Assembly: GCA_026394195.1 (NCBI GenBank)
Contig: JAPKYS010000023.1
Coordinates: 468,621 to 532,620 of the forward strand
DNA length: 64,000 nt
Origin: a bacterium
GTDB taxonomy: Bacteria; Electryoneota; B3-LCP
Direction of reading: 5' to 3'
A program made the position numbers and the translations under genes. The notes under the pieces were generated by a model. The model worked only from the letters and a program-made list of their open reading frames with translations, was not told where the DNA came from and did not search any database. The first letter of the stretch is position 1. Every line of letters starts with the position of its first letter. Positions 1 through 64,000 of this stretch are shown one piece after another.

Positions 1-24
1 ATAATTTAATTCCTGTAATGGGAG

Positions 25-438
25 TTGAACGTGAAGACTAAACTTTATCCAGCAATAACCACACTCATTCTGGTGATTTTCTTTGCCACGGCATTTGCTG
101 CCGGAGTGATCACCAGCTTTGAGGCGCGATCCGAGGGTGATTACGCCTACCTGGAATGGACCTCGGAATCTGAATCCGGTTTGTCAGTTTACCGGGTGGA
201 ACGAAGTCTCGATGCTCTGCAATTCATCTCGGTAGCTGAAGTAGAGCCCACCGGCGACCACTCATCCTACGTGTATGAAGATCACGACCTGGTCAAATCC
301 AGTACGCGTACCTATTACTATCGCATCAATGCGCTGATGAAAGACGGAACCAACAGCTTTAGTTCAGTAAAATCGGTCACCCTGGCTTTTTCCGGTATTC
401 AACAGACCTGGGGGTCGATAAAAGCGCTGTTTAGATAA
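25..438 (+). CDS. Hypothetical secreted or membrane-anchored protein with a fibronectin-III-like beta domain
   Basis: ORF with an N-terminal hydrophobic signal/anchor (LILVIFFATAFAAGV), a YYYRI motif and beta-rich composition. It is followed by an intrinsic terminator. Confidence 0.45.
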   Translation: MNVKTKLYPAITTLILVIFFATAFAAGVITSFEARSEGDYAYLEWTSESESGLSVYRVERSLDALQFISVAEVEPTGDHSSYVYEDHDLVKSSTRTYYYRINALMKDGTNSFSSVKSVTLAFSGIQQTWGSIKALFR

Positions 439-455
439 ACGATTTACTTGCATTA

Positions 456-482
456 AAAGCGGCGAAAGCCGCTTTTTTTTAT
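456..482. terminator. Rho-independent, probably bidirectional terminator
   Basis: Hairpin agcggc-gaaa-gccgct followed by a T8 run. An A-run upstream gives a T-run on the other strand. Confidence 0.6.
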
Positions 483-1285
483 TCTATAACCTCAAACGAG
501 AGCAGGTCTGCCAAGCCGATTGTCCCCTGTTGCGACTTGAATTTTTTCTGTCCGAAGGCGATGAACCACTGGGGAGATCCCGGTAACTGCCTCGTAACTG
601 TTTCCACACCCTCCTGAACGCCTCTGGCAGGATCGGACATGGAATTGCAATAGACCAACGGCACCTTCAACGACTCCCTGTTGCCATCCTTGAAGAGCAC
701 CTCCGTATCGATCCATCGTTTCAACTGCCCAAATTCCAGCACCCGAATTTGCTCAAAAGGAATAAATTCAAAGCTGCTGCCGCGTACGGCTTCCAGGTGC
801 GGACCGATGGTCATATCGGCATCCTGACAATCCGAAAATATGCGAATCTTATTATTGCGGTCTGTCAATCGTACTTGCACAGAAGGAAAGTTGAATCGGC
901 AATTGGCGCTCCATTCTGCCGTCAAACCGTTCGCCATGTAAAGATGAAAGCCCTGCAGTGAATCCTGCCGCCAGTGGCCCCGCTTTAATTCCTTACTAAT
1001 CTTGGTGGGATTCTCGAGTTTCATGCCATCCCAATAATCCAGCCGGGCGCATTCGTAATCGGAGTACCGTAACAGCTCGGTCAAGCCTTTGATCTGCTGT
1101 TGTTCCAGTGGATTTCCCGGGACCAGTAATTGCTTGAAGAGGTGTTGGGCTTCCCGAAAGGCTCCTGAAAAATAATAGGAAAGCGACAGCAGGTATGCCG
1201 CTCCGGTGTGGCGAGGTTCTGCTGTCAACACCTGTTGGAAGTACTTAAACGCATCCTGAAAATGCTTATGGCGGAACTTTTCCAT
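479..1285 (-). CDS. Hypothetical protein with an N-terminal TPR-like region
   Basis: 268-aa ORF. The N-terminus resembles a TPR helix pair (AFKYFQQVLTAEP...AAYLLSLSYYFSGAFREA). The C-terminal part is unknown. There is no alternative in-frame start upstream. Confidence 0.45.
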   Translation of the reverse strand: MEKFRHKHFQDAFKYFQQVLTAEPRHTGAAYLLSLSYYFSGAFREAQHLFKQLLVPGNPLEQQQIKGLTELLRYSDYECARLDYWDGMKLENPTKISKELKRGHWRQDSLQGFHLYMANGLTAEWSANCRFNFPSVQVRLTDRNNKIRIFSDCQDADMTIGPHLEAVRGSSFEFIPFEQIRVLEFGQLKRWIDTEVLFKDGNRESLKVPLVYCNSMSDPARGVQEGVETVTRQLPGSPQWFIAFGQKKFKSQQGTIGLADLLSFEVIE

Positions 1286-1453
1286 TCCGATCTTGATGAG
1301 TTCCGCGACGTCTTGTCGTTCTGCCAGAGTGCTGCCTCGAGTTTATCGCATCATGAATTAAGCCAATATAACCAGCAAAATCAGACAAATCAAATTAATA
1401 TTGCACTTTCTCCCAATTATTGAGATCGTTTTCAGTCTCCCAATTCGACCTGG

Positions 1454-3661
1454 TTAATTCTGCTGAAGCGACAGTGATATTCGCCACTCCCGCAGGGGTG
1501 TCGGAGCAGCATCGACAATGCGATAGGATTGATTGAATAGATTGGTTACGTCGAAACGGCAAGTCAATATCACCTGCTTTCGGTTCAGTGAGAAATCCTG
1601 CCATAGCCCGAAATCCCAAACCTGGTATGGTGATAAGGATTTGGTATTGGCTTCATTGGTAAACCTGCGGCTGACCCAGCGCGCCGTTGCCGTGAGATGA
1701 AGGTACCTGAGGTTCTGCTCCAAGGTAAAAACGGTGTTGTTTACCGGCCGGTAGGGCAATAATCTGCCGTCGGTGTTCGGCTCGTTTGACTGATTGATCG
1801 CATGCATCCAGCGGTGAGTCAGAAAGATATTGTGGGCCCAGTCGCCTTTTCCCAATTGATATTTCCAGATATACTCGATTCCAAAAATACGAGCTTTGCT
1901 TAAATTCAATGGTTTCCACCGATTGTCGAAATCAAGGCGCCAGTAGATCAGGTCCCAAATTTTCCGATCAAAATAGCTGACGCCGAATTCTGCAGACTTG
2001 TATCCCAGAGATGCTGCGATTTCACGATTCTCGGCTCTTTCAGGCTTCAAGTTGGGGTTCCCTTGCGCTTGCAGATCTTCCTGCCAGAATAATGAGTTAA
2101 AAGACGGCAGCCGAAAAGCGCCAGCAGATTCACCGCGCAGCGCAGCCCAGAAGATCTTTCCAGTTTTGACCTCAACCCCAAATCGAGGATAAATAAACAC
2201 TTGCCCGCCGCTGTAGAGATCCGTGCGCACACCGCCGAAGAGACCGGTGTTCACGGGTAGATTCAACTCTTGCAATGGGTTTCCCTGCGCCTGAAAATAA
2301 CCGAATTCATGCAATCGCTCAGCATAACCACCCAAAAGATCAGGTGACCAGAGTCGCTCCAGTCTCGCTCCCGTGCCGAAATTGAGATTCGTCCGTGATT
2401 CGCCCCCCCGACTCCAATCCAGAGAACCGCTGTAAACTTCACCTCGCAAGCTGGAGTTTTTATAAAGCAATGGATACTGTGAACCGTAATCAGTGATACT
2501 ATTCAGACGATAACTCTCACCATGAAGAGTCACTCGAGGCCGGTACCAATTCTCAGCGCCCTTTAGTGAGACATTAAATTCCTGATGATCAGTGGTGGTG
2601 GTGGATTCGTGGACAATTTCAGGCAGAGGCAGATAGTCGGGGTTCTGTCTGCTGGACATGTTTCTGCGATAACTTAGTTCAAGCACGCCCGGTGGATTCA
2701 ATTTAAGGGTCAGGTAATCACGTTGATATTCAGCGTTACTCCTGATCAAGATCTCACCAATGCTGCGCGTGAACAACTCCAAACCATCGTCGGGGACCAC
2801 TCGATACGGATATTTGCCGGTTCCTTCCTGATGCTCGTACATGCTCAGGAATCGCCAATTGGAAACATTCCTGCCGAGGAGAATGCTTCCTGTCTTGTCT
2901 CCATAGTCGGAGTATCCTGTCTTGACCGTCATCCGGTTTCGACCCGGATAAAGAGTAATAATATTTATCACACCTCCAATCGCTTGAGCACTCAGGCTTG
3001 ATGGAGCCTGGGGATAGACTTCGATTTGTTGGATTTCCGACAATGATACCTGTGACAGATCCGCCGTACCATCGCCTGACTCGTTGATGGGGCGCCCGTC
3101 GACTAACACTAAAACCTGGTCGCTGTTGCTGCCGCGCAGGGTTACGCTGCGCTTCCCACCCGGAGATCCATCCGAAGTAATGGTCGCCAGACCATTCTCT
3201 TCGAGGATTTTTCCCAAATCGCTGGTTCCGGTACGGGTGAGAACGTTTCGTCCCAATACGGTGCCGCCGGAAAGATACCCTGCTGAAGGCAGCGCCTTAG
3301 TTTCCACGGTCGTCTCGTCATCCATTTCCAGCACGATAGGAGACAATCGGAACTCCAGGGAAAGTGGGGTATCCGCAGCAAGCAAAACGACTCGACGGGT
3401 GATGGTTTTGTAGCCGATATGCGTTATTTTTAAATCGCAGCCACCCATCGGCAGATTATAAAAATAAAAACGCCCTTCTGCATCGGCTGCAACGCCGAAG
3501 GGCGAACCGTCGATCACGACGTCTGCGCCGGGAAGAGGCAACCCGGTTCGATCATCAAGCACCAGTCCGGAGAGATTTAACAGATTCTGGGCAGCGGCGC
3601 TACAGGCAAAGGCGAGTGCCACACCGATGAATACCAACAATGATTTCATGCGATACGTCAT
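1454..3661 (-). CDS. TonB-dependent outer membrane receptor with an N-terminal carboxypeptidase-regulatory-like domain
   Basis: Signal peptide followed by a CarbopepD-like beta-sandwich (GLVLDDRTGLPLPGADVVIDGS...), then plug-domain motifs (VTLRG, VLVDGRP, IEVYPQAPSSL...AIGGVINIIT) and a 22-strand barrel length. Confidence 0.9.
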   Translation of the reverse strand: MTYRMKSLLVFIGVALAFACSAAAQNLLNLSGLVLDDRTGLPLPGADVVIDGSPFGVAADAEGRFYFYNLPMGGCDLKITHIGYKTITRRVVLLAADTPLSLEFRLSPIVLEMDDETTVETKALPSAGYLSGGTVLGRNVLTRTGTSDLGKILEENGLATITSDGSPGGKRSVTLRGSNSDQVLVLVDGRPINESGDGTADLSQVSLSEIQQIEVYPQAPSSLSAQAIGGVINIITLYPGRNRMTVKTGYSDYGDKTGSILLGRNVSNWRFLSMYEHQEGTGKYPYRVVPDDGLELFTRSIGEILIRSNAEYQRDYLTLKLNPPGVLELSYRRNMSSRQNPDYLPLPEIVHESTTTTDHQEFNVSLKGAENWYRPRVTLHGESYRLNSITDYGSQYPLLYKNSSLRGEVYSGSLDWSRGGESRTNLNFGTGARLERLWSPDLLGGYAERLHEFGYFQAQGNPLQELNLPVNTGLFGGVRTDLYSGGQVFIYPRFGVEVKTGKIFWAALRGESAGAFRLPSFNSLFWQEDLQAQGNPNLKPERAENREIAASLGYKSAEFGVSYFDRKIWDLIYWRLDFDNRWKPLNLSKARIFGIEYIWKYQLGKGDWAHNIFLTHRWMHAINQSNEPNTDGRLLPYRPVNNTVFTLEQNLRYLHLTATARWVSRRFTNEANTKSLSPYQVWDFGLWQDFSLNRKQVILTCRFDVTNLFNQSYRIVDAAPTPLREWRISLSLQQN

Positions 3662-3680
3662 AGTCTCGCACTAAAAAAAA

Positions 3681-5540
3681 TCAATTGGTAAAGTTCCAGG
3701 ATACTCCCCATACTTCCTCCTTGTGCATCATGGTGAATCCTGGTAAGAGTTCATAGTTTCGATCCAGGATATTGTTGACACCCCAGAAAATCTGCACACC
3801 GTACAATCTGGCGCTGATCCTCGCCGATAAGACGAAATCGTTAGGATGCGCCTCCCATCCTCCGGGCACCGGCAGCCAACGTTGTCCCCAGAAATCCCCC
3901 CAGACCTTGAAGCGCAAATCGAGATGGTTTTGGAACGCAGGTTGTCGGTACTGCGTCCAAACGTGCCAGATCACTTCCGGGAAAATTCTCTGTTCTCCCG
4001 AATGAAGCGGCAGATATGAACCTGTCCCTCCGATTTCGATTTGATCTGAAGGTTTTAATCCGACCGAACCTAAAATCCCTTTGGAATCCAGCGAATTGGA
4101 ATTAATCGACCGGATGACATTGCCGTCGACCACCCAGGATATCTGATCCTCTACTCGATAGTGCGCAACGGCAAGATTGCAATCGACGAATCGAGACTTA
4201 ATTTCGCCGCCGAACGAAGCATTGGAATAAGTTTCATTTTTCAAGCTGTGCGTACCCTGTACGTCGAGGCTGGGGTATTGGAAGAAAACGGGGCTATAGG
4301 GCCAATAGTGATCGCTGTGTGTGTAGTCGGCGGACGCTTCCAATCGGGAAGGATTTTGCTGGTGTTGGGATGCCGCTAAAAATAACCTGATCCCTTGATA
4401 GACAGTGAAATCCGTTCGCACGCCCAGATGGCGAGCCGGTGTGAAATCGTCTGATAAATCCAACCCCAAAAAGGTCTGAACGTCCAGAATATCCGAAGCT
4501 CTCCAGACCAAAAAGTTGCTCAGACCGCCGAAGGACGTCGTAGACCAGTTTTGCGATTTCAGACGCCAGCGCGCCAGAGCAGCCTGCAACTTGAGTTCAC
4601 CATCAAACCTGGTTCGACCATATGGGCTTTGCGTGATGACACCCAGCTCTTCCCAGAGATCTTCGCCATTGCTGCCATAGGTATCAATCTGTTGCACGCC
4701 GTAGCCGCGCACAGCATGGGATCGCCAATGCAGCACAGCATCGGTCTCATAGCGTTCGCGCTTGTAGCTTGCAGTCTTGAAGGAAACCTGGGCATTCCTC
4801 CGGTTCTGAGTGACACCCCACCACCCCCAGACCCGGTTTGAATTTTCACTCATCCTGATGCTGTCATGCCAAACGACTTCAGCGCGAAGATTGAGTCCGT
4901 AACCTGCGCTGTGGTACTGTCTCCCGCCATACGTGGATACCTCTCCCCCACCATTCAAGCCAACAGCCGGCGTAATTTTCTCCGCCAGATCGAAATCAAT
5001 ATTTCCCAGTCCGTAGTACCCATCCCGTGCGCCAACATGACTCGATGGGGGTGAATTCTGCAACTCTTTTAATACCACGTCCATCTTCGCACCCGGCGCT
5101 TGAATCGCAAAAGGCTGAAAAATTATATTCGAGAGCGAATGAGGTGGTACCCACCCCAACTCAGGTGATCCTAAAAGAAAATCCCGCAACTCTCTACCCT
5201 TAAAATTGATGCTTAAAACGTCCGGCGACCAACCAAAAAACAAAGCGCGATCCGGTTGAGCATATCCTGCTTGATCCAAGGGGTAGAATCCGGGCATGAC
5301 TCTGATCAGATCGCCGAATTCCTCATAGTCGAAATCAGCGATTTCATCGACGTCAAGTCCAAGCCGAAAAGGTGTCGAATCATTTACGGAGTTGATCAGC
5401 GTACTTTGTGAGCTGTCGATCATGGTGGAATCAGGAATACTTGACTCTAAAATTTGTGAACTGGCTATAACAGCCTGGAAACACAAGAGCGCCAGACACC
5501 AGATTGTACAGTGATCGGGTGTGAATTTGGGATATTTCAT
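3681..5540 (-). CDS. Hypothetical secreted / outer-membrane-associated protein (619 aa)
   Basis: Signal peptide (MKYPKFTPDHCTIWCLALLCFQAVIASSQ) and beta-rich, Trp/Tyr/Gly-rich composition. It sits between the BtuM-like gene and the TonB-dependent receptor in an apparently co-transcribed unit. The start overlaps the upstream gene by 4 nt. Confidence 0.5.
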   Translation of the reverse strand: MKYPKFTPDHCTIWCLALLCFQAVIASSQILESSIPDSTMIDSSQSTLINSVNDSTPFRLGLDVDEIADFDYEEFGDLIRVMPGFYPLDQAGYAQPDRALFFGWSPDVLSINFKGRELRDFLLGSPELGWVPPHSLSNIIFQPFAIQAPGAKMDVVLKELQNSPPSSHVGARDGYYGLGNIDFDLAEKITPAVGLNGGGEVSTYGGRQYHSAGYGLNLRAEVVWHDSIRMSENSNRVWGWWGVTQNRRNAQVSFKTASYKRERYETDAVLHWRSHAVRGYGVQQIDTYGSNGEDLWEELGVITQSPYGRTRFDGELKLQAALARWRLKSQNWSTTSFGGLSNFLVWRASDILDVQTFLGLDLSDDFTPARHLGVRTDFTVYQGIRLFLAASQHQQNPSRLEASADYTHSDHYWPYSPVFFQYPSLDVQGTHSLKNETYSNASFGGEIKSRFVDCNLAVAHYRVEDQISWVVDGNVIRSINSNSLDSKGILGSVGLKPSDQIEIGGTGSYLPLHSGEQRIFPEVIWHVWTQYRQPAFQNHLDLRFKVWGDFWGQRWLPVPGGWEAHPNDFVLSARISARLYGVQIFWGVNNILDRNYELLPGFTMMHKEEVWGVSWNFTN

Positions 5541-6082
5541 GACACGCTCCAGCTTTTGATCCGATTCAGGAAAATGGGTATGATCATGGCAAAGATCATC
5601 GCGTTTGTTGTTATATGCATGGCTGCGAAGGGTATCCCCAGGATCAGAGTAAGCCGGGTCTGTTCCGCGCTGAATCCGGCTGAAATCGGGAAGGAAAGAT
5701 TGGTAAGGAGATCGAAAATGGTGGTCAGAAACGCTCCGAGCGCTCCTAAAAAGAAATGGTAATACCAGGATCCGGATGAGAAATATCTGATTGTGGTGAT
5801 TTTAGAGGCGATTAAACCTCCACAGAAGCCTGTCAGGGTCATGGAGAGCGCCTGTGCGATCAGAAGCGGCGGAGGCGGAAATCCCATCGGGTTGAAGGTC
5901 GAATAGATGGTCTCAGCGACACAGCCGATAATGGAGCCATACAACGGTCCCATGAGTATGCCTGAGAAGAAAATTCCGGCGGTGATCATCTCCAGATTGG
6001 GCACGGGCAGGAATAGATATCCGAGGACCACACAGGTCGCGGTCAACAGCGCGGCGCGAGTTATTTTGTGATGTCTTTTCAA
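5537..6082 (-). CDS. ECF-transporter S-component-like small membrane protein, putative cobalamin transporter (BtuM/CbrT-like)
   Basis: 181 aa with about 5-6 transmembrane helices and a conserved-looking Cys in the GCVAET motif. It lies directly downstream of a cobalamin riboswitch. The start is TTG at 6080-6082. Confidence 0.55.
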   Translation of the reverse strand: MKRHHKITRAALLTATCVVLGYLFLPVPNLEMITAGIFFSGILMGPLYGSIIGCVAETIYSTFNPMGFPPPPLLIAQALSMTLTGFCGGLIASKITTIRYFSSGSWYYHFFLGALGAFLTTIFDLLTNLSFPISAGFSAEQTRLTLILGIPFAAMHITTNAMIFAMIIPIFLNRIKSWSVS

Positions 6083-6087
6083 GATTT

Positions 6088-6285
6088 CTGCAAAAAGAAA
6101 AGGAGCCGAGCAGGCTCCTGAGAGTAGTTCTTCTTAGAACGAACAGAAGAACGTTCTTAGCGCCTTCCCGCGAAGGCTCTCGATTTCCCGTCAGGTGTCT
6201 GGCTCATGCTCCCGAGGAGCAATCACAGTTGCGGGGCAGCGTCGGAATTACACCGTCTTCCCTGATAGTTTCACGGGGAAGTAAT
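6088..6285 (-). promoter_or_regulatory. Cobalamin (B12) riboswitch with an intrinsic-terminator expression platform
   Basis: The minus strand reads cttccccgtgaaactatcaGGGAAgacGGTGtAAtTCCgacgctgCCCCGCAACTGTgattgc...GAGCCAGACACCTGAC (B12 box). It ends in the terminator hairpin ggagcctgctcggctcc plus ttttcttttt, immediately 5' of the 5537-6082 CDS. Confidence 0.8.
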
Positions 6286-6296
6286 TTTAACGAATT

Positions 6297-6644
6297 CTAA
6301 CGGTTGGTCTTCTCCTTGATTCTGGCGGCTTTGCCATGGAGATCACTCAGATAATACAGCTTGGCGCGGCGTACTTTTCCACGTCGTAGCGTCTCGATTT
6401 GGGCAATCCGAGGTGAATGCAACGGGAAGATGCGTTCCACGCCGACTCCGGCAGAAATCTTTCGAACTGTGAACATTTCGTTGATCCCAGCCCCACTCCG
6501 CTGCAAGACGGTCCCCTGGAAGACCTGGATGCGCTCCTTGTCCCCTTCGATGACGCGTACGTGAACTTTGATGGTATCCCCAGCTTTGAATTCAGGTAAG
6601 TCAGTCTTCAATTGCGGAGAAGTAGATAAATGTAGTTCCCGCAT
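6297..6644 (-). CDS. rplS: 50S ribosomal protein L19
   Basis: 115 aa with conserved L19 sequence ([22 protein letters not shown]...). It lies in the conserved rpsP-rimM-trmD-rplS cluster. Confidence 0.95.
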
Positions 6645-6653
6645 GGCGGTCCT

Positions 6654-7370
6654 TTACGATTTATTTTTTTCTTCTATCATCTTTTTCAGGTAACGCTGCC
6701 ACAGATCCGGGCGGCGTTCCCGCGTTGTCTCGATGGCTTTCAAGTCGCGCCAATCTTCGATGCGCTTGTGGTCACCGGAAAGTAATACCTCCGGAACCTG
6801 GTGACCTCTAAAATCTTCCGGACGGGTGTATAGCGGTCCTTCTAACAGACTGGCGGCAAAGCTGTCGGTATTGGCAGATTCGATATCGTTGATCACGCCC
6901 GGAATCAGGCGGGTAACGCCTTCGATCATGATCATGGCCGGCAACTCTCCGCCCGAAAGCACGTAATCGCCAACCGATAACTGCCGATCCACCAATTGGT
7001 CAATAACCCGTTGATCCAGACCTTTATAGCGTCCGCAAATACACAGAATCTGATTTTCTCTGCTCAAATCGGCCAATATCTGCTGATTTAATAGTTCACC
7101 TGATGGTGTGAAATAAATGATTAACGTTTTTTGCGTTCTATCCTTGATGAGTTCTTCCACGGCTTCAAAAACCGGTTCCGGTTTCATAACCATACCCGGT
7201 CCGCCGCCAAAAGGGTAATCATCCACCTGTTGATGCTTGCTTCTCGCCCAGGACCGCAGTTGATAGATATTCAGTTCCAGAAGTCCCTTCTGCAAAGCAC
7301 GCTTGATCAGCGCGTCGGCTTTGAATCCGCTGAAAAGACCGGGGAACAAAGTTACAATATCGATGCGCAT
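6654..7370 (-). CDS. trmD: tRNA (guanine37-N1)-methyltransferase
   Basis: MRIDIVTLFPGLF... TrmD signature and SPOUT fold motifs. Cluster context supports the call. Confidence 0.95.
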   Translation of the reverse strand: MRIDIVTLFPGLFSGFKADALIKRALQKGLLELNIYQLRSWARSKHQQVDDYPFGGGPGMVMKPEPVFEAVEELIKDRTQKTLIIYFTPSGELLNQQILADLSRENQILCICGRYKGLDQRVIDQLVDRQLSVGDYVLSGGELPAMIMIEGVTRLIPGVINDIESANTDSFAASLLEGPLYTRPEDFRGHQVPEVLLSGDHKRIEDWRDLKAIETTRERRPDLWQRYLKKMIEEKNKS

Positions 7371-7384
7371 TCAACCGCTTAAGT

Positions 7385-7903
7385 TCAATCCTGAAGACCA
7401 TCCAGCAAGCGGACGATCATTTTGTTTTGATCCAGATCAATCGTAAGTACGACGTCAGAAATGGCTGGTATTAACAATTCACCGGTTTGCGTCTCTATCT
7501 GATAAATATCATGGTGTGAAAATTCCATCACGTCTTTCAACCGTCCAATTAGGATTCCATCCTCCCCATAAACTTCGATACCGATAAGATCTCTTATGAA
7601 GTATTCATCAATCGGAGGTTTATTCAGTTGTTTTCTCTGAACATAAAGTTCTCTGCCCCGCCAACTTTCAGCCTCTTCAATGCTATCCAATCCTTCCACC
7701 TTGATGGTTGCATATCCTGACGAAATCCGTATGTTGAGGATTTTCAATTTATGCGGTGGTTCATCGCTATGAATAAAGTATAGCGATTTGTACTTCCCAA
7801 GTTCTTCCGGATCACGTGTGTATGGCATGACCCGCAGTTCACCCTTAATTCCAACTGGTCTAATTACCCTGGCAACTTCCACAAATGCGTTAGCGTCTTC
7901 CAT
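7385..7903 (-). CDS. rimM: 16S rRNA processing protein RimM
   Basis: VGIKGELRV motif, PRC barrel and cluster context. Confidence 0.9.
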   Translation of the reverse strand: MEDANAFVEVARVIRPVGIKGELRVMPYTRDPEELGKYKSLYFIHSDEPPHKLKILNIRISSGYATIKVEGLDSIEEAESWRGRELYVQRKQLNKPPIDEYFIRDLIGIEVYGEDGILIGRLKDVMEFSHHDIYQIETQTGELLIPAISDVVLTIDLDQNKMIVRLLDGLQD

Positions 7904-7906
7904 CCT

Positions 7907-8158
7907 TTAGTCACTGCGATTTTGAGAACCATCCATGATCTCCAGGTTGGCTCGCTTTCCCTGCCTTGCGGCTACGGCAGCCAAGAGTGTCCGGAGGGAT
8001 TTGGCGGTACGCCCTTCTTTACCGACAACTCGGCCGATGTCGCTTTCACCCACGGTCAAGCGGAAGAGATAACCCCTCTCATTCTGCTCCTCGTTCACGC
8101 GGACCATGTCGGGGTCTTCCACCAGATGTTTTACGATAAATTCAATAAATTCCTTCAT
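7907..8158 (-). CDS. KH-domain RNA-binding protein (UPF0109/YlqC-like)
   Basis: GRVVGKEGRTAKSLRTL KH motif, 83 aa, between rpsP and rimM. Confidence 0.85.
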   Translation of the reverse strand: MKEFIEFIVKHLVEDPDMVRVNEEQNERGYLFRLTVGESDIGRVVGKEGRTAKSLRTLLAAVAARQGKRANLEIMDGSQNRSD

Positions 8159-8292
8159 TGCTGACTCCGGTTATTCCCTGATGCTGGTGCAACTGGATAT
8201 TTCCTGTTTTGGCAATGCGTGTAAATGCTCTCCCCCTGCAGGACGCAAACCCTCTATAAACCTATTCCTGCCGGGCTCCATCAAATCCGGCG

Positions 8293-8913
8293 CTATTCCT
8301 TGGGTTCTGAAGCCGGCGCCTCTTCGGCTGGCGCTTCAGATGTGGCACCGGGTGTTGGCGCTTCGGGTACGACTTCGGGTGCTGGTGCTTCAGGTGCAGC
8401 GTCGGGTGCTGGTTCAACAGGTGCGGCTTCTGGCGTTGGCGCTACCGCAGCTTCTGGCGCCTGAGCCTCAGACGCCGCTTCAACCGGCTCTGCTTCCGCA
8501 GCAACAGGTTCGGGCGCAGCTTCCTCTTTCTTCGGTTTCGCAGGTTGCGGCTTCACAACCACCGGAGCTTTATCGGTCTGGCGAAGTTTCTCTTCTTTTT
8601 CCAGCCGGTATTGGGCGACTTTTGACCAGATTTCCTCTTCCTGAACGCCATGCTTTTGCAGATCAAAAGCTAACATTAAACCGCGGCGTGATAACAGATT
8701 GCGTACGGTATCCGAGGGCGTGGCGCCTTCGTTCAACCATTTTAACGCTTTCTGGTCGTCGAGGATGACTTCAGCGGGTCTGGTCAGAGGGTTGTAATGA
8801 CCGATTTTTTCGATGTAAGCTCCATCACGGCGAACGCGTGAATCCACTGCAACGATACGATAAGCGGGTTGTTTTCTGCGACCCGTGCGCATAAGGCGAA
8901 GTTTAACGGACAC
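8293..8913 (-). CDS. rpsP: 30S ribosomal protein S16 with a long Ala/Pro/Glu-rich C-terminal extension
   Basis: The N-terminal 85 aa is canonical S16 (MSVKLRLMRTGRRKQPAYRIVAVDSRVRRDGAYIEKIGHYNPL). The C-terminal ~110 aa is a low-complexity AP(E) repeat tail. Confidence 0.9.
   Translation of the reverse strand: MSVKLRLMRTGRRKQPAYRIVAVDSRVRRDGAYIEKIGHYNPLTRPAEVILDDQKALKWLNEGATPSDTVRNLLSRRGLMLAFDLQKHGVQEEEIWSKVAQYRLEKEEKLRQTDKAPVVVKPQPAKPKKEEAAPEPVAAEAEPVEAASEAQAPEAAVAPTPEAAPVEPAPDAAPEAPAPEVVPEAPTPGATSEAPAEEAPASEPKE
8300..8520. repeat. Low-complexity GC-rich tandem-like repeats encoding the S16 APE-rich tail
   Basis: Imperfect ggtgctggtgcttca / ggtgcagcgtcg / ggtgctggttcaaca units inside the 3' part of rpsP. 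Confidence 0.5.
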
Positions 8914-8988
8914 GGAAAGTAGCCTCCAGTAACTGCTGACGAATTTCTTGCTAAACGATTACTTCTATATATGTACGAGTTGGATTTA

Positions 8989-10320
8989 TCAATTTAACGG
9001 AAAGGGGAATTTGGGTAATTTTCCGGGATGACCTTTGAACTTGGTCATTTGCCGCATCATGGTTCTTAGCTGCTCATATTGTTTAAGCAGTTGGTTGACG
9101 TCCTGGACGTTGGTTCCCGATCCTCTGGCGATCCTTTTTCTGCGGCTGCCGTTGATGATATGCGGTTTGCGGCGTTCCTGTTGCGTCATGGAACAGATGA
9201 TCGCCTCAGTCCGCTCCATCTCATTTTCATCGATCTTCATATCCTTGAACTGCCTGCCGATTCCTGGGATCATCCCGATTAATTGATCTAATGGTCCCAT
9301 TTTACGAATCTGGCGAAGCTGTTCCAGGAAATCTTCCAGGCTGAATTCCTGTTTGGCGATTTTTTGAGCGAGACGCTCAGCCTGTTCCTGATCGACGTTT
9401 TCCTGGGCTTTTTCAACCAGGCTGACAATATCGCCCATGCCCAAGATGCGGGAAGCCATTCGGTCCGGATGGAATTCCTCGAGTGCATCCGGTTTCTCTC
9501 CCGTTCCGATATAAACAATCGGTCTGCCGGTTACTGAACGAATTGAAAGCGCAGCGCCACCCTTGGCGTCACCGTCCAATTTGGTCAGGACAACGCCAGT
9601 AAAATCCAGTCGTTCCAAGAATTCCTGAGCCGCTCTGACCGCATCCTGTCCCGCCATTCCGTCAGCGACATAGAGAATTTCTGCGGGATGGATGGCTTCT
9701 CGAATTCGCGAAAGTTCAGCCATCATCCCGGTGTCGATGTGCAGACGGCCTGCCGTATCCAAAAGAACAACGTCCCGACCGGTGCGACGCGCTTCGGCAA
9801 GCCCATCCTTGCAGATGGATACGGGGTCAAGGATTCCCGGAGCCCACACGGGCAGATCCAGTTGACGACCCAACTGTTGCAATTGTTCAATGGCTGCCGG
9901 GCGGTATACATCGGCTGCGACCAGCAGAGGGAACCTGCCATTTCGTCTCAGACGCAGCCCCAGTTTGGCATTGAACGTGGTTTTTCCCGATCCCTGCAAT
10001 CCTACGATCATCACCACAACCGGCGGCAGTCCGGAAAGGTCAAGTTTCCGATTTCCACCACCCAGAACGTTCACCAGCTCATCGTAAATGATTTTAATAA
10101 CCTGCTGTCCGGGAGTTATGCTGCGGAGCACATCCTGCCCCTGAGCCTTATCCTGAACGCCGGTGATAAAATCTTTGACAACCTTCAGATTGACGTCTGC
10201 TTCCAGCAATATCCTGCGAACTTCACGCATCGATTCGCGGATATTCTCATCGGTAATGGACCCTTGTCCGCGAAGCTGCCGAAAGAATTTTTCAAATCGC
10301 TGAGTCAGCTGGTCGAACAT
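8989..10320 (-). CDS. ffh: Signal recognition particle protein Ffh
   Basis: SRP54 N, G (GLQGSGKTT, DTAGR) and M domains. 443 aa. Confidence 0.95.
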   Translation of the reverse strand: MFDQLTQRFEKFFRQLRGQGSITDENIRESMREVRRILLEADVNLKVVKDFITGVQDKAQGQDVLRSITPGQQVIKIIYDELVNVLGGGNRKLDLSGLPPVVVMIVGLQGSGKTTFNAKLGLRLRRNGRFPLLVAADVYRPAAIEQLQQLGRQLDLPVWAPGILDPVSICKDGLAEARRTGRDVVLLDTAGRLHIDTGMMAELSRIREAIHPAEILYVADGMAGQDAVRAAQEFLERLDFTGVVLTKLDGDAKGGAALSIRSVTGRPIVYIGTGEKPDALEEFHPDRMASRILGMGDIVSLVEKAQENVDQEQAERLAQKIAKQEFSLEDFLEQLRQIRKMGPLDQLIGMIPGIGRQFKDMKIDENEMERTEAIICSMTQQERRKPHIINGSRRKRIARGSGTNVQDVNQLLKQYEQLRTMMRQMTKFKGHPGKLPKFPFPLN

Positions 10321-10338
10321 GTTTATTGAATATTGAGG

Positions 10339-10839
10339 TTATGCCGCGCCATACCGTTTAAGAATCGTCTCGATCAGATTGGTGGTGGATTTCCCCGTCG
10401 TCAGCGCAATACGAACGACCTGACCTCCGTGTTTCCTGACGACGTCAGCGCCGACAATCTCGGCTTCCTGATAGTCGGCGCCTTTGACCAGAATATCCGG
10501 AAGCAGGGCTTCAATGAGTTGTTCGGGTGTATCCTGATCGAAAAAAGTGACGATATCCACCTGCCTGAGACAACTCAGCGCAAAAGCGCGGTCTTCCTCA
10601 ATGGCCAAGGGTCTTTTCTCACCCTTCAAACGCTTCACGGAAGCGTCGGTGTTTAAACCTACAATCAGCAAATCACCGAGGTTTCGAGCTTTAAGAAGAT
10701 AATCGAGATGGCCGCGATGCAATATATCGAAGACGCCGTTGGTAAATACGACGGACAAATCAGCTTGTTTCCATGACTCCCGCTGTTTTAATAAGAAGGA
10801 CCAATCAGTAATAATTTTAGCTGTTGCAACGTCCGCCAT
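10339..10839 (-). CDS. hldC: D-glycero-beta-D-manno-heptose 1-phosphate adenylyltransferase (RfaE domain II, stand-alone)
   Basis: Cytidylyltransferase-like fold with GVFDILHRGH motif. The ORF-track N-terminus (10840-10962) is a translated tRNA, so the start was moved to ATG at 10839 (MADVATAK...). Confidence 0.8.
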   Translation of the reverse strand: MADVATAKIITDWSFLLKQRESWKQADLSVVFTNGVFDILHRGHLDYLLKARNLGDLLIVGLNTDASVKRLKGEKRPLAIEEDRAFALSCLRQVDIVTFFDQDTPEQLIEALLPDILVKGADYQEAEIVGADVVRKHGGQVVRIALTTGKSTTNLIETILKRYGAA

Positions 10840-10885
10840 GGAATTTTTGGTCGTCCTGCTGGTATCTGACGATAATCGATTTAAG

Positions 10886-10959
10886 TGGGCGATATTGGAG
10901 TTGAACCAACGACCTCTGGTATGTGAGACCAGCGCTCTAACCAACTGAGCTAATCGCCC
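10886..10959 (-). tRNA. tRNA-Val (anticodon CAC)
   Basis: gggcgatTAGCTCAGTTGGTTAGAGCgctggtctCACataccagaggtcGTTGGTTCAACTCCAATatcgccca folds as a cloverleaf. It has a 7-bp acceptor stem, a GTTC T-loop and anticodon loop cuCACau. Confidence 0.8.
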
Positions 10960-10998
10960 CAATAGGTTACAAACGCCTGTGTGCAGCGTGATAGAAAA

Positions 10999-12000
10999 TT
11001 AATTGGTACTACAGGTCTGCAACTCTTCCCAGAGCTTATGCCTGTCTATGGGAACAACGCCCACCTCAGCGCAGACGATTGCTGCCGCAAAATTTGCCAT
11101 GGTCGCTGCTTCCATGACATCTGCTCCTGCCAGCGTCGTGACTACAAAGGCAGAGATGACTGTATCGCCTGCTCCGGAAACATCGTGAATCTTCCGGGCG
11201 CGCGTGGGGACATGCACTTGTTTTTCGCCGTGGTCAGAAAAAAGCGTCATCCCCTTGTCGCCGCGTGTGATCAGAACATACTTGCATTCGAGCCTTCGGA
11301 AGAGCTCTTTGGCTGCGGCGAGCAGATCTTCATCGGTGTTGATCTTGATACCCAACGCTTGTTCGGTTTCGCGCATGTTAGGCTTGAAAAGATCCACACC
11401 CCTGAAGTTGAAAAAATTATTAAACTTGGGGTCAACCGCCACAAATATTTTATGCTGATGGCAGATCGTGATGATTTCGCCGATCAATCTTGGTGTAAGG
11501 ACACCCTTGTTGTAATCTTCGAGAATAATTCCGTCTATTTCAGCGGTTCTTTCCCTGATAATCGCCAGAATACGATCTTCAACTGCTCTATGAATATCCT
11601 GTTTGGATTCAACGTCGGCGCGCACCACATGTTGATCGTGCGCGATGATGCGGGTTTTTATGGTGGTTGGTCGATCGATGTCGGTCACCACTCCGGAAAT
11701 ATCCATTCCAAACGCAGTAAATAGATCCCTCAGCAGTTTTCCTGGTAAATCATCTCCTACGACTCCAACCGGAAATGCGTTTGCCCCAATGGTCAGGATA
11801 TTATTGGCGACGTTGGCTGAACCTCCGAGTTTGACGGTTTCTGAGGTGACTTCAACCACGGGAACAGGCGCCTCTGGGGAGATTCTCTGAACATAGCCCC
11901 ACATGTAACGATCCAGCATCAGATCGCCCACCACCGCGATTTTTACACGGCTAAAATTATCAAAGAGCTCCTGCAAACGGGAAGAACTGAACTTTGTCAT
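10999..12000 (-). CDS. hldA: D-glycero-beta-D-manno-heptose 7-phosphate kinase (RfaE domain I, PfkB family, stand-alone)
   Basis: PfkB/ribokinase-like motifs (GGSANVANN, DVSGAGDT) and RfaE1-like N-terminus (KIAVVGDLMLDRY). Confidence 0.85.
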   Translation of the reverse strand: MTKFSSSRLQELFDNFSRVKIAVVGDLMLDRYMWGYVQRISPEAPVPVVEVTSETVKLGGSANVANNILTIGANAFPVGVVGDDLPGKLLRDLFTAFGMDISGVVTDIDRPTTIKTRIIAHDQHVVRADVESKQDIHRAVEDRILAIIRERTAEIDGIILEDYNKGVLTPRLIGEIITICHQHKIFVAVDPKFNNFFNFRGVDLFKPNMRETEQALGIKINTDEDLLAAAKELFRRLECKYVLITRGDKGMTLFSDHGEKQVHVPTRARKIHDVSGAGDTVISAFVVTTLAGADVMEAATMANFAAAIVCAEVGVVPIDRHKLWEELQTCSTN

Positions 12001-12163
12001 CAGCGATTATTTCACTTTCTTTGGCTCAATATAACAATAAATTCGTGTTAAAGCAACTGATTTCTTGCCGCTCCTTGGAGCAAATTTGATTCCAATTAGC
12101 CGATGTTTTCACAATATTCTCAATGGAGCTTCATGAATTGCGGAGGAAACTTACCGAAAACGT

Positions 12164-12191
12164 TAAAGTGTCTCTAAAAGGTTGCCGATAT
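12164..12191 (+). promoter_or_regulatory. Sigma-28 (FliA)-type promoter
   Basis: TAAAGTGT-N12-GCCGATAT matches the sigma-28 consensus TAAAGTTT-N11/12-GCCGATAA. It lies about 45 nt upstream of the MerR-like gene and the flagellin gene. Confidence 0.5.
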
Positions 12192-12238
12192 CAATAATGA
12201 GCGATTGTAATAAAAACCACCTGAAGGGGGGTGATACC

Positions 12239-12598
12239 GTGAGACCCAACAAAATGCCGGAAGACACATTGTATTCTATTGCTCAGGTGAATGCGATTAC
12301 GGGTGTCGCAAAACCTACCATTCGATTTTGGGAAAAAGAATTCCAGGAATTTCTGAGACCATTACGCACTCAAGGGAATCAACGTCGCTATAGTCGCGAC
12401 GATATTGACGTGATCGAGAAGATCAATGATCTAGTGCGTGTAGAGGGGTTCACCCTCGAAGGTGCTCGCAGAAAACTGGATAATGAATTGCAGCGTGAAC
12501 CGCACAACGCTGCGCAGGAAGTCGATCAGTTAGCCAAATTGGCTGATACGATGTCTGATTATCTCCTGAAAAAGCTATTGGACAGAACCACCGCCTGA
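12239..12598 (+). CDS. MerR-family HTH transcriptional regulator
   Basis: MerR HTH pattern (YSIAQVNAITGVAKPTIRFWEKEF...RRYSRDDIDVIEKINDLVRVEGFTLEGARRKL). The start is placed at GTG 12239 after a GGGGGG RBS. The ORF-track ATG at 12182 would lie upstream of the predicted transcription start. Confidence 0.65.
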   Translation: MRPNKMPEDTLYSIAQVNAITGVAKPTIRFWEKEFQEFLRPLRTQGNQRRYSRDDIDVIEKINDLVRVEGFTLEGARRKLDNELQREPHNAAQEVDQLAKLADTMSDYLLKKLLDRTTA

Positions 12599-12640
12599 TT
12601 CCGCAAACCAGGCGAACATCAGCTGTAAGGAAAAATCGAG

Positions 12641-13480
12641 ATGAGTACACGAATCAATCACAACATCCTATCTCTGACGGCACAGCGTAATATCTGGAGC
12701 ACGCAAAATGATCTGGATAAAGCCGTGAACCGCTTGTCGTCCGGGCTGCGTATCAACAACGCATGGGATGATCCCGCGGGGTTGGCGATCTCCGAGCGAT
12801 TCCGCGCTCAGATTGCATCAATGGATGAAGCTGAGCGCAATGCCAATGCCAACATTAACGTAATGCAGACTGCGGAAGGCGCTCTCTCCGTCATCGATGA
12901 GAAGCTGATTCGTATGCGCGCATTAGCGGTAGAGGCTTCCAACGGAGCTTTAACGGATACCGATCGTATCGCGCTGGACGTCGAATTCCAGCAACTTCGA
13001 TCGGAGATCACGCGAATCGCCAATGTTACCAATTACAACGGGTTGTACCTGCTTAATGGCGACTTCTCAACAGGGACGCCGGGAATTAAATTCCACATCG
13101 GCACTTATAATATCCAGAATCAAGACTACTACTACGTCAACTTCAATGCAATGACTGCATCTTCCCTGAGTCTCGAAGGTACGAACCTGTTGAACACAAC
13201 CAGCGCACAGCTATCGATTGGATCGATTGACGTCGCCATCGAATCCAAAGACACTGAGCGCACCAGAATTGGAGCCTACGTCAACCGGCTGCAAGGAACG
13301 ATTCAGCAACTTATGATTGCGCGGGAAAATTCCTCATCGTCAGAATCGCAAATCCGCGATGCCGACATCGCAGCGGAAATGTCCAATTTCATCAGGGCTC
13401 AGATCCTGATGCAGACAGGCATTTCCATGCTGGCTCAAGCCAACATGGTCCCGCAGATGGTATCGAAGCTCGTCGGTTAG
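12641..13480 (+). CDS. Flagellin (short form, N and C conserved domains, no hypervariable insert)
   Basis: N-terminus MSTRINHNILSL...LSSGLRINNAWDDPAGLAISERFRAQI and C-terminus RIGAYVNRLQGTIQQL...DADIAAEMSNFIRAQILMQTGISMLAQAN. AGGAA RBS upstream. Confidence 0.9.
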   Translation: MSTRINHNILSLTAQRNIWSTQNDLDKAVNRLSSGLRINNAWDDPAGLAISERFRAQIASMDEAERNANANINVMQTAEGALSVIDEKLIRMRALAVEASNGALTDTDRIALDVEFQQLRSEITRIANVTNYNGLYLLNGDFSTGTPGIKFHIGTYNIQNQDYYYVNFNAMTASSLSLEGTNLLNTTSAQLSIGSIDVAIESKDTERTRIGAYVNRLQGTIQQLMIARENSSSSESQIRDADIAAEMSNFIRAQILMQTGISMLAQANMVPQMVSKLVG

Positions 13481-13496
13481 TAATCCACGCGAGCTT

Positions 13497-13532
13497 TATT
13501 AAAAAAGTCCGGCGTCCGCCGGACTTTTTGTT
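13497..13532. terminator. Bidirectional rho-independent terminator
   Basis: aaaaaaGTCCGGCGtcCGCCGGACtttttgtttt lies between the convergent flagellin and ferredoxin genes. Confidence 0.65.
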
Positions 13533-13543
13533 TTCCCGCGAAT

Positions 13544-13735
13544 TTATTCCAGTGGGGGAATACAATCAACCGGGCAATACTCGACACAACGCGGGGAGTC
13601 GTAGTGACCCTTGCAATCGACACAGACGTTCGTATCGATGATGTAGATATTCTCGCCTTCTGAAATCGCGCCGACCGGGCATTCCGGTTCGCACGCCCCG
13701 CAGTTGATGCATTCCTCGGTGATCAGACGTGGCAT
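13544..13735 (-). CDS. 4Fe-4S ferredoxin
   Basis: Two CxxCxxCxxxCP clusters (CINCGACEPECP; CVDCKGHYDSPRCVEYCP). 63 aa. Confidence 0.85.
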   Translation of the reverse strand: MPRLITEECINCGACEPECPVGAISEGENIYIIDTNVCVDCKGHYDSPRCVEYCPVDCIPPLE

Positions 13736-13793
13736 TTTACCTCCTGATGTATGGTCAGAGATCTTTCCTCAGCTCGCATTGGCTGTAATGGAG

Positions 13794-14351
13794 TCATACC
13801 TCCATGATCTCTTCTTCCTTTTGACTTAGAACTTTATCGACATGTTCTATGTATTGATCTGTCAGTTGTTGATTTTGGGTTTGGAGCTTCTTCGATTCAT
13901 CTTCTGAGATTTTGCCGTCCTTCTCCTCACGCTTCAGATGCTCATTGACGTCTCGGCGAACATTACGGACCGCAACACGAGCCTCTTCGGCATATCTTTT
14001 AACCAGCTTTACCAAGTCCTTGCGCCGCTCTTCAGTCAGGATGGGGATCGCCAGGCGAATAAAAGTTCCATCGCTCATGGGCGTAAGCCCCAATTCGCTC
14101 TTCTGAATCTCCTTTTCGATCTTGCCGATCAAAGATTTTTCCCACGGCTGGATTATGATCATCCGTGGTTCGGGCGTCGACAGGCTGGCAACCTGGTTCA
14201 AGGGCACCTGGGAACCGTAGTACTCCACACGAATCCCGTCCAGCAGGGCAGTTGAGGCTTTTCCAGTACGGATTCTTAACATTTCCTGCCGCAGGGTTTC
14301 TACGGTCTTCTTCATCCGCCGTTCTGCTTCAGCCAAAGTGGGATGTTCCAT
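13794..14351 (-). CDS. frr: Ribosome recycling factor
   Basis: Full-length RRF similarity. 185 aa. Confidence 0.95.
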   Translation of the reverse strand: MEHPTLAEAERRMKKTVETLRQEMLRIRTGKASTALLDGIRVEYYGSQVPLNQVASLSTPEPRMIIIQPWEKSLIGKIEKEIQKSELGLTPMSDGTFIRLAIPILTEERRKDLVKLVKRYAEEARVAVRNVRRDVNEHLKREEKDGKISEDESKKLQTQNQQLTDQYIEHVDKVLSQKEEEIMEV

Positions 14352-14354
14352 AAA

Positions 14355-15071
14355 TTACCTCACCACAAGCGTTCCGACTGCTTCACCCATCACGATCTTT
14401 TTCAGATTTCCCGGAATCATGATATTGAATACCCGGATGGGTATTTGATTATCCATGCAGAGAGCCACGGACGTTGCATCCATGACCTTCAGTTCCTGTT
14501 GAATAACCTGGGTATAGGTCAGCGACGTATACCGTACCGCCGCCGGATTCTTTTCCGGATCACTATCATAAACGCCGTCGACTCGAGTCCCTTTAAGAAT
14601 GATGTCGGCGTGAACCTCGATGGCTCTCAGGGTGGCGGCTGTATCGCTGGTGAAATAGGGATTTCCAGTGCCGGCTGCAAAGATGACAATTCGACCTTTT
14701 TCCAGGTGGCGCATCGCCCGTCGGCGAATAAACGGTTCGGCGAGTTCCTGAACTGAAATGGCAGATTGAACGCGTGTCACCACGTCCAGTTTTTCGAGGC
14801 TGTCCTGCAACGCCAAGGCATTGATGATGGTCGCCAACATGCCCATGTGATCAGCCGTCGACCGGTCGATTCCTTGAGCCGCTGCCTGGAGTCCCCTAAA
14901 AATATTCCCACCGCCGATGACGATGGCGATCTGCACTCCCAATTCCTGAATTTCTTTGATTTCCATGGCAATGCGACGAACTTCGGCAGGATCAATGCCG
15001 CCTTTCTTCGCTCCTGCCATGACCTCGCCGGTCAGTTTCAGCAGGATCCTGGAGTAAAAGGGCTTGCTCAT
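14355..15071 (-). CDS. pyrH: Uridylate kinase
   Basis: UMP kinase motifs ([20 protein letters not shown]). Confidence 0.95.
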
Positions 15072-15667
15072 TCACCAACCTTGAATCTAGAGAAGCGGCG
15101 GAGAATCAGATTTTCACCGAATTTGGCGGCTGCCTCAGCAATCAAAGCGCCGATTGTCTTGGTTGAATCCTTGACGAACAACTGCTCAAGCAGGCAGTTT
15201 TCAGAGAAATACTTGTCGAGCTTACCGTTGATAATCTTTTCTACGATGTCCGGTGGCTTGGGTTTCCCTTCACCCTCAACCTGCGCCCGGTAGATCTCTT
15301 TCTCCTTCTCGATGACCCCAGCTGGAATCTCTTCACGGCTTACGGTAAGTGGATTAGAAGCAGCGATGTGCAGCGATATGTCGCGCGCCAGCCTCTTGAA
15401 TTCATCGGTCTTTGCGACAAAATCAGTTTCACTGTTCAGTTCCAGCAACACCCCCAACTTGGCCCCAGTATGGATATAGGCTTCTACGACACCTTCCTTG
15501 GCGACTCGATCAGCTCGTTTTTCGACTTTGCTGAGACCGTGCTTACGAAGGACCTCGATGGCTTTCTCTTCATTACCATCAGCTTCAACCAGCGCTTTTT
15601 TACATTCCATCATCCCCGCGCCGGTTTTTAATCTGAGCTCTTTAACTATCTGGGAGGTTATCTCCAT
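15068..15667 (-). CDS. tsf: Elongation factor Ts (short form)
   Basis: [22 protein letters not shown]-like N-terminus and dimerisation core. 199 aa. Confidence 0.95.
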
Positions 15668-15740
15668 CTATTTCTCCAATCAATCACGTACAAGGTTGTC
15701 TTCACGTAATACCCCAGCATTCAGGGCGTCTAACCGCCAA

Positions 15741-16757
15741 TTACGTTTCCGGGGGTGGAACCGGAGCCGGTGGTTCGGGATTTCCAGAGGGTTCGGTGGG
15801 CGTCTGCGGTCTTGCGGCATTCTGCTGATCGGGTCTATAATTGGGGCGTGGTCGTCTATCGTGATGCGTCCGGACCGGTTCACCGGTCGAACTGGCATTT
15901 GCCGTAATACCTTCGGTAGAGAGGGTTTCATGTCTGCCTTCTGCCTGTGACGACTGTCCGGATCTTTCATCACCAAAACGATTGCGCGGTCTGCGACGGC
16001 GTCCAGCTGACCGCGGAGCGGCGCTCTCCTCGACACCAGTCGTCACCGCGACTTCAGCGGCGCGTCTCTCAGCAGCGACCGCCGCGGCTTCCGCGATGGC
16101 ATCACTGAGCGCCCGGGTGATCAAACCAACTGATTTGAAAGCATCATCATTCCCCGGTATTGGGTAATTGACGACGTCAGGATCTGCATTGGTATCGACC
16201 AGAGCCACGATGGGAATGGACAATCGCCGCGCTTCAGCAACAGCAATATGTTCTTTCTTGGTATCAACGATGAAAATGACGCCGGGCAGTTTTTTCATAT
16301 CTCGGATTCCACCGAGCGCCTTATCCAGTTTGGCTTTGTCTTTCTCGATGGTCAGACGCTCTTTTTTGTGGAGCTTCTCATAGGTTCCATCAGTGGAAAG
16401 ACGTTCCAGCGTTTGCAGATTTTTCAGGCTTTTCCTGATGGTGGTAAAGTTGGTTAACATTCCACCCAGCCAACGTTCGCAGACGAAAGGCATATTAATA
16501 CGGCTGGCTTCGCTTCGGATAATATCCTTAGCTTGCTTCTTCGTCCCAACAAAAAGAACCTTTTCACCCCGTTTGACGATTTCCTGTATCGCCGCGCAGG
16601 CTGTATCGATGCAAATTTGAGTCTTTTTTAAATCGATGATGTGGATACCGTGTTTAGCGTCGAAGATGTACTTTTTCATCTTCGGATTCCAGCGACGGGT
16701 CAAATGGCCGAAATGCGTTCCTGCCATTAATAACTGTTGAATTGAGACGTTGGGCAT
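15741..16757 (-). CDS. rpsB: 30S ribosomal protein S2 with a Pro/Arg-rich C-terminal extension
   Basis: Canonical S2 core (LLMAGTHFGH, residues 1-~245) plus a ~90-aa low-complexity tail. Confidence 0.95.
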   Translation of the reverse strand: MPNVSIQQLLMAGTHFGHLTRRWNPKMKKYIFDAKHGIHIIDLKKTQICIDTACAAIQEIVKRGEKVLFVGTKKQAKDIIRSEASRINMPFVCERWLGGMLTNFTTIRKSLKNLQTLERLSTDGTYEKLHKKERLTIEKDKAKLDKALGGIRDMKKLPGVIFIVDTKKEHIAVAEARRLSIPIVALVDTNADPDVVNYPIPGNDDAFKSVGLITRALSDAIAEAAAVAAERRAAEVAVTTGVEESAAPRSAGRRRRPRNRFGDERSGQSSQAEGRHETLSTEGITANASSTGEPVRTHHDRRPRPNYRPDQQNAARPQTPTEPSGNPEPPAPVPPPET

Positions 16758-16930
16758 ACTCTCCTCTTGATTGATGGTTTAGGGTTTTTCGACCACCACC
16801 TTCTTTTCGGCGCTCGATCCTCTTTGCGATTAGAGGACACCCGGAACGCTGATCCAGTGGTGTGATGATTTTTTTTAGTTCGAGGACGTCCAGAATCCGA
16901 TCCTGGGATTCTGGACGACCATCCGGGACA

Positions 16931-17335
16931 TTATCTCTTGGAGTACTGGAAGCGCTTGCGAGCTCCGGGCTGACCGTACTTCTTGCGTTCTTTCTCGCGC
17001 GGGTCCCGCGTGAGAAATCTGTTGCTTTTAAGATCGGTGCGAATCGCTGGATCATAGGTTACCAACGCCCTCGAAATTCCTAGAAGCATGGCTCCTGCCT
17101 GACCGCTTTTCCCGCCGCCTCTGACGTTGGCAACCACATCAAACTGACCTAACAGGTTCACTTTCTCGAAGGGTTGTTCCACCATGAGCTTCAGGGTTTC
17201 CCTGCCGAAATATTCAAGGAATTCCTTGCCGTTGACAGTCATTTTACCGCTGCCCGGCAATATCCAGACTCGGGCGACGGAGGTTTTGCGTCGTCCTGTG
17301 GCGTAAAAACGCTGTGTGCTATCACTGATTGCCAT
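16931..17335 (-). CDS. rpsI: 30S ribosomal protein S9
   Basis: GRRKTSVARV...GGGKSGQAGA...KRFQYSKR. Confidence 0.95.
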   Translation of the reverse strand: MAISDSTQRFYATGRRKTSVARVWILPGSGKMTVNGKEFLEYFGRETLKLMVEQPFEKVNLLGQFDVVANVRGGGKSGQAGAMLLGISRALVTYDPAIRTDLKSNRFLTRDPREKERKKYGQPGARKRFQYSKR

Positions 17336-17359
17336 TCGGTCCTCTATTCACGATTTGAT

Positions 17360-17788
17360 TTACAGCGGAAGTGGAGCAGGGCATTGAGCCTGATGAGGGT
17401 GTTCGGTGCCTGCGTAGACCTTGAGCTTGCGTAATTGCTGCCGACCCAATGGTCCGCGCGGCAGCATGCCTTTCACGGCATGTTCAATGATCCGCTCAGG
17501 ATGCTTGGTTCGCATTTCCGCAACCGAGGTGAATTTTCCTCCACCCGGATAGCCGGTATGGCGGAAATACATCTTGTTGCTCTCTTTTTTCCCGGTCAGC
17601 TTGACTTTCTCGGCATTGATGACGATGATGAAGTCGCCGGTGTCAAAGTGCGGTGAAAAGATCGGTTTGTGTTTTCCTCGCAGAACGGTTGCGATTCTGG
17701 TGGCTAACCGCCCGAGGATCAGATCGTTAGCGTCAACGATGTACCATTTCCGCTGTACGACGTCAGGTTTGCTGTGGTATGTTGTCAC
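17360..17788 (-). CDS. rplM: 50S ribosomal protein L13
   Basis: KWYIVDA...LGRLA L13 N-terminal signature. Confidence 0.95.
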
Positions 17789-17815
17789 TTCTTCCCCAAA
17801 AATTTGCGAAACTGT

Positions 17816-17844
17816 AATTTATGAAATTGTATAGTCGATGTCAA
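17816..17844 (-). promoter_or_regulatory. Sigma-70-like promoter for rplM-rpsI
   Basis: Minus strand TTGACA-17 nt-TAAATT, about 25 nt upstream of the rplM start. Confidence 0.35.
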
Positions 17845-17896
17845 GTAAATTGTTCAATTTTAATCTAACCCCCAAATACAGACTACTCACACTTAT

Positions 17897-19051
17897 TTAT
17901 TTTTTCTGCTCAAAATCCAAATTTTCGAGAACCTTCATGAATTCATCCCAAGAGTATTGGTCCTTGCCGGAGACGATATTAGACCTGATTTTCTCTTCCA
18001 CCTCCTCTCGAAAGTATTGCACGATAGTCTTTGCCAGATATTCCGGAGATTCAGGATCCACTAAAAAACCAGTTACACCGTCTTTGATAACTTCTGGGAT
18101 GCCTCCCACCCTGGTGGAAATCACCGGCAGACCGAAGTTGAATGCCACTTGGATAACGCCCGATTGAGTGGCGGATCTGTAAGGCAGCACCAATACGTCT
18201 GCCGCGCGAAAATAGAGACCAACGTCTTCATTCGAGATATATTTATTAATGATAGTAACCGTATCGGATAATTCTAATTCTCGAATTATTTTGGTGTAGT
18301 CTTCTTCAGGTTCGTAAAATTCCCCCGCTACCAGCAGGTGAATTTGCGAACCCAGTGAGCTTTGCACTGCTGGCAGCGACCGTAGCAGTATATCCAATCC
18401 CTTATACCGCCGCACCAGGCCGAAAAAGAGTAGTAATTTACCCTTGGGATCCAGATTTAATCTGCCGCGTGCTTCTGCTTTGCTGCCTGCAGTGTCTGAA
18501 TAGCAATCATAGATCGGGTGAGCTACCAGATTAACACGGCGCTTTTTCGCTTCGGGAAACCAGCGGTACAGATCTGTTAGAACCACTTCGGATTGCGCGA
18601 TAAAACCATCCACCCACCGAAATGCCAATCGGGTGAAGAACCGGTCTCCCAAGCGCTGCTCATGAGGGATGACGTTATCCAGAACAAATATGGTTTTGAT
18701 CGGAGTGAACCATTTACATAAGGCACAAACCGCCGCATATCCCGGAGCGAAGAAGGGCATCCAATATTTGAAAATCAATGCATCCGGTTTACCCTGGCGA
18801 GCGTGTAAAAATGTCCTGAACCAACTGAGCGGATTCCAGGGAACAAAAACGTGATCAGATTCAAGGGGAATGTGTTCACGACTGGATTCTAACTGCGTTT
18901 GCCCCGGGAATAAGAATTTGGGGAATTGTTTTCGGAATGCCAGCACCTTCACCCGGTGTCCGCGCTGTTCCAACTTTTGTCCCAGTACCCCGATGTATTG
19001 AGCAATACCTCCGCGCAGTGGATAGAACGGACCGACCAGAAAAAAGGTCAC
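17897..19051 (-). CDS. Glycosyltransferase family 4 (GT-B, group 1)
   Basis: GT4 architecture with C-terminal EX7E-like region (VLVLPYRSATQSGV, GLPVISTRVGGIPE). Confidence 0.85.
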   Translation of the reverse strand: MTFFLVGPFYPLRGGIAQYIGVLGQKLEQRGHRVKVLAFRKQFPKFLFPGQTQLESSREHIPLESDHVFVPWNPLSWFRTFLHARQGKPDALIFKYWMPFFAPGYAAVCALCKWFTPIKTIFVLDNVIPHEQRLGDRFFTRLAFRWVDGFIAQSEVVLTDLYRWFPEAKKRRVNLVAHPIYDCYSDTAGSKAEARGRLNLDPKGKLLLFFGLVRRYKGLDILLRSLPAVQSSLGSQIHLLVAGEFYEPEEDYTKIIRELELSDTVTIINKYISNEDVGLYFRAADVLVLPYRSATQSGVIQVAFNFGLPVISTRVGGIPEVIKDGVTGFLVDPESPEYLAKTIVQYFREEVEEKIRSNIVSGKDQYSWDEFMKVLENLDFEQKK

Positions 19052-19998
19052 AACTGCTCCTGATCAATCCCTAACAGCGCTTTGAAGGAGTATTCTCTGC
19101 GATCGGAGTGCAAACGGGTCAGCAATTCACCGATAAGTCCTACGGAAAAGGATTGCGCCCCGAAGACCACCAACAGAATGCCCAGGAAGAAGATGGGACG
19201 ATTGCCGATCCAGACACCGTGCAGCCATCCCCAGGTGAGGTAACCTAAAATGATGATTCCCAGCGTAGTGAACAATGCGCCGGCCAATCCGAACAGATGC
19301 ATCGGTTTCTTGGTATAGCGCACCAGGAAAAGCACGGTCAACAAATCCAGAAATCCATTAAGAAACCTGGTTGCTCCGAATTTACTGTACCCGAATTTTC
19401 GTGGATGATGTTTTACCGGAATTTCGGTAACCTTAAAACCGTCCCAATGAGCCAGCGCCGGTAAAAATCGGTGCATTTCACCATAGACCGGCAATCTCGA
19501 CACTACTTCGGACCGGTATGCCTTTAAGCCGCAGTTAAAGTCGTGCAGGCGCAATCCAGTCAATAAACTGGTGGTCAAATTAAAAATCTTTGATGGGAAA
19601 GTCTTGCTGATGGGATCGTGACGTTTTTTCTTCCATCCTGATACCAGATCGTACCCTTCTTCCAGCTTTTTGATCAGATGGGGAATTTCATCGGGATCAT
19701 CCTGCAAGTCTGCGTCCAAAGTGACGATAAAACGTCCCTTGACAATGTGAAATCCGGCGTTTAGCGCCGCGGATTTTCCATAGTTTTTTCGAAAGGAGAG
19801 CACTCGAACCCGGGGGTCGCGTTGATGCAGAACCGTAAGGATTTTCAGTGAGTCATCCCTGCTGCCGTCATCAATGAAAATAATTTCCCACTCACCCAGC
19901 TTGTTCAGATTTTGAGATAACCGCTCATAAAGTTCCTGCAGAGATTCCGCCTCGTTTAACAGCGGAACCACGACTGAGATGAAAACCTCACTGTTCAT
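19048..19998 (-). CDS. Glycosyltransferase family 2 (polyprenyl-phosphate sugar synthase-like) with C-terminal TM helices
   Basis: VVVPLLNE...IFIDDGSRD...LDADLQDDP GT2 DXD motifs. Two C-terminal transmembrane segments. Confidence 0.85.
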   Translation of the reverse strand: MNSEVFISVVVPLLNEAESLQELYERLSQNLNKLGEWEIIFIDDGSRDDSLKILTVLHQRDPRVRVLSFRKNYGKSAALNAGFHIVKGRFIVTLDADLQDDPDEIPHLIKKLEEGYDLVSGWKKKRHDPISKTFPSKIFNLTTSLLTGLRLHDFNCGLKAYRSEVVSRLPVYGEMHRFLPALAHWDGFKVTEIPVKHHPRKFGYSKFGATRFLNGFLDLLTVLFLVRYTKKPMHLFGLAGALFTTLGIIILGYLTWGWLHGVWIGNRPIFFLGILLVVFGAQSFSVGLIGELLTRLHSDRREYSFKALLGIDQEQL

Positions 19999-20797
19999 GT
20001 TTCGCCCCTGGTGACGCGGGAGGGTTAATATCTTCTATCTCAAAAGCGCTGGGCGTCAACCCGGAATTAACCTTACAATGGGATAATTTTACCTGGGCAA
20101 TGTATGCTTCTTTACCATAACCGATTTGAGTCTTCCAACTGTAGGGAAGATAGATGCCCGAAATTGAGTCTACATTGGTCGCTTCTTTATAAATAACTGT
20201 GTCGGTTCCAGTGGAGGAAATCAATTCTCGTAAAACTACCGGTTCGAATGGATCGAACCAGGCCTGATGGTTTAAGCTGCTGTCTGCCCATGACACCAAA
20301 TAGGTTTGACTCTGATGATCAATCGTCATCTTCGGTGATTCTTCATGTTCAAATGGCGGTCCAATCGGCAGCAGAAGGCTCAACAAAATTGCAGGTTCGA
20401 AGCTGATGCCGAAACCGAACGGTAGATTGAGGCTCTGTAGATCTCCCTGAGCATCTTCATCTCCAAGCGGTGAGGTGATCTTATAGATCCCTCGAGCCAT
20501 CAAAAGTTCACCTAATGGGATACCGAACGCTCCCTTGAATTGCAGTTTGTAAAGGTCAGGCTGCAGATAAGAAAGATTGACTCCAATTGCGGAAGCGCCA
20601 TCGGGTGTCCGCAAAACAATCGTCAGCGCACCTTGTAAATCCTGGAGTTTTGTTCGGTTGGCGTTCACCGCGGAGATTAGGCTTTGAGGTTCCGGCGTGG
20701 GTAAATCTTCCAGGCGCATGCCTCGCTTGGCGCATTGCGCCAGGAAAAGCAGTGAACTCCCCAGAATGAAATAAGTGATTTGTCTACGGAACTTCAC
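19988..20797 (-). CDS. Hypothetical lipoprotein (LolA-like / DUF4292-like)
   Basis: Signal peptide with lipobox-like LAQC, 269 aa. Commonly found next to TPR/GT genes in FCB-group genomes. Confidence 0.45.
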   Translation of the reverse strand: MKFRRQITYFILGSSLLFLAQCAKRGMRLEDLPTPEPQSLISAVNANRTKLQDLQGALTIVLRTPDGASAIGVNLSYLQPDLYKLQFKGAFGIPLGELLMARGIYKITSPLGDEDAQGDLQSLNLPFGFGISFEPAILLSLLLPIGPPFEHEESPKMTIDHQSQTYLVSWADSSLNHQAWFDPFEPVVLRELISSTGTDTVIYKEATNVDSISGIYLPYSWKTQIGYGKEAYIAQVKLSHCKVNSGLTPSAFEIEDINPPASPGAKHEQ

Positions 20798-22176
20798 CGT
20801 GCCAACTTTTCGCGAATTTTAATGTTCTTTTCGTCAAATTCCAGGGCTTTTAACCAGGCGCTGCGTGCTTGACCTTTGTCGCCCTGTGCCAGATAGACGT
20901 CTCCCAAATGATCCCACACTGCCGCGTTCTTATTATCCAATGCCAACGCTTGGGCGATGAACTTATTCGCCAGTTCGTACCTGCCCATCATGTAGTAGAT
21001 CCAACCGATGGTATCCAGGTAAGACGCGTTGTCCGGGGACTTCTGCAAAGCCTTCTCGACCATCCCCAGGGCTTCGTTCAACCGAACTCCCTTTTGCGCT
21101 AGCAGGTAGGCATAATTATTAAGCACCAGCGGCTCTTCCGGTGCGATAGTCAAAGCCTGGTCATATACTTCGATGGCGCGGTCGGTGTCACCCCTGTTGT
21201 CGTAGATATACCCAATAGTGATATACGGTCCGACCTGGCTGGCATCCAACTCCAAAGCAGTATCACATGCCTTCAATGCCAGCGAGTCTTGTTTGGATTG
21301 CTGGTAGGCTGAACCTAACAAAGCCCACATGTCCGCAGCAGTAGGATGATGCGCAGTGCCTTTTTTCAAAATCTCTACGGCTTTTGAATAATTGGATTGG
21401 CTGAGATGCAGATAAGCCCAATTGGTATAGTAGCGTGGATCATCAGGATTAATTTTGGCTGCTCGAGCAAAAAAGCTATCTGCCTCGGTGGTTTTCTTCA
21501 TCTGTGCGAACAAAGATGCCACCGTAAAGCAGATCCGATCATCATTGGGATTGAAATCGTTGAGTTGCAGGGTAACTTCAAGGGCGCGGTCGTAATTCTT
21601 CTGAGCTATATAAAGGGTGCTAAGTTGTCCAAGCGTCTCCCAATTTTCTGGGTGCTCCAGACGGATCTGTTCCAGTTGCGCAATCGCCTCAGTGAGTCGG
21701 TTTTGCCTGATATACAGATTGGCAAGATTCTGACGGTAACGAATATCGTTCGGATTGTCGTTCACCAGGCGCTCGAGGTAGAATGCTGCTGAATCCATCT
21801 GATCCATCTGCACCATCAAATCGCTGATGAATTCCAACACGCGCGAATCCAGCGAATCAATCCTCAAAGCCGAGCGGAGCTGCGACAAGGCGTCATCGGG
21901 GAGCTGTAACGCCAGGTAATCTTCAGCCAGCGAGAGATAAATCGCAGTCGCGGTGGAATCAAACCGGAGGGCATTACGGTATTCCGAAATCGCCCGGGTA
22001 GGTTCCCCCTGTTGATCGTAGATCACCCCTTTGATGAAATGATCCAAAGCCGCGCGTGGAGGTTCCTTCACCGGCGCCGGTTCAGCGATGATTTCAACTT
22101 TCGTCTGCGGAGCGCACCCGAAGCCGACGATTGCAAGCAGGATAATGACAGGAATAATTTTAGCAGCTTTGGTCAT
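20794..22176 (-). CDS. TPR repeat protein
   Basis: Multiple 34-aa TPR units (W-LG-Y...A...F...A...P). Signal peptide. Confidence 0.8.
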   Translation of the reverse strand: MTKAAKIIPVIILLAIVGFGCAPQTKVEIIAEPAPVKEPPRAALDHFIKGVIYDQQGEPTRAISEYRNALRFDSTATAIYLSLAEDYLALQLPDDALSQLRSALRIDSLDSRVLEFISDLMVQMDQMDSAAFYLERLVNDNPNDIRYRQNLANLYIRQNRLTEAIAQLEQIRLEHPENWETLGQLSTLYIAQKNYDRALEVTLQLNDFNPNDDRICFTVASLFAQMKKTTEADSFFARAAKINPDDPRYYTNWAYLHLSQSNYSKAVEILKKGTAHHPTAADMWALLGSAYQQSKQDSLALKACDTALELDASQVGPYITIGYIYDNRGDTDRAIEVYDQALTIAPEEPLVLNNYAYLLAQKGVRLNEALGMVEKALQKSPDNASYLDTIGWIYYMMGRYELANKFIAQALALDNKNAAVWDHLGDVYLAQGDKGQARSAWLKALEFDEKNIKIREKLAR

Positions 22177-23243
22177 GGTCCTAAGATGATCCTCATGATG
22201 TCGTGGTAGCTGACCACCAGAAAAAAAGTCAATATCAATGCAAGCCCGACCTTTTGGATGTTGAGTTTCACCTTTGTCGAGATTTGCCGTCCGATCACCG
22301 CCTCAATACTGATGAAGACGAGGTGTCCACCATCCAGGACTGGAAAGGGGAATATATTGAGCAACCCGATACTGACTGAAATCTGAGCGATCAGAGACAG
22401 GAAATCAGTGAATCCGGATCGGATGGTCTGTCCTGAGAGTTGAGCGATACCGATCGGTCCTGCCAGTTCACCCATTCCCGCCTTACCGAAGATGAGCATT
22501 TTAACCACGCCGAGACTCTGAGTGATAATGTACCAGGTAAGGTTTACACCGTTGGCAAGTGATTTAAATACGCCGACTTTCTTGAAGATCGGCTGCGGAT
22601 TGATGCCGATCCTTCCGAAGGAGATGGTGTCTCCAGCCTGCATATATTGCGAACCTACCGGCACAATCGCCGCGGTAGACACCTCTCCCCCACGCTGCCA
22701 GGCGATGGTAAGAGTATCTCCAGTATGAGGATGGATATAATCGGTCAGTTGCTGCCAGGTGGAGATGCTGTCTCCATTGATGGCGACGATTCGGTCGCCG
22801 ATCTGCATACCGGCAGCAGCAGCCGGCATTTTTTCGACCACATAACCGACCACCGGTTCTTTCACTTCAGCGATGCCGATCCGCCAGGTGAGCAGGAAGT
22901 ACACAAAAATCCCCAGGAGGATATTCATGATAACGCCGGCGCTGATGACAAAAATCTTCTGCCAGTATTTTTTAGACATGAATTCCCATGGGGCGCCGGT
23001 GAGGGGCTTGTCGTCCATACTCTCATCAATCATCCCGGCCATTTTCACATACCCACCCAAGGGAATCCAGGCGATAACGTACTCTGTGTCTCCCACTTGC
23101 TTCGAAATCATCTTGGGGGGGAAGCCCAGCGAAAACGTTTCTACCCTGATACCCACGAGTTTTGCTGCCAGAAAGTGTCCCAACTCGTGGACAAAAATGA
23201 TGACTCCAAGAACGATGATAAAAGCCAGGATGGTCAGTACCAT
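22173..23243 (-). CDS. rseP: RIP metalloprotease RseP (site-2 protease)
   Basis: HELGHFLAAK zinc motif, PDZ domain, LDGG motif in the C-terminal TM region. Confidence 0.9.
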   Translation of the reverse strand: MVLTILAFIIVLGVIIFVHELGHFLAAKLVGIRVETFSLGFPPKMISKQVGDTEYVIAWIPLGGYVKMAGMIDESMDDKPLTGAPWEFMSKKYWQKIFVISAGVIMNILLGIFVYFLLTWRIGIAEVKEPVVGYVVEKMPAAAAGMQIGDRIVAINGDSISTWQQLTDYIHPHTGDTLTIAWQRGGEVSTAAIVPVGSQYMQAGDTISFGRIGINPQPIFKKVGVFKSLANGVNLTWYIITQSLGVVKMLIFGKAGMGELAGPIGIAQLSGQTIRSGFTDFLSLIAQISVSIGLLNIFPFPVLDGGHLVFISIEAVIGRQISTKVKLNIQKVGLALILTFFLVVSYHDIMRIILGP

Positions 23244-23249
23244 AAGTAC

Positions 23250-24416
23250 CTATTGGATTCTCTGTGTTTGATTCAGTTTATCTCGGCACCAGGTTCGAGT
23301 CCAACGATCCACATTCAGAATACCGGCCAGATCGAGTGTGGCTGGCGGCGCAATCTCGTTTAAGGCTTCCTGGATAAAACCGGAAATTTGTATAAAAGCC
23401 AATTGATTTGCGAGGAAAGCAGTAACAGCCATTTCGTTCGCAGCATTAAGCACGGTAGGGTAACCATTCCCTGACTTCAACGCTTGGAATGCCAGATTCA
23501 GACAGGGGAAGCGCTGATAATCAGGTTCCTCGAAATGAAGAGTGGCGATCTTTGTTAGATCTGTCGCAACGAAACTTGCCGGCAGACGTTCAGGATAAGT
23601 CAATGCGTACTGAATGGGAATCCGCATGTCCGGCAGAGATAATTGAGCTTTGATCGATCCGTCCACAAATTCCACCAGCGAATGTACAACGGATTCAGGA
23701 TGCACTAAAATTTTAATCTGCTCCGGAGGTAAGTCAAACAGGTAGTGCGCCTCAATGACTTCCAATCCCTTATTCATCAGAGTGGCGCTGTCCACGGTGA
23801 TTTTAGGTCCCATCTGCCAATTAGGATGCTGCAACGCCTCTTCCGTCGTTATGGCTGCAAAGCTTGATTCAGGGCGGCGCAGGAAGGGTCCGCCAGAAGC
23901 CGTTAATATCAACGTCTTTATCTCATCAGGAATTTCGCCGCGCAGACATTGCAGGATGGCTGAATGTTCTGAATCGATAGGGATCAGGAGGCCGTCGCTG
24001 TTGGCGACAGCCTCCATGACCAGATGCCCTGCCATGACAATGCTCTCTTTATTCGCCAGAGCCACAATTTTACCTGCGGATAACGCTTTCAGAGTCGCCC
24101 GCAATCCTATGGCTCCAACCAGAGCATTCACCACGATGTCAGCTTCGGGATCACTGGCTAAAGATACCAGAGCCTCCTCATCGGTCAGTACTTCTACGGA
24201 AGGATCCCGCAGCCGTTGACTTACGGCTTTCCGATCGTGAGAATTTAATATTGCCACCTTACGCGGTTTGAAGCGCAGAGCCTGTTCGATAAGCAGATCC
24301 ACACTGGATTTTGCCGCCAGACTGTGAACCCGATACTCCGGTCCCAAGTGATCGATTACGTCTAAAGTATTTCGACCTATCGACCCTGTTGAACCCAGGA
24401 TGACAATATTTTTCAT
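23250..24416 (-). CDS. dxr: 1-deoxy-D-xylulose 5-phosphate reductoisomerase
   Basis: ILGSTGSIG NADPH motif and full-length Dxr similarity. Confidence 0.95.
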   Translation of the reverse strand: MKNIVILGSTGSIGRNTLDVIDHLGPEYRVHSLAAKSSVDLLIEQALRFKPRKVAILNSHDRKAVSQRLRDPSVEVLTDEEALVSLASDPEADIVVNALVGAIGLRATLKALSAGKIVALANKESIVMAGHLVMEAVANSDGLLIPIDSEHSAILQCLRGEIPDEIKTLILTASGGPFLRRPESSFAAITTEEALQHPNWQMGPKITVDSATLMNKGLEVIEAHYLFDLPPEQIKILVHPESVVHSLVEFVDGSIKAQLSLPDMRIPIQYALTYPERLPASFVATDLTKIATLHFEEPDYQRFPCLNLAFQALKSGNGYPTVLNAANEMAVTAFLANQLAFIQISGFIQEALNEIAPPATLDLAGILNVDRWTRTWCRDKLNQTQRIQ

Positions 24417-24437
24417 TGGAAAACTGACTCTCTGATC

Positions 24438-25235
24438 TTATCTGAAACTGACCGCCAGCCCTGCCGTCGCTGCCGGGAATTTGCCGAAGTTGTAATCGGC
24501 AAAGATCTTGATGAAGGGGACAGGCGACAGATTGAATCCCAAGGTGAATCGGGCTGTATTGGCTTTAAAGGTTTTATCGATTGGCACGGATATGGCTTGT
24601 CCTTGAATGCTATCCTCATAGGTATATGAGAATTTCATCGAGGTGTAATCAAAGCCGAAACCACCATAGGGCTCGATGATGAAGAATTTCTTCGAGACCA
24701 TGACGTCGAAGCTCAGCGTGCTTGCGGAAAGCACGTCTCCACCCTTGAACTTGTGGTATACGATCATCGCAGATACGTTGGGAAATGCTGGAATGGGGAT
24801 ATACGAACTGAAGTTTTTCTTCACCCCGATACCGAAAAGCGAGAGTGTTTGATCTTCTATTTTAATCGCAAAGCCGCGCCCCATAACATCCAGACCAATG
24901 ACCGGAACGCCGATAGAGGCTTGAATGACCGGCACTCCGATCAATTTCACATCGGCCGAGTCAAAGGTAGCGCTTTTCCCGGATGGAATCATAACCAGCA
25001 TTGCTCTGGCGCCCAAATCGAAACCAAGACCGCTATGCGTACCGGCAGTATGATACAACCCCCCGCCTACGCAAGTGCTAAAAGCCTCAACAACTGGTTT
25101 GGCGAGACTTTCCAATGTGGAATCAGCGTAGGACTGGAGCTCATCGTAAAAATTCGTTTGTGCTCTGCTCGTCATCGAGGTCATCATCAGAGCAACCAAT
25201 CCGACGAAAAGGAACCAGGTAAAGCGCTTCATCAT
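24438..25235 (-). CDS. Hypothetical outer-membrane beta-barrel protein
   Basis: Signal peptide (…SRAQT). Alternating hydrophobic beta-strand pattern, 265 aa. Confidence 0.45.
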   Translation of the reverse strand: MMKRFTWFLFVGLVALMMTSMTSRAQTNFYDELQSYADSTLESLAKPVVEAFSTCVGGGLYHTAGTHSGLGFDLGARAMLVMIPSGKSATFDSADVKLIGVPVIQASIGVPVIGLDVMGRGFAIKIEDQTLSLFGIGVKKNFSSYIPIPAFPNVSAMIVYHKFKGGDVLSASTLSFDVMVSKKFFIIEPYGGFGFDYTSMKFSYTYEDSIQGQAISVPIDKTFKANTARFTLGFNLSPVPFIKIFADYNFGKFPAATAGLAVSFR

Positions 25236-25244
25236 TCCTCCATC

Positions 25245-26039
25245 TTAAACGTTGATCGTGTCTATGCTGTTATGTTTTATTTGCGTACCCGAGATCGTCG
25301 ATTCAAAGTGCGGCGTATCAGCCTTGCCGTCTTCGAGAATCAGATTGATTTCCTTCTGATCGAATGGTTGTTCGCGCCAGAGGATCTCCCACTCACGGCA
25401 AAATGCCTCAGGTATCTCCCTCCGCAATCTGACCTCCAGATCAGGCAAAGCCGAAAGCGTATCCATGATATCAGCTGGGAACACCGGCTCATCATGGCGA
25501 TGGGCCATGCCGAATACAACTGCTGGATCAAGATTGTTTCTACCCAAAATAATGGATCCGTGCTGTAACATCACTCCGGGAAGATACCGCTGTGCCGATC
25601 CGATCCATTTACTACCAGCCAGCCTGACTTCCCAGCGAGAAACGCTGTCAAAGCATAGCGGACTGTTGCTGACCTTCCTGCGGCTGCTGAGGTTGTTAAA
25701 ACCTTCTCGCGCCAACTCAGCATGCACGCCTGCCTGCCTGGCGGCGGCGACAAACACGAAGCCTATTCTTTTTTGAACTTCGCTCCGGTCGAATTTTAAT
25801 AATGGATGTTCAGACGGTATAGTCAGACAATACGTTAATTCGTTATCATGAAGGACTGCCCTTCCTCCCGTGGGTCTACGCACCACGGATATGCCAAGCT
25901 GATCGCATAAGTTCAATTGATCGACTGAGATCTTCTGATGAAATCCCAATGACAAAGTAGGGTTGGTCCATCTGTAGAGTCTCAATACTGGGATAAACGT
26001 ATCTCGGGAAAATGCCGCGAGCAAGCTATCGGCTGCCAT
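25245..26039 (-). CDS. Lipoate-protein ligase / octanoyltransferase family protein (BPL_LplA_LipB domain)
   Basis: RRPTGGRAVLHD and conserved Lys region. The start was moved to ATG 26039 (MAADSLLAAF), which removes a 100-nt overlap with lpxA. Confidence 0.65.
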   Translation of the reverse strand: MAADSLLAAFSRDTFIPVLRLYRWTNPTLSLGFHQKISVDQLNLCDQLGISVVRRPTGGRAVLHDNELTYCLTIPSEHPLLKFDRSEVQKRIGFVFVAAARQAGVHAELAREGFNNLSSRRKVSNSPLCFDSVSRWEVRLAGSKWIGSAQRYLPGVMLQHGSIILGRNNLDPAVVFGMAHRHDEPVFPADIMDTLSALPDLEVRLRREIPEAFCREWEILWREQPFDQKEINLILEDGKADTPHFESTISGTQIKHNSIDTINV

Positions 26040-26091
26040 GTTGAATATGCCCGCTTGGCAGCCATCCTGAATTAGACGCCCCTCTATCAGT

Positions 26092-26859
26092 TCAGATGAT
26101 CCCACGCTCGCTGTGCTCGATAAAGTCGATGATATGTTCAATATCCGGGGTAATTTCCATCTCTTCCCGGATGCGCGCGATGCCCTGTGATACATTCAAA
26201 TCGCTCAAATAGATCAATCTATAGGCATGTTTGATCTGGCTAATCCTTTCGGCGGTAAATCCACGCCGCTTCAGTCCTACCGTATTCAATCCCTCAAATT
26301 TTAACGGTTCATTGCCCGACATGATGAAGGGTGGAATATCTTTGACCACACGGAATCCTCCACCGACGAAGGCGTGACAACCAATTCGCACGAACTGATG
26401 CACCGGAACCAACCCTCCGACGGTCACCCAATCTTCCAACTTGCAATGACCGGCAACGTTCGCAGAGTTCACTAAAATGACCTTGTTCCCAAAGATACAG
26501 TCGTGAGCAACATGGGTGTAAGCCATCAATAAACAGTCGGATCCGATGATGGTCTTACCTGTCGCATCGGACCCACGGTGGATCGTGGCAAATTCACGGA
26601 TGATGGTGTTATCTCCGATGATGGCGACTGTCGATCCACCCTTAAATTTCAGATCTTGTGGTTCTTCGCTGATCACGGCTCCCTTAAAAACCCGCACATT
26701 CTTCCCCAGGCGGGCGCCGGTAGCCAGCAAGACATGGGGACCAATTTCACAACCGGAATCGATGACAACGTCGGATTCGACGACTACGAAAGGCGCAATT
26801 TTTACGTCTTCTGCAATCTGAGCCCCGGGATCAACTACGGCAGTTGGATGAATATTCAC
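26092..26859 (-). CDS. lpxA: Acyl-ACP--UDP-N-acetylglucosamine O-acyltransferase
   Basis: Left-handed beta-helix hexapeptide repeats and the LpxA C-terminal helical domain. Confidence 0.95.
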   Translation of the reverse strand: MNIHPTAVVDPGAQIAEDVKIAPFVVVESDVVIDSGCEIGPHVLLATGARLGKNVRVFKGAVISEEPQDLKFKGGSTVAIIGDNTIIREFATIHRGSDATGKTIIGSDCLLMAYTHVAHDCIFGNKVILVNSANVAGHCKLEDWVTVGGLVPVHQFVRIGCHAFVGGGFRVVKDIPPFIMSGNEPLKFEGLNTVGLKRRGFTAERISQIKHAYRLIYLSDLNVSQGIARIREEMEITPDIEHIIDFIEHSERGII

Positions 26860-28259
26860 ACTTCCTCCTTGTCGCGCACGACCGCTGACATAATCGCTTC
26901 CGCGACGACGACGTCATTCACATAGGCTTTACCCTTCATACGGCAGATTCCGCGGCGGAAAAACTCAAGTTCAATCTTAAGAAATAATTGATCCCCAGGA
27001 ATCACGGGTTTGCGGAAGCGGACTTCATCCATACCTGTGAAAAAGACCAGCTTCGTCTCCGGATGTTCCAGGGAGTTCAATAACAACAATCCACCAGCTT
27101 GTCCGAGCGCTTCGATGATCAAGACTCCAGGCATGATGGGATATCCCGGGAAATGACCCTGAAAGAAGTGCTCGTTATAAGTGACGCATTTAACTCCGGT
27201 TACTCTTTCGCCCGGCGAAAGATCAATAATTTTATCCACCAGCAGGAAAGGATAGCGGTGCGGGAGTATGCGTGTAATGGCAGCGGCATCGAAGATAAAA
27301 TCTTTGGAACTCTTCCCCTGATAGGTTCGGATGATTTTGTTCTTCTCATATTCTTTTCGTATCATCCGTACCAGTTCGACGTGAGCAGCATGACCGGCTC
27401 GAGCAGCTAGGATGTGTCCTTTGATCGGGAAACCCAACAAGGCCAGATCTCCGATCAAATCGAGCAATTTATGGCGCACCGGCTCATTGTAGTAGCGCAG
27501 TTTTCTGCCGTCCAGAATTCCGTTGTCGCCGCGGATAACGTCTGTATTGAGATTGAACATCTTTTTCAACCGGTCAAATTCTGAATCATCTATTTCACGG
27601 TCCAGAATGACGACCGAATTTTCCAGATTGCCACCCTTGATCAATCCCTGTTCCTTCAATGACTCAACCTCAGATAGAAAGCAGAAGGTGCGCGATGAAG
27701 CGAATTCCGAAACAAATTCCTCCTGCAGATCATAGAGTGAGGTATATTGAGTCCCGAGCGCCGGATTGCGGTAATCGATCATATAGGTGATGCGAAAGGT
27801 CGGCGCGGGCACGACGACCAGATCGATCCCTTTCTCCTCATTGTGATAAATAATGGTTTTCTCGATTTCCAAATACTCTTTGGGCGCAGTCTGCTCCTCG
27901 ATACCAATTGTATTAATTGCCTCAACAAATGGCATCGCAGAACCGTCACCGACCGGCGGTTCACCTGCGGTAAGATCAATGAGGACATTGTCAATCTCAA
28001 GACCGCTAAGAGCCGCCATGACATGTTCCACCGTGTGGATCCTGATATCTTTAATGCCCAGAATCGTCCCCCGCGAAATATCTACGACGTGATCAATCGT
28101 CGCTGGAATGATGGGTGAGTTGGGGATATCCTGCCGTCGGAATCTGATTCCATGTCCTTCCGGCGCGGGATGAAAGGTCAATGAGCATGGTTCGCCGGTG
28201 TGCAAGCCAATCCCGGAATAGGATATCGAACCCTTGATCGTACGTTGCGTTTTAATCAT
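26856..28259 (-). CDS. lpxC-fabZ: Bifunctional UDP-3-O-acyl-GlcNAc deacetylase / 3-hydroxyacyl-ACP dehydratase (LpxC-FabZ fusion)
   Basis: N-terminal LpxC (SGIGLHTGE, HTVEHVMAAL) and C-terminal FabZ hotdog (HFPGYPIMPGVLIIEALGQ). Confidence 0.95.
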   Translation of the reverse strand: MIKTQRTIKGSISYSGIGLHTGEPCSLTFHPAPEGHGIRFRRQDIPNSPIIPATIDHVVDISRGTILGIKDIRIHTVEHVMAALSGLEIDNVLIDLTAGEPPVGDGSAMPFVEAINTIGIEEQTAPKEYLEIEKTIIYHNEEKGIDLVVVPAPTFRITYMIDYRNPALGTQYTSLYDLQEEFVSEFASSRTFCFLSEVESLKEQGLIKGGNLENSVVILDREIDDSEFDRLKKMFNLNTDVIRGDNGILDGRKLRYYNEPVRHKLLDLIGDLALLGFPIKGHILAARAGHAAHVELVRMIRKEYEKNKIIRTYQGKSSKDFIFDAAAITRILPHRYPFLLVDKIIDLSPGERVTGVKCVTYNEHFFQGHFPGYPIMPGVLIIEALGQAGGLLLLNSLEHPETKLVFFTGMDEVRFRKPVIPGDQLFLKIELEFFRRGICRMKGKAYVNDVVVAEAIMSAVVRDKEEV

Positions 28260-28269
28260 GCTGTTTGTC

Positions 28270-29301
28270 TTATTTTTTGGCTTTCAAATCTGCAATCTCT
28301 TTTTCCATCGAATTGATACGACGCAAAAGAGCGGGTAACTTGTTTAAGGATGCTTCAACGTACAATTGATCCCGGTGCAACCTGGCATGCCTGCCGGAAA
28401 TAAAAACTCCTTCAGGAAAGGATTTGGAAACTCCGGATTGAGCTCCGATTTTGACTTCATTCCCGATGTCGATGTGTCCCACAAACCCGACCTGACCGCC
28501 AATCATGCATCTCCTGCCGATTTTGGTTGATCCAGAAATACCCGTTTGGGCAGCAATGACTGTGTTGGCGCCGATGATGACGTTGTGGGCGACCTGGATC
28601 AGATTGTCCAGTTTAACTCCTCGCTCAATTTTCGTTGCCCCCAAGGTAGCCCGGTCAATGGTGCATCCGGCGCCGATTTCAACGTCATCTTCGATGATAA
28701 CCGTGCCTAACTGCGGAATCTTTTCATAGTCTCCCTGTTCCTTGGGAACGAACCCGAAACCATCCGAACCGATGACTGAATTGTCCTGAATGATGACGCG
28801 ACGTCCAATCTGCACCTTGTGGCGTATGGAGACACCAGCCCTGACAACCGAGTCATCGCCGATAATCACATGATGGCCCAGACAAGCATTCGGGTGTATG
28901 CTCACGTTCCTGCCCAGGGTGCAGCCATCGCCGATCACAACCTGAGCGGCAATGCGACATCCCTCACCGATGGTGGTTTCCTTACCAACAACCGCCGTTG
29001 GATGGACTCCGACGTCAAGCTGTCGTTCTGGCTTGAGGAACAGTTCCAGCAGCTTGGCGAAACAGAGATGCGGATCTGCCACACGAATGAGCGTGCGGCT
29101 TGCGGCGGGTTGTTTTTCTGAAATCAGAATGACTGAAGCTTTGGTCGATTCCAGATATTTTTCATACTTTGGGTTCGCCAGGAAAGTGACGTCACCCGTA
29201 CCGGCTTCCTCGATCTTGGCAATTCCTGTGACGATAGTTTCAGGATCGCCTTCCAGAGCGCCGCCCAATTTATCGGCGAGTTCTCTTGCTGTATAAGCCA
29301 T
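28270..29301 (-). CDS. lpxD: UDP-3-O-(3-hydroxyacyl)glucosamine N-acyltransferase
   Basis: LpxD N-terminal domain plus hexapeptide beta-helix. Confidence 0.95.
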   Translation of the reverse strand: MAYTARELADKLGGALEGDPETIVTGIAKIEEAGTGDVTFLANPKYEKYLESTKASVILISEKQPAASRTLIRVADPHLCFAKLLELFLKPERQLDVGVHPTAVVGKETTIGEGCRIAAQVVIGDGCTLGRNVSIHPNACLGHHVIIGDDSVVRAGVSIRHKVQIGRRVIIQDNSVIGSDGFGFVPKEQGDYEKIPQLGTVIIEDDVEIGAGCTIDRATLGATKIERGVKLDNLIQVAHNVIIGANTVIAAQTGISGSTKIGRRCMIGGQVGFVGHIDIGNEVKIGAQSGVSKSFPEGVFISGRHARLHRDQLYVEASLNKLPALLRRINSMEKEIADLKAKK

Positions 29302-29310
29302 GAGATTTCG

Positions 29311-29826
29311 CTACTTGTTTAACTCATCAAGGAGCAGTTGCGTCATGTCGTAATCGTCTTTGGCATAGACGATGTTGCCCACCGCAGCATCCCAGATGAC
29401 GTCATACCCACCGTCTTTGCCCAATTTTTGGATTAATGTATTCACCTTATCCAGAATCGGCTGGGTTAATACTTTATTGCGCTGATAAAGTTTTCCCTGC
29501 TCACCCCAGACGTCCGCCTGGAATTTCTGATAATTCAGGTATTTTTCTTGAATTTTCTGCATCTTCTCTGATTTCTTTTCTTCGGAAAGCAGCAGGCTCT
29601 GGTTTTGGAGTTCATCCTCCATTTTGGAGATCTCATCTTCCATTTTCTTGGCTTCGTCCAACCACTTCTTCTGCTCATCATCGAGAGTCCGCTGAGCTTC
29701 GATGGACTCCTGGAATTCCGCCATGATGCGCTGAGAGTGAATGTAACCGATCTTCAACTCTTTGGCGAAAACCGGAGCCGCAATGACTAAACCGCCCAAA
29801 AGGAGCGTCAACAGTCTGGTACGCAT
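29311..29826 (-). CDS. skp: Periplasmic chaperone Skp/OmpH
   Basis: Signal peptide, coiled-coil-rich 171 aa, positioned between bamA and lpxD. Confidence 0.85.
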   Translation of the reverse strand: MRTRLLTLLLGGLVIAAPVFAKELKIGYIHSQRIMAEFQESIEAQRTLDDEQKKWLDEAKKMEDEISKMEDELQNQSLLLSEEKKSEKMQKIQEKYLNYQKFQADVWGEQGKLYQRNKVLTQPILDKVNTLIQKLGKDGGYDVIWDAAVGNIVYAKDDYDMTQLLLDELNK

Positions 29827-29884
29827 TGATTCCTCGCTTTATCTTGTATTTGATTTTTCAGCAGTCGTTCTGACTGGTTTCTGA

Positions 29885-32275
29885 TCAGAAACCGCGCCCG
29901 AACTGAAAGTGCGGCATCCATTCCCCATGGCGCTGACCGGTCGTCGGATTGAAATAATCCAATCCATAACCATAATCCAGACCGATCAAACCGATCATGG
30001 GCATGTACAACCTGACGCCCAGCCCGACAGAACGGTTCAGATCGTAGATATCTGTATCTTCGAAGTTATACCAAGTATTGCCTGCCTCGGCAAAGCCGAG
30101 CAGATAAATGGTGGGACTGGGCACCACCGGAACACGCAGTTCAATCGACTGCTTGAACATAGTCTTCCCACCCAGGGCATACGATCCACTCTGTGGTCCA
30201 ACGGTGCGTTCGTCATACCCGCGCAGCGGCACGCCCAGCGACAATCCGGATCCACCCATGAAGAACATTTCAATATACGGCACTGCCAATGCTGAATTGG
30301 ACAGGGGTCCAATCAGCCCCATTTCGGTATCCGTATAGAGCACTAACTTTCCCAGAATTGGCAGATACCACTGTGAGCTGAAGATGTGTTTATGGTATTG
30401 GTCATCTCCTTGAAAAGGACCTCCAGTAATCTCGAGGGAGTATTGATTCACTGATCCAGTGGTCGGAAATTCGGGGTTATCTCTCGAATCGCGTGCAACG
30501 ATGGTGGTCACACCGGAAGAGAGCCGAGGGACACCCTCCAGCAATCCCTGCGGATTTGAAGCGGCGAATGAAGTGCTGAAATTCGAATACACGGCTCGTT
30601 CGAGGCGATAGATCCAGTCAACCCGGAAATAGTCGTCGGGCCAGCGGAGACGCCTTCCGACCCGAAGTGACCCACCGAAAATTCTTTCATCAAATCCGTA
30701 GTAGCTTCCGCCCCTGCGGGTGGCGAAGAAACTGACGCCCAACAAGGTCGGAGTATCCCTGAACCAGGGGTCGGTGAAATTAAGTGAAAACGTCCGGTAG
30801 ATGCTTCCAAATTGCCAATCCAGGCTGAATCGCTTACCCGTACCGAACAGGTTGGGCATGCTGAACCCCAGCGAACCAATTAAACCATCCCGTTCGGAAT
30901 AACCGGCTGAGGTCTGCACCTGGTCGGTCGATTTCTCTTCAACAGCCACGAAGAGATCAACCTCACGGTCGTTCACCGGCTGCACGTCCGGAATGATATT
31001 CTGGAAGTAGTTCAATATGGTTACTTCACGAGCAGAACGACGCAGTTTCGAGACGTCGAAGGTGTCACCCGGGTTCAGAACGAATTCTCTGCGGATTACG
31101 TTTTCACGCGTTTTGGTATTGCCTTCGATGTTGATGCGACGAACCTTAAATTCGTTCCCTTCAAAGACTCTGAAGTGAATGTTAATGGTGTCCTGGTTGA
31201 CTGGAACCTCCACCGGAGATACATTGGCGTAGATGTAACCGCGATCGTAGTAGAGATTGGTCAGTCTCTCCTTGACGCTACGATCCAGTTTATCCTTGTT
31301 ATAGATCTCACCGGTGTTGATTAAGAGCTGTTTCTTGAGTTCGGAATCTTTGTAGAGAGTGTTTCCGGAAAAACTGATTTCGCCGAAGTAATAGAGCACG
31401 CCAGAGTCAATCCAGACTCCAATGTTGATATGGCGTTTGTCTGCACTATAGGTGATGGAATCTGCGGCGATGGTGGCATCACGATAGCCGTGATTCTTGT
31501 AGTATTCCGCCAAATTTTTTAAATCGTCCTTGTACTCCGTTTCTTTGAATTCGCCTGAACGAAAGATCGGCGCTTTCTCTTTGGTTTTCTTCATTTGACC
31601 GCGCAGCTTCCCATCGGCGAAAGGATCATCCGGTACGATCCACTCGACAGAACTATTCAGCCAGGAAAGCGGGAAGAAAAATGGTTTCTTCTTGTGAGCT
31701 TCGTTGCCATAGAAGGTAATGTCCTTGATCTTTACTTTCTTTCCCTCATGAATGCCAATGCGCAGGACGACTTTGCCGCTGTCTGTGCTGGTGAAAGTTT
31801 CGGTGTTAACCTCCGCCAGTAAATACCCCTTTTCAGCGTACATGTCCTTCAATTTGTTCTTGGCGCTGATGACCTGATCCGGTCGTAAAATCTGCCCGGG
31901 CAAGAAATCTACAGCCGTCTCAATCTCATCCTTCTTCAACTTCTTGTTACCGGAAACCTCAATTTTATCGAGGCGGGGATACTCGGCAACGATAATTTTA
32001 AAGAAGGCTCCATCCGGTACTTCTTTTTCCAGAATAACCTGAACGTCGGAAAATAATCCCAATTTCCAGATCTGCTTGATGGCGAGCTGAATGTCGTCAC
32101 CGGTAATTTCTGAACCGACAATCAAGCCGGAGTTGGCGCGAATCAGTCCTTCATCGGCGGTCTTGTTGCCTTCGACCGAAAGTCCTAAGAGCCGCAGTTT
32201 TTGCACTTGTGCAAAAACCAGGGAATTCAGACTGAAAATTGCCAGTATTATAACGATTATTCTTTGAGATTTCAT
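29885..32275 (-). CDS. bamA: Outer membrane protein assembly factor BamA
   Basis: POTRA repeats and a C-terminal Omp85 barrel (…HFQFGRGF terminus). 796 aa. Confidence 0.95.
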   Translation of the reverse strand: MKSQRIIVIILAIFSLNSLVFAQVQKLRLLGLSVEGNKTADEGLIRANSGLIVGSEITGDDIQLAIKQIWKLGLFSDVQVILEKEVPDGAFFKIIVAEYPRLDKIEVSGNKKLKKDEIETAVDFLPGQILRPDQVISAKNKLKDMYAEKGYLLAEVNTETFTSTDSGKVVLRIGIHEGKKVKIKDITFYGNEAHKKKPFFFPLSWLNSSVEWIVPDDPFADGKLRGQMKKTKEKAPIFRSGEFKETEYKDDLKNLAEYYKNHGYRDATIAADSITYSADKRHINIGVWIDSGVLYYFGEISFSGNTLYKDSELKKQLLINTGEIYNKDKLDRSVKERLTNLYYDRGYIYANVSPVEVPVNQDTINIHFRVFEGNEFKVRRINIEGNTKTRENVIRREFVLNPGDTFDVSKLRRSAREVTILNYFQNIIPDVQPVNDREVDLFVAVEEKSTDQVQTSAGYSERDGLIGSLGFSMPNLFGTGKRFSLDWQFGSIYRTFSLNFTDPWFRDTPTLLGVSFFATRRGGSYYGFDERIFGGSLRVGRRLRWPDDYFRVDWIYRLERAVYSNFSTSFAASNPQGLLEGVPRLSSGVTTIVARDSRDNPEFPTTGSVNQYSLEITGGPFQGDDQYHKHIFSSQWYLPILGKLVLYTDTEMGLIGPLSNSALAVPYIEMFFMGGSGLSLGVPLRGYDERTVGPQSGSYALGGKTMFKQSIELRVPVVPSPTIYLLGFAEAGNTWYNFEDTDIYDLNRSVGLGVRLYMPMIGLIGLDYGYGLDYFNPTTGQRHGEWMPHFQFGRGF

Positions 32276-32380
32276 AGTTTAAGCGCTGCCCCGCGGAGTA
32301 TCATAGCAAATTAAGAAAATTTAGGTCATGATTAAAGCAAAAAATGGTCAATTCCTCTTGCTACAGGGATGCCTGTCCGC

Positions 32381-35300
32381 TTAAAACAGGATCGAGTAAC
32401 GCAAAGTCGCCTGCTTATCTTCTATTTTCTCGAGGCTATCATACTGGTAGCTCAGGTTTATTACCAAGCGTTTGGAAATCGGTCTAATGCGATATTCGAT
32501 GCTCCAGCGATGCAGAAAGCCAAAATGGCGTTCGCTGGCAGCATTGAGACCGGTTTCCCAAGTGCCTGTATAGACCAGGAAGACGTCATCACTTAAGTAT
32601 TTGCCCACTGAAAGCTGCGATTGGCGTAGAAAATAGGCGCCCCAATCGACCTGACTTTCAGGGCCAGGATCCGTCCCAAGAATCTGGTTTTCAAAGAGGT
32701 GTTGCGCAATGGTCGGCTGAAGACTGACCAGATCGAGCTTAAGAAATGTCTCCAATTCCCGTTCAATTGGTCGGATCCAGCGGCGCAGCATGGCGTTGGA
32801 AACGATCTGTCCGCTGATTGAAGTCACTTTACTGGTGATCTGACTGGGAGAATAACCTAACATCGCCAAAATCTGCTCTTGTGAAGATCCGGCGTCATCT
32901 TCTATCACCAGGATAAAATCTCCCCAGCGCCCCCGTAACACTTTCTCTTTAGTTACTGGATCAACAACGTACAAAGTAATGTAAATGTTCCTTGTTTGAC
33001 CCAGCGAATCGCGGTAGACCGTCTCACCACGACCCTCAACCCAGGGCAGAAGATCGTGCTCGTCAAACTCCACAGTGACCTGATCCACTTTAAATTTAAA
33101 ATCAAGGTAATCGATGCTGCCTCTGGTCGAGACCAAATTCCCGAGAAAACGAAAAGTACCTTGATCAGCACACCCCAGAATACTGAGTGAACTCTCGCCG
33201 GCATTGATGGTCAGATTTACGTCCACCGGAGTCAATAATCCGGACATTTCTGCCAGGAGTGGCGTCCCCTCCAATCCACCGATTTCACGCATAAAACGAT
33301 TATCTCTCTCAGCCTGGACCGTAACGTCCCATCGACCTGCATTTAGAACCCTTAGGACGCCGGCAGCAAATTTGGAGATAGGTCCTTTGGAGGGGATGAA
33401 GGGAAATGTGAGAGTTGTGCCTGAGGCGCTGATGATTCCACGAAACAGAGGGCTGCTGGTGGGGCCCGATACTGAAAATTTCTCACCGGCAGATTTGCCT
33501 TGAAATTTAAAATAACCCTTTGAACCGGTGACCATCAACGATGGAATCTTGGCAAAAATTCCACGTCCTTCCGTACTCATGGTCACCACACCGATATCGA
33601 CGTCCACTGAAGGAAAATACAGGTGCTGAAAGGTGGTGGAATCAACCACGTCGGGGAAATAATTGCTGATATTGAATTTTTGACGGTCAATTGACCCGCT
33701 GAGTTCATCGATGACGACCTTGTGACCTTCAAGATGCATCTGTGCCTGAATGTCTTGGATCTCATCAACCACGTCCTTAAAGCGCATCATCCCATCGCGC
33801 AGTGAAAGGGTGGCGTCGCTGACATGGACGGAACCGTCGACCTGATCGAGAACAAAGTTAAATTTCCCCTGTCCTGTCGAGACTGGAATGGCTCCCGGCT
33901 CGATCAAGTTGGGAATTTTCAAAATATTTCCTTCGATTGCAAAAGATAGATGCAGCGGAGTTTTCCGGAAGGGAAGCTGTCCCTGCCCTTTGATAGCCAG
34001 ATCTGAAGATTGAATCAGACTGAATTCAGTCAATTTGGGAATATATGCAGTGGAGGCGTCCATGCGGATAGAGGCGATAAAGCTCTGGAAAGGCATATGA
34101 TACAGCGTCCCTGAAGGGATTTGAGCTGTAAGGCTCATTTCCGGCTGTGCGATAGAACCCTTCAGTTGCGCAGACAATTGGAGCGCGCCTGATAGACACA
34201 CCGGGTTGATTCCAAATAGTTTTAAAATGTCTGATGAGTTGGCATACTGCGATCCCAGATTGAAGTCTAAGCTGCTTCCATTGATTTTACCCGAACCCAT
34301 GATTTTAAAGAGGTTCAATACGTCTTTGCCGATATTGCATTCCGTCAAATTAAAAGCCTGATCCTTTAATTCGGCAGAGATAACCGCCCAAAAACCACTC
34401 TGTTGCATAAAATATCCACGGGAAGCATACAAGTTAACTGATGCCATGGGATTTTTTATATCGCCATAGATTTCGAACCTGCCATCCAGTTGTCCCCCGA
34501 CCTTGCCGCTCCAAGTCGGAGCAATAATCCCGACCAACTTGCTGACGTCCCAATTAGTGACGGCAATTTCTGATAAGGCAATCTCGTTTTTACTGAAATC
34601 GACTGATCCATGTGCAGTGATAGCGTCATCGAAACTGAAATCATTTAGAGTAAGAATGTGGTTGAGCAAATTGGCGTCAATGCGACCACCCATTACGGCG
34701 CCGGTATCCTGTTGGAATGAGAACGCATTTGCAATGATCAGTCCCCGGGTTGAATCGGTTACCAGTGAGCCATCGAATTTGAATTTCGACGATGTTGCCC
34801 GATTAACCGCCTCCAATTTGTATGTTGCGTGCTCCAAAGTTCCTTTTGCCACTCCGGAGAATCTGATCGCCCTTAAGTCTTCCCAACCATACCACCGATA
34901 AAATTGCTCCAGAATCGGAATCGGTGCGTTGAAAGCGAAATCGTAATTTGGCTTTTTAGGAAAATCCGAAATGTTCAGCCACACCAGTGACGTGTCTCCC
35001 GGTAAACTGATCTCTGCCGACAGTGCTGTACTGTCCGGGAGATAAGACACATTGATTGCAACCGGTACAGACGTGGAATCCGAAGATTGCCAAACACCTC
35101 CCAATCGGTACTCGTGTGATCCACCACTTACCTGGGCACTCAAATGTCCGGGGATTGAGTTATCCAGACCAGGGATCGCTCCATCCCATTCGGCGGAAAT
35201 TGTATAGCGTGGACCCGTGCTGTCCGCCCAGAAATCACCGGAACATTTCAAATTACCTTTTGCAGGGAGCACCATATTCACAAAGTTAGGAAGTTCTCCC

Positions 35301-36595
35301 ACCCAATCGACTTTCAACGCGTATTTCGATTTCGTGCTGTCAGCCCAGACGTCTCCGGTGCATTTTAGACTACCTTCCGGTGTAATTGCCGACAAATCTT
35401 TAAGTTGAAAATGACGATCGGAATATAAACCCCCGAAGGTGATCGATGAAAAAATCCCCAGATCGGTTTGAAAATGGTCGAGACTACCCGCAACCTCTAT
35501 ACGAGGCGATTGGGCATCACCGGTCACTCTACCATCCAAACCAAAATTGCCTTGGGGCAGGACTGCCGTCGAATCAAGGAAAAGTGAGGTGATCTTCTGG
35601 GAGTCTGTAGAGTGACCGCTGATGGTAAAATCCAATAGTGGAGTTCTGAGGTCAGGTATTTGGCCGGAAAAATTCCAATTGACAGATAGCCCCTCAGCCT
35701 TGGTCGGCGGTATTGTCAGTTTCCAATTGTCAACAAATAATGACAAGGTATCGCATCGAAATAGATCAACTTTAGAATTGTCCAGACTTAAATCTAAAAA
35801 TTGAATGACACCTTCAAGTCCGTTTTGGCTTCCTTTGCTCCAGAGACGTAAGTCAAGGTTCATGCTGTCAAGATTGACGCTCATGGAGTTTTGAATCCCG
35901 AACTCTTCCCAGGGAATGGTAACGTCGCCGATCCGGGTCTGCAGAGTCACTTCAAGGGTTTGGGTTTGCGCATCCAGTGACAACAAAATGACTCCGGCAG
36001 GGATGCCGGCTGATGCGGGGCCGCTCTGCAATTTACCCGCTAGTGTCTTTGGATGATCTGAATGCAATTGCCCTTTAAGGTTTCTCAGTGACCACCAGGG
36101 TTTACCTTGCGGGGTATCAAAGCGAATAACACCTGCATCGAGGTTCAACTTATGCAGCCAGAGCTCATCGGGTAATTTATTGATAGCTTCCCAACCCAGG
36201 GCGGTCGTGGTATCACTTTTTGCAGACAGGGAATCAGTTGCAGATAAAATCAGGGTGGCTTCGGGATGATGCAGCGAGACAGAGCTTATGGATTTGAGGA
36301 TGTTTAATCGTGAGGAAAGCAGTGTCACGAGGTTGAAGTCGATGGTGGCTGCTTCGATTTTAACAGTAAAAGTCTGGTTTTCGTCCTGATACTGGAAACC
36401 ATAAAGGTGCAGAGCTAAAAATCCGAGACTGGCTCCTTTTAACTCGATACGCCCCTTGATGGATTTTTCAAGTTCGTCCGCGACCAGTTGACGAATATTC
36501 TTATTGACGTTGAGGAATGGCCATGCCAGCACTCCGATCAGGAGCAAGACAAGGAGAGTTAGAAGTAAACTGAGCAGAATCGAGCGCAATGTCAT
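32381..36595 (-). CDS. tamB: Translocation and assembly module protein TamB-like (AsmA-family, C-terminal DUF490)
   Basis: N-terminal single TM anchor, 1404 aa beta-rich body, C-terminal DUF490-like region. Adjacent to bamA. Confidence 0.8.
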   Translation of the reverse strand: MTLRSILLSLLLTLLVLLLIGVLAWPFLNVNKNIRQLVADELEKSIKGRIELKGASLGFLALHLYGFQYQDENQTFTVKIEAATIDFNLVTLLSSRLNILKSISSVSLHHPEATLILSATDSLSAKSDTTTALGWEAINKLPDELWLHKLNLDAGVIRFDTPQGKPWWSLRNLKGQLHSDHPKTLAGKLQSGPASAGIPAGVILLSLDAQTQTLEVTLQTRIGDVTIPWEEFGIQNSMSVNLDSMNLDLRLWSKGSQNGLEGVIQFLDLSLDNSKVDLFRCDTLSLFVDNWKLTIPPTKAEGLSVNWNFSGQIPDLRTPLLDFTISGHSTDSQKITSLFLDSTAVLPQGNFGLDGRVTGDAQSPRIEVAGSLDHFQTDLGIFSSITFGGLYSDRHFQLKDLSAITPEGSLKCTGDVWADSTKSKYALKVDWVGELPNFVNMVLPAKGNLKCSGDFWADSTGPRYTISAEWDGAIPGLDNSIPGHLSAQVSGGSHEYRLGGVWQSSDSTSVPVAINVSYLPDSTALSAEISLPGDTSLVWLNISDFPKKPNYDFAFNAPIPILEQFYRWYGWEDLRAIRFSGVAKGTLEHATYKLEAVNRATSSKFKFDGSLVTDSTRGLIIANAFSFQQDTGAVMGGRIDANLLNHILTLNDFSFDDAITAHGSVDFSKNEIALSEIAVTNWDVSKLVGIIAPTWSGKVGGQLDGRFEIYGDIKNPMASVNLYASRGYFMQQSGFWAVISAELKDQAFNLTECNIGKDVLNLFKIMGSGKINGSSLDFNLGSQYANSSDILKLFGINPVCLSGALQLSAQLKGSIAQPEMSLTAQIPSGTLYHMPFQSFIASIRMDASTAYIPKLTEFSLIQSSDLAIKGQGQLPFRKTPLHLSFAIEGNILKIPNLIEPGAIPVSTGQGKFNFVLDQVDGSVHVSDATLSLRDGMMRFKDVVDEIQDIQAQMHLEGHKVVIDELSGSIDRQKFNISNYFPDVVDSTTFQHLYFPSVDVDIGVVTMSTEGRGIFAKIPSLMVTGSKGYFKFQGKSAGEKFSVSGPTSSPLFRGIISASGTTLTFPFIPSKGPISKFAAGVLRVLNAGRWDVTVQAERDNRFMREIGGLEGTPLLAEMSGLLTPVDVNLTINAGESSLSILGCADQGTFRFLGNLVSTRGSIDYLDFKFKVDQVTVEFDEHDLLPWVEGRGETVYRDSLGQTRNIYITLYVVDPVTKEKVLRGRWGDFILVIEDDAGSSQEQILAMLGYSPSQITSKVTSISGQIVSNAMLRRWIRPIERELETFLKLDLVSLQPTIAQHLFENQILGTDPGPESQVDWGAYFLRQSQLSVGKYLSDDVFLVYTGTWETGLNAASERHFGFLHRWSIEYRIRPISKRLVINLSYQYDSLEKIEDKQATLRYSILF

Positions 36596-37293
36596 CGAGC
36601 GAAAATTCCGTGAGGATCAATGTCCTTGCATAAATTCGCATAAATCCACTGAACTGGGTTTGGATCACTATTTTGCGCGGTCTTTAGGTTCGGTATATCA
36701 GTAAGCGGCAGCATTTTTTCGATATTCAACGTCAGTCGGGTTACAACGCCAAATCTGCCTGCTGATCCAATTATAAATGACCAATAGTCAAATCCTGCAA
36801 CGTTTTTTATCGCAGAACTACCGAACCTTAGCGCTCTCCCTTCAGAGTCGATCAGCTCCAGCCCTAAGAGTCGGCGACGTATCTCCGCATGACGTAAACC
36901 GCCATGGTCGGGTCCTAATACTGCGCCGGCAATCGTTCCAGGGTAATCCGCCAATACTGCGGGGAAATCAAGGTCTGAACCTGCCATTTGCTGCGCCAGA
37001 TTGGTGGTCAGTAATCCCGCTTCGACAACGACAATGGCATCCATGGGTCTGATTTCGAGTAATTGATTCATCCCCACCATCAGTAAAAATATCATATCGT
37101 CGGGTGGTTGATAGTTTGCGGCAAAGCTCGAACCCGTTCCGGTCGAGCAAATTCGTTTTCTTTTCTCCGCGGCAACTTGGATTAGATTTGAGATCGCCGC
37201 TTCATCTTGTGGAACCGCAACCATTCTGGGGAGCAACCGCTCGACTAATTGGCATCCGGAAAGACGAATCGCTTCACACAGCACTGTATCCAT
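36592..37293 (-). CDS. FAD-binding (PCMH-type) oxidoreductase domain protein, GlcE-like
   Basis: FAD_binding_4-like motifs (STGTGSS, GLELIDSEGRALRFG). Short (233 aa), so the substrate domain may be missing. Confidence 0.5.
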   Translation of the reverse strand: MDTVLCEAIRLSGCQLVERLLPRMVAVPQDEAAISNLIQVAAEKRKRICSTGTGSSFAANYQPPDDMIFLLMVGMNQLLEIRPMDAIVVVEAGLLTTNLAQQMAGSDLDFPAVLADYPGTIAGAVLGPDHGGLRHAEIRRRLLGLELIDSEGRALRFGSSAIKNVAGFDYWSFIIGSAGRFGVVTRLTLNIEKMLPLTDIPNLKTAQNSDPNPVQWIYANLCKDIDPHGIFAR

Positions 37294-37411
37294 TCTTTAC
37301 TCATTTCATCAATTGCGACTATTGCAAATTACACCCTGATTCCATCGTAATGTTCCACCGAAACGCAAAGACCAACCGGGTGGTTGGCCTCTGCATTTTC
37401 TTGGCAGCCGA

Positions 37412-38155
37412 TCACTTTGCCGGCAGCTGCTCGCTAACCTGTCCAAACCGCCTTTCGCGCTGTTGGTAAGCAAGAACGGCATCGTAAAGTTGATCTCGCC
37501 TGAAGTCCGGCCAGAGTACGTCGGTTACGTAAATCTCGGTGTACGCCAATTGCCAAAGCAGAAAATTGGAGATACGTAACTCCCCGGAGGTTCGGATGAG
37601 CAGTTCGGGATCCGGCAGTCCGGCGGTATATAACGAGTCCGAAAACTCCTGCTCGGTGATAGCCGTTCTTCCATCAAGCGCTGCTCGCCGCACGGCTTCG
37701 AGGATTTCCTGCCGTCCGCCGTAAGATAGCGCCAGGTTCAGAATCAATCCGGTATTGGAGGCGAGGCGATCAATCGCCTGAAGCATGCCGTTACGGGGCT
37801 GTTCAGGCAAATCGCCAATCTTACCAATGACTTTCAAGCGGACGTTATTGCGATCGAGGTCATCAGCTTCCCGGTTGATGGTCTTCAAGAGCAGCTGCAT
37901 CAAGGCGGAGACTTCGTGTTTCGGTCTGCGCCAATTCTCAGATGAGAAGGTGTACAACGTCAGGACTTCGACCTTCAATTCGCCGCAAACCTTGACGACT
38001 TCCCGAACCGAGTTGATACCTTCCCGGTGACCGGCGATGCGCGGAAGCAGCCGCTGTTTCGCCCAGCGCCCATTACCATCCATAATGATAGCGATATGCC
38101 GGGGAATTTTCTTCGGATCAATTCCCGATGACTTCTTTGTGCTGCTTTTTAACAT
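37412..38155 (-). CDS. uppS: Undecaprenyl diphosphate synthase (cis-prenyltransferase)
   Basis: HIAIIMDGNGRWA and the conserved C-terminal RFG motif. Confidence 0.95.
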   Translation of the reverse strand: MLKSSTKKSSGIDPKKIPRHIAIIMDGNGRWAKQRLLPRIAGHREGINSVREVVKVCGELKVEVLTLYTFSSENWRRPKHEVSALMQLLLKTINREADDLDRNNVRLKVIGKIGDLPEQPRNGMLQAIDRLASNTGLILNLALSYGGRQEILEAVRRAALDGRTAITEQEFSDSLYTAGLPDPELLIRTSGELRISNFLLWQLAYTEIYVTDVLWPDFRRDQLYDAVLAYQQRERRFGQVSEQLPAK

Positions 38156-38158
38156 AGC

Positions 38159-39208
38159 CTAAGGGTTTTTACCCTGAAGTTCTGCGGCTTTGTTCAATGC
38201 CTTCTTGCCTTCGTCCATCAGGGATTGGTCTTGTTTTTGATCTCCATCCCGCATTAAGGCGACGCCCAGATTTTGCCAAATCCCTGCATTATTGGGATCC
38301 AGTTCCACCGCTTTCTGGTAATACACGACGGCATTGGGATAATCCTTTTTCACCTCGAGATAAATCCCGGCGATATTCAGAATGGCTTCGACGTCTTTTG
38401 GATTAAACTCCATGGTCCGGTGAAAGCTGGCGATGGATTCATCGTATTTTTGCATCGCCTTATAGAGCTGACCCATATTGAAATTAAGATCTGGGTCATT
38501 CGGTTGGTCGCTGAGCACTTTTTGGTAGTATTCAAGAGCTTTTTGAGATTCGCCGAGGGAATTATACGAAAAAGCTGCCGCACGATTCGCATCCTTCTGA
38601 TTTGGATCGACTTTAAGGATTTCCATGGCTTTGTTCAAAGCCTTTTCGTACATACCTTTGTTGTAATAAAACTGCATCAGCAGAACGTGGTCCGGCATGA
38701 ATTCGTATTTAGGGTCAAGCGAATCTGCTTTCTCGAATGCCATCAAGGCATCATCGTTCTGCTCTTTCTTGACATAAACCCTTGCCAGCAGCGCCCATGT
38801 TGCCTGATCATCCGGTACGATCAATGCCGCGTTCTGACCATCGGCTAACGCTTCGTCGTATTTCTTCTGATTGTACATCTCGACAGCGTTATTGTACAAA
38901 TCCCGATGGTGCTTCTTTTGAGTGCCGTCGATTTCGTTATTGTACTTGTTACTCAGAGACTTGGCGCTTTCAAATTCCTTCAACATTTCCGGGTACATCT
39001 TCTTGTGCGAATACACCTGACCTAACAGGTAATGCGCTTCCGCGTCATTTGGGTTGCCTGCTAAGGCGCTCTTCAATGATTCCACGGCTTTGTCCAGTTC
39101 ACCCTGTTGGATGTAGATTTTGGCAGAGACAGTTGCAGGATTGCGGCACCCAGCCAAGCTCAGGGCTAACAGGCAGCCCAGAATGACACTAATTACTACA
39201 TTTTTCAT
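38159..39208 (-). CDS. TPR repeat lipoprotein
   Basis: Lipobox LAGC, multiple TPR units. Confidence 0.75.
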   Translation of the reverse strand: MKNVVISVILGCLLALSLAGCRNPATVSAKIYIQQGELDKAVESLKSALAGNPNDAEAHYLLGQVYSHKKMYPEMLKEFESAKSLSNKYNNEIDGTQKKHHRDLYNNAVEMYNQKKYDEALADGQNAALIVPDDQATWALLARVYVKKEQNDDALMAFEKADSLDPKYEFMPDHVLLMQFYYNKGMYEKALNKAMEILKVDPNQKDANRAAAFSYNSLGESQKALEYYQKVLSDQPNDPDLNFNMGQLYKAMQKYDESIASFHRTMEFNPKDVEAILNIAGIYLEVKKDYPNAVVYYQKAVELDPNNAGIWQNLGVALMRDGDQKQDQSLMDEGKKALNKAAELQGKNP

Positions 39209-39244
39209 CTGTTCCTCATATTTTCCGTAATGCGGGTTCCAGAT

Positions 39245-40297
39245 CTATTTCTGGTGTTGTTTACTTTCAGTTAAAAAAGAAAAATCATAGGGAGGGCGAT
39301 GCACTCCCAGTTCGGTGATTATTGCCGCGACCAGCTCATGTGGAGTCACGTCGAATGCCGGATTAAAAGTCTTTATACCTTCCGGCGCTGTGCGTGTTGC
39401 GCCGAAACCGGTTACCTCATAGTCCGGTCGTTCTTCGATGGGAATTTGGTCTCCCGATGTGATTTTAGGATCAACCGTTGACGTAGGCGCAGCAACATAG
39501 AAGGGCACGTCGTGGTGCTTCGCCAGCAGAGCCACGGTATAGGTTCCAATTTTATTGGCAACGTCCCCGTTGGCGGCAATTCGGTCCGAACCCACAATCA
39601 CCGCATTCACCCAACCCTTTTTCATAACGACGGCAGCCATATTGTCGCAAATCAGGGTGACGTCTACACCATTCTGTTTTAGCTCCCAGGAGGTCAGTCG
39701 TGCTCCCTGCAACAGCGGACGGGTCTCGTCTGCGAATACTTTTATTTTCTTGCCCTGCTCCTGAGCGACGTAGATTGGAGCCAATGCCGTTCCCATCCCA
39801 CCGGTTGCCAGTGAACCGGCGTTGCAGTGTGTAAGGATCGTCATTCCATCATGCAGGAGTTCAGCACCATGCTCTCCGATACGGCGGCACATGGCTTCAT
39901 CCTCTTGATGAATGCTTACGGCCTCAGCAATTAACTTCTGTATCGTCGGGGCAATTTCATGATTTGCCGCGAGAACCCTCTCCATCCGATCAATCGCCCA
40001 GAACAGATTCACCGCAGTTGGGCGGGTGGAGCGTAATTCGTTCATAATTCTTCGCAGTTCGCGGGCAAAGTGCGAAAAGTCATCACGCGGCAGTGAGAGC
40101 GCCCCAATGACTACCCCATAAGCTCCCGCAACTCCAATCGCAGGCGCTCCGCGCACTGCCAATCTTTTTATGGCGTCGCACATCACGCGATAATCATCAG
40201 TGACGATATATTCCAAGCTGCCGGGCAGTTTGGTCTGCTCGATCAACCTCACTTTTCGATCGCTTGCCAGCCACTCGATGGTTTTAAAGTTGAGCAT
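39245..40297 (-). CDS. mtnA: S-methyl-5-thioribose-1-phosphate isomerase (eIF-2B alpha/beta/delta family)
   Basis: VRGAPAIGVAGAYG motif. The start was chosen at ATG 40297 (MLNFKTIEW...), which aligns with MtnA N-termini. The ORF-track GTG at 40384 is less likely. Confidence 0.75.
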   Translation of the reverse strand: MLNFKTIEWLASDRKVRLIEQTKLPGSLEYIVTDDYRVMCDAIKRLAVRGAPAIGVAGAYGVVIGALSLPRDDFSHFARELRRIMNELRSTRPTAVNLFWAIDRMERVLAANHEIAPTIQKLIAEAVSIHQEDEAMCRRIGEHGAELLHDGMTILTHCNAGSLATGGMGTALAPIYVAQEQGKKIKVFADETRPLLQGARLTSWELKQNGVDVTLICDNMAAVVMKKGWVNAVIVGSDRIAANGDVANKIGTYTVALLAKHHDVPFYVAAPTSTVDPKITSGDQIPIEERPDYEVTGFGATRTAPEGIKTFNPAFDVTPHELVAAIITELGVHRPPYDFSFLTESKQHQK

Positions 40298-40443
40298 TTC
40301 CTGTTCATCCGTTTGCTTCGCCCTTTGGCTGTCGATCTTCCGCCGCCGAATTCGGGGGCGGAACTTTAAATATAAAAAAATCACCTATCCAAGTCAAGGA
40401 AAAGCTCAGAAAAGGTGAAATCACGTCATCGGCTTGTGCTCGT

Positions 40444-41343
40444 TTAAAACCGTGTCATTTCTGCCAACTTCCGATACCGCGTTTCGATATCTTCCATTTT
40501 CAGGTCCTTCAGGCGATCAATGGAAAACTGCTCAACTGAAAACGAGGCAGTAACCGTCCCGTAAGCAATCGCCTTGCGAAAGGATTCCATGGAGATATCG
40601 TTGCATTTTGCCAGGTAGCCCACCATACCTCCGGCGAAGGAATCGCCGGCGCCGGTCGGATCATACAGACTTTCTAATGGATATGCTGGAATTGCAAAGA
40701 TCTCGTCGCCGGCTAACACGAAGGCGCCATGCTCACCTTTTTTAATGATCACGATCTTCGGACCCAGATCAGTAACTTTCCGAGCTGCGCGAATTAGATT
40801 GATTTCTCCGGTGATCTGTGTGGCTTCCTGATCATTCAGAATGACTGCATCGACCTTTTTCATGACCTCCTTCAGGGGAGCCAAGGCGGTGTCAATCCAG
40901 AGATTCATGGTATCCAGCATCACCAGACGCGGATTTCTGGTCTGCTCCAGCACCTGAAGCTGCAACTCGGGATGAATGTTCGCAAGAAAGACGAAAGGAG
41001 TGTCCCGATACGCCTCCGGCAATTTAGGCGAAAAGGTCTCAAAGACGTTTAAATGAGTAAAAAGTGTATCACGGTGATTCATATTCTCATGATAGACTCC
41101 ACCCCAGCGAAAAGTTTTGCCTTTGGCGATTTCCAATCCCGTGAGATCCACACCGCGTTTGATCAGGAAATCTAATTGGTCCAGGGGGAAATCATCCCCA
41201 ACAATACCGACGATTTTTACCGGTGCAAAGTAACTTGCCGCCGCAGAAAAATAAAATGCAGAACCACCAAGTGTATCATTGACTTCACCGAATGGCGTTT
41301 TAACCGAATCTAAGGCTGTCGAGCCGACTACCAGTACACTCAT
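40444..41343 (-). CDS. PfkB-family carbohydrate/nucleoside kinase
   Basis: Ribokinase-like fold motifs (GGSAFY, DPTGAGDSFAGG). 299 aa. Confidence 0.8.
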   Translation of the reverse strand: MSVLVVGSTALDSVKTPFGEVNDTLGGSAFYFSAAASYFAPVKIVGIVGDDFPLDQLDFLIKRGVDLTGLEIAKGKTFRWGGVYHENMNHRDTLFTHLNVFETFSPKLPEAYRDTPFVFLANIHPELQLQVLEQTRNPRLVMLDTMNLWIDTALAPLKEVMKKVDAVILNDQEATQITGEINLIRAARKVTDLGPKIVIIKKGEHGAFVLAGDEIFAIPAYPLESLYDPTGAGDSFAGGMVGYLAKCNDISMESFRKAIAYGTVTASFSVEQFSIDRLKDLKMEDIETRYRKLAEMTRF

Positions 41344-41351
41344 TGATCCTC

Positions 41352-42977
41352 CTACATGGTTTCAGGGGCGCTCATGCCTAACAGACGGAGACCTTCCTTC
41401 AGTACGATCTGTGCCGCCCGGCACAGTGCCAATCGCGCTTTGGTCTGTTCCAGATCATCCGACAGGACGCGACAATTGTGATAAAAACGGTGATAAATTG
41501 TTGCAAGTTCTGCCAAATAGGAATTTAAACGGTTTGGAGCATACTGCAAAGCTGCGGCTTCGACTACGTCCGGAAACAACGAAAGAGCTCGGAGCAGCTC
41601 TTTTTCTTCGACTGCCGTCAGAAGGTCAAAGTCTGCCGAAGAGAAATCGATCTGTTGGTCCGCTTTCCTGAAAATGGAACAGATCCGTGCGTGTGCATAC
41701 TGAACATAGAAGACGGGACTCTTTTCCGAACGATCTTTGGCAACCTCAATATCGAAGTCGAGGTGCGACGACCAGCGTCTGGATAGGAATATCTGCTTTG
41801 CTGCATCGGCGCCGACCTCCGCGAGCAGTTCATCCATGGAGATAATTTCACCGGCACGCTTGGACATCTTAACCGGCTGACCACTACGCAGCAGATTAAC
41901 CTGCTGGACGATGATAATCTCAAGAAAATCAGCAGGCAACCCCAGAGCCGCCATGGCAGCCTTTATCCGCTGCGCATGACCGTGATGGTCCGGCCCCAGT
42001 AAATCGACCGCCTTAGCATAACCTCGCAGGGCCTTATCCCGATGATAGGCGATATCCGGGAGAAAATAGGTCGGACGACCCTCCTGTGTTATAATGACGC
42101 GGTCTTCATCATCACCGAACTGAGTACTTTTGAAGAATAACGCGCCGTCTTTTTCATAGGTGTGACCTGCATTTTTCAGTTCTTCGAGAACCTGCAGATG
42201 CGCCTTGTTTTCATGCAATTCGCTCTCGAAATACCAACGGTTGAAGCGCACGCCATATTCTTCAAGTGTGCGTCTTTGATCCAGGACGATTCGATTTGCA
42301 GCCCATCGACCCACAAGATCTCCCGAATCGTGGAAAAGATCGCCACCGTATTCGGTCAAAGCCACTTTGGCGATATCAATTACGTAGGAACCATGATACC
42401 CTCCCTCAGGGATGGCAACCGCTTCGCCTTTCAGCTCTTTTACCCTGACTTGGACCGATTCGCCCAAGAGTCGAACCTGACGCCCGGCATCATTGACATA
42501 GAACTCCGCATCAGCGACAAATCCGATTTTCTGGTGTAATCTGACGAGCGAATCTCCCAGCGCCGCGGCACGCGCGCTGACGATGTTCATCGGTCCCGTG
42601 GGGTTGGCAGAGACGAATTCAAAAAGCCGCCTCGCCCCCGCTCCTAACGTCGATGAGCCATACGATTCGCCCGTTTTAAGTATTTCGGTTAAAACAGCGC
42701 TCAGGGCCGACCCGGACCAGAAGAAATTGAGATAACCCGGTCCGGCGATCTCGACCTTGCGGAAAAGCGATTCAATCTGACTGATGGAACCGTGAATGGC
42801 GGCGGCAATCTGATGGGGGGGTAGTTTCAGTTTTTTCGCCAGGGCGAGAGCTACAGCACAGGATCTATCCCCCAATTCAGGCGTTGGGGGTATTTCCAAG
42901 AAAATCTGTTCGTCGGGATATTGCAGATTCCTGAGCGTAGTGCGCAGGTGTTCTTTAAGTTGATGGCTCAGGTTCAC
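41352..42977 (-). CDS. argS: Arginine--tRNA ligase
   Basis: Class I HIGH-like region, anticodon-binding DALR domain. 541 aa. Confidence 0.95.
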   Translation of the reverse strand: MNLSHQLKEHLRTTLRNLQYPDEQIFLEIPPTPELGDRSCAVALALAKKLKLPPHQIAAAIHGSISQIESLFRKVEIAGPGYLNFFWSGSALSAVLTEILKTGESYGSSTLGAGARRLFEFVSANPTGPMNIVSARAAALGDSLVRLHQKIGFVADAEFYVNDAGRQVRLLGESVQVRVKELKGEAVAIPEGGYHGSYVIDIAKVALTEYGGDLFHDSGDLVGRWAANRIVLDQRRTLEEYGVRFNRWYFESELHENKAHLQVLEELKNAGHTYEKDGALFFKSTQFGDDEDRVIITQEGRPTYFLPDIAYHRDKALRGYAKAVDLLGPDHHGHAQRIKAAMAALGLPADFLEIIIVQQVNLLRSGQPVKMSKRAGEIISMDELLAEVGADAAKQIFLSRRWSSHLDFDIEVAKDRSEKSPVFYVQYAHARICSIFRKADQQIDFSSADFDLLTAVEEKELLRALSLFPDVVEAAALQYAPNRLNSYLAELATIYHRFYHNCRVLSDDLEQTKARLALCRAAQIVLKEGLRLLGMSAPETM

Positions 42978-43440
42978 GGCGGGGTGTGGCTTTTCGTTTG
43001 GGTTTCGGCTTTACGGCGGCTGCTTTGCGGGTTTTGGGCTTCGGGCTCGCCGCCGCTTCCGGTTTGGGTGGTTCTTCGAAGGTTAACTTCACCGGATCGG
43101 CTTCGATCCAGAGATTTTCAAGGTTGTAAAACTGCCGCATGTCCGGAATGAAAAGGTGAACGATGACGTCGATGTAATCGATCAGAACCCACTTGGCAGT
43201 GTTCTTCCCCTCAACGTGGTGCGGTCGAACGCCCTCTTTCTTCAAAGTATCGACAATGTGATCAGAGATGGCTCTGACATGAAGATCGACCTCTCCATTC
43301 AAGAGCACGAAATAATCTGTGAATTGCGTTAACTGCGAAACATCAAGAACGACGATGTCCTCAGCTTTATTTAGCCAAGCCAGTTGCGCGATTCGAAGCG
43401 CTAATTCACGGCTTGAAGTAACGGTCGGTTTTTTCTTTCG
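42955..43440 (-). CDS. rsfS: Ribosome silencing factor RsfS (Iojap) with a Lys/Pro-rich C-terminal tail; start codon unresolved
   Basis: The conserved RsfS core (ALRIAQLAWLNKAEDIVVLDVSQLTQFTDYFVLLNGE...WVLIDYIDVIVHLF) extends upstream of the ORF-track GTG at 43308. There is no ATG/GTG/TTG between the upstream stop (43441-43443) and the core. Confidence 0.7.
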   Translation of the reverse strand, partial: RKKKPTVTSSRELALRIAQLAWLNKAEDIVVLDVSQLTQFTDYFVLLNGEVDLHVRAISDHIVDTLKKEGVRPHHVEGKNTAKWVLIDYIDVIVHLFIPDMRQFYNLENLWIEADPVKLTFEEPPKPEAAASPKPKTRKAAAVKPKPKRKATPRREPEPST

Positions 43441-43449
43441 AGGCGTATT

Positions 43450-44064
43450 TTACTCCAAAGCTAAGTTAAGTTGCCGGTAGTCCCGTCCCACAATGACGGT
43501 TACGTCGATGTCTTTCAGTATGGGATCCTGTGCTGTGGTCGTTTGCTGTGAGGAGATTCCCAATGATTGCGCAACCAATATCCCTGCCTGTTCCCCGAAG
43601 GATCCCGCGATTCGAACGACGACTTGAGACTGTCTATAATCCTGTCGTTCTGCATTGCCGTAACTTTTAACCATGTAGCCGCGATCTTTCAGGATGGTTC
43701 GAACCCGGTCTGCCAGACCGCGCACCCCGCTGCCGTTGAGAATCTGAATTCTGATCTCTGCCGGAGATGGAGGCCTCGCCGTTGCAGTTTGTTGTACCAG
43801 TGGTGAAGCTACTGTGCTCGTTTGAGTTTTTGGCTCTGAAGGCGTAGTAGTGACTGGTGTGACCGGCTTGCTTTCGACCGGAGGTTTGGTGGTGGTTTGG
43901 GTCACAACAGGAGTCGAGGGACGCGGCGTCGCCGGCGGTCCCTGGAGTACGTGAAGGACGTTGAGAATGACCAGAAGAACCAGGAGGGATATGATCCAGA
44001 AATTCGGTTCCCGGAAGATGCTGGTGTCTGATGAAAGGCTGCGGCTTCGACGGATTCTTCGCAT
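43450..44064 (-). CDS. LytR_C domain protein (membrane-anchored, Pro/Thr-rich linker)
   Basis: N-terminal TM, PT-rich linker, C-terminal LytR/CpsA/Psr C-terminal-domain-like region (IRIQILNGSGVRGLA...VIVGRDY). Confidence 0.65.
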   Translation of the reverse strand: MRRIRRSRSLSSDTSIFREPNFWIISLLVLLVILNVLHVLQGPPATPRPSTPVVTQTTTKPPVESKPVTPVTTTPSEPKTQTSTVASPLVQQTATARPPSPAEIRIQILNGSGVRGLADRVRTILKDRGYMVKSYGNAERQDYRQSQVVVRIAGSFGEQAGILVAQSLGISSQQTTTAQDPILKDIDVTVIVGRDYRQLNLALE

Positions 44065-44160
44065 GGTTATCGGAAAAGAAAATGCCGCGCATGAGCCACG
44101 CGGCGAGAGCTGTCGGTTTGATGAGGTGAATCTTCAGCCAAATTATCGGCCATTTCGGAA

Positions 44161-44718
44161 CTACTTCCCCTGTGATCCCGCTTCGTTATTGGATTGAGTA
44201 TCTGACGGGGCAGGTGGAATCGGCGTATATCTGGGGATATAATATCCATACGGTGAATACCCATAATAACCGGAACTCGGGTAATTGGCAACTTCAAAAT
44301 GGAAAATCATATTATCCCTGGGTCGCCAATCGACTGCGGCGCCACCGATAAAAGCGCTTTGTTGAAAGAGGCCGTCCGGACCATAGCTTGAGTATGGTTG
44401 ATTCATATAACCAAGATTCAGGGTCAGCGTAACCGGCGCGTTGAAGCGATAACCGATGGTCTCCATGAAAAGGTTTTGCATTACACCCTGACTGCCGGAA
44501 GACATATAACTTGAACTGAAGGAATGGGTGAAAGTCAATCTGCTGGGATCAAATAGACCAAGTGGTTTGACTCCTAGACCATAGGTGTTTTGCCCGGACC
44601 TCAGATAATTTTTCATGCCGGAGAGATCCGATGTATCCCTGAACTGAGCCTCTGCTGCTGCCACGGTCACAAGCAGGGCGGCGACAACGACGAATTTTAT
44701 CAGTTTTCCAGCAGTCAT
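44161..44718 (-). CDS. Hypothetical secreted protein with a Tyr/Gly/Pro-rich C-terminus
   Basis: Signal peptide and low-complexity YYGYSPYGYY tail. No recognisable domain. Confidence 0.4.
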   Translation of the reverse strand: MTAGKLIKFVVVAALLVTVAAAEAQFRDTSDLSGMKNYLRSGQNTYGLGVKPLGLFDPSRLTFTHSFSSSYMSSGSQGVMQNLFMETIGYRFNAPVTLTLNLGYMNQPYSSYGPDGLFQQSAFIGGAAVDWRPRDNMIFHFEVANYPSSGYYGYSPYGYYIPRYTPIPPAPSDTQSNNEAGSQGK

Positions 44719-44861
44719 GACGTCCTCTATCCCTTTAATTCAATAATAGCAAGAACTGCTATTAAAGTCAAGGTATTTTTCCGGCATTTTGGAGTAGCAA
44801 GGGTATTCCTCGTTCATCTCTAATACTTATACATTCCCGCTGGAGTGAAGTTCCTCAGTGT

Positions 44862-45602
44862 TTACAGCAATTCAGCGGCTTGAAGCTCCTGCACAGTGTT
44901 GATCCCCAGAACTTCCTGAAAACTGCCTTCTCTGGCTGCGACAGTCTTGCCGCCCAGTGTCAAAAGACGCACGGCATCTGTCAAATAGTACTCCTTCTGA
45001 TCGTTCTGGTCTGATAAAAGAGGGAGCACTCGCCGTAATTCATCCAGTTCAAAGATATAGATACCACTATTGATTTCTCTGAGTTTACGAATTTCCTCAC
45101 TGGCGTCGCGCTGCTCCACGATGGCTTCAAGATTCCCGGTGGATGATCGCACGATTCGACCGTAGCTGTGAGGATTTTCCGCCATCGCAGTCAGAACAGT
45201 GGCAGCAGCATGACTCTGACGGTGATGGTGCCAGAGTTCGGACAAAGTTTGGTGTCGTATCAGGGGCACATCGCCGGAAAGAATTAAAACGGGTCCGGTC
45301 TGCTCTTGCAGTTGCTGCAATCCGCACATGACTGCATGTCCCGTCCCCAACTGTGGTTCCTGGACGGCAAATCTGACTCTGGATGCAGCCAGTTCCTGCA
45401 TGACCCGCTCTTTTTGGTGCCCGACGATCACCACGATCGGGTCTCCATTTATGGTCTTGGCGGTATCGATCACATAATGGATCATCGGTTTGCCGCGCAG
45501 GGGGTGCATCACCTTGGCGAGATCCGATTTCATGCGGGTTCCTTGGCCCGCTGCCATGATCATAACGGCCAATTTATCCACGAAATTACCCTTTAGCTTC
45601 AA
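44862..45602 (-). CDS. Sugar-phosphate nucleotidyltransferase (GlmU N-terminal-like, no acetyltransferase domain)
   Basis: AVIMAAGQGTRM and the LSGDVPL motif typical of the GlmU/MobA-like NTP transferase fold. Only 246 aa. Confidence 0.65.
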   Translation of the reverse strand: MKLKGNFVDKLAVMIMAAGQGTRMKSDLAKVMHPLRGKPMIHYVIDTAKTINGDPIVVIVGHQKERVMQELAASRVRFAVQEPQLGTGHAVMCGLQQLQEQTGPVLILSGDVPLIRHQTLSELWHHHRQSHAAATVLTAMAENPHSYGRIVRSSTGNLEAIVEQRDASEEIRKLREINSGIYIFELDELRRVLPLLSDQNDQKEYYLTDAVRLLTLGGKTVAAREGSFQEVLGINTVQELQAAELL

Positions 45603-46440
45603 GTATTACATTATCAATCAGGCGAGTTTTGCCGACAAATGCGGCGATTACGGCTACAGAACGACCGGTCAGCACGCCGATGCTCTGCAAAGAACCAGCA
45701 TCCAAGATATCGAGATAGTCAATTTTTAAGTTCGGTATCGATTGGAAAGTCGTTTGCATCTGCCGGATCAATAAACTCGCAGCGCGTTCACCGGAATTGT
45801 AAAGAATACGAACGTCTTCAAGCGCTCGATGGAGGCCCAGAGCGTTTTTTCGCTCCTCGTGGGTAAGGTAAACGTTGCGCGAGCTCATCGCCAGACCGTC
45901 AGGTTCACGAACGATCGGGCAAATTACGATTTCAATATCGAAGTTGAGATCCTCGACCATTCGTTGGATGATGCGCGCCTGTTGGTAGTCTTTTTGGCCG
46001 AAAGCTGCAGCGTCGCATTTCGTAAGCAGAAAAAGTTTGCTGACCACTGTGGTAACACCGCGAAAATGATTCGGACGGCTGCGACCGCAGAGATTTTCAC
46101 CCAACTTCTCGACGTCCACGTAGGTCAGAAACCCTGCAGGGTACATCACCTCATTGGCAGGATAAAATAACGCATCAACTCCCCTGCCGGCGAGCAGTTT
46201 CTCATCACGATCAAAATCGCGAGGATAACGGTCTAAATCTTCGCCGGGAGCGAACTGTTTGGGGTTGACGAAGATCGAAGTGATAATCTTATCGCAGCGC
46301 GGCCCAAGGCGGTCGACCAGAGATAAATGTCCTTCGTGCAGATATCCCATGGTGGGCACAAGACCGATGCGCCCCCCTACTCGCTTCCAGCCGTTAACAA
46401 ACGCCCTCAGTTCAGGTACGGTACGAAGGATGATCATCAA
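45586..46440 (-). CDS. panC: Pantoate--beta-alanine ligase
   Basis: PTMGYLHEGHLSL HIGH motif, full length. Confidence 0.95.
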   Translation of the reverse strand: MMIILRTVPELRAFVNGWKRVGGRIGLVPTMGYLHEGHLSLVDRLGPRCDKIITSIFVNPKQFAPGEDLDRYPRDFDRDEKLLAGRGVDALFYPANEVMYPAGFLTYVDVEKLGENLCGRSRPNHFRGVTTVVSKLFLLTKCDAAAFGQKDYQQARIIQRMVEDLNFDIEIVICPIVREPDGLAMSSRNVYLTHEERKNALGLHRALEDVRILYNSGERAASLLIRQMQTTFQSIPNLKIDYLDILDAGSLQSIGVLTGRSVAVIAAFVGKTRLIDNVILEAKG

Positions 46441-47251
46441 TATTACCGGTTATATCGTAGCTTTCTTCCGGGGATGGGAAGGAACCCTTTTTCACGTCAG
46501 CGACGTATTCTTGCACTGCATTGCGAATTTCATCGCCCAGATGCCGATATCTGCGCACAAATTTCAACGACATCTGTTCATATAGCCCCAGCATATCGTA
46601 ATTGACTAAAACCTGCCCATCGCACCCCGAACCTGAACCGATGCCAATGGTTGGAATCTGCAGTGACGAGCTTATCTCCGCAGCCAGCGGCGCAGGAATT
46701 TTCTCTAATACGATGGCAAAAGCTCCAGCCTCTTCCAGCAGGTGAGCATCCGACATGATTTTTTCAGCTTCATGCTTATCCCGGGCTCTGACGCCCCACC
46801 CGCCAAATTGATGGACGGACTGCGGAGTCAACCCCAGATGACCCATGACTGGAATTCCAATGTCCACCAGCCGCCTCACGGCATCGATAATCGGAGCGCC
46901 CCCTTCCAGCTTAACCGCCTCGGCGCCGGCTTCGGATAGGAACCGTCCCGCATTGCGAACTGCTTCCTCCGGGGTTATCTGGAAGGATAAAAAAGGCATG
47001 TCCGCAACCAGTAGAGCGCGTGTGACTCCTCGTGAGACTGCACGGACATGATAGAGCATCTGCTCCATGGTGGCAGTTAATGTCGTTTTTTCACCGGCGA
47101 TGACCATCGCCGCGGAATCCCCCACTAAAATTATCTCGATCCCCGCTTGATCTTCCAGCTCTGCAAAGGTCGCATCATAGGCAGTCAGCGCAGTAATCTT
47201 TTCACTGCGCTTTTTCATTTCAAGAATAGACTTGGTCGTTATTTTTTTCAT
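46412..47251 (-). CDS. panB: 3-methyl-2-oxobutanoate hydroxymethyltransferase
   Basis: TAYDATFA and the conserved GDS, HLGLTPQS motifs. The start was set at ATG 47251 (MKKITTK...), which aligns with PanB N-termini. Confidence 0.9.
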   Translation of the reverse strand: MKKITTKSILEMKKRSEKITALTAYDATFAELEDQAGIEIILVGDSAAMVIAGEKTTLTATMEQMLYHVRAVSRGVTRALLVADMPFLSFQITPEEAVRNAGRFLSEAGAEAVKLEGGAPIIDAVRRLVDIGIPVMGHLGLTPQSVHQFGGWGVRARDKHEAEKIMSDAHLLEEAGAFAIVLEKIPAPLAAEISSSLQIPTIGIGSGSGCDGQVLVNYDMLGLYEQMSLKFVRRYRHLGDEIRNAVQEYVADVKKGSFPSPEESYDITGNIDDHPSYRT

Positions 47252-47292
47252 AATGCTCCCCGTAGATGATTTACTCTCGACGGTTCTTGACC

Positions 47293-48405
47293 CTATTCCG
47301 CTGGCAGTACCCACACAATTCTCCCCCCCCCAATAACTCGACGATCCTGATAGAAGACGGCAGATTGCCCGGGGGTGATTGCTTCGACGGGTTCATCGAA
47401 TACCACGGTTAATTCCTCAGCATTATTCCCGAAGTTTAGTCCAGCGTGAGTTGCTTTGGAGCGATAGCGTACCTGCACGGATGCCTCTCTGATGACATGC
47501 GGGTCGGGGATCAGCCAGTTGAGCTGATCGACAATGAACCTGCGCTGCTGTAATTTCGCCCGCGTTCCTATAACGACTCGATTTGAAGACGGCTCCACCG
47601 AGAGCACGAAATGCGGTTCCTTGAAGCCTCCGCCCAGCCCCTTCCGCTGTCCCACCGTGTAGTGTATATATCCTTGATGCCGCCCCACTGTCTGACCCTC
47701 CTCCATCATCTCCCCGGGTTGTAACTCTGACAGCAGATCAGGTCGTTGCTCCAGGATAAAATCGCTGTAATGCCCGGAGGGGATAAAACAGATTTCCTGG
47801 CTCTCAGGGGTGTTTGCAGTCTTCAAACCTACCTGAGCGGCAATTTTTCTGACCTCCGTTTTTCGCAGACTCCCCAGAGGTAAAAGTGTAAATGGCAGCG
47901 ATTCCCTGGGGATACCCCATAATGCGTAGGACTGATCCTTGGCAGGATCCAACGCACGATGCAATTGATATTCACCTGCGATTTGCTCGATTCCGGCATA
48001 ATGCCCGGTCATGAGATAATCGCAACCCAACAATCTGGCTTTTTTAAAAAGGCTGCCCCACTTCAGGTAAGTGTTGCAGCGGATGCAGGGATTAGGCGTT
48101 CTCCCGTTTATATATTCGGTGATGAAATCAGTGATCACGTATTGCTTGAAGTCATCTCGCAAATCAACCGTATAATGCGGAATTTTCAGGGTGTGACAAA
48201 CTGCCTCAGCGCGGTGGATCGCATCGATATTGCAACAGCCGCGATCAGAAAGCGGCACCCCCCCCAGCGTCTTCCGATCGAACAACTGCATCGTGAAGCC
48301 GATGACTTCACAGCCCTGCTCGACCAGGATCGAGGCGGCGACTGAGCTGTCCACGCCCCCGCTCATCGCCGCTGCAACCCGCTTGAGAGCCGCGTTGGTT
48401 GACAT
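47293..48405 (-). CDS. mnmA: tRNA-specific 2-thiouridylase
   Basis: SGGVDSSV PP-loop and the CNxxLKWG motif. Confidence 0.95.
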   Translation of the reverse strand: MSTNAALKRVAAAMSGGVDSSVAASILVEQGCEVIGFTMQLFDRKTLGGVPLSDRGCCNIDAIHRAEAVCHTLKIPHYTVDLRDDFKQYVITDFITEYINGRTPNPCIRCNTYLKWGSLFKKARLLGCDYLMTGHYAGIEQIAGEYQLHRALDPAKDQSYALWGIPRESLPFTLLPLGSLRKTEVRKIAAQVGLKTANTPESQEICFIPSGHYSDFILEQRPDLLSELQPGEMMEEGQTVGRHQGYIHYTVGQRKGLGGGFKEPHFVLSVEPSSNRVVIGTRAKLQQRRFIVDQLNWLIPDPHVIREASVQVRYRSKATHAGLNFGNNAEELTVVFDEPVEAITPGQSAVFYQDRRVIGGGRIVWVLPAE

Positions 48406-48414
48406 GTGATCCGC

Positions 48415-49569
48415 CTATCCGCCGAAAGACATTTCTCGCAGCCGATTCACGACCTCAGGGACAACTTTAAGCAGATAATCCACGGATTCTTCTTCGTTCT
48501 CTCGACCTAAGGAAAAGCGGATCGAACCTTGCGCGATTTCAGCAGGAATGCCCATCGACAATAAAACGTGCGATGCGCTGACCTGTCCTGAAGAACAAGC
48601 CGAACCGGTTGAAACGGCGATTCCCTTCATGTCGAGCGACAGCAGCAGCGCCTCGCCCTCAATTCCCTCGAATGAGACGTTGTTCAATCCGGGCAGCCGT
48701 TTTTGGGGATGCCCATTGAGATGAACGGCGGTAAGGGAGGTCTGCAATCCCTGCCACAGGCGATCGCGCAGGTTCGTCAGCCTTTCTGCTTCAGATGACA
48801 TTTTCTCATGGCAGATCGATGCAGCCTTTACCAGGCCGATGATTCCGGGCAAATTTTCTGTCCCGGTCCGAGTGTTGCGTTCCTGGTGACCGCCAAACGT
48901 GCGCGGTTCCAATTTTATTCCCTTGCGGACGAAGAGCGCTCCACAGCCTTTCGGTCCATAAATCTTATGTGCTGAGAGCGAGAGCAGATCGATATTCAGC
49001 TTTTGAACGTCAATCGGCAGCTTCCCGAAGGATTGCACGGCATCGGTATGAAACAATACGTTCTTGTCACGCGTCACCTTACCGATTTCTTCAATGGGAT
49101 TGATCGTGCCTGTTTCATTGTTGACGTGCATGATCGACACCAGTACGGTCTTAGGAGTTATCGCTTCAGCCACGTGATCAGGATGGATCATTCCGTAATG
49201 ATCGGGACTCAGATAGGTCACCTCATAGCCGCTATTTTCCAGATACCTGGCGGAATCAAGTACAGCGTGATGTTCAATTTTTGAGGTGATCAGGTGATTC
49301 CCACGATCCCGATTCGCAACCATTACACCGATCAGAGCCGTGTTGTCCGCTTCCGTGCCCCCCGAAGTGAAGTAGAGTTCGGCAATGTCGGCTTGCAGCA
49401 TTTTCGCCAGGGTTTCGCGGGCATCTTCAATCGCCACGCGAGCCGTGCGGCCAAAGCCGTGAACGCTGGAGGGATTGCCATAATTTTCCCTCATCACCTC
49501 CAGCATGGCGGCTGCCACGTCCGCATCGACACGGGTCGTGGCGCTGTGATCAAAGTAGTACTGTCTCAC
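48415..49569 (-). CDS. iscS: Cysteine desulfurase (IscS/NifS family)
   Basis: PLP lysine motif SAHKIYGPKG, and the catalytic SxGSACSS loop. Confidence 0.9.
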   Translation of the reverse strand: MRQYYFDHSATTRVDADVAAAMLEVMRENYGNPSSVHGFGRTARVAIEDARETLAKMLQADIAELYFTSGGTEADNTALIGVMVANRDRGNHLITSKIEHHAVLDSARYLENSGYEVTYLSPDHYGMIHPDHVAEAITPKTVLVSIMHVNNETGTINPIEEIGKVTRDKNVLFHTDAVQSFGKLPIDVQKLNIDLLSLSAHKIYGPKGCGALFVRKGIKLEPRTFGGHQERNTRTGTENLPGIIGLVKAASICHEKMSSEAERLTNLRDRLWQGLQTSLTAVHLNGHPQKRLPGLNNVSFEGIEGEALLLSLDMKGIAVSTGSACSSGQVSASHVLLSMGIPAEIAQGSIRFSLGRENEEESVDYLLKVVPEVVNRLREMSFGG

Positions 49570-49576
49570 GATCTTT

Positions 49577-50176
49577 TCAGATTCCTTTATCCCGCCGGCT
49601 CTTTAAAAACTCGACCCATGCTGCCAGCGCTCTTCCCCGATGAGATATTTCATTCTTTTCTTCCAAGGACAACTCAGCCAGAGTTTTCCCCTTCTCGGGT
49701 ATGAAAAAAACTGGATCGTACCCAAAACCATTATTTCCGGATGGGGTCTGACTGATTAATCCATCAATCCGCCCCTGAAACAGGTTGACGTCACCATCCT
49801 GAACAAACGCGATGACACATCGAAACCTTGCCTGACGCTTTCCGAGGGGGACGCCAGCCATTTCCATGATTAGCCTATCCACGTTATCCTGGTAGGTGGC
49901 CTGAGGACCAGCGTAACGCGCAGAATAGATTCCGGGAGCTCCACCTAAAGCATCAACTTCAAGACCGGTGTCATCCGCCAGGGTTGGCAGATGGGTGATA
50001 CGATGCAGCTCCAGGCCTTTTTTTGCTGCATTCTCTTCCAGGGTTTCGCCGTCTTCATCTACTTCCGGCAAGTCCGGAAAATCGCAGGGTGTCAGGATTT
50101 CAATGTCGAGATCCTGCACTTTTTCGCGAATTTCTTTCGCTTTGTCTTTATTCCGGGATGCCAGCAGTATCTTCAT
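49577..50176 (-). CDS. rdgB: dITP/XTP pyrophosphatase (RdgB/Ham1)
   Basis: Ham1 motifs (LASRNKDK, FGYDP). The start was set at ATG 50176 (MKILLAS...). Confidence 0.9.
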   Translation of the reverse strand: MKILLASRNKDKAKEIREKVQDLDIEILTPCDFPDLPEVDEDGETLEENAAKKGLELHRITHLPTLADDTGLEVDALGGAPGIYSARYAGPQATYQDNVDRLIMEMAGVPLGKRQARFRCVIAFVQDGDVNLFQGRIDGLISQTPSGNNGFGYDPVFFIPEKGKTLAELSLEEKNEISHRGRALAAWVEFLKSRRDKGI

Positions 50177-50255
50177 AGTCCGAACGAAAAGGGCAACCAC
50201 AGTGTCCGGGAGGTTGCCATCGGGTTATCATTTCAAAGTATTTGAAAGCTGACGC

Positions 50256-50537
50256 TCAAGAACGCTGGTTGTACAATTCACTGCGATCAACGATACCCAC
50301 GATCGCCGCGTCAACCGGCGTCAGCAGAGGTTCAGGAAAACTAAGCGAGGCTTCGCGGGAGGTTACGTAGAATACGATTTCCCCCGGACCGGCTCCCACC
50401 GTATCAACTGCCACGATGGCGCGCCCCATCTTGCGACCCTGCTCGGTCAGAGGCTGAATCAATTGCATTTTACTGCCATTCAGATGCGGATCCTTGACGG
50501 TCGCCCAGATGGTGCCGACTACTTTAGCCAGGTTCAC
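50256..50537 (-). CDS. Bacterial microcompartment vertex protein (EutN/CcmL/PduN family, BMC-P)
   Basis: 93 aa with VVGTIWAT...AVDTVGAGPGEIV...PVDAAIVGIVD, a classic EutN_CcmL pattern. Confidence 0.85.
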   Translation of the reverse strand: MNLAKVVGTIWATVKDPHLNGSKMQLIQPLTEQGRKMGRAIVAVDTVGAGPGEIVFYVTSREASLSFPEPLLTPVDAAIVGIVDRSELYNQRS

Positions 50538-50833
50538 TTCAGGTCAGCCTCCCACTCGGACAACGGCAGTTCGACGTCTAACCGATCGACGATTGCCATG
50601 ATGACGGCATCTACGGGCTTATCCCTGGTGATCCAGGTCAACCGCCCGGAAGAACCTTGGGCGATCAGAACAATTTCGCCTACACCGGCTCCTACAGAAT
50701 CGACAGCGACGACGATGTTGTCCAAGGGTTTATAATCCGTATCTACCGCTCGCACGATCTGGAATTTCATTCCTTCCAGTTTCTCATCCTTGCGCGTGGC
50801 CCAGACTGTACCGATGACGCGACCTAACAGCAT
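50534..50833 (-). CDS. Bacterial microcompartment vertex protein (EutN/CcmL/PduN family, BMC-P), second paralog
   Basis: 99 aa with VIGTVWAT...VAVDSVGAGVGEIVLIAQGSSGR...PVDAVIMAIVD. It overlaps the downstream paralog by 4 bp. Confidence 0.85.
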   Translation of the reverse strand: MLLGRVIGTVWATRKDEKLEGMKFQIVRAVDTDYKPLDNIVVAVDSVGAGVGEIVLIAQGSSGRLTWITRDKPVDAVIMAIVDRLDVELPLSEWEADLK

Positions 50834-50854
50834 TGATGTACCTGCAATGGATTA

Positions 50855-52039
50855 TCAATTGTTCTGCGGTTGGATCAATTTCCAGAAACTTTTCCCCGAT
50901 CCGGTTCCTGTAACTCCGAAATAATCAGCGATGGTAGCTGCGAGGTCAGCGAATGTATCGCGGCAGCCGAGGTTTGTGTTGCTCCTCAGCTTCTTCCCAT
51001 AAATCAGGATAGGCACGTATTCACGGGAATGATCCGTAGAAGGTGTGGTCGGATCGCAGCCATGGTCTGCTGTCAGAACTAAAACGTCATCCTCACTCAG
51101 GTTCGCCAGAATTTCAGGCAGGAATAGATCCACCTCCCGCAAACCGGAATAATAACCCGCCACGTCGTTGCGATGCCCCCACATCATATCAAAATCGACC
51201 AGGTTGGTGAAGATAAAACCTCTGCGCTTACTCTTGATAGCTTCAAGAGTCTCTTCCAGACCCTGACGATTGGATTTCGTATGAATCGCTTCAGTAATCC
51301 CCTGACCGGCAAATAGATCCTCGATCTTACCAATCCCCAATACCTCTTTCCCAGCAAGACACAGATGATCAAGAATCGTACGATTGGGCGGTGGTAAGGA
51401 AAAATCTTTGCGGTTGCTAGTCCTTATGAAACTGCCTTCAGGTCCAATAAAAGGGCGGGCGATAATCCTGCCGACCGCATCCTGCCCTGTCATGATCCCG
51501 CGCGCGATCTGACAGATCTGATAAAGTTTTACGACTGGAATAATTTCTTCGTGAGAAGCGATCTGCAGAACTGAGTCCGCGGAAGTATACAAGATCAGTT
51601 TTCCTGTGCGGATATGTTCGGAACCCAATCTCTGAATGATCTCAGTACCGGATGCAGCAATATTCCCGATGAAGTGACGTCCTGAGGCAGTTTCAAGTTG
51701 ATCCACGATCCGCTGGGGGAATCCGCCGGGATAAGTCGGTTGAGGCTGCCGGGCGATCAAACCCATCAATTCCCAATGCCCGTAGATGCTATCCTTACCC
51801 GGAGATTGTTCTGCCATATAACCATATGACGCCTGCGCAGCTACACTCCCGGAAAGTCCTCGTATCGGTCTGATTTTACCCAATCCAAGGCGTTCCAAAT
51901 TCGGTAAGAGCAAACCACCGACGGCTTCAGCCAAATTTCCGAGAGTATTTGATCCCAGGTCGCCATATTGGGCAGCATCTGGAAGTTCCCCCATCCCGAC
52001 GCTATCCAGAACTACTACGATAAAGCGGCCGGCCGCCAA
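50855..52039 (-). CDS. deoB: Phosphopentomutase
   Basis: Alkaline-phosphatase-superfamily metal-binding motifs (VVLDSVG, TADHGCDPT), full-length DeoB similarity. Confidence 0.9.
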   Translation of the reverse strand: MAAGRFIVVVLDSVGMGELPDAAQYGDLGSNTLGNLAEAVGGLLLPNLERLGLGKIRPIRGLSGSVAAQASYGYMAEQSPGKDSIYGHWELMGLIARQPQPTYPGGFPQRIVDQLETASGRHFIGNIAASGTEIIQRLGSEHIRTGKLILYTSADSVLQIASHEEIIPVVKLYQICQIARGIMTGQDAVGRIIARPFIGPEGSFIRTSNRKDFSLPPPNRTILDHLCLAGKEVLGIGKIEDLFAGQGITEAIHTKSNRQGLEETLEAIKSKRRGFIFTNLVDFDMMWGHRNDVAGYYSGLREVDLFLPEILANLSEDDVLVLTADHGCDPTTPSTDHSREYVPILIYGKKLRSNTNLGCRDTFADLAATIADYFGVTGTGSGKSFWKLIQPQNN

Positions 52040-52041
52040 AT

Positions 52042-52242
52042 TTAGTTACCCAGCACTTCCGCGCTGTTGCACTTGCAGACAGCTTGAATACGACGCTGAA
52101 AGCGATATCCGCCGCTCGCCCCCTGCTGAGTGGGTGAAATCACCCGGATATGAGTGACTGGAGTATCGCAGACGGGGCACTTATGCAGACCGCTCGATTG
52201 TGCTTTGGCGACTTTGTCGCTGAAGGTTTGTTGCTTTGCCAT
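52042..52242 (-). CDS. Small hypothetical zinc-ribbon protein
   Basis: 66 aa with CPVC...CKC. It lies immediately upstream of deoB on the same strand. Confidence 0.4.
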   Translation of the reverse strand: MAKQQTFSDKVAKAQSSGLHKCPVCDTPVTHIRVISPTQQGASGGYRFQRRIQAVCKCNSAEVLGN

Positions 52243-52351
52243 GGGTTCCTCTATTTCCTTTAGTTTATATACGATTATTTTTAATCAACTTTTATAATGA
52301 TTCCCATAATTCTCTGGACATAGAACAAATCAGACTTTCGATAGACAGTCG

Positions 52352-52444
52352 TGTCACTCCGGCTTAGCCTGCCCCATTGGGGTCCGGAGTCAGACACGCC
52401 GTCAGATTCCCGACGCAGGCTGAAGCCTTTGCGGGAATGACGGC
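52352..52444 (-). ncRNA. Candidate structured RNA / 5' leader (two nested stem-loops)
   Basis: Minus strand gccgtcaTTCCCGcaAAGGCttcaGCCTgcgtCGGGAAtcTGACGGC, then gtgtctgACTCCGGaCCCCaatGGGGcaggctaaGCCGGAGTgacac. It lies downstream of a sigma-70-like promoter. Confidence 0.3.
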
Positions 52445-52492
52445 TTCTCTTACCCTGTGACGTAAGTCCAGTTAATTATAGGAATCGCTATA

Positions 52493-52521
52493 ATATAATA
52501 AAAAATTACTACCGAAATCAA
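52493..52521 (-). promoter_or_regulatory. Sigma-70-like promoter (TTGATT-17-TTATAT) upstream of the structured leader and zinc-ribbon-deoB operon
   Basis: Minus-strand hexamers TTGATT (52521-52516) and TTATAT (52498-52493). An additional TATAAT lies at 52480-52475. Confidence 0.35.
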
Positions 52522-52551
52522 TAAAAAAACCGCCTAAACTTAGTCAGGCGG
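52522..52551 (-). terminator. Rho-independent terminator after the anti-sigma factor gene
   Basis: Minus strand CCGCC-tgactaagttta-GGCGG followed by TTTTTTT. Confidence 0.6.
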
Positions 52552-52580
52552 AAAGTTATTCAACGCTGTTCGATCAGTGG

Positions 52581-53195
52581 TTATCGACTTGGTGGCGTCG
52601 TCGAAACTTGATTGACGCGCCAGAGGTCGTCGTTGACCGGAATGGTGATCTGATCGTGTCCGGGTCGTTCGGGTAATTTATGGATCGCCGTATCCGCCGG
52701 GGCATTGTCTGCCAGGAATCGAGATTGCAGCGGCTCGTGAGTTGTGGTCGGTTTGGCTATCTTCTTGATTTCGACCTGGGGTGTTACAATGGTCGCCACG
52801 TTGTCAGTGCTCGGTTCCACCGATGCAGCAGTGGGATAACTGATTTGCCGGCTTGCCGGATTGAAAAGGAAAAATCCCAGCACGATTGCTGTCGTGAAAC
52901 CGGACCCCAACAACGCCAGACGCGGAAATAGTCCGGTATTCCATTCCGGTTTGCTTAAGCCCATCTCCATCCGGTTGATTTCCCGCTTCAAATTGGAGAG
53001 GAAATAGGGCGGAGTTTGTAGTTTGGGCAAACTGATCAGCGCTTCTCGTACCCGCCTCGTGTCTTGAGCATATTGCCGACAAAGGGCACAACTGGCACGA
53101 TGTTGTTCAAGCTCAGCCAACCGCTCGGCGCTTGCGTGAGTAGCCTTGATTGCAGGATACTCTTTTTCGAACTCTTCACAGCTCAGATTCATCAT
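52581..53195 (-). CDS. Membrane-anchored anti-sigma factor (zf-HC2-type)
   Basis: N-terminal HxxxCxxC-like zinc motif (HRASCALCRQY) and a central TM helix. Lies downstream of the ECF sigma gene. The start is placed at ATG 53195 (MMNLSCEEF). Confidence 0.55.
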   Translation of the reverse strand: MMNLSCEEFEKEYPAIKATHASAERLAELEQHRASCALCRQYAQDTRRVREALISLPKLQTPPYFLSNLKREINRMEMGLSKPEWNTGLFPRLALLGSGFTTAIVLGFFLFNPASRQISYPTAASVEPSTDNVATIVTPQVEIKKIAKPTTTHEPLQSRFLADNAPADTAIHKLPERPGHDQITIPVNDDLWRVNQVSTTPPSR

Positions 53196-53444
53196 CTTCA
53201 CGCATCCGGTAGATCTAACATTAAAGAAAAACAACTATCCCCTTATGATTTACAGTCTTTCATCCTCCAGACTCAATTAGTTGAACATAAGCTGAAGTAG
53301 CACGGTTCCCAGTTTCAGCAAATTTTTGCAGGTTTATTTATTTTTTCCTACAGGTGTCATCTGCTTATTAATTCGGCAGTTCACTGCCCATTCTTGAATG
53401 TAATCCAACAGACGGCTTTCCAGTAAAATAATATAGGAGGGAGC

Positions 53445-54053
53445 TTAGAGTCTGCCCTTCAATTTTTTCTGGATCTGTGTTCGTCCACGATTGACTCGAG
53501 ATTTCACAGTCCCCAGTGGGACATTGAGAATCTGGCTAATTTCCTCGTAGGATAAGTCCTGCAAATCGCGCAGGATGATAACTTCCCGGAAATAAACAGG
53601 AAGCTCGGTAATTTCCTTGAGGATGACTTCTTTCTCTATTGATCCTTCAATCTGCTTTTCCAGATCAATGTCGGTGTCGGGAATTTCATAGTCCTTTTCC
53701 GTATCACCCCGCTGAGAAATCGAGAAGATGTTTCTGATCTTGCGGCGTCTGAGTTCAGTCCGAGCCAGGTTACCGGCAATAGTATAGATCCAGGTTGAAA
53801 ACCGGGCAATTTCTTTATAGCGATGTTTGTTCCGATACACTCTGAGGAAGGTTTCCTGGACGATGTCTTCTGCCGTTATGCGATCATTAAGCAATCGACC
53901 TACAAAATTGATCAACTGTCCCTGGTAGCGATGGACGATTTCTTCAAATGCGGCGAGATTGCCATTCTGAAATTGCGCGATGAGCTTTTCATCGCTCACA
54001 GCCACCTTGGTGTATTTATCTTTCCCGATGGGTGGAAGGTCTTTGGCTGTCAT
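53445..54053 (-). CDS. ECF-subfamily RNA polymerase sigma-70 factor
   Basis: Region 2 (DIVQETFLRVYRN) and region 4 HTH (SYEEISQILNVPLGTVKSRVNRGR). Confidence 0.9.
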   Translation of the reverse strand: MTAKDLPPIGKDKYTKVAVSDEKLIAQFQNGNLAAFEEIVHRYQGQLINFVGRLLNDRITAEDIVQETFLRVYRNKHRYKEIARFSTWIYTIAGNLARTELRRRKIRNIFSISQRGDTEKDYEIPDTDIDLEKQIEGSIEKEVILKEITELPVYFREVIILRDLQDLSYEEISQILNVPLGTVKSRVNRGRTQIQKKLKGRL

Positions 54054-55075
54054 GGTTGCAATAAACTCTCGGTTAGAGTATTCAGCAGAAGATCATCCGG
54101 CGGCGATTGTGTTTTTCTGCTTAAATCAGCTTTAGCCAATGCTTCAAGGGAGCGCCCCAGCTCGGATCGGGTAAAATGGGGCAGATACTCCCGGTATCGG
54201 CGCTCCAGGAAGGCGGGCCGAATGTTGAGTTGCTGCTGCCAGGACGCAGAAGATACTTTCTGTTCCTGTAAATACTTCATCCGATAGAGTGCCCAGGTTT
54301 GCCGGTAAAGCAGATGAATCAAGGCGCCGATCTCGGTCCTTCCCTGGAGTAAATATTGCAGGGATTTGCGAGTCTCGGTCTGATCCTTTTTCCCAAGTGC
54401 TCGCAGCAGTGAAAAGATTTCAACTTCACGGGTGAAAACCAGACTCGCTTCAACGTCGCTAACTTCGATGACGCTTTTTTCGCCGACGTAGAGGATCAAT
54501 ACTTCAATTTTCGACAACAGTTCACGCAAGGAAGGATCAGTTTCAGATAAAATTCTTTCCATGGCTTCAGGCGAAATCTGCTTCCCAAAACTCCCGGCGT
54601 ATCCAATTAATTGCTGCTCTAATTCCTCGGAATTTAAACGGTTAAAGGCGACGACCGTGATAGAATCATGAGATTTCTGTAACTTCTCACCAAAAGATTT
54701 CTTGATGAAATCAGGATCGTTCTCAATCATAATAAAAGTAAGATCTTCCGGTGGACTCTTCAAGATCGAGTCGATTAGTTTTTGGACGGTTTTCGTGCGG
54801 ATCGCTCGGGCAAGATCCTTAAGAATGACAATGCGCTGGGAAGGAATCAGAGGCAGAGACACCAGGGTATCCGCGAAAGCGCTCCAGTCAACTTCCCCAT
54901 CGCCGGCACGAAAGACGTTCCAGTTGAAATCAAATGCTCCTGAGTTCAACACGACCACTTTGATCTTCTCGAGAGCGCGTTCGATCAGTAGGTCTTCGGG
55001 GCCGTGGAAGAAGTAGACTGGATCAAGACGCTGGTTATCGAGCTGCTTGATCAGTGTAGTGTAGTTTAGAATCAC
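54050..55075 (-). CDS. holA: DNA polymerase III delta subunit
   Basis: YFFHGPEDLL N-terminus typical of HolA. 341 aa. Confidence 0.85.
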   Translation of the reverse strand: MILNYTTLIKQLDNQRLDPVYFFHGPEDLLIERALEKIKVVVLNSGAFDFNWNVFRAGDGEVDWSAFADTLVSLPLIPSQRIVILKDLARAIRTKTVQKLIDSILKSPPEDLTFIMIENDPDFIKKSFGEKLQKSHDSITVVAFNRLNSEELEQQLIGYAGSFGKQISPEAMERILSETDPSLRELLSKIEVLILYVGEKSVIEVSDVEASLVFTREVEIFSLLRALGKKDQTETRKSLQYLLQGRTEIGALIHLLYRQTWALYRMKYLQEQKVSSASWQQQLNIRPAFLERRYREYLPHFTRSELGRSLEALAKADLSRKTQSPPDDLLLNTLTESLLQP

Positions 55076-55115
55076 GAAAAGACTCGGCGTTTTGTAACTT
55101 GATGTTGAAGGAATA

Positions 55116-55898
55116 TCAAAGCAGGATTAGCCCCAGAACTCCGATAACCAACAGATAAACTCCGAACGTCCACAATTTCCGCTTCATCAAGACGTTCATG
55201 AGAAATCCTATCGCCAGGTATCCTACCACTGACGCAACTACGGTTCCAGTAAGATAAGGCAGATAATCTGCTCCGGTTATACCTGCGAGATCTTTCAGCT
55301 CTAAGAAAGTCGCTCCCAGTATTGCTGGAATAGAGACGAGAAATGAAAATCTGGCTGCAGTCCGGGCATCCAACCCGGTAAAAATACCGGCGGCTATGGT
55401 TGATCCTGAGCGTGAGATCCCGGGAATTATGGCGATCCCCTGGACGATACCCACAATCAACGAAGAGGAGACTGTCAATTTGCTGGGGTTGCGCCTCTGA
55501 ATGACCAAACGGTCTGCAATAAAAAGTAAAGCCGCAGTCACCAGCAACATCATGGCGACGAGGTGCGGGTCGCCAAACAGAGATTCAAATTTATCTTTGA
55601 AGAAAAATCCAATCAATCCAGTTGGAATCGTCGCCAGAATGATCATGAGCATCCAGCGCCGCCCGTCGCGTTTGCCGGATCTCGATGCGGCTGAAAGAAC
55701 GATCTCCATGATGTCCCGGCGGAAATATATCACCACGGCTAACAGCGTCCCCAGGTGCAGCATGATATCGAAGGCGAGTTGCGGACCGGTAAGTCCTAAC
55801 AAATGCTGCGCCAACACCAGGTGGCCCGAACTGGAGACAGGGAGAAATTCCGTCAATCCCTGTACGACACCTAAAATGATCGTATTCAGATAGCTCAT
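55116..55898 (-). CDS. uppP: Undecaprenyl-diphosphatase
   Basis: GVVQGLTEFLPVSSSGHL and PGISRSGSTI BacA motifs. Confidence 0.95.
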   Translation of the reverse strand: MSYLNTIILGVVQGLTEFLPVSSSGHLVLAQHLLGLTGPQLAFDIMLHLGTLLAVVIYFRRDIMEIVLSAASRSGKRDGRRWMLMIILATIPTGLIGFFFKDKFESLFGDPHLVAMMLLVTAALLFIADRLVIQRRNPSKLTVSSSLIVGIVQGIAIIPGISRSGSTIAAGIFTGLDARTAARFSFLVSIPAILGATFLELKDLAGITGADYLPYLTGTVVASVVGYLAIGFLMNVLMKRKLWTFGVYLLVIGVLGLILL

Positions 55899-56644
55899 TT
55901 TTTATCCGATTTGATACTGGAAGAAGGCAGAATCCCAATGGCAGCGAAATTGCGTCCGGTATCTTTACCCTCGCGTCGATAGCTGAAAAACAGATCTGGA
56001 TGACAGTAAGTGCATCGGTTGTCTATCGCAATATTCCGGCTGGGAACGCCGGCAGATTCAAGCTGTGTTTTATTGGTTTGCGACAAATTTAAAAGATAAT
56101 ATCCGGGACGGCTCGGCGCAAGCACAGAATGTGAAAACTTTTTAGCGACTTCCTCACCAACTTCATAGCAGGAAGCACAGATGCCCGGTCCAATCAAGGC
56201 ACTGATATCGTCTGCCCGTATCCCGTAACGATCCATGAACAATTGGATTCCACGTGCCGTAATGTGCGCGGCAGTTCCACGCCATCCGGCATGGAAAATG
56301 GCAACACACGGGATATTTTCACTCCAAACGTAGATGGGGTAGCAATCGGCGACCACCACGCTTATAAGCAGACCGGGAACATCAGTCATCAGACCGTCAG
56401 CGTGTGGATAATGTCCCGGATGATCAGCAACAGCTATTTTATTTCCATGCACCTGTTGAGCGGAGGCGACCATTTCCTCATCTGTTCCCACCGCTCGACC
56501 CAGCCGTCGCCTCATGAAATCCCGATCATGATCGGAATATTTCCGGTAAAACGAACGATAGGAAATAACAGCCCTGATGCCAACTGGCGTCAAGGAGTCA
56601 TAATAGTGGAAATCACATAGCACGTTTTCGCCGGATTCCGTCAA
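55895..56644 (-). CDS. pgeF: Purine nucleoside phosphorylase/laccase-like YfiH (peptidoglycan editing factor PgeF) family
   Basis: DUF152 motifs (VVVADCYPI, HAGWRG). Confidence 0.9.
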   Translation of the reverse strand: MTESGENVLCDFHYYDSLTPVGIRAVISYRSFYRKYSDHDRDFMRRRLGRAVGTDEEMVASAQQVHGNKIAVADHPGHYPHADGLMTDVPGLLISVVVADCYPIYVWSENIPCVAIFHAGWRGTAAHITARGIQLFMDRYGIRADDISALIGPGICASCYEVGEEVAKKFSHSVLAPSRPGYYLLNLSQTNKTQLESAGVPSRNIAIDNRCTYCHPDLFFSYRREGKDTGRNFAAIGILPSSSIKSDKK

Positions 56645-56650
56645 TTACTC

Positions 56651-57463
56651 CTAAGAAGCAAGTGTTTCATTCATGCTGCCCGTGCGATAACCCTGCAGGT
56701 CCAAAGCGACGTACTTGTATCCAGTCTCTTTAATCTCTGCAACAATCCGGGATCGAAACGCCTCGTCGGCAAATCGAGCGATTTCTGCTGGTTCGACTTC
56801 GATGCGCGCCACGTCTCCGTGATGGCGAACTCTTACGGTTCGTAATCCTGCTGAATAGAGTAGGTCTTCCGCTCGCTCAACCTGTTTGAGAGCTTCACTG
56901 GTAATTGCAGTTCCATAGGGGATGCGCGAAGCCAGACAGGCGAAGGCAGGCAGATCCCAGGTTTTCAAGCGCAACTCCCGAGATCGATGACGGATCTCAG
57001 CCTTGGTAAACTCGCACTGGCGCAGTGGACTTTCTACCTGAAGCTCATTTAAGGCCAGCAACCCGGGTCTATGATCCTTTAGATCATCCAGGTTGGACCC
57101 ATCGACGACCACTTTGATCCCTTCCGATTCTGCGATTTTACGAATTTTCGAGAACAATTCCCATTTGCAATAATAACATCGGTTGGAAGGGTTGCGCCGG
57201 AACTGCGAATCCTCGATTTCGTGAGTTTCGATTTCTATAATCCGGACACCCATCTCCCGGGCTAACTGCCGGGCTCGATTTCGCTCTCGCTGCGGGTAGG
57301 TTTCCGAAATAGCCGTTATACCTATTACTTTATCCCCCAGCACATCGCCGGCTACGTGCAAAAGATAGGTGGAATCCACTCCACCGGAAAAGGCAACAGC
57401 CACCGATTGGTAGCCGCTCAGTAATCCTCTGAGTTTTTGCTCTTTTTCCAGTGCGTCCATCAT
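56651..57463 (-). CDS. PP-loop ATP pyrophosphatase (LarE-like, TIGR00268 family)
   Basis: AFSGGVDST PP-loop, conserved CYYCK cysteine motif. Confidence 0.8.
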   Translation of the reverse strand: MMDALEKEQKLRGLLSGYQSVAVAFSGGVDSTYLLHVAGDVLGDKVIGITAISETYPQRERNRARQLAREMGVRIIEIETHEIEDSQFRRNPSNRCYYCKWELFSKIRKIAESEGIKVVVDGSNLDDLKDHRPGLLALNELQVESPLRQCEFTKAEIRHRSRELRLKTWDLPAFACLASRIPYGTAITSEALKQVERAEDLLYSAGLRTVRVRHHGDVARIEVEPAEIARFADEAFRSRIVAEIKETGYKYVALDLQGYRTGSMNETLAS

Positions 57464-59217
57464 GGGAAAATTTTAGTTAGCTCTCTAGGATTTAAGACCG
57501 TTTGAAATTCGCCATCCTTGAAGCTCTTGATAAAAAGCGCCGAGTTGACTCGCTTACCTTCCGAAAATGACAATATCTTGTGATCGAGCGCCAATTTTCT
57601 CGATTTTTGTAATTGGATCAGGATCTCTTGAGCATCCAAGCGTGCCTTGTTCAGATTTGAAGAGCAGAGGAAGTTCATGGCGTCTCTGCCGATCTGCACT
57701 CTGCGGTCTCGCAGTTCTCCGACCAGATTGGAATATTTTTGCATATATTCCGGTCTTAAAGTCAACCCCTCAGGGTATTCGAAGGGCGAGGCAAAAACCA
57801 CGCCTTCCACATAGCGCCAATCAGAATCCGGTGTGATGGCGTCCAGACAGTTGCTGCTGCCGATAAGCTGCCCCTGGAATCCCGTTGCGGCAATTTGCGG
57901 AGCCAGAATCGAAATTTCATCTCCCTGAATTGGAACAAAAAGCCCGTCAATGTACCCGTTAGCTTCGGGCGTTTCCACTGGGCTGACGTATTTTAATATG
58001 CCATTCGGGTCTACTTCAGCATCATTTAACGATGAATCTTGTGGGAGGTCGTTCTGCGGGTTCGATACAGTATCAGCGCTGCTGACGCCACTCTGCGTCC
58101 CTGGGTTCAGCAAGGCGTCCAATTGCCTGTGATAGTTGGTCGCGCCCCGATAATACCATTGAATACCAGATATTTTGCCACCCAACGCTTCAAATCGAGA
58201 TTTAAAGCCTTCCACACGCTGCGTCCCTTCGTCGCTCGCTGGAGCGAGAACTGCGATGGACTTTAATTTCAAATTTTTCCTGGCGAAAGAAGCAATTATC
58301 TCGCCTTCCAAGTGATAATCGGTGAGGATTTGGAAGACATTCTCGCCAATCTGCGTCAAGCCGACGTCCTGAGACGCAGGAATAATTTGCGGAATTCCTG
58401 CAGCGGACGTCACTCCAGCAATGGCAGCTGAACAAACTCCGTCATAGTCACCGATGATGGCTACAACTCCTTCCTCGTCTATCAAAGCGCGGGCAGCCAA
58501 AACCGCCTCTGTAACGCTGCCGCGGCTATCCCGGCTGACAATCTCCAGATCAATGTCCCTGTTTTGTTCCATCCCCGTAAGAACGTCTTCGATGCCCGCT
58601 AGAATTTTTTCACCGATTGGTCCGTTGGGTCCGGATAAATCCAGGATCACCCCAATTTTGGTTGAAAGGACCATACCCTTAATGGCGGCCTGCAGCTCAC
58701 CTCTGAGCCGATCAGCTTTAACCCAAGACAACAAGTCCTGCTGCTGGATCTCGTCGAGGTAGTTGCCGAATATTCCCACCAGTTTTTCAGCAGCCAAATG
58801 CCTGAGATCATCATCCTGTGCATATTGCTCAGCGTTCAGAAGCTGCCAGGCTGATTCATGGTAATCGCCCCGTAAAAACGCTATTTCTCCGAGCAGGAAA
58901 TTCGCATGAGCCGCGTAGCGGCTGTGTGGAAACCTGGAAATCAATTCTCGAGCTTCGGCGCTTGCAAGATCAAGCTGATTCGTTTTCAGATAGCATTTAC
59001 CGATCAATAATCGCGCTTCACACTCATAGCGGGACTGTCCACCGCTGATGACCTGGCGAAAGTCCTCGATGGCAGTTTCAAAGTTGTTCTTCTTAGATTC
59101 TGTGAGCGCTCGTTGGAACGCTTCTTCATCCGGGTCCGTAGCTCTGCACCAAGATGTGAACACGATCCCCACCAGAAGGAGTAATATTGTCGCAAGTTTA
59201 GGTTTCAGGAAACTCAT
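57460..59217 (-). CDS. LpoA-like lipoprotein: N-terminal TPR domain fused to a type-I periplasmic-binding-protein fold
   Basis: Signal peptide and TPR helices (residues ~30-170), then a Peripla_BP_6/LivK-like domain (KIGVILDLSGP...IIGDYDGVCSAAIAG...). This matches LpoA architecture. Confidence 0.6.
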   Translation of the reverse strand: MSFLKPKLATILLLLVGIVFTSWCRATDPDEEAFQRALTESKKNNFETAIEDFRQVISGGQSRYECEARLLIGKCYLKTNQLDLASAEARELISRFPHSRYAAHANFLLGEIAFLRGDYHESAWQLLNAEQYAQDDDLRHLAAEKLVGIFGNYLDEIQQQDLLSWVKADRLRGELQAAIKGMVLSTKIGVILDLSGPNGPIGEKILAGIEDVLTGMEQNRDIDLEIVSRDSRGSVTEAVLAARALIDEEGVVAIIGDYDGVCSAAIAGVTSAAGIPQIIPASQDVGLTQIGENVFQILTDYHLEGEIIASFARKNLKLKSIAVLAPASDEGTQRVEGFKSRFEALGGKISGIQWYYRGATNYHRQLDALLNPGTQSGVSSADTVSNPQNDLPQDSSLNDAEVDPNGILKYVSPVETPEANGYIDGLFVPIQGDEISILAPQIAATGFQGQLIGSSNCLDAITPDSDWRYVEGVVFASPFEYPEGLTLRPEYMQKYSNLVGELRDRRVQIGRDAMNFLCSSNLNKARLDAQEILIQLQKSRKLALDHKILSFSEGKRVNSALFIKSFKDGEFQTVLNPRELTKIFP

Positions 59218-59219
59218 GG

Positions 59220-61046
59220 TTACTCAACTGTTACGCTTTTAGCCAGATTTCGGGGTTGATCGACGTTACAGCCGCGCAATACTGCTATGTAATATGCGAG
59301 CAACTGCAGCGGAATCACAGACAAGATGGGCATCAGGAAGTTCATGGTGCGGGGAATTTCCAAGATGTAATCCGCCTTTTCCGCCATCTCCACGTCTCCT
59401 TCGGTACAAACGGCGATGACGGTTCCCTGCCGAGCTTTCACCTCTTCAATATTGGAAATGACCTTTTCATAGGTTCCATCCTGAGTCGCTATAAATACAA
59501 CCGGCATGTCCTTGTCGATGAGGGCAATGGGACCGTGCTTCATTTCCGCCGCAGGGTAGCCTTCTGCATGAATGTAACTTATCTCTTTCAGTTTAAGAGC
59601 GCCTTCCAGTGCGATGGGGAAATTGTATCCCCGCCCGAGGTAGAGAAAATTGTGGCGGTCTTTGAACTTTTCCGCCAGAATTTTGATCGGTTCGGTATTT
59701 TCGAGTATCTTAGCTACCAGCAAGGGGAGATTTTTTAACTCTCGCACCATCCATCGACCTTGCGCCGCAGACAAACCCTTTCTGCGCCCCAGCAGGATAG
59801 CCAGCAGCGCCAGCACGGTGACCTGTGAAGTGAAGGCTTTGGTTGAAGCGACACCGATTTCAGGACCTGCATGCAGGTAGATGCCGGCTTCGGTTTCCCG
59901 GGCTATGCTCGAACCTACGACGTTGCAAATTCCCAGCGTGATCGCTCCTTTGCGGCGAGCTTCCTTTAGAGCTGCAAGCGTATCCGCCGTTTCTCCGGAT
60001 TGACTGATGGCGATAACAAATGTCCCTTCATCGATGATGGGGTCACGGTACCGAAATTCTGAAGCGTATTCAACCTCCACGGGAATCCGGGCGAACTCTT
60101 CGATCATATATTCACCAATCAGACTCGAATGCCAGGAAGTTCCACAGGCGACGATGATAATCCGGCGCGCGTCAGCCAACTTGTCTTCAAATTGTCGGAT
60201 GCCCCCCAGCTTGGTCGTCCCTTCTTCTTCCAGCAATCTCCCGCGCATCGAATCTTCCAGAGTGCGCGGTTGTTCCATGATCTCCTTGAGCATGAAGTGA
60301 TCGTAACCGCCCTTTTCGATCTGCTCCAGGTCCATGGTGACCGATTCGACGGTCTTTAAAACCTTCTGATTCGTCAACGTCCGATTTTGTACGGAATCAG
60401 CCGTAATGACCGCTATCTCGCCATCATCCAGGTAAATGGCATTTCGGGTGAAAGGGATGATTGCTGCCAGGTCAGATGCGAGAAAATTCTCGCCTTCGCC
60501 GACGCCGATGACCAGCGGACTACCCATTCGGGCTGCAATAATTTTATCGGGTTCCTTATCGCAGATCACAGCCAAACCGTAGGTGCCTCTGACCTGAGCC
60601 AATGCCATCTGCACCGCTTCCAGCAAATCGCCCTCGTAAGCTTCTTCGATCAGATGCGCCAGGGTTTCAGTATCCGTCTCAGTGCGAAACTTATGTCCAA
60701 GTTTTTCTAATCTGTGCCGGAGAGCCATATAGTTTTCCACAATACCGTTGTGCACCAGCGCGATGTGACCTTCGCGATCGATATGGGGGTGAGCATTCAC
60801 CTGCGAAGGAATGCCGTGCGTAGCCCAGCGGGTATGCCCCAATCCAAGCTGACCGTTCATCAGATGACCGTTTAGCATCTTTTCCAGTTGTGCGATCTTG
60901 CCGACTTCCTTCTTGACAATTATCTCCTTGCCGTCATAAATTGCCAATCCGGCAGAGTCATAACCTCGATATTCCATACGCTTTAAGCCGGACAGCAAGA
61001 TCGACATTGCCTGCTGTTTGCCGATATATCCGATAATCCCGCACAT
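59220..61046 (-). CDS. glmS: Glutamine--fructose-6-phosphate aminotransferase
   Basis: MCGIIGY Ntn Cys, two SIS domains. 608 aa. Confidence 0.95.
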   Translation of the reverse strand: MCGIIGYIGKQQAMSILLSGLKRMEYRGYDSAGLAIYDGKEIIVKKEVGKIAQLEKMLNGHLMNGQLGLGHTRWATHGIPSQVNAHPHIDREGHIALVHNGIVENYMALRHRLEKLGHKFRTETDTETLAHLIEEAYEGDLLEAVQMALAQVRGTYGLAVICDKEPDKIIAARMGSPLVIGVGEGENFLASDLAAIIPFTRNAIYLDDGEIAVITADSVQNRTLTNQKVLKTVESVTMDLEQIEKGGYDHFMLKEIMEQPRTLEDSMRGRLLEEEGTTKLGGIRQFEDKLADARRIIIVACGTSWHSSLIGEYMIEEFARIPVEVEYASEFRYRDPIIDEGTFVIAISQSGETADTLAALKEARRKGAITLGICNVVGSSIARETEAGIYLHAGPEIGVASTKAFTSQVTVLALLAILLGRRKGLSAAQGRWMVRELKNLPLLVAKILENTEPIKILAEKFKDRHNFLYLGRGYNFPIALEGALKLKEISYIHAEGYPAAEMKHGPIALIDKDMPVVFIATQDGTYEKVISNIEEVKARQGTVIAVCTEGDVEMAEKADYILEIPRTMNFLMPILSVIPLQLLAYYIAVLRGCNVDQPRNLAKSVTVE

Positions 61047-61109
61047 CTATCCCTCCAGATACTTTGAGATTGCTTTGGAGCCGATCAATTCACCGAGGTT
61101 GCTTTCAGC

Positions 61110-62654
61110 TTATTCCCACTCGACGGTGGCGGGTGGTTTTGAAGAGATATCGTAAACGACCCGGTTGATGCCCCGTACCTCATTGATGATTCGATTGGCG
61201 ATTTTTCCTAACAAATCCCAGGGGAAGCGGGTGAAGTCGGCGGTCATCCAGTCGAACGAATCCACTGCCCGTAATGCGACCACCTGTTCGTAGGTCCTCT
61301 CATCGCCCATTACACCAACCGATTTGACCGGCAGTAAAACCGCCAACGCTTGTGAGCTGCGATCATACCAGCCTGCTTTTTTCAATTCTTCTATGAATAT
61401 CTGATCGGCTCGAGCCACCAATTCGAGACGCTGCGGGGTAATTTCGCCCAAAATCCTGACCGCCAGACCGGGTCCCGGGAATGGGTGGCGCTTCACCAGT
61501 TCTTCAGACAATCCCAATTGAACTCCGACAGCACGCACCTCGTCTTTGAACAGTTCCTTCAACGGTTCGATCAGCTTCAGGCGCATTTTTTTCGGTAAGC
61601 CTCCGACGTTGTGGTGGCTTTTGATCGTGGCTGAGGGACCGCCTTTGGCGGATCGGCTCTCGATCAGATCCGGGTATAGCGTCCCCTGCGCCAGAAAATC
61701 GACCTGGCCAATCTTTTTAGCTTCCTCTTCGAAAACAGAGATGAATTCTCTGCCGATGATCTTGCGTTTTTCTTCAGGGTTTTCGACACCCGCCAGCGCT
61801 TTTAAGAATCTTTCGCGAGCGTCAGCCACTCGCAGATCCAAGGCGAATTGGTTGCGAAACAATTTCTCAACCTGATCCCGTTCTCCCAACCGCAGTAAAC
61901 CATTATCGACTAAAATACAATGCAGCTGATTCCCAATGGCTCTGTGGAGCAGCAACGCTGTTACCGAAGAATCAACTCCTCCGGAAAGGGCACAAATCAC
62001 CTGACCCGAACCGACCTGGCGCTGAATGTCGGCAACGGCATTTTCAATGAAGTTGGCAGCGTTCCAGGAACCTTGACATAAGCAGATTTTACGCAGGTAA
62101 TTCGATAATATTTGACTGCCGTTTTCAGTATGCGTTACTTCCGGGTGAAATTGAACACCGTAGCGTCGTTTGCCGGGATTCTCAATGGCTGCGTATGGCG
62201 ATCCGGATGAATGAGCAACAGAATGATAACCGGGAGGCAGAGCTTCGATATGGTCTCCATGGCTCATCCAAACGATCTGTGGTGAAGGCAATTCCTCAAA
62301 CAGCGGACACTCCGAACTTACCTGCACTTCAGTCCTGCCAAATTCACGCTCGGCGCCGGGATGCACCTTGCCGTTTTGCAGGTACGCTATCAGTTGAAGC
62401 CCATAGCAGATCCCGAGAATAGGGATTTCGAGATCGAAGATCGACGGATCGGGGTGGGGCGCGTCGAGTTGATAGACCGATGCCGGACCACCGGATAAAA
62501 TGATACCGGATGCTCCGAATTCTCTGATCCGTTCAGCCGGGCTGTCCGGTGGCCAGATGACGCTGTAGACTCCCAATTCCCGCACTCGCCGAGCGATTAA
62601 TTGCGTGGTCTGGGAGCCAAAATCCAGGATGATTATGGCTTCTTTGGAATTCAT
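61110..62654 (-). CDS. guaA: GMP synthase (glutamine-hydrolysing)
   Basis: GATase (GICYGLQ), PP-loop SGGVDSSV and the C-terminal dimerisation domain ending ...TVEWE. Confidence 0.95.
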   Translation of the reverse strand: MNSKEAIIILDFGSQTTQLIARRVRELGVYSVIWPPDSPAERIREFGASGIILSGGPASVYQLDAPHPDPSIFDLEIPILGICYGLQLIAYLQNGKVHPGAEREFGRTEVQVSSECPLFEELPSPQIVWMSHGDHIEALPPGYHSVAHSSGSPYAAIENPGKRRYGVQFHPEVTHTENGSQILSNYLRKICLCQGSWNAANFIENAVADIQRQVGSGQVICALSGGVDSSVTALLLHRAIGNQLHCILVDNGLLRLGERDQVEKLFRNQFALDLRVADARERFLKALAGVENPEEKRKIIGREFISVFEEEAKKIGQVDFLAQGTLYPDLIESRSAKGGPSATIKSHHNVGGLPKKMRLKLIEPLKELFKDEVRAVGVQLGLSEELVKRHPFPGPGLAVRILGEITPQRLELVARADQIFIEELKKAGWYDRSSQALAVLLPVKSVGVMGDERTYEQVVALRAVDSFDWMTADFTRFPWDLLGKIANRIINEVRGINRVVYDISSKPPATVEWE

Positions 62655-63416
62655 TTACATCAACCGTTCGACCTGTCCCTGCAATTTGGTCAATGTTGGG
62701 TAATGCGTCAAATCATAATGCACGGGCGTAACTGAAATAAATCCGGCTTTAACGGCGCGCTCGTCAATATTTGGATCATTTTCTTCCACTCCGCGTTCGC
62801 CATCCAACCAGAAGTAGACCCGACCCTTGGGGTCAGTCCGCCGGTGAAAAAGTTCTTCATAATTCGCCATTCCCTGGCGAGCCAGTTTGACTCCTTTAAT
62901 CTCCTCTTCCGGCAAGGCGGGCACGTTGACGTTGAAGAATATACCGGGAGGCAATTCAAAGGAAATCAGGTGCTGCGCCATCTTGACGGCGAAATGAGCC
63001 GCCGGTGTAAAGTTCTTATTCTGGTATGACGTCAGTGAAATAGCGAAAGAGGGGAGGCCGTTGATCCGCCCTTCGGTTGCTGCCGACACGGTGCCTGAGT
63101 AGATGATATTGATTCCGGTGTTGGATCCTTGATTGATTCCGGAGATGACCATGTCGGGCCGTTTGTCCAGCAGAGCGAAAAGCGCCAGTTTAACGCAATC
63201 TGCGGGCGTGCCGTCGACCGCCCAACCAAAAAATTCGCCGTCCTTGTAGAATTCTTCTGCACGCAGGGGGTCTGACATGGTGATGGCATGTCCTACCGCA
63301 GACATCTCCCGTGAAGGCGCTACAACGTGCACCTGCGCAATTTTCCTGATCTCGGTCACAAGCGCCTGCAGACCGGGCGCATGGATACCGTCATCATTGC
63401 ATATTAGAATATTCAT
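62655..63416 (-). CDS. surE: 5'/3'-nucleotidase SurE
   Basis: [16 protein letters not shown]-terminus and conserved SGINxGxN motif. Confidence 0.95.
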
Positions 63417-64000
63417 TTGGAATCATCATCCGGTGTTGCTTCGGTGGTCAAATGCATCAGCAGGGTGCTGATGGTTTTCTTCAATTGTGAACGATCTACG
63501 ATCATATCGATGAACCCATGTTGCAGCAAGAATTCAGACCGTTGGAAACCCGGTGGTAAGTCCTGGCCGATGGTCTGTTTGATCACCCGGGGACCCGCAA
63601 ATCCGATCAGGGCGCCGGGTTCGGCGATAATGACGTTTCCCAGCATTGAAAAGCTGGCCGTGGTGCCTCCGGTGGTCGGATGAGTGAGCAACGAGATATA
63701 GGGAATTTTTGCTTCGGCAAGCTGCGCCAACGCGCAGGTCGTTTTGGCCATTTGCAGGAGGCTGTACATCCCTTCCTGCATCCGCATCCCACCCGAAGCG
63801 CTGACTAACACCAGAGGATAACGGCCTTCTATGGATCTAATTACGGCCTGAGTGATCTTTTCCCCTACGACCGAGCCGACACTCCCTCCGAAAAAGGTAA
63901 ATTCCATGGCCACAAAGACGATTTTGCGGCCATCCAGCAAGCCGACACCGGTGCGGACGGCGTCGTTGATGCCGGTCGACTTGATGGCTTGCTGAACGCG
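63413..64000 (-). CDS. accD: Acetyl-CoA carboxylase carboxyltransferase beta subunit (partial; the 5' end lies beyond the window)
   Basis: Carboxyltransferase motifs ([26 protein letters not shown]-like). The reading frame is open to the window edge. Confidence 0.9.

What the first reader, a model, noticed from the sequence alone, without database searches (positions are those of the whole stretch)
50256..52242. Tandem translationally coupled BMC vertex (EutN/CcmL) genes embedded beside deoB, with no shell hexamer genes in the window
Two adjacent ORFs (93 and 99 aa, 4-bp overlap) carry the unmistakable EutN/CcmL pentamer signature (VIGTVWAT...VAVDSVGAGVGE...PVDAVI.AIVD). They lie between rdgB and phosphopentomutase, in a long co-oriented housekeeping operon. 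No BMC-H/BMC-T shell genes or signature enzymes occur within at least 14 kb on either side. Sugar-phosphate-utilising (SPU-type) microcompartment loci reported in several candidate phyla centre on deoxyribose-phosphate metabolism. This pair next to deoB may therefore be a satellite locus of such a compartment, or a non-canonical use of BMC-P proteins.
Basis: partly seen in the sequence, partly recalled or inferred. Interest (0 to 1): 0.7.

Follow-up and report, generated by a model that had tools for sequence, protein, structure and literature searches.

The report
Scattered microcompartment vertex genes beside deoB
Two real genes for the five-sided corner proteins of a bacterial protein organelle sit next to a deoxyribose-phosphate enzyme gene, and they fit an already catalogued class of "fragmented" microcompartments whose shell genes are scattered around the genome.

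Summary
Window 50534-50833(-) (99 aa, P1) and 50256-50537(-) (93 aa, P2) overlap by GTGA. Both are full-length PF03319 proteins whose models match only BMC-P pentamers. They follow deoB, and the 64 kb holds no PF00936, DeoC or RpiB gene.

They are old paralogs (41% identity), not a recent duplication. The pair recurs in all 80 related loci from LCP-89, Zixibacteria, Calditrichaeota, Ignavibacteria, Rhodothermales, Kryptonia, Chlorobiota and Planctomycetota, and none has a BMC-H gene within 10 kb. In 60 of the 80, deoB lies within 3 kb upstream on the same strand.

This matches the "FRAG" microcompartments of Sutter et al. 2021, most closely FRAG3 (Calditrichaeota, LCP-89). In a MAG whose P1 is 86% identical, a third BMC-P lies beside a bona fide deoC. 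In Ca. Uabimicrobium the three orthologs are interleaved with rpiB, deoC and a nucleoside phosphorylase.

Best reading: two of three vertex paralogs of a fragmented, probably deoxyribose-phosphate-processing compartment. This is a new member of a known kind. The repeated linkage to deo genes is a modest functional clue. I could not test whether the source genome has BMC-H genes.

The parts
50534..50833 (-). P1, a BMC-P (vertex pentamer) protein of 99 aa. It is the highly conserved paralog, probably the 'green/viridian3' clade member of the BMC-P triplet.
   Evidence: PF03319 at 100.7 bits. The best PDB sequence hit is 5v74, the HO-shell BMC-P, at E 6.6e-25. The AlphaFold model has pLDDT 87, and all 47 significant Foldseek PDB hits are BMC-P proteins, including 53% identity to the HO BMC-P. 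Identity to orthologs in 80 loci is 62-89%.
50256..50537 (-). P2, a BMC-P protein of 93 aa. It has a GTG start that overlaps the P1 stop (GTGA). It is the less conserved paralog, probably the grey or orange clade member.
   Evidence: PF03319 at 98.5 bits. It is 41% identical to P1. The model has pLDDT 81, and all 46 significant Foldseek hits are BMC-P proteins. It follows P1 in all 80 related loci, directly except in the three Planctomycetota loci, where rpiB lies between them, at 43-87% identity. GGGAGG lies 10 nt before the GTG.
50855..52039 (-). deoB, phosphopentomutase, which interconverts (deoxy)ribose-1-phosphate and (deoxy)ribose-5-phosphate. Its stop lies 21 nt upstream of P1. It has no terminal extension.
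   Evidence: NCBIfam NF003766 at 519.5 bits (cut-off 256), covering residues 4-387 of 394. It lies within 3 kb upstream of P1, co-oriented, in 60 of 80 related loci.
52042..52242 (-). A 66-aa zinc-ribbon-like protein (CPxC...CKC) with no family match. It is the first gene of the apparent transcription unit, and its stop lies 2 nt before the deoB start.
   Evidence: No Pfam or NCBIfam match. An HMM of the family finds it directly upstream of deoB in the window's clade and in L012, directly upstream of P1 in Kryptonia, and about 0.8 kb upstream of P1 in one Ignavibacteria MAG (L077).
52492..52551 (-). A terminator-like hairpin (52551-52530) followed by a promoter-like site (52521-52492). Both lie in the 338-bp gap upstream of the 66-aa ORF and probably mark the start of the unit.
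   Evidence: Consensus scan. Site counts across the region are at chance level, so this rests on position only. Genes downstream are separated by -4 to 55 nt as far as mnmA.
49577..50200 (-). rdgB (XTP/dITP pyrophosphatase), the next gene in the same co-oriented run. It is a neighbour only in the window's own clade and is probably not part of the compartment.
   Evidence: NCBIfam NF011397 at 237 bits. It follows P2 only in the nine closest loci that extend past P2 (L002-L008, L012 and the Logan contig L001), not in Ignavibacteria, Rhodothermales or the other groups.

Best explanation
P1 and P2 are two of the three paralogous vertex (BMC-P) proteins of a 'fragmented-locus' bacterial microcompartment. 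This is the FRAG class of Sutter et al. 2021, most like FRAG3 of Calditrichaeota and LCP-89.

In this class the shell genes are not gathered in one operon. They are scattered singly or in pairs among housekeeping genes. Here the P1-P2 pair is transcribed with deoB and is translationally coupled. By analogy with close relatives, the third BMC-P sits next to deoC elsewhere in the genome, and the hexamer (BMC-H) genes lie at further sites.

The likely job of the compartment is the SPU-like one:
1. DeoB in the cytosol turns deoxyribose-1-phosphate from nucleoside breakdown into deoxyribose-5-phosphate.
2. DeoC splits that into glyceraldehyde-3-phosphate and acetaldehyde.
3. The shell confines the aldehyde.

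Shown: gene identity, fold, orthology of the three BMC-P groups, conserved deoB linkage, and the P3-deoC linkage in a relative.

Inferred: that the source genome holds the missing parts, that the proteins cap a closed shell, and the substrate.
For: **Identity and fold.** Both are PF03319 proteins. P1's best PDB hit is the HO shell pentamer, E 6.6e-25 and 53% identity. Both models match only BMC-P structures, TM about 0.75-0.8.

**Conservation.**
- The P1-P2 pair is present in all 80 loci returned from eight or more phylum-level lineages.
- None of them has PF00936-like sequence within 10 kb.
- P1 is more conserved (group medians 68-86%) than DeoB (49-70%) or P2 (43-81%).

**Published class.**
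[quoted passage not shown] FRAG3 has DeoC beside a BMC-P.
- The LCP-89 B3_LCP locus has the same gene order as the window, with P1 at 85% identity.
- The catalogue's 'viridian3' clade holds the 99-aa FRAG1 BMC-P of Ignavibacteriae and Rubricoccus, and also the HO main-locus 96-aa BMC-P.
- A catalogued Ignavibacteriae genome that carries that protein also has PF00936-type shell genes at distant locus tags.

**Third paralog.**
- P0260 lies on JAHJDJ010000011.1, the same assembly as L005, whose P1 is 86% identical to the window's. Its context is GlmM-type mutase, P3, DeoC (TIGR00126, 260 bits), GlgC.
- Accession series for P3 and for the P1 ortholog pair up in three assemblies.

**Independent arrangement.** In Ca. 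Uabimicrobium the order is P1 (72%), RpiB, P2, P3, DeoC, PNP_UDP_1 phosphorylase.
Against: - No BMC-H gene, third BMC-P, DeoC, aldehyde dehydrogenase or phosphotransacylase was seen in the source genome. Only 64 kb of a 622,682-bp contig was readable.
- DeoB and the relative's DeoC carry no terminal extension that could act as an encapsulation peptide. Sutter et al. found no encapsulation peptides in FRAG genomes.
- deoB adjacency is missing in Kryptonia, Chlorobiota, Planctomycetota and some Rhodothermales. Within the related FCB phyla it could partly reflect shared ancestry rather than selection.
- The colour-clade assignment of P1 is inferred. The stored part of the published tree does not hold the LCP-89 accession.
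- The pair sits in a long housekeeping run. That is unusual for a catabolic organelle, which is normally inducible.
Confidence: 0.65

Rival explanations
1. This is an ordinary satellite locus. The source genome has a conventional SPU (or other) main locus elsewhere, with BMC-H, BMC-P, DeoC, RpiB and an aldehyde dehydrogenase, and this pair merely adds extra vertex proteins.
For: All SPU loci carry a BMC-P triplet of the same clade pattern (PMC11585597). Satellite loci are common. Only about a tenth of the source contig could be read.
Against: The catalogued relatives (LCP-89, Calditrichaeota, Ignavibacteria) are FRAG types without a main locus. In a close relative the third BMC-P is itself isolated beside deoC, with no BMC-H within 10 kb. 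None of the 80 loci has BMC-H within 10 kb.
Confidence: 0.12
2. The pair belongs to a fragmented compartment with an unrelated substrate. The deoB adjacency would be inherited gene order with no functional meaning.
For: - deoB is absent next to the pair in Kryptonia, Chlorobiota and some Rhodothermales.
- Unrelated genes are inserted between deoB and P1: a PIN toxin module in Ignavibacteria, a transglutaminase-like protein in the LCP-89 clade and a histidine kinase in L009.
- The surrounding genes are housekeeping.
- FRAG1 is described as 'shell protein only' with unknown function.
Against: Downstream neighbours differ between phyla (rdgB, rpoD-like sigma factor, or opposite-strand genes), yet deoB stays upstream and co-oriented. 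Two other independent arrangements link the same orthologous groups to deoC, rpiB and a nucleoside phosphorylase.
Confidence: 0.15
3. The pair has a shell-independent role. P1 and P2 would work without a closed BMC shell, for example as a homo- or hetero-pentameric scaffold tied to pentose-phosphate or nucleotide metabolism, and some carriers would lack BMC-H altogether.
For: - There is no BMC-H in 64 kb or near any of the 80 related loci.
- The pair is embedded in a probably constitutive housekeeping run.
- P1 is more conserved than neighbouring enzymes.
Against: P1 is 53% identical to a pentamer seen capping a real shell, and it keeps the family's invariant positions. The catalogue reports BMC-H genes in FRAG1 and FRAG3 genomes. 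A P1-type carrier has PF00936 genes elsewhere in its genome. There is no positive evidence for any other partner.
Confidence: 0.07

Closest known systems
FRAG3 fragmented BMC (Sutter et al. 2021, Nat Commun 12:3809; Calditrichaeota, KSB1, LCP-89)
   Same: - The taxonomic neighbourhood matches. P1 is 83-85% identical to the Calditrichaeota and LCP-89 orthologs, with the same gene order.
- BMC-P genes lie away from any BMC-H gene.
- In a close relative a further BMC-P lies beside DeoC, which is the feature the catalogue uses to describe FRAG3.
   Different: The source genome's third BMC-P, DeoC and two BMC-H genes were not seen. The catalogue text does not mention deoB next to the pair (no 'phosphopentomutase' or '01676' in the text held).
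FRAG1 fragmented BMC (Ignavibacteria, Kryptonia, Rhodothermaeota, Chlorobi)
   Same: The P1-P2 pair is orthologous, at 62-80% identity for P1. It lies in a housekeeping run: S11, S4, RpoA, L17, EngB, GAF-GGDEF, DeoB, P1, P2, sigma-70.
   Different: The downstream neighbours differ (a sigma-70 factor and NlpC/P60 instead of rdgB, iscS, mnmA). A PIN-domain module is often inserted between deoB and P1. The 66-aa ORF is mostly absent.
FRAG5-like locus of Planctomycetota (Ca. Uabimicrobium amorphum)
   Same: It has the same three BMC-P orthologous groups: P1 at 72%, P2 at 43%, and P3 at 60% to the relative's P3. There is no BMC-H within 10 kb.
   Different: All three BMC-P genes sit together and are interleaved with RpiB, DeoC and a nucleoside phosphorylase. 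RpiB and DeoC carry N-terminal extensions of about 88 and 69 aa. There is no deoB.
SPU (sugar-phosphate utilisation) metabolosome
   Same: The proposed chemistry matches: deoxyribose-5-phosphate is cleaved by DeoC, and deoB makes the substrate, as noted in PMC11585597. It also has a BMC-P triplet.
   Different: SPU has a main locus with BMC-H or BMC-T, DeoC, RpiB and an aldehyde dehydrogenase. None of these is in the window.
Haliangium ochraceum shell pentamer (PDB 5V74 BMC-P)
   Same: It is the closest solved structure to P1: E 6.6e-25, 53% identity, TM about 0.8.
   Different: The HO protein is encoded in a main locus beside its BMC-H. P1 has an extra C-terminal tail of about 15 aa that is conserved only within its own clade.

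Membership tests
BMC-P / EutN_CcmL (PF03319) | Full-length match to the PF03319 domain above the gathering score | tested here: met
   P1 scores 100.7 bits and P2 98.5 bits against a cut-off of 25. Both cover profile positions 1-83 of 83.
BMC-P / EutN_CcmL (PF03319) | The small beta-barrel fold of CcmL, EutN and CsoS4 | tested here: met
   The models have pLDDT 87 and 81. All Foldseek PDB hits with E <= 0.001 (47 and 46) are BMC-P chains, TM 0.7-0.8.
BMC-P / EutN_CcmL (PF03319) | Forms pentamers that cap shell vertices | not testable with these tools
   Only monomer prediction is available. This needs multimer modelling or biochemistry.
BMC-P / EutN_CcmL (PF03319) | BMC-H (PF00936) genes occur in the same genome | not testable with these tools
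   None occurs in the 64-kb window. The rest of the 622,682-bp contig and of the MAG could not be read. A BMC-H homolog search returned only myxobacterial-type proteins. The literature reports BMC-H in FRAG1 and FRAG3 genomes.
CcmL or EutN proper (NCBIfam equivalogs) | Score above the equivalog cut-off | tested here: not met
   CcmL: 83 and 70 bits against a cut-off of 125. EutN: 48 and 47 against 118. CsoS4A/B are far below. So neither is a carboxysome protein or an Eut protein.
FRAG-type (fragmented) BMC, Sutter 2021 | Shell genes dispersed, with BMC-P genes not within about 12 genes of a BMC-H | tested here: met
   No PF00936-like sequence occurs in the whole window, which extends more than 40 genes to one side and 11 to the other. 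None occurs within 10 kb in 80 related loci.
FRAG-type (fragmented) BMC, Sutter 2021 | A BMC-P triplet: one green, one grey and one orange clade member | tested here: inconclusive
   Two distinct paralogs are in the window. The third orthologous group was found in a relative's assembly and in Uabimicrobium, but not in the source. P1 is inferred to be green/viridian3. The colours of P2 and P3 were not determined.
FRAG3 specifically | A DeoC/LacD aldolase next to a BMC-P | tested here: inconclusive
   Met in MAG JAHJDJ01, whose P1 is 86% identical: P3 is followed by DeoC at TIGR00126 260 bits. There is no DeoC in the window, and the source genome is otherwise unread.
SPU metabolosome | A main locus with BMC-H plus BMC-P together with DeoC (PF01791), RpiB (PF02502) and an aldehyde dehydrogenase | tested here: not met
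   None of these is in the window. This locus cannot be filed as an SPU main locus. An SPU-like mode of action remains plausible.

The most novel reading that the evidence does not exclude
The P1-P2 pair, and perhaps the whole triplet, may have a job beyond capping 12 vertices. It could form a hetero-pentamer or an open assembly that is expressed constitutively from the core genome and organises DeoB/DeoC-type pentose-phosphate enzymes. Under this reading some carriers would lack hexamer genes entirely. Nothing here excludes it, because the hexamer content of the source genome could not be read. The field itself regards the three conserved BMC-P paralogs as unexplained.
Probability: 0.07. Interest if true: 0.75.

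Novelty: new member of a known kind. Interest (0 to 1): 0.33.

Why it matters
FRAG compartments are widespread in Ignavibacteria, Calditrichaeota, Planctomycetes and many candidate phyla. Their catalogue describes them as enigmatic: the shell genes are scattered, there are few or no linked enzymes, and no encapsulation peptides were found.

The comparison made here adds one concrete clue. Across those phyla, each of the three conserved vertex paralogs is repeatedly found next to a deoxyribose-phosphate pathway gene:
- deoB beside P1-P2
- deoC beside P3
- rpiB, deoC and a nucleoside phosphorylase interleaved with all three in Planctomycetota

That points to an SPU-like role in scavenging nucleic acids. 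It also gives a testable hypothesis for cultivable carriers such as Melioribacter or Ignavibacterium.

The position of the pair is unusual too. It sits inside a core housekeeping run, beside ribosomal-protein genes, rpoA and a sigma-70 factor gene in Ignavibacteria. That would be odd for an inducible catabolic organelle and may bear on why three BMC-P paralogs are kept.

For the window itself the finding is an ordinary member of that class.

Tried and rejected
1. **Finding BMC-H in the source or a sister genome.**
   - A homolog search with the Haliangium BMC-H (sequence verified against 5DJB) returned 120 proteins at 82-97% identity. Those that carry names are myxobacterial.
   - No accession or contig-length fingerprint matched the source (MCX66..., 622,682 bp) or any sister assembly.
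2. **Locating the source contig.** The look-up of encoding contigs found only a 5.9-kb Logan contig from SRR20698647, not the NCBI contig.
3. **Colour-clade assignment by accession.** The LCP-89 ortholog A0A532UY17 is not in the stored, truncated part of the published BMC-P tree. The clade of P1 is therefore inferred.
4. **Reaching the FCB third paralog directly.** A search with the Uabimicrobium third BMC-P gave only 37 hits. One of them (P0260) happened to lie in a sister assembly. The source's own third paralog was not found.
5. **A riboswitch or other RNA element controlling the unit.** None was found.
6. **A nearby pentose-bisphosphate pathway.** An IF-2B-family gene lies beside a PfkB kinase at 39-41 kb. 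I rejected this idea because the IF-2B protein scores as methylthioribose-1-phosphate isomerase MtnA (473 bits; the R15P isomerase model scores below its cut-off).
7. **Recent tandem duplication.** Rejected: 41% identity and separate orthologous groups.
8. **Horizontally acquired island.** Nothing points that way. GC is 0.51 against 0.47-0.53 for the window, and strand bias is the same.
Full report
**What is in the sequence**

On the minus strand there is a tight, co-oriented run:
- a 66-aa ORF at 52042-52242
- deoB at 50855-52039
- P1 at 50534-50833 (99 aa)
- P2 at 50256-50537 (93 aa)
- rdgB at 49577-50200
- iscS
- mnmA

The gaps between consecutive genes are 2, 21, -4, 55, 7 and 9 nt. The P1/P2 junction is ...CTG AAG TGA with GTG AAC overlapping it (GTGA). 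A GGGAGG motif ends 10 nt before the GTG. This fits translational coupling.

A 338-bp gap lies upstream of the 66-aa ORF. It holds a terminator-like hairpin followed by a promoter-like site. Counts of such sites across the region are at chance level, so this reading rests on position alone.

**Identity of the two proteins**

Both match PF03319 over the whole profile, at 100.7 and 98.5 bits against a cut-off of 25. They score far below the NCBIfam equivalog cut-offs for CcmL, EutN and CsoS4. They are therefore BMC-P proteins of neither the carboxysome nor the Eut type.

P1's best solved relative is the pentamer of the intact Haliangium ochraceum shell (5V74), at E 6.6e-25. P2's best are GrpN and the same HO protein, at about 1e-13.

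AlphaFold models have pLDDT 87 and 81. By Foldseek they match only BMC-P chains among all significant PDB hits, with TM about 0.75-0.8. P1 is 53% identical to the HO pentamer.

P1 and P2 share 41% identity. They are old paralogs, not a recent duplication.

**Surroundings**

tblastn with four BMC-H proteins finds nothing in the 64 kb (best E 0.87), while EutN finds exactly the two genes. E. coli DeoC and RpiB find nothing in the window.

Pfam on every gene from 36.6 kb to the window end gives only housekeeping functions: uppS, mtnA, argS, rsfS, panBC, mnmA, iscS, rdgB, an ECF sigma/anti-sigma pair, holA, uppP, pgeF, glmS, guaA, surE and accD.

Nearly every called ORF is on the minus strand. GC content at the locus is the same as elsewhere in the window.

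**Source and relatives**

The exact P1 protein is MCX6640123.1, from an unclassified 'bacterium' MAG, on a contig of 622,682 bp. Only a 5.9-kb Logan copy of the locus could be fetched.

A scan of one genome per GTDB species with P1 gave 491 relatives. The best 80 loci come from LCP-89, Zixibacteria, Calditrichaeota, unclassified MAGs, Rhodothermales, Kryptonia, Chlorobiota, many Ignavibacteria/Melioribacteraceae, three Planctomycetota and one 'Chromatiales' MAG.

- In all 80 loci P1 is followed by P2.
- In none is there BMC-H-like sequence within 10 kb.
- deoB lies within 3 kb upstream on the same strand in 60 of the 80. Of the 20 without it, 6 have less than 3 kb of upstream sequence available.
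- Downstream neighbours differ by lineage: rdgB-iscS-mnmA in the window's clade, a sigma-70 factor, NlpC/P60 and fumarase in Ignavibacteria, and opposite-strand genes in Rhodothermales.
- Unrelated genes have been inserted between deoB and P1: a PIN module, a transglutaminase-like protein and a histidine kinase.
- Across taxon groups, median identity to the window is 68-86% for P1, 49-70% for DeoB and 43-81% for P2.

**What is already known**

Sutter et al. 2021 (PMC8217296) define 'FRAG' microcompartments. Their shell genes lie in up to six places. They have few or no linked enzymes and no detectable encapsulation peptides. [quoted passage not shown]

- FRAG1 is mainly found in Ignavibacteria, Kryptonia, Bacteroidetes, Chlorobi and Rhodothermaeota.
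- FRAG3 is found in Calditrichaeota, KSB1 and LCP-89. It has a DeoC aldolase next to a BMC-P and two BMC-H genes.

These are the same lineages as my 80 loci. The LCP-89 B3_LCP locus has the window's gene order, with P1 at 85% identity.

In the published BMC-P tree the 'viridian3' (green) clade contains 99-aa FRAG1 proteins of Ignavibacteriae and Rubricoccus, a 95-aa protein of an Ectothiorhodospiraceae MAG, and the HO main-locus 96-aa protein. P1's best solved relative is that HO protein, and P1's orthologs have those lengths and hosts. P1 is therefore most likely the green member, and P2 a grey or orange one. This is an inference, because the LCP-89 accession is not in the stored part of the tree.

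A catalogued Ignavibacteriae genome with a viridian3 protein also has EutS-, PduT- and EutL-type PF00936 genes at distant locus tags. Axen et al. 2014 had already noted seven BMC-P genes in five loci in Melioribacter roseus.

**The third paralog and the deo link**

A search with the third BMC-P of Ca. Uabimicrobium returned P0260. P0260 lies on JAHJDJ010000011.1. That is the same assembly as locus L005, where P1 is 86% identical to the window's.

Its context is an archaeal-type GlmM mutase, then P3 (91 aa), then DeoC (TIGR00126, 260 bits against a cut-off of 117), then GlgC. There is no BMC-H within 10 kb. The accession series of P0260 and of the P1 ortholog P0008 pair up in three assemblies.

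In Ca. Uabimicrobium amorphum, a complete genome, the order is:
- P1 (72% identical to the window's)
- RpiB with an 88-aa N-terminal extension
- P2
- P3
- DeoC with a 69-aa N-terminal extension
- a PNP_UDP_1 nucleoside phosphorylase

Pairwise identities define three orthologous groups:
- window P1 to Uabimicrobium P1: 72%
- window P2 to Uabimicrobium P2: 43%
- the relative's P3 to Uabimicrobium P3: 60%

The same three vertex paralogs are thus tied to deoxyribose-phosphate genes in three different arrangements.

The 2024 SPU study (PMC11585597) names deoB as the enzyme that makes the presumed SPU substrate. It also states that the reason for three BMC-P paralogs is unknown. No held paper links phosphopentomutase with BMC-P genes.

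**Interpretation**

The pair is best read as two of the three vertex proteins of a FRAG3-like fragmented compartment. Its chemistry is probably SPU-like:
1. Nucleoside phosphorylase produces deoxyribose-1-phosphate.
2. DeoB converts it to deoxyribose-5-phosphate.
3. DeoC cleaves that to acetaldehyde and glyceraldehyde-3-phosphate, with the aldehyde confined by the shell.

The gene identity, the fold, the orthology and the synteny are shown. The presence of the remaining parts in the source genome, actual shell capping and the substrate are inferred.

The main gap is that no hexamer gene could be looked for in the source genome.

Three rivals remain:
- a satellite of a conventional SPU main locus
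- a fragmented compartment of unrelated function, with deoB adjacent only by descent
- a shell-independent role for the pair, which is unlikely

**Verdict**

This is a real feature, correctly spotted. It belongs to a published class, so it counts as a new member of a known kind. The recurrent deoB/deoC linkage is a modest, testable clue to the function of FRAG compartments.

Noticed in passing
window 52042-52242 (-); also L015/L017/L018/L023/L025 about 9730-9936, L003, L004, L006, L007, L008, L012, L077: A conserved 65-70-aa zinc-ribbon-like protein (MAK..F.DKV.K...CP.CG...CKC..) with no Pfam or NCBIfam family. It sits directly upstream of deoB in the window's clade and in L012. In Kryptonia, where deoB is absent, it sits directly upstream of P1. 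In one Ignavibacteria MAG (L077) it lies about 0.8 kb upstream of P1. It could be a partner of the pair or just a neighbour.
   Followed up: partly
L043 10352-11062 and 11680-12549 (Ca. Uabimicrobium amorphum): The RpiB and DeoC encoded between the three BMC-P genes carry N-terminal extensions of about 88 and 69 aa ahead of their Pfam domains. These could be encapsulation peptides. The DeoC of the FCB-type relative (L082, 213 aa) has none.
   Followed up: no
L021-L081, Ignavibacteria loci, between deoB and P1: A roughly 130-aa PIN-domain protein is inserted between deoB and P1 in many Ignavibacteria. It is often preceded by a 60-95-aa ORF with no family match, which looks like a toxin-antitoxin pair. 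In the LCP-89 clade a 525-aa transglutaminase-like protein with a signal-like N-terminus occupies the same position (L003, L004, L005). The window has neither.
   Followed up: partly
L055 (MAG labelled 'uncultured Chromatiales', contig of 89 kb): This contig has Ignavibacteria-type gene order around the pair: GAF-GGDEF protein, PIN protein, P1, P2, sigma-70. The cause is either horizontal transfer of the block or a mis-binned contig. It may correspond to the single 'Proteobacterium' listed under FRAG1 in the catalogue.
   Followed up: no
Ignavibacteria loci, e.g. L030, L037, L059: The BMC-P pair lies in the core genome between the rpsK-rpsD-rpoA-rplQ cluster, engB and a GAF-GGDEF protein on one side and a 284-aa sigma-70 factor with regions 1.2-4 on the other. 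That sigma factor is possibly the primary one. This is an unusual setting for organelle shell genes.
   Followed up: partly
window 6173-6307 (-) and 1454-6082 (-): A cobalamin riboswitch (47 bits, gathering score 31.5) lies upstream of three genes: an ECF-S-component-like membrane protein, a 619-aa protein with no family match, and a TonB-dependent receptor with weak BtuB similarity. This looks like a B12 uptake operon.
   Followed up: partly
window 39245-41343 (-): An IF-2B-family isomerase lies next to a PfkB-family sugar kinase of unassigned specificity. The isomerase scores as methylthioribose-1-phosphate isomerase MtnA, not ribose-1,5-bisphosphate isomerase. This points to methionine salvage rather than a pentose-bisphosphate pathway.
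   Followed up: yes
window 1-64000: Almost all called genes (about 60 of 64 ORFs) are on the minus strand, and GC skew is negative throughout. This is a very long co-oriented housekeeping stretch.
   Followed up: no
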